DNA of 11,270 nt, taken from contig WAKA01000172.1 of assembly GCA_015523565.1 (NCBI GenBank), positions 1 through 11,270 on the forward strand. The letters run 5' to 3'. This DNA comes from Candidatus Heimdallarchaeota archaeon. GTDB taxonomy: Archaea; Asgardarchaeota; Heimdallarchaeia; Heimdallarchaeales; Kariarchaeaceae. Below the pieces are notes generated by a model. The model worked only from the letters and a program-made list of their open reading frames with translations, did not search any database and was not told the origin of the DNA. A program made the position numbers and the translations under genes. Of this stretch, positions 1 to 11,270 are shown in pieces (the first letter of the stretch is position 1; each line of letters starts with the position of its first letter).

Positions 1-6
1 ACTTAG

Positions 7-2790
7 ATGCGAATTGGAAAGTTTGAGAATTTTTTTATGGTCAGAACAGTTTACAAAAAAACTACAAGCCAATCTGCCACTATCATAATTGTAGGAATGA
101 TTTTTCTTATTATCACACCATATGTTGTAACTATACAATTTGAAAATGAGAAAATGAGGGAAAACTTGCAAGCAAATCCCCTTTATATCGCAACAAGTGC
201 ATACAATCAAACATTTGGAGCAAATGATTCTCAAATCATATCTGAATTTTCATCAGTCACGAAAATTTTTGAAAAATACGGGCAAAACACAATTGAGGAA
301 AAAATGATGTTCTTTTCAAACCATGCCTTACAGTTTAATGACCTAAACCAATCTTACATGATAATTCTCACACCAAAACTACACGTCTCATCAAACAAAA
401 TCCCGGGATTTTATTCAAATGCATATGAAGAAAAAGTATTAATTGAAAAGATACAAACAAAATTCAACACGTCAATACCATTTGATTTGCAACCATTGGA
501 TTCAAGTAGCCAAAAGTCTATCGAGAATGTAGGACATTGGTTCTATAAGGGAGACAATATCATTGGCAATCTCACGGGAAATTTTGTTAAAGCAAGGGAA
601 AAACCAAGAATGGAAAGGTCAGTCATTTCGTACAAATTTGTGGTTTTGCCTTGGGAACTAATTGATACTATAGAAAAATTCCCAAAAATATCAAATTCAA
701 CATTTTTCATGTTTCAAGCTCATCTTTCAGATCAATTTCTTGGTCGGACATTAGATGAAACAATTAAAGAGGTGGATGGGATTGTAAAACAAATAAAAAG
801 GGATTTTACGTTGTTTAAAACCAATAGCCAGTCTGATTGGAGTTACATTGCATTCCCCCTGCAATATTCCCTTTATACCCTCAAGAAAGCAAACACAATA
901 ACTTCTGCATTTAATGCATATATAAAATTTATTTCAATGTTGATTTTGCTTTACATAGTGACATTTTTGTATTTCACTAGAGAAATATCCGCATTCAACA
1001 AAGCCGTGGGAAAAGTTCATTTAAGAGGGATGTCATCTAGAAAGATAAGAACATGGGGGTTTCTTTCATTTGCCATTAGAGTTTTCAAGACGATGTTACT
1101 TTTTGCAGGGGGTCTTGTTTTCATGTATTTCGGATATCATCTTAAGATCAGGTTTTTTCCTTATTTTTCATTGACTTCACTTAAAAATGTCATAGGAGAA
1201 ATAATGGTTTTTTATATTTCGATATTGATTTTATGGGAAATAGCATCAGGCATTCAAAAATCGAGGTTCTCTAGACATTCCAAAAGAAAAAAGAAGAGGA
1301 AAAATCAAAAAAAGGATTCTTTCTTTGAAAAGGTACTCTTGAAATGGAAATGGAATAATTTCCTTTTGATTACAGCAGTGATTGTCATTTTACTGCCCAT
1401 ATTGATTGTTGCATTTCCAGTTCAAAAATTGGAAGGTAGTACGTTGTTAATTTTGATCGGGAGTTTGATTCCATTAGGATATGTTGGAATATTACAAAGG
1501 TCAGAAAAACTGACATTGAGATATATAAGACCCTATCAAAGCATTCGTCAGAAATTACAAAAAAAGAAGTTTATGAGACAATTGAAAATACACCTTGTTA
1601 TCATACTGACCATCATTATGTTAGCGCAGCCCACACCCTCTTACGATTTTGACAAAAGAAAGCTAATGCCTGGGGATGTTATTTTCTCACAGATTAGCGT
1701 AGACGTAGAGGGAGAAAAGGGATATTTCAATTATTCAGAGATAATGGCATTACAGAGAAACACCAAAGTCAAGACAATCCTCCCTATCATGTATATCAAA
1801 AGTGCAGTTGAAACAGTTAAAAATCCCTTTGCAAGTGAGATTGTGCCTACATTTGTCATAGATTTCAAAATATTCAGGGAATTAAGTTCGTCATTTAACT
1901 GGAGGTCATATCAACCGTTCCAAATCGAGGAAATATGGAGGAAAAGTGAAAATACAACAAATGGAGTCATAGTCACGGGTTCTTTTGCAAGCCAATATGG
2001 TATCGCATTGGGTGATGTCATAAATTTGGATACGTTATTTTCAATACGTCTTAAACCCCTGCTTCAACAAAAATTTTCAGTAAAAGTCATTGGAATTGTA
2101 TCAGAAATTAAACTTGCAGGATACAACATCTATACGTCATCCCAGATTTATTTTCCATATGCTTTATTTCAGGAAAAATTGCCATACGGGCAAAACATGA
2201 CAAATGGTTTTGCATTAAAATTCACAGATGGTATTGATAATGCAGAAAAAGCAGCCAGTGTAATCAAGGAGCTTGAAAATCAGATTGCAGAATCATTTGA
2301 ATTTGACAAAGCATCATTGTTTACAACTGCCTCATTTGATCCGAAGAGAACAATCGAGATTGAAAACAAATGGGGATTTTCATCAAATGAGTTAATCTAT
2401 ATGACATCGGTTGTAAGATTGAATAATTTTTTCAATCACCTGATACTATTTGGAATTGTCCTGCCCACCATTTTTGTTTCGGAAACGGATATTAACAGAA
2501 TAACATTGCAACTATTGAATTTACGTGGTTTAAAGAAAAAAGAGTTCATCGATAAGTACATCAAAACTACACGAACGTGGATAATAATGTCAGGGATTGG
2601 ACTGCTTTTCCTTTATGCGGCAATCAGAACAATGATGCTAATCAAGGAATATACATTCCTGCCACCATATCCATGGCTTTTTGAATTGAATTTATTAAAA
2701 AGTGCAGGGTGGATAGGTATATTTTTAGGAGTTTCCATTCTGGGTTTCCAAAGAAAAGTCAAATCATTTGGATGTGAAGAAAATGAGTAA
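7..2790 (+). CDS. FtsX/MacB-like ABC transporter permease (two-module membrane protein with two large extracytoplasmic domains)
   Basis: 927-aa ORF with the pattern TM, large soluble domain, TM bundle occurring twice. It has two FtsX-like cytoplasmic motifs (HLRGMS, NLRGLK) and overlaps the downstream LolD-type ATPase. The start could be the ATG at 37. Confidence 0.75.
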   Translation: MRIGKFENFFMVRTVYKKTTSQSATIIIVGMIFLIITPYVVTIQFENEKMRENLQANPLYIATSAYNQTFGANDSQIISEFSSVTKIFEKYGQNTIEEKMMFFSNHALQFNDLNQSYMIILTPKLHVSSNKIPGFYSNAYEEKVLIEKIQTKFNTSIPFDLQPLDSSSQKSIENVGHWFYKGDNIIGNLTGNFVKAREKPRMERSVISYKFVVLPWELIDTIEKFPKISNSTFFMFQAHLSDQFLGRTLDETIKEVDGIVKQIKRDFTLFKTNSQSDWSYIAFPLQYSLYTLKKANTITSAFNAYIKFISMLILLYIVTFLYFTREISAFNKAVGKVHLRGMSSRKIRTWGFLSFAIRVFKTMLLFAGGLVFMYFGYHLKIRFFPYFSLTSLKNVIGEIMVFYISILILWEIASGIQKSRFSRHSKRKKKRKNQKKDSFFEKVLLKWKWNNFLLITAVIVILLPILIVAFPVQKLEGSTLLILIGSLIPLGYVGILQRSEKLTLRYIRPYQSIRQKLQKKKFMRQLKIHLVIILTIIMLAQPTPSYDFDKRKLMPGDVIFSQISVDVEGEKGYFNYSEIMALQRNTKVKTILPIMYIKSAVETVKNPFASEIVPTFVIDFKIFRELSSSFNWRSYQPFQIEEIWRKSENTTNGVIVTGSFASQYGIALGDVINLDTLFSIRLKPLLQQKFSVKVIGIVSEIKLAGYNIYTSSQIYFPYALFQEKLPYGQNMTNGFALKFTDGIDNAEKAASVIKELENQIAESFEFDKASLFTTASFDPKRTIEIENKWGFSSNELIYMTSVVRLNNFFNHLILFGIVLPTIFVSETDINRITLQLLNLRGLKKKEFIDKYIKTTRTWIIMSGIGLLFLYAAIRTMMLIKEYTFLPPYPWLFELNLLKSAGWIGIFLGVSILGFQRKVKSFGCEENE

Positions 2791-3466
2791 AGGTTATATC
2801 AAGCTAGAAAAAGTGTATAAAGTGTTTGGCGGAAGAACAGATTCTGTTGCACTTTCAGACGTGTCCCTATCAATCGGGAAAGGAGAATTCGTCCTCTTGA
2901 CAGGACCAAACGGCAGCGGGAAGTCAACCCTCTTGAAATTGATTCTTGCAGAACATGTGCCGACAAGCGGCAGGGTCATTGTTGACAAAAAAATTGTCCA
3001 TGAAATGTCTGAACAAGAACTTTCAGAATATCGAATAAGGAAGGTCGGAATGATATTCCAAGATTTCGGACTGATTGATTTCATGACGGTCAGGCAAAAT
3101 CTGGAGATCCCGATGATCATAGCGAATACACCTAAGGAGGAAAGGCAACAGAAAGTTGAAGAAGTGGCTGAACGGCTGTCCATAACACATTTGCTGGATT
3201 CAAAAGTCTCCACACTCAGCGGAGGGGAAAAGCAACGGACATCAATTGGAACAGGGATAATCAATGACCCAGAAATCATCTTGGCAGATGAACCCACAGC
3301 GAACATTGACAGAGATGGAAGGAATGAAATATCCGAATTTTTCAAGGAGATGAAGGAAAGGGGGAAAACCATCCTTTTGGTGACACATGAAACAAACCTG
3401 TTCGATAAGTACGACAGATTCTTGAAGTTTGACAAGGGTTATCTCATCGATGAAAATGGTGGTTGA
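2783..3466 (+). CDS. ABC transporter ATP-binding protein, LolD/MacB/FtsE (MJ0796-like) family
   Basis: Walker A GPNGSGKST, Q-loop IFQDF, signature LSGGEKQR, Walker B IILADEPTANID, H-loop LVTH. The ATG at 2783 overlaps the upstream stop (ATGAGTAA) and is preferred over the TTG at 2768. Confidence 0.95.
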   Translation: MSKGYIKLEKVYKVFGGRTDSVALSDVSLSIGKGEFVLLTGPNGSGKSTLLKLILAEHVPTSGRVIVDKKIVHEMSEQELSEYRIRKVGMIFQDFGLIDFMTVRQNLEIPMIIANTPKEERQQKVEEVAERLSITHLLDSKVSTLSGGEKQRTSIGTGIINDPEIILADEPTANIDRDGRNEISEFFKEMKERGKTILLVTHETNLFDKYDRFLKFDKGYLIDENGG

Positions 3467-5714
3467 ATTGAAAAGAAACAGCCTGATTTTCCGTTCTGTC
3501 TTGACCAGCCAAATACGCAGGATTGCAAATCTGGGATTGTTATTCATTGCAATGTATCTGCTTCTTTTTGTTTTGATGGAGGGATATGTAGCTGAACGAA
3601 ACAGGCAATTCTACGAGAAGTTGGACGATACGCCACAGGTAATATTTGTCGGATCAACACAATATAGCACCGCATTGATGGATAAATTGGACAGCCTTCA
3701 AAATTCAGTTGGAAATATTGTATTGATTGCATTTTCCCTTAGAGTGCAAGGAGGAGCAATTTTATATTTACCACATCTTTCAAACCCTGCTGTCTCAAAA
3801 TGGTTTTTAGAAGGGAAGGGCACCTCACTTTTTGAGTGGACAGGAATTCCGACAAGAATAATTGATATCAAACCAATTAAAGACATGCCAAAAAATACAC
3901 AGAAGATAAAACCCAGCCTATCAATTTCAATGAAGTTTTCTAAGCAGGATTTGGATCAAAGCATGTTCAGCATCTCAAAAAATATACAGGGCAAAATCAA
4001 GTTGGTTGAAAGATTTCTGACTTCAAATAACATAAAGTATTGGGAAAAAAACCAAATCAAAGAAATGGAACAAGAATTCATGCCTCAAGAAATATACTTG
4101 AAAGAAATGATATTGGCAACCATAGCATTGTTCTTTCCAATCATCATATCTGTAATTTCCGTACAACTGAAAGAATTAAAGAAAAAAGTAGATCAAACCA
4201 TCGATGGACTTGCAAAACGAGGATTTCAGAAAAGTGGAATTACAGGGATTATGACATTGTATACAATAATATTCATGCTTATCATGACAACCATCCCTGC
4301 TGCATTGTTTTATTTTTATCATAGGAAAAGTCCACTTAGTCTCGAAGTGGAAATGCTACATTTTGCACTTGTCTCCATTCCAGTTGTGTTTCATTACTTC
4401 AATGAATCAGTTGCCCCATACCTGAAATATACAAAAAAATATGTTGTACTTTTTGTTTATTCAGCACTGCTTTTGACGATGTTCATGGAGATAGTTTTCT
4501 TGGGCTATCCGAAATATTCAACAATATTGATAATGCTATGCACATACCTACTACTTATAACAGTTCTGGACAGAATACTGTTCAAGCTGTCCATTAAAAT
4601 CATCAATAGCATTTCAAAGCCAAGTCATTTTTCATTCGTTTTTTCAACAATGACCATTGAGGCACTAAAGGCAAAAAAACTGAAAAACCATGTCCGAACT
4701 TTTTGGGCAAGCCTTTTGTTGGTTATGATAATTGCCCCATTGTTGATTGCCCCCTCATTCAAGTTTGATGGCAGTTGGGGGTCACTTACCTATCAGGTGT
4801 ATGGAACATACGATATGTTTGATGAATGGAAATCAAAGACAGAATTGGATCAGCAAGAAATCAGTGCATTAGGGATTGTGGACTTCAACATTGCAATAGA
4901 ACAAACAGCATTCGAAATGGGGATTTTCTTAAACCCAGAAAAAATAACACCAGGTTACAGGAATATCAAGGATAACAATGGACAAATCATTTCAATCGCC
5001 GCCAGCAAACGGTTCCTGTCTAAAACAGGATTGCTTGTTGGGGATGTGATCAAAATCAAGCTGGCAGACCAGACAATGGCTATTGAAATCAGCAAGACCT
5101 TTGATTTCATTTACCCCTTCTCTTTTGGGGAATTGCATCTTATAGACGTCTATACAACAGTATCAGAGTTGGAAAATGCCAAATTTCAAACAGGACAGTT
5201 GCCCTTGACATACATCGGATTCGCGAAAAGACCAAGCAACAAGGCAACAATCGAAAGAAACTTGTTTGAAACATTTGGGAACTATAAGGAGGTCAGTTTC
5301 CAGACAACAAAAAATACAAGCCCAATCTCATTTATTGCCGCATTCAAGAATGTTGATACAATAACATCAGTAATCATGTTCATTTTTGGGATAATCCTAG
5401 TTTCTATTTGGACAAGGATTTGGGAGAGCATTGAAAAAGAACAAAAATTCATTAGGTTAAGAGGGCAAAAATTATCAAGAAAGTTATTTGTAATGCCATA
5501 TTTTGCATTTTCACTAGGCTCAGTTATCGTAGCAAACATATTCCTCTTCTTTTTCATTGGAACGACCTCAACAAAAGATCAGATACGTTATATCTTTATG
5601 GTACCTCTTTCGTTTGCAACATGGTTTTTAAAATACAATATATTTATTTTGGGACTTTTTGTATCAGCATGGTTCCCAATTGCCTTGAAAACAGGAAACA
5701 CATATGTTTCTTGA
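3450..5714 (+). CDS. second FtsX/MacB-like ABC transporter permease
   Basis: About 755 aa with the same duplicated TM/extracytoplasmic layout. Motifs are LAKRGFQK and IRLRGQK, plus GLLVGDVIKI in the soluble domain (compare GIALGDVINL in permease 1). The start is the ATG at 3450 or 3456, overlapping the ATPase 3' end. Confidence 0.72.
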   Translation: MKMVVELKRNSLIFRSVLTSQIRRIANLGLLFIAMYLLLFVLMEGYVAERNRQFYEKLDDTPQVIFVGSTQYSTALMDKLDSLQNSVGNIVLIAFSLRVQGGAILYLPHLSNPAVSKWFLEGKGTSLFEWTGIPTRIIDIKPIKDMPKNTQKIKPSLSISMKFSKQDLDQSMFSISKNIQGKIKLVERFLTSNNIKYWEKNQIKEMEQEFMPQEIYLKEMILATIALFFPIIISVISVQLKELKKKVDQTIDGLAKRGFQKSGITGIMTLYTIIFMLIMTTIPAALFYFYHRKSPLSLEVEMLHFALVSIPVVFHYFNESVAPYLKYTKKYVVLFVYSALLLTMFMEIVFLGYPKYSTILIMLCTYLLLITVLDRILFKLSIKIINSISKPSHFSFVFSTMTIEALKAKKLKNHVRTFWASLLLVMIIAPLLIAPSFKFDGSWGSLTYQVYGTYDMFDEWKSKTELDQQEISALGIVDFNIAIEQTAFEMGIFLNPEKITPGYRNIKDNNGQIISIAASKRFLSKTGLLVGDVIKIKLADQTMAIEISKTFDFIYPFSFGELHLIDVYTTVSELENAKFQTGQLPLTYIGFAKRPSNKATIERNLFETFGNYKEVSFQTTKNTSPISFIAAFKNVDTITSVIMFIFGIILVSIWTRIWESIEKEQKFIRLRGQKLSRKLFVMPYFAFSLGSVIVANIFLFFFIGTTSTKDQIRYIFMVPLSFATWFLKYNIFILGLFVSAWFPIALKTGNTYVS

Positions 5715-5789
5715 AACAACAAAAATATGCATTATTTTATCCAGGGATTTAGAGTGGATATCCTCTTTCAACATGCACGATGCGGTTAG

Positions 5790-5800
5790 TTTTTTGTTTT
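5790..5800 (+). terminator. putative oligo-T terminator of the ABC operon
   Basis: TTTTTTGTTTT about 75 nt downstream of the permease stop. Archaeal terminators are oligo-T tracts. Confidence 0.3.
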
Positions 5801-5869
5801 ACCATGTCACAATGACATCAAATTAAAAAAACAATACACCACTTAAGGTTTCAAACCATTTCGATAAAT

Positions 5870-5877
5870 TTTAAATA
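5870..5877 (+). promoter_or_regulatory. putative archaeal TATA box
   Basis: TTTAAATA 23-30 nt upstream of the GTG at 5900, consistent with a leaderless or short-leader transcript. Confidence 0.45.
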
Positions 5878-5899
5878 TTTGTGACAGTAAATTATCACT

Positions 5900-6625
5900 G
5901 TGCTGAAAGGACTATATTTCGTAAGTGAATCCGGCAATCTCATCTCCTATGTCCTTTTGGATGAAAACGTCCCAACCGAGGAACACCTATTTTCCGCCTT
6001 TGTCACAGCTCTTGAAGGTTTTTCAAAAGAAACGCTGGGTTCACATTTCAAAGGCATGCGGTTTGAAAGGGAGAAAATAATCGTCCACTTCAATCGCGTC
6101 TATACAATAGGGATATTCACTGATGATGAATTGGACTCTGCTGCAAACAGAGTTCTTGCTCTTGCAAACGAACACTTCATTGAAATGTTTGGGAATGAAA
6201 TTGACAGCCATCATTTCATTGATGCATCACCACATATCATGCCAATTCTCGAAAAATCATCAACTGTCAAGGTATCGCCACGCAGAATTGGGCTATTTGT
6301 AGGATTAATGACCATCGCATGTCTTGTGATCCTCATGTTCCCCAAGCTCTTCCAATCTGAGGGGATACTTCTGGTATTGTTCCTATTATTGGGATTAGCG
6401 GGAGGATTCATGATTCCCCAAAGGTGGTGGGCCACCCTGCTCGCGTCAATTTTGGTTAACCCCCCAGCATTCCTACTGATCTACAATGGGTTTACATTCT
6501 TTTATGCCGATTATTTTGCTGTGTATTTCATTTTCATATTCGTCATGGTTTCCTTTATTTTGGATCGCAAAAAAATCAGCAAAACTCCAGTACCACACAT
6601 TCCATTCATTTCAAATATTTTTTAA
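5900..6625 (+). CDS. longin-like N-terminal domain fused to about 4 TM helices
   Basis: The N-terminal pattern GLYFVSESGNLI...LFSAFVTALEGFSKETLG..FKGMRF...IIVH..VYTIGIF followed by a helix resembles Asgard longin/roadblock-like domains (beta-beta-alpha-beta-beta-beta-alpha). The C-terminal ~110 aa contain four hydrophobic segments. Confidence 0.6.
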   Translation: MLKGLYFVSESGNLISYVLLDENVPTEEHLFSAFVTALEGFSKETLGSHFKGMRFEREKIIVHFNRVYTIGIFTDDELDSAANRVLALANEHFIEMFGNEIDSHHFIDASPHIMPILEKSSTVKVSPRRIGLFVGLMTIACLVILMFPKLFQSEGILLVLFLLLGLAGGFMIPQRWWATLLASILVNPPAFLLIYNGFTFFYADYFAVYFIFIFVMVSFILDRKKISKTPVPHIPFISNIF

Positions 6626-6684
6626 CCCATTTTACATTTGCAAAGACATACCAAACAAAAATCCCTCAAACTTGAAAGGAGGGG

Positions 6685-6727
6685 GTTACAAGAGTTTATA
6701 TTATTTACTGCATAATCTAGTGTAGGA
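6685..6727 (+). promoter_or_regulatory. promoter region copy 1 (purine-rich BRE-like ACAAGAG plus TATA TTTATATT at 6695-6702)
   Basis: 43 nt identical to 7506-7548, with the TATA-like box about 30 nt upstream of the ATG. Confidence 0.6.
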
Positions 6728-7345
6728 ATGAGTGTTACTCAAAGGGTCTCCCAACTTGAAAGCATAATGGCCCAACTTGCCTATGCCCAAATGAAAACTG
6801 AAATGGTCGTCCAGAACCTTGCAAACGAAATGAAAGAGTTCAAGGACGAGATGAAGGATTTCAAGAACAGTGTGAATGAATTCAATAGCAACATGAACAA
6901 AAAATGGGGCGAGCTCGCCAACAGAATGGGAACCATTGTTGCAGACCTGATCTATCCCAACCTTCCCCACCTGCTCCAAAAGACGTTTTCCTTGGAAGAG
7001 CCTCGGAATGTGGCAACGAACATCAAGAGGAAACTGAAGGAGAAAAACCTCCAAGGAGAGGTGGATATGATTGTTGAATTTGAGCAGATGGTGTTCATCA
7101 ACGAAACAAAATCTAGTCTCAATGCAGAATATATCGATAAGTTCAGATGGTTCATGGACGAAAAGTTTCACCTATTGTTCCCAGAATTCAACAACAAGAA
7201 GGTCGTCCCTGTCATGTCTTCATTGAATATTGACGAGAAACTCATCCCAAAGCTGACAGAATACAAAATCTTTGCTGTGCATGTGTTCGGGGACATCCTC
7301 ACCATCAAGAATTTGGATGAGGTCAGAGGAGAATACGGATTATAG
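6728..7345 (+). CDS. coiled-coil heptad repeat plus PD-(D/E)XK nuclease-like protein (DUF3782/DUF1626-like), paralog 1
   Basis: EMKEFKD/EMKDFKN heptads, then MNKKWGELANRMGTIV, then GEVD...FINETK (D...ExK motif). Confidence 0.7.
   Translation: MSVTQRVSQLESIMAQLAYAQMKTEMVVQNLANEMKEFKDEMKDFKNSVNEFNSNMNKKWGELANRMGTIVADLIYPNLPHLLQKTFSLEEPRNVATNIKRKLKEKNLQGEVDMIVEFEQMVFINETKSSLNAEYIDKFRWFMDEKFHLLFPEFNNKKVVPVMSSLNIDEKLIPKLTEYKIFAVHVFGDILTIKNLDEVRGEYGL
6827..6889 (+). repeat. three degenerate 21-nt heptad-coding units (two in paralog 2, 7648-7689)
   Basis: gaaatgaaagagttcaaggac / gagatgaaggatttcaagaac / agtgtgaatgaattcaatagc. Confidence 0.85.
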
Positions 7346-7505
7346 TTTATTTCAGCTAAAAAAAAGTTTGATCAACCACAAGAATATGCATGATCATAAT
7401 GTGAAGTAACCCTAGGATTGAAACCAGCCTCAGCAATACCAACCACCAATGAAAATATGAAAAAAATTTCTTAACTTTTTATAAATTAAATCTTGAAAAG
7501 AAGCT

Positions 7506-7548
7506 GTTACAAGAGTTTATATTATTTACTGCATAATCTAGTGTAGGA
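7506..7548 (+). promoter_or_regulatory. promoter region copy 2 (TATA at 7516-7523)
   Basis: Identical to 6685-6727. Confidence 0.6.
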
Positions 7549-8145
7549 ATGAGTGTTACTCAAAGGGTCTCCCAACTTGAAAGCATAATGGCCCAACTTG
7601 CCTATGCTCAAATGAAAACTGAAATGGTCGTCCAGAACCTTGCAAACGAAATGAAAGAGTTCAAGGACGAGATGAAGGATTTCAATAACAACATGAACAA
7701 AAAATGGGGCGAGCTCGCCAACAGAATGGGAACCATTGTTGCAGACCTGATCTATCCAAACCTTCCCCTCCTGCTCCAAAAGACCTTCCAGTTGGGAGAG
7801 CCGTTGAATGTGGCAAGAAATGTAAAAAGAAAGCTGAAGGAGAGGAATCTTCAAGGAGAGGTGGATATGATTGTCGAATTTGAGGAGTTGGTATTTATAA
7901 ATGAAACAAAATCAACCCTCAATATGGAACACATCATCAGATTCAGACAATTTATGGATGAAAGATTCCCCCTGTTATTCCCAGAATTCAACCACAAGAA
8001 GGTAATCCTAGTTATGTCATCATTGGATATTGACGAGAAACTCATCCCAACCCTGACTGAAAACAAGATTTTTGCGATCCACATCTTCGGCGACATCCTC
8101 ACCATCAAAAATTTGGATGAGGTAAGGGATGAGTACGGACTATAG
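7549..8145 (+). CDS. coiled-coil heptad repeat plus PD-(D/E)XK nuclease-like protein, paralog 2
   Basis: Same motifs as paralog 1, one heptad shorter, intact ORF. Confidence 0.7.
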   Translation: MSVTQRVSQLESIMAQLAYAQMKTEMVVQNLANEMKEFKDEMKDFNNNMNKKWGELANRMGTIVADLIYPNLPLLLQKTFQLGEPLNVARNVKRKLKERNLQGEVDMIVEFEELVFINETKSTLNMEHIIRFRQFMDERFPLLFPEFNHKKVILVMSSLDIDEKLIPTLTENKIFAIHIFGDILTIKNLDEVRDEYGL

Positions 8146-8462
8146 CTTTTGTAACAGTGAAATACATATTATGAACAACTTTCATTGATTGAGCAAAAGT
8201 ACTTCAGTTAAATGCATATTAGGTCATCCCCAATATAAATATCCAAGCGGAAAACAAGTTTCATACATTTCGTTTCCGAATAAACCATCCGAGAAATTAG
8301 ACGAATACGATTGACAAAAAATGAATAACTAAAGAGGACACCACTTCATTACCTTTCAAAGAGACCCTCTCGAAAAAATTGAGGAAAACCAAATATTGAA
8401 TCCTTTTAATAAAAATAATTGAGAAAAAACTGTGTGAAAGAATAAAACCATGGCGAGAAAAT

Positions 8463-8492
8463 TAAAACAAAAAATTACATGAAATGTAATTT
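8463..8492 (-). terminator. putative terminator of the subtilase gene
   Basis: Perfect 9-bp inverted repeat AAATTACAT-GAA-ATGTAATTT (8472-8492) 18 nt past the stop, running into a T-rich tract on the - strand. Confidence 0.5.
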
Positions 8493-8509
8493 GCAAATTT
8501 TGAGTCTAG

Positions 8510-11230
8510 TTAATACTGAACCAAACCGTAACCGCTGTACGCTGTCCAAGCCGAGGTGCCGAACTGATACGCCATGCTGTGAAGCAAGCCACGAATAGTG
8601 GCGTCACCCATGTCATAGAACCCACCAACAGGAAGGTGACCATATTCGGCAATCAACAATGCAACAACACCACTGACATGGGGTGTCGCCATCGAGGTGC
8701 CAGCCCACATGGCATAGCTGCCATTCAAGAAGGTGGATACAATGAATTCACCAGGAGCAACCAGCTCAAGGTATGGGGCTGTATTTGAGAATGTGCTCAC
8801 ACGATCATACATATCGGTTGAACCCACTGCAATCACCTCTGAATAGGCAGCTGGCCATGTGTCTCCTTCAAGGGTGGTTATGTCGCCGTCTCCTCCGTTG
8901 CCTGCCGCTGCGACAAGAACTACGCCATTATCATAGGCAAACTTGATCGCATCATACACGTACGACGGAGGTAACTCTCCTTGCGAGTCAAAGGACATTG
9001 AAATGACATCCGCATCGTCTTTGGTGCCCAAAATCCCATCAGGACCATATACCGCAGCGTAAATACCATCAGCAAACCATTGGTACTCGCCAACCATGTC
9101 CCGACCTGCCAAAACCTTGATGCCATAGATTTCAGCACCTGAGGCAACACCTGCAACGCCAAAACCATTGTAGGATGCTGCAATTGTGCCTGCAACATGA
9201 GTGCCATGACCTGTCTCATCTTTGACACCTGTACCCGTGGCATCATAAACCCATGTTACTTTGCCAGCAAGATCGGGGTGTGATGGATCGATTCCGGTAT
9301 CCAAGACTGCTATTTGGACACCTTCCCCGCCGACTTCATAGTCTCTTACAACTCTGTCGACACCCCATGGAATCTCTCCATCACGAACACCCAAGTTGAT
9401 GTGCGAAAGGATGAAATCACGTACTTCAGTCTCACTCCATTTGTTCTTCACTTTTCGAATGTCGTGCTTTACTTCCTTGAAATCATGTTTGAATTCTCTC
9501 AGACCATCCAGGAAAGCACGGACATTTGACAACTCCTCACGAATAGCTGATTTGTCATCTGAATTCTTCAACTCATGCCTCAAGTACTTGCGGTATGCCT
9601 TTGCCCCTGATTTGATGTCTTTCAGCATTAATTTGAACAAATGATAAAGGTCTTTCAGACCATGGCGTACCTCTTTTGCTGAAAAATCATCACCAGTGGA
9701 CCAGAACGGTGTGCTCCAGAAAGCAGTGCTCCAAAATGCGGTGCTCCAGAACGGGGTACTCCAGAAAGCAGTGCTCCAAAATGCGGTGCTCCAGAACGGG
9801 GTACTCCAGAAAGGCGTGCTCCAGAATGGGGTACTCCAGAACGGTGTGCTCCAGAAAGGCGTACTCCAGAACGGTGTGCTCCAGAAAGGTGTACTCCAAA
9901 AGGCAGTACTCCAGAAAATCGTGCTCCAAAATGCGGTACTCCAGAAGGGAGATGCCTTTGTCAATGTACTCCAAAAGGCTGAGCTTTCCATTGCAGTACT
10001 CCAGAACGGGGTACTCCAGAACGGCGTGCTCCAGAATGGTGTGCTCCAAAACGGCGTGCTCCAGAACGGGGTACTCCAAAAGGCAGTACTCCAAAAGGCA
10101 GTGCTCCAAAAGACGGTACTCCAGAATGCAGTGCTCCAAAATGCACTATCAGTTAATGCAGTTGACCAATATGCACTGTTTTGGTTTATTGTTGACCAAA
10201 ATATGTCTGGATTGAAATTAGTGCTCCAAAAGGCTGTGCTCCAAAAAGCAGTGCTCCAGAAAATTGTGCTCCAGAAGGCAGTACTCCAGAAGACAGTGCT
10301 CCAGAATGGTTGTCCAGTCAAGTCTGTACTCCAGAAAGGAGATCCTTCAAAAATAGTGCTCCAAAAGGGTGCACCAACAACATCGGTACTCCAAAAAGCT
10401 GTACTCCAAAAGGCAGTACTCCAAAAGATTGTACTCCAGAATGGGGTACTCCAGAATGGGGTACTCCAGAAGGCATCATTGTTGATAAGAGTACTCCAAA
10501 ACGCTTGAGCATCAATCCCATTTGTGCTCCAGAATGCAGTGCTCCAAAAGGGAGTGCTCCAAAAAGCATCATTTTGTAAGAGAGTACTCCAAAATGCTTG
10601 GGCACTGAAAGTTGACCAAAATGCGGCATCCTGCATCAATGTTGACCAAAATGCTTGAGCATTGAAACCAGTGCTCCAAAAAGCGGTGCTCCAAAAGATT
10701 GTACTCCAAAAGGCTTGAGCATTAAGATCTGTTGACCAAAATGCTTGGGCATCCATTTGGGTAGACCAAAAGGCCTGAGCATCAAATTGAGTGGACCAGA
10801 AAACAGTGGACCAATATGCCGTTGACCAAAACGGCGTGGCCCAAAAGGGGTCAGACTGAGTCAATGTTGACCAGAAGGCACTACCCTCATTTGAAGTTGA
10901 CCAAAAGTATGTTGACCAAAATGGATCAGCCTGCAGGGTTGACCAGAAATATGTCGCCCAAAATGGATCAGACTGAAGAGACGTTGACCAAAAAGCGTCA
11001 GACGTCATATCAGTCGACCAAAATAGGCTACCTCTAGTCAAGGTAGACCAAAAGGCCGATGCGCCCACATCAGTCGACCAAAATAATGAGTCCTGTACTG
11101 GTGTTGCCCAAAAGGGTTGGGATTGAAATGCAGTTGCCTTGAATCCTCCATTTTGAGCGTCAGTCAAAGGGAAGGCTCCCAAGACAAGTATTAGAGTTAT
11201 CAGAAGAGTGAAGGTTTTGTCACGTTGCAA
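8510..11230 (-). CDS. secreted S8A subtilisin-family serine protease with N-terminal xFWST repeat domain
   Basis: Catalytic D644 (VLDTG), H675 (HGTHVAG), S846 (GTSMATPHV) and oxyanion N778 (AAAGN). EIPWGVDRV marks the mature-domain start. The GPDG insertion and LPVGGFYD..TIRGLLH recall Tk-subtilisin/aerolysin-type archaeal subtilases. It has a Sec signal peptide and a TTG start. Confidence 0.95.
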   Translation of the reverse strand: MQRDKTFTLLITLILVLGAFPLTDAQNGGFKATAFQSQPFWATPVQDSLFWSTDVGASAFWSTLTRGSLFWSTDMTSDAFWSTSLQSDPFWATYFWSTLQADPFWSTYFWSTSNEGSAFWSTLTQSDPFWATPFWSTAYWSTVFWSTQFDAQAFWSTQMDAQAFWSTDLNAQAFWSTIFWSTAFWSTGFNAQAFWSTLMQDAAFWSTFSAQAFWSTLLQNDAFWSTPFWSTAFWSTNGIDAQAFWSTLINNDAFWSTPFWSTPFWSTIFWSTAFWSTAFWSTDVVGAPFWSTIFEGSPFWSTDLTGQPFWSTVFWSTAFWSTIFWSTAFWSTAFWSTNFNPDIFWSTINQNSAYWSTALTDSAFWSTAFWSTVFWSTAFWSTAFWSTPFWSTPFWSTPFWSTPFWSTPFWSTAMESSAFWSTLTKASPFWSTAFWSTIFWSTAFWSTPFWSTPFWSTPFWSTPFWSTPFWSTPFWSTPFWSTAFWSTAFWSTPFWSTAFWSTAFWSTPFWSTGDDFSAKEVRHGLKDLYHLFKLMLKDIKSGAKAYRKYLRHELKNSDDKSAIREELSNVRAFLDGLREFKHDFKEVKHDIRKVKNKWSETEVRDFILSHINLGVRDGEIPWGVDRVVRDYEVGGEGVQIAVLDTGIDPSHPDLAGKVTWVYDATGTGVKDETGHGTHVAGTIAASYNGFGVAGVASGAEIYGIKVLAGRDMVGEYQWFADGIYAAVYGPDGILGTKDDADVISMSFDSQGELPPSYVYDAIKFAYDNGVVLVAAAGNGGDGDITTLEGDTWPAAYSEVIAVGSTDMYDRVSTFSNTAPYLELVAPGEFIVSTFLNGSYAMWAGTSMATPHVSGVVALLIAEYGHLPVGGFYDMGDATIRGLLHSMAYQFGTSAWTAYSGYGLVQY
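9695..11116 (-). repeat. coding tandem repeat: 70 x 15-nt units encoding x-[FY]-W-[SA]-T with 25 unique spacers
   Basis: Residues 39-512 contain 65 FWST, 3 FWAT and 2 YWST. Spacers are 22 of 5 aa, 2 of 4 aa and 1 of 6 aa. Confidence 0.98.
11156..11230 (-). other. Sec signal peptide
   Basis: MQRDK n-region, TFTLLITLILVLGAF hydrophobic core, and a likely cleavage site at TDA|Q. Confidence 0.75.
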
Positions 11231-11234
11231 TGAT

Positions 11235-11241
11235 TCACCTC
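11235..11241 (-). promoter_or_regulatory. Shine-Dalgarno site GAGGTGA
   Basis: Lies 4 nt upstream of the TTG start. A TTATAATA TATA-like box lies at 11253-11260. Confidence 0.6.
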
Positions 11242-11270
11242 AGCATAGCTGTTATTATAATATTTGAAAT

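Follow-up and report, generated by a model that had tools for sequence, protein, structure and literature searches.

A secreted subtilase fused to a long aromatic pentapeptide array in Heimdallarchaeia, with a linked TPR gene: a candidate undescribed system and possible multicopy peptide-signal precursor

Why should an archaeon export a subtilisin-like protease behind 70 near-identical aromatic pentapeptides? This question is raised by a gene on an 11,270-nucleotide contig (C172; the whole of this stretch was analysed and is called the window) of the 3.57-Mb genome of a vent-dwelling Asgard archaeon (G000, Heimdallarchaeia, Kariarchaeaceae). A first-pass annotation of the window had described a signal peptide, a 70-unit array, a helical segment and an intact S8 peptidase domain with no C-terminal anchor, all of which we recovered in the 906-residue ORF (Table 1). 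Its unit counts also proved exact in every figure on recount: tryptophan and threonine are found in 70/70 units, which read FWST (65), FWAT (3) or YWST (2), and the residue x that precedes them is A in 32 cases, P in 26, I in five, V in three, L in two and Y in two. Equivalent N-termini are found in all homologues, and the lead-in pentad motif has a near-identical copy in two of them (G069 and P0007). The linker, which AF2 models as a helical hairpin, is confined to array-bearing members and varies in length.

Table 1. Features of the array-protease gene and the TPR gene of the host genome
Feature	Coordinates	Strand	Residues or length	Basis
Whole gene: signal peptide, aromatic pentapeptide array, helical linker and S8 domain	8510..11230	(-)	906 aa	
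Shine-Dalgarno-like GAGGTGA, 4 nt upstream of the TTG start	11235..11241	(-)		sequence
Sec-type signal peptide	11156..11230	(-)	1-25	inferred from hydrophobic core; hydropathy peak 1.98
Two W-less lead-in pentads, GFKAT and AFQSQ, in array register	11117..11146	(-)		sequence
Array of 70 x-[FY]-W-[SA]-T units	9695..11116	(-)	39-512 (474 aa)	motif count
Charged helical linker	9380..9694	(-)	513-617	AF2 pLDDT 73-89
Tk-subtilisin-like S8 domain, D644 H675 N778 S846	8510..9379	(-)		profile and PDB match
Asp748 at the subtilisin Gly127 position (S-F-D for S-L-G)	8987..8989	(-)	748	Tk-subtilisin alignment
Host TPR gene, single copy, outside the window	G000:C180:25620-27824			

Shuffling the array at fixed composition in 2000 trials produced 0.5 motifs on average and three at most, and other frames across the genome hold at most two motifs each. 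At the DNA level 57 of the 70 units are distinct, serine codons are drawn from the TCN as well as the AGY block, and exact repeats reach 55 nt at most. In reads from a hydrothermal-vent run (X1), which may be the source sample of the assembly, a single unitig spans positions 9784-11270 with zero differences. Its depth of 31 lies within the range of 29-36 recorded for the flanking sequence, depth doubles over the 55-nt repeat, as expected for two copies, and a second sample from the same study agrees wherever coverage exists. The diversity of the units, the mixture of codons, the span of the unitig and its depth thus rule out a misassembly, which had been named as grounds for discarding the array, and likewise a microsatellite artefact. 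In addition, pairwise comparison between units at their F, W and T positions gave a pS of 0.92 and a pN of 0.007. The array is thus under strong purifying selection.

The same architecture is conserved in 15 array-protease genes (G000, G002, G003, G004, G006, G008, G014, G018, G069, G070, P0006, P0007, P0023, P0038 and L238), the S8 part being inferred in G069, G070 and L238, whose contigs end within the array. The units are specific to the gene (A/PFWST, PYWST, PYWSV, PFYST, SYFMQ, PFYSF, A/PFWSM, PYWSF and LFFNS). Their positions 3-5 are mostly 93-100% fixed inside a gene and differ from gene to gene, and position 1 is P, A or S in 352/392 units (90%), as collected with a search pattern of which the following F/Y formed part. 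The initial emphasis on tryptophan was too narrow, since some homologues have Y or F in its place (PFYSF, PFYST, SYFMQ and LFFNS), and this residue is not essential. A strict register is kept between the units: 66 of the 69 intervals in the host array, and 105 of the 123 spaced intervals in the pooled set, are multiples of five. The 22 five-residue spacers of the host array include no two alike. Among 85 unique five-residue spacers, 87% have a hydrophobic residue at position 2, the one that shares the register of F/Y, compared with 6-41% at the other positions. In a tree of S8 domains, ten labelled array-bearing domains clustered together (SH-aLRT 99), with the array-less enzymes as their sister group (97); the tree came from a quick search with SH-aLRT as its sole measure of support.

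A match to a described repeat family was looked for in Pfam and the PDB, and none was obtained beyond a marginal hit to LD_SV2; a Foldseek search of the PDB returned no match at E 0.001. As the array is genuine, under selection, kept in relatives and without a described-family match, the first-pass proposal of a candidate undescribed system stands. A literature search of incomplete coverage found no paper on the array-protease architecture. A metagenome scan found no true homologue, and an ESM Atlas feature search gave no usable match for the array and weak hexapeptide-repeat leads for the bacterial tail discussed below. A scan of genome contigs with a degenerate DNA pattern, which is not a census, gave two C-terminal tails from actinobacteria among the matches listed, the others being for the most part 15-bp repeats out of frame. 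Two further array-profile matches (G133 and G135) were rejected, having no in-frame signal peptide or S8 domain and looking like antisense K/E-rich repeats. We also observed that gene callers often shorten array genes or call the antisense frame (as in P0038) and that assemblies break inside these genes, so that the family is easily overlooked.

The protease itself is a clear member of peptidase family S8 (PF00082, E 1e-52), with the D-H-S triad and the oxyanion Asn all present. Its catalytic domain spans residues 620-905, has Tk-subtilisin as its best PDB match (E 3e-58) and contains a shortened acidic GPDG loop resembling the Tk-subtilisin Ca2+ loop. It thus shares its triad and acidic loop with the archaeal S8A enzymes Tk-subtilisin and pernisine, which fold by way of such Ca2+ loops, but differs from them in having an N-terminal array and helical linker, an Asp at the Gly127 position and no I9 propeptide. 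No Pfam match to the I9 inhibitor was found anywhere in the 906-residue protein, which in this respect is not a canonical S8A prepro-subtilisin. The array had been thought to occupy the place of this propeptide. This does not hold, because the enzymes of the array-less sister clade, which have about 30 residues after the signal peptide, also lack I9, as judged by length. The missing I9 is therefore a trait of the S8 clade, and the array an insertion into a propeptide-free lineage. Such an insertion is plausible, since in Tk-subtilisin and pernisine Ca2+ binding drives folding without the propeptide (PMC10580911). The equivalent of Gly127 is D, S or E in 9/13 array-clade enzymes and Gly in 22/22 sister-clade enzymes. 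Substitution at this residue in subtilisin affects specificity, and its replacement in the array clade suggests a specialized protease. Ser125-Leu126-Gly127 is the conserved subtilisin binding centre (PMC9312984). Across the genes, the S8 pocket residues showed no clean tracking of the unit sequence (the unit of G004, for example, being PFYST).

Array-gene neighbourhoods repeatedly contain a member of one family of TPR proteins of approximately 730 residues. This family is present in 12 of 400 Asgard genomes, and true arrays, as found with the array profile in the same 400, occur in ten, all of them among the 12. The co-occurrence is inflated by kinship, as three families are involved and one origin is possible, and its Fisher value is accordingly given no weight. 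Joint absences are more informative: neither gene occurs in two complete f2-family genomes or in G016 (87% complete), whose congeners G014 and G018 have both. In G001 (89% complete) and G007 (80% complete) the TPR gene is present and an array was not found. The two genes are neighbours at eight loci, in four arrangements and three families: the TPR gene lies directly downstream of the array gene in G004, directly upstream in G014, G018 and L238, one gene away in G003, divergently in G069 and G070, and 5 kb away on the opposite strand in P0006. The host TPR gene is not beside the protease; it has the genomic location that its counterparts have in G001 and G002. Of four TPR homologues chosen by their TPR alone, one has an adjacent array gene (L238) and one an array elsewhere in the assembly (P0007), and no array gene was found near the other two (P0159 and P0160). 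Neighbouring ABC/FtsX genes were considered as a conserved partner and rejected, only the ATPases matching between the host and a genome of the same genus (G003).

In the G018 representative, TPR_8 scored above its cut-off and TPR_12 matched with an E value of 6e-7. These proteins have neither a signal peptide nor a membrane segment (no hydrophobic segment above 1.6) and are predicted to be cytoplasmic; asparagines N241, N282 and N312 are conserved. Their C-terminal domain gave only weak profile matches, to Intu_longin_1 (E 0.009) and Robl_LC7 (E 0.13), and no match in the PDB, and for this reason we use the label ‘longin-like’ tentatively. A PDB profile search showed no significant similarity between the TPR protein and Rap, Rgg, NprR or related receptors, and among domain profiles Rgg_C reached only E 0.24. 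In our view the Asgard array protease and its TPR partner make up a two-gene module that is undescribed and probably operates along the lines of a known signalling or amyloid system.

An exported protein carrying pentapeptides specific to the lineage, a subtilase domain and a cytoplasmic TPR protein with a linked gene together supply the ingredients of Phr/Rap systems. We therefore favour the reading that the product of the array gene is a multicopy precursor of peptide signals, which processes itself and whose peptides the TPR protein reads, in a Phr/Rap-like manner and outside the RRNPPA family; we hold this tentatively, its chances falling a little short of even. The S8 domain would fold after export, driven by Ca2+ and with no need of a propeptide, as Tk-subtilisin can, and would then cut its own array after each F/Y, where the units offer Pro/Ala/Ser at P2 and Phe/Tyr at P1 in the pattern of suc-AAPF substrates. 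Up to 70 pentapeptides might be freed per precursor, in the host mainly WSTPF and WSTAF, for which cutting in this inferred register would give 17 and 16 copies respectively; the hydrophobic residue at spacer position 2 could also act as P1. The freed peptides would build up and return to the cell through an ABC importer for oligopeptides. There the TPR protein would bind them, and its C-terminal domain would pass the signal to a protein target. The host genome encodes six oligopeptide-binding proteins; a linked importer gene was not found. The invariance of positions 3-5 inside a gene, combined with their switching between genes, looks like the pherotype pattern of a ligand and its receptor.

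RRNPPA pheromones are peptides of 5-10 residues that leave the cell as propeptides, are cleaved by proteases outside it, come back in through Opp and are sometimes duplicated one to four times (PMC11343458). CSF is made by subtilisin, Epr and Vpr, according to a reference cited in PMC3601965. The Asgard module shares with these systems (Phr/Rap, PapR/PlcR, NprX/NprR and AimP/AimR) a Sec-exported precursor of five-residue units, putative maturation by the subtilisin family, a linked partner gene with TPRs in a cytoplasmic protein, lineage-specific peptides and their duplication. However, its precursor region comprises 150-480 residues and 20-70 copies, as against 50-120 residues and one to four copies, and it belongs to a protein of 600-930 residues with the maturation protease fused in cis, whereas RRNPPA systems have a small propeptide gene beside that of the receptor. 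The array and TPR genes are adjacent at eight loci, but not in the host. The receptors differ as well: the Asgard TPRs are N-terminal and central with the longin-like domain at the C-terminus, the reverse of the RRNPPA order with its N-terminal HTH or helix bundle, and homology with Rap, Rgg, NprR, PlcR, PrgX or AimR was not found.

Multicore or fused precursors are familiar from yeast alpha-factor with Kex2, the BURP-fused lyciumin precursors of plants and cyanobactin PatE with PatA/PatG. They resemble the present protein in their repeated cores within a single precursor, in processing by subtilases and, for lyciumins, in an enzyme fused after the repeats, but the Asgard units have no dibasic or other recognition motifs between them and no modifying enzymes nearby; we know of none with an S8 domain fused to the array. 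The first-pass annotation had proposed a multicore precursor by analogy with cyanobactins. The precursor reading is strengthened by the linked TPR gene, the gene-specific pentapeptides and the AAPF-like register, whereas the analogy fails for want of modifying enzymes and flanking recognition motifs: the protease scored 41 bits with TIGR03895 against a cut-off of 421, and cyanobactin precursor or heterocyclase neighbours were seen at no locus.

Several observations count against a peptide signal. A cytoplasmic TPR protein would equally suit a chaperone role, the TPR gene is not adjacent to the array gene in G000, G002, G008 or the P0007 assembly, and a precursor has no need of a strict 5/10 register, a W-less lead-in or arrays of about 475 residues. 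The register, the conserved lead-in and the three full arrays of 473-477 residues are better accounted for by a scaffold, in which the array would form a curli-like beta-solenoid of 20-residue coils that assembles into an extracellular amyloid-type fibre or rod, the S8 domain trims the helical cap to set off assembly or is carried on the fibre, and the TPR protein serves in the cytoplasm as a dedicated chaperone keeping an aggregation-prone array soluble until export. The hydrophobic spacer position and a possible in-register duplication of 180 nt in one contig point the same way. With an in-register alignment of 28 rows, AF2 built an all-beta structure that repeats every 20 residues (pLDDT 77.5, pTM 0.70) and superposes on CsgA from E. 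coli (Z 12.3, rmsd 2.6 over 95 residues) and Pontibacter (Z 7.5, rmsd 1.9 over 99); it also resembles an Atlas curlin cluster (TM 0.77). However, AF2 yields confident yet unrealistic solenoids for near-perfect repeats (PMC11795689), the remaining four models scored 50-64, and a single-sequence run gave low-confidence helices.

Like the Asgard array protein, CsgA is secreted, but the array has five-residue aromatic units, often with Pro, and a fused protease; it shows no match to the curlin repeat (PF07012) at E 0.1, and curli secretion, nucleator or other csg genes were not seen nearby. Pentapeptide-repeat proteins (Rfr and the SV2 luminal domain) share the five-residue period and a hydrophobic position in register, and the Pfam LD_SV2 profile, a pentapeptide beta-helix, reached 30.9 bits on the array against a cut-off of 29. 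This match is marginal. No single stretch passes, and the AF2 array model compares with SV2 at a TM of 0.15-0.17; the array carries two adjacent aromatics and Pro, and no PF00805-type match was found in it. Four arrays contain approximately 20% proline, with Pro at every fifth residue (as in the pure PFWST and PYWSV arrays), which would be awkward for a parallel beta-solenoid, and structural repeats usually tolerate drift, whereas here even Ser and Thr stay constant inside any one gene and are replaced from gene to gene. The scaffold put forward in the first-pass annotation thus gains from the register and from the CsgA-like model, solenoid bias notwithstanding, and is a serious rival that we judge less likely than the signal precursor; if correct, the protein would be a functional amyloid of a new type, fused to a protease and served by a chaperone of its own. 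The two readings are not exclusive: the array may stay folded as a solenoid before cleavage, and the solenoid could be the storage form of the signal precursor.

Array and linker might instead be a sacrificial pro-region, whose dozens of preferred cleavage sites would inhibit an ordinary nutritional protease competitively, or time its activity, so that it is held back until it is outside the cell, the fragments having no signalling role. The array does occupy the propeptide position, its units look like ideal subtilisin sites, and in Tk-like subtilases the role of the propeptide is mainly inhibitory (PMC10580911). We consider this improbable, as the sister-clade enzymes are secreted with only about 30 residues at that position and the invariance of W/S/T (at the pN given above), the lineage-specific units and the TPR link would go unexplained. 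A multivalent aromatic domain tethering the protease to minerals, polymers or the envelope, the third of the original proposals, is less probable still, for although 147 of the 474 array residues are aromatic, there is no other anchor and a solenoid could display aromatic ladders, no similarity to any binding domain was found in Pfam or the PDB, F/Y sites on its surface would be open to cleavage if the fold were not tight, and neither the cytoplasmic TPR partner nor the switching of units is explained.

If the signal-precursor reading is right, it supplies a defined ligand (WSTPF/WSTAF), a candidate receptor and a test of specificity across lineages, all approachable in vitro without culturing the organism. 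Heimdallarchaeia are close relatives of the ancestor of eukaryotes, and the reading would bear on protease-matured peptide signals in the archaeal ancestors of eukaryotes. To our knowledge, no genetically encoded pair of peptide pheromone and receptor is known in Asgard archaea, and a literature search for such a pair found none. We think it possible, without considering it probable, that Heimdallarchaeia evolved peptide cell-cell signalling independently of the bacterial systems, by way of a secreted, self-maturing polyprotein that releases dozens of lineage-specific pentapeptides to a cytoplasmic TPR-longin reader.

Related arrangements exist in bacteria, where AprX-like S8 enzymes carry C-terminal IVWST tails. 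They share with the Asgard proteins aromatic 5/10-residue repeats, with a WST core in P0002-P0004, but the tail is C-terminal and the partner is a membrane or c-di-GMP sensor and not a TPR protein. In the S8 tree they fall in a clade distant from the Asgard array enzymes and are a separate S8 lineage. The Asgard two-gene module nonetheless parallels these unexplained cassettes of protease plus sensor. In one of them (L161), the gene for the IVWST-tailed S8 enzyme is followed immediately downstream by an HD/GAF/GGDEF gene, and this proximity to a signalling gene may be counted as a precedent for the peptide-signal reading.

Three full arrays, at loci L001, L002 and L170, are built of different units and are nearly equal in length (474, 473 and about 477 aa respectively), whereas the other arrays span 155–293 aa. 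In sequencing run X2, one contig jumps back 180 nt at window positions 9891–10070, which may represent an in-frame duplication of 60 array residues in a strain. The loose ends in run X1, which is possibly the source sample, code for related arrays or different alleles of this one.

The array-less sister subtilase (L033) of the source genome has a signal peptide followed by about 30 residues, without an I9 propeptide; a further Asgard family also has members of its clade, in 12 genomes. Another peptidase-fused pentad array is P0008, a protein of 3075 aa that carries IPLGS pentads in very high number together with PKD domains and a C25 peptidase-like region. The array gene of P0006 is followed about 5 kb downstream by a ubiquitin operon.

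Positions of the loci discussed
Feature	Location	Basis
ABC ATPase flanked by two large membrane proteins	window 7-5714	
241-aa protein, N-terminal domain and membrane helices	window 5900-6625	
Tandem duplication, two paralogue genes	window 6667-7347 and 7487-8148	DNA comparison
Array-less sister subtilase (L033)	G000:C222:26775-27560	
P0008	L162:2439-11666	
Ubiquitin operon (JAB, E2, E1, ubiquitin)	L158:14850-18031	

The TPR family has expanded to several paralogues in genomes G069 (contigs C246, C717, C439, C680 and C689) and G070 (C18 and C522), whereas a single array gene was detected per genome; in this the surplus paralogues resemble orphan Rap receptors.

Within the window, the membrane proteins on either side of the ABC ATPase (927 and 761 aa) gave no Pfam match, and the gene set resembles an FtsX/MacB-type exporter. 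An FtsX and ATPase pair is likewise located upstream of the array gene in genome G003, the match between the two sets being limited to the ATPases. In the 241-aa protein, membrane helices are joined to an N-terminal domain that weakly resembles roadblock/longin domains (MAPKK1_Int, E 0.04). The tandem duplication extends over 687 nt at 85% DNA identity, and its products (205 and 198 aa, 83% identical) matched zero Pfam families above the cut-off; both have an N-terminal coiled coil and possibly a PD-(D/E)xK-like region, and two more distant copies are encoded elsewhere in the genome, on contigs C193 and C159.
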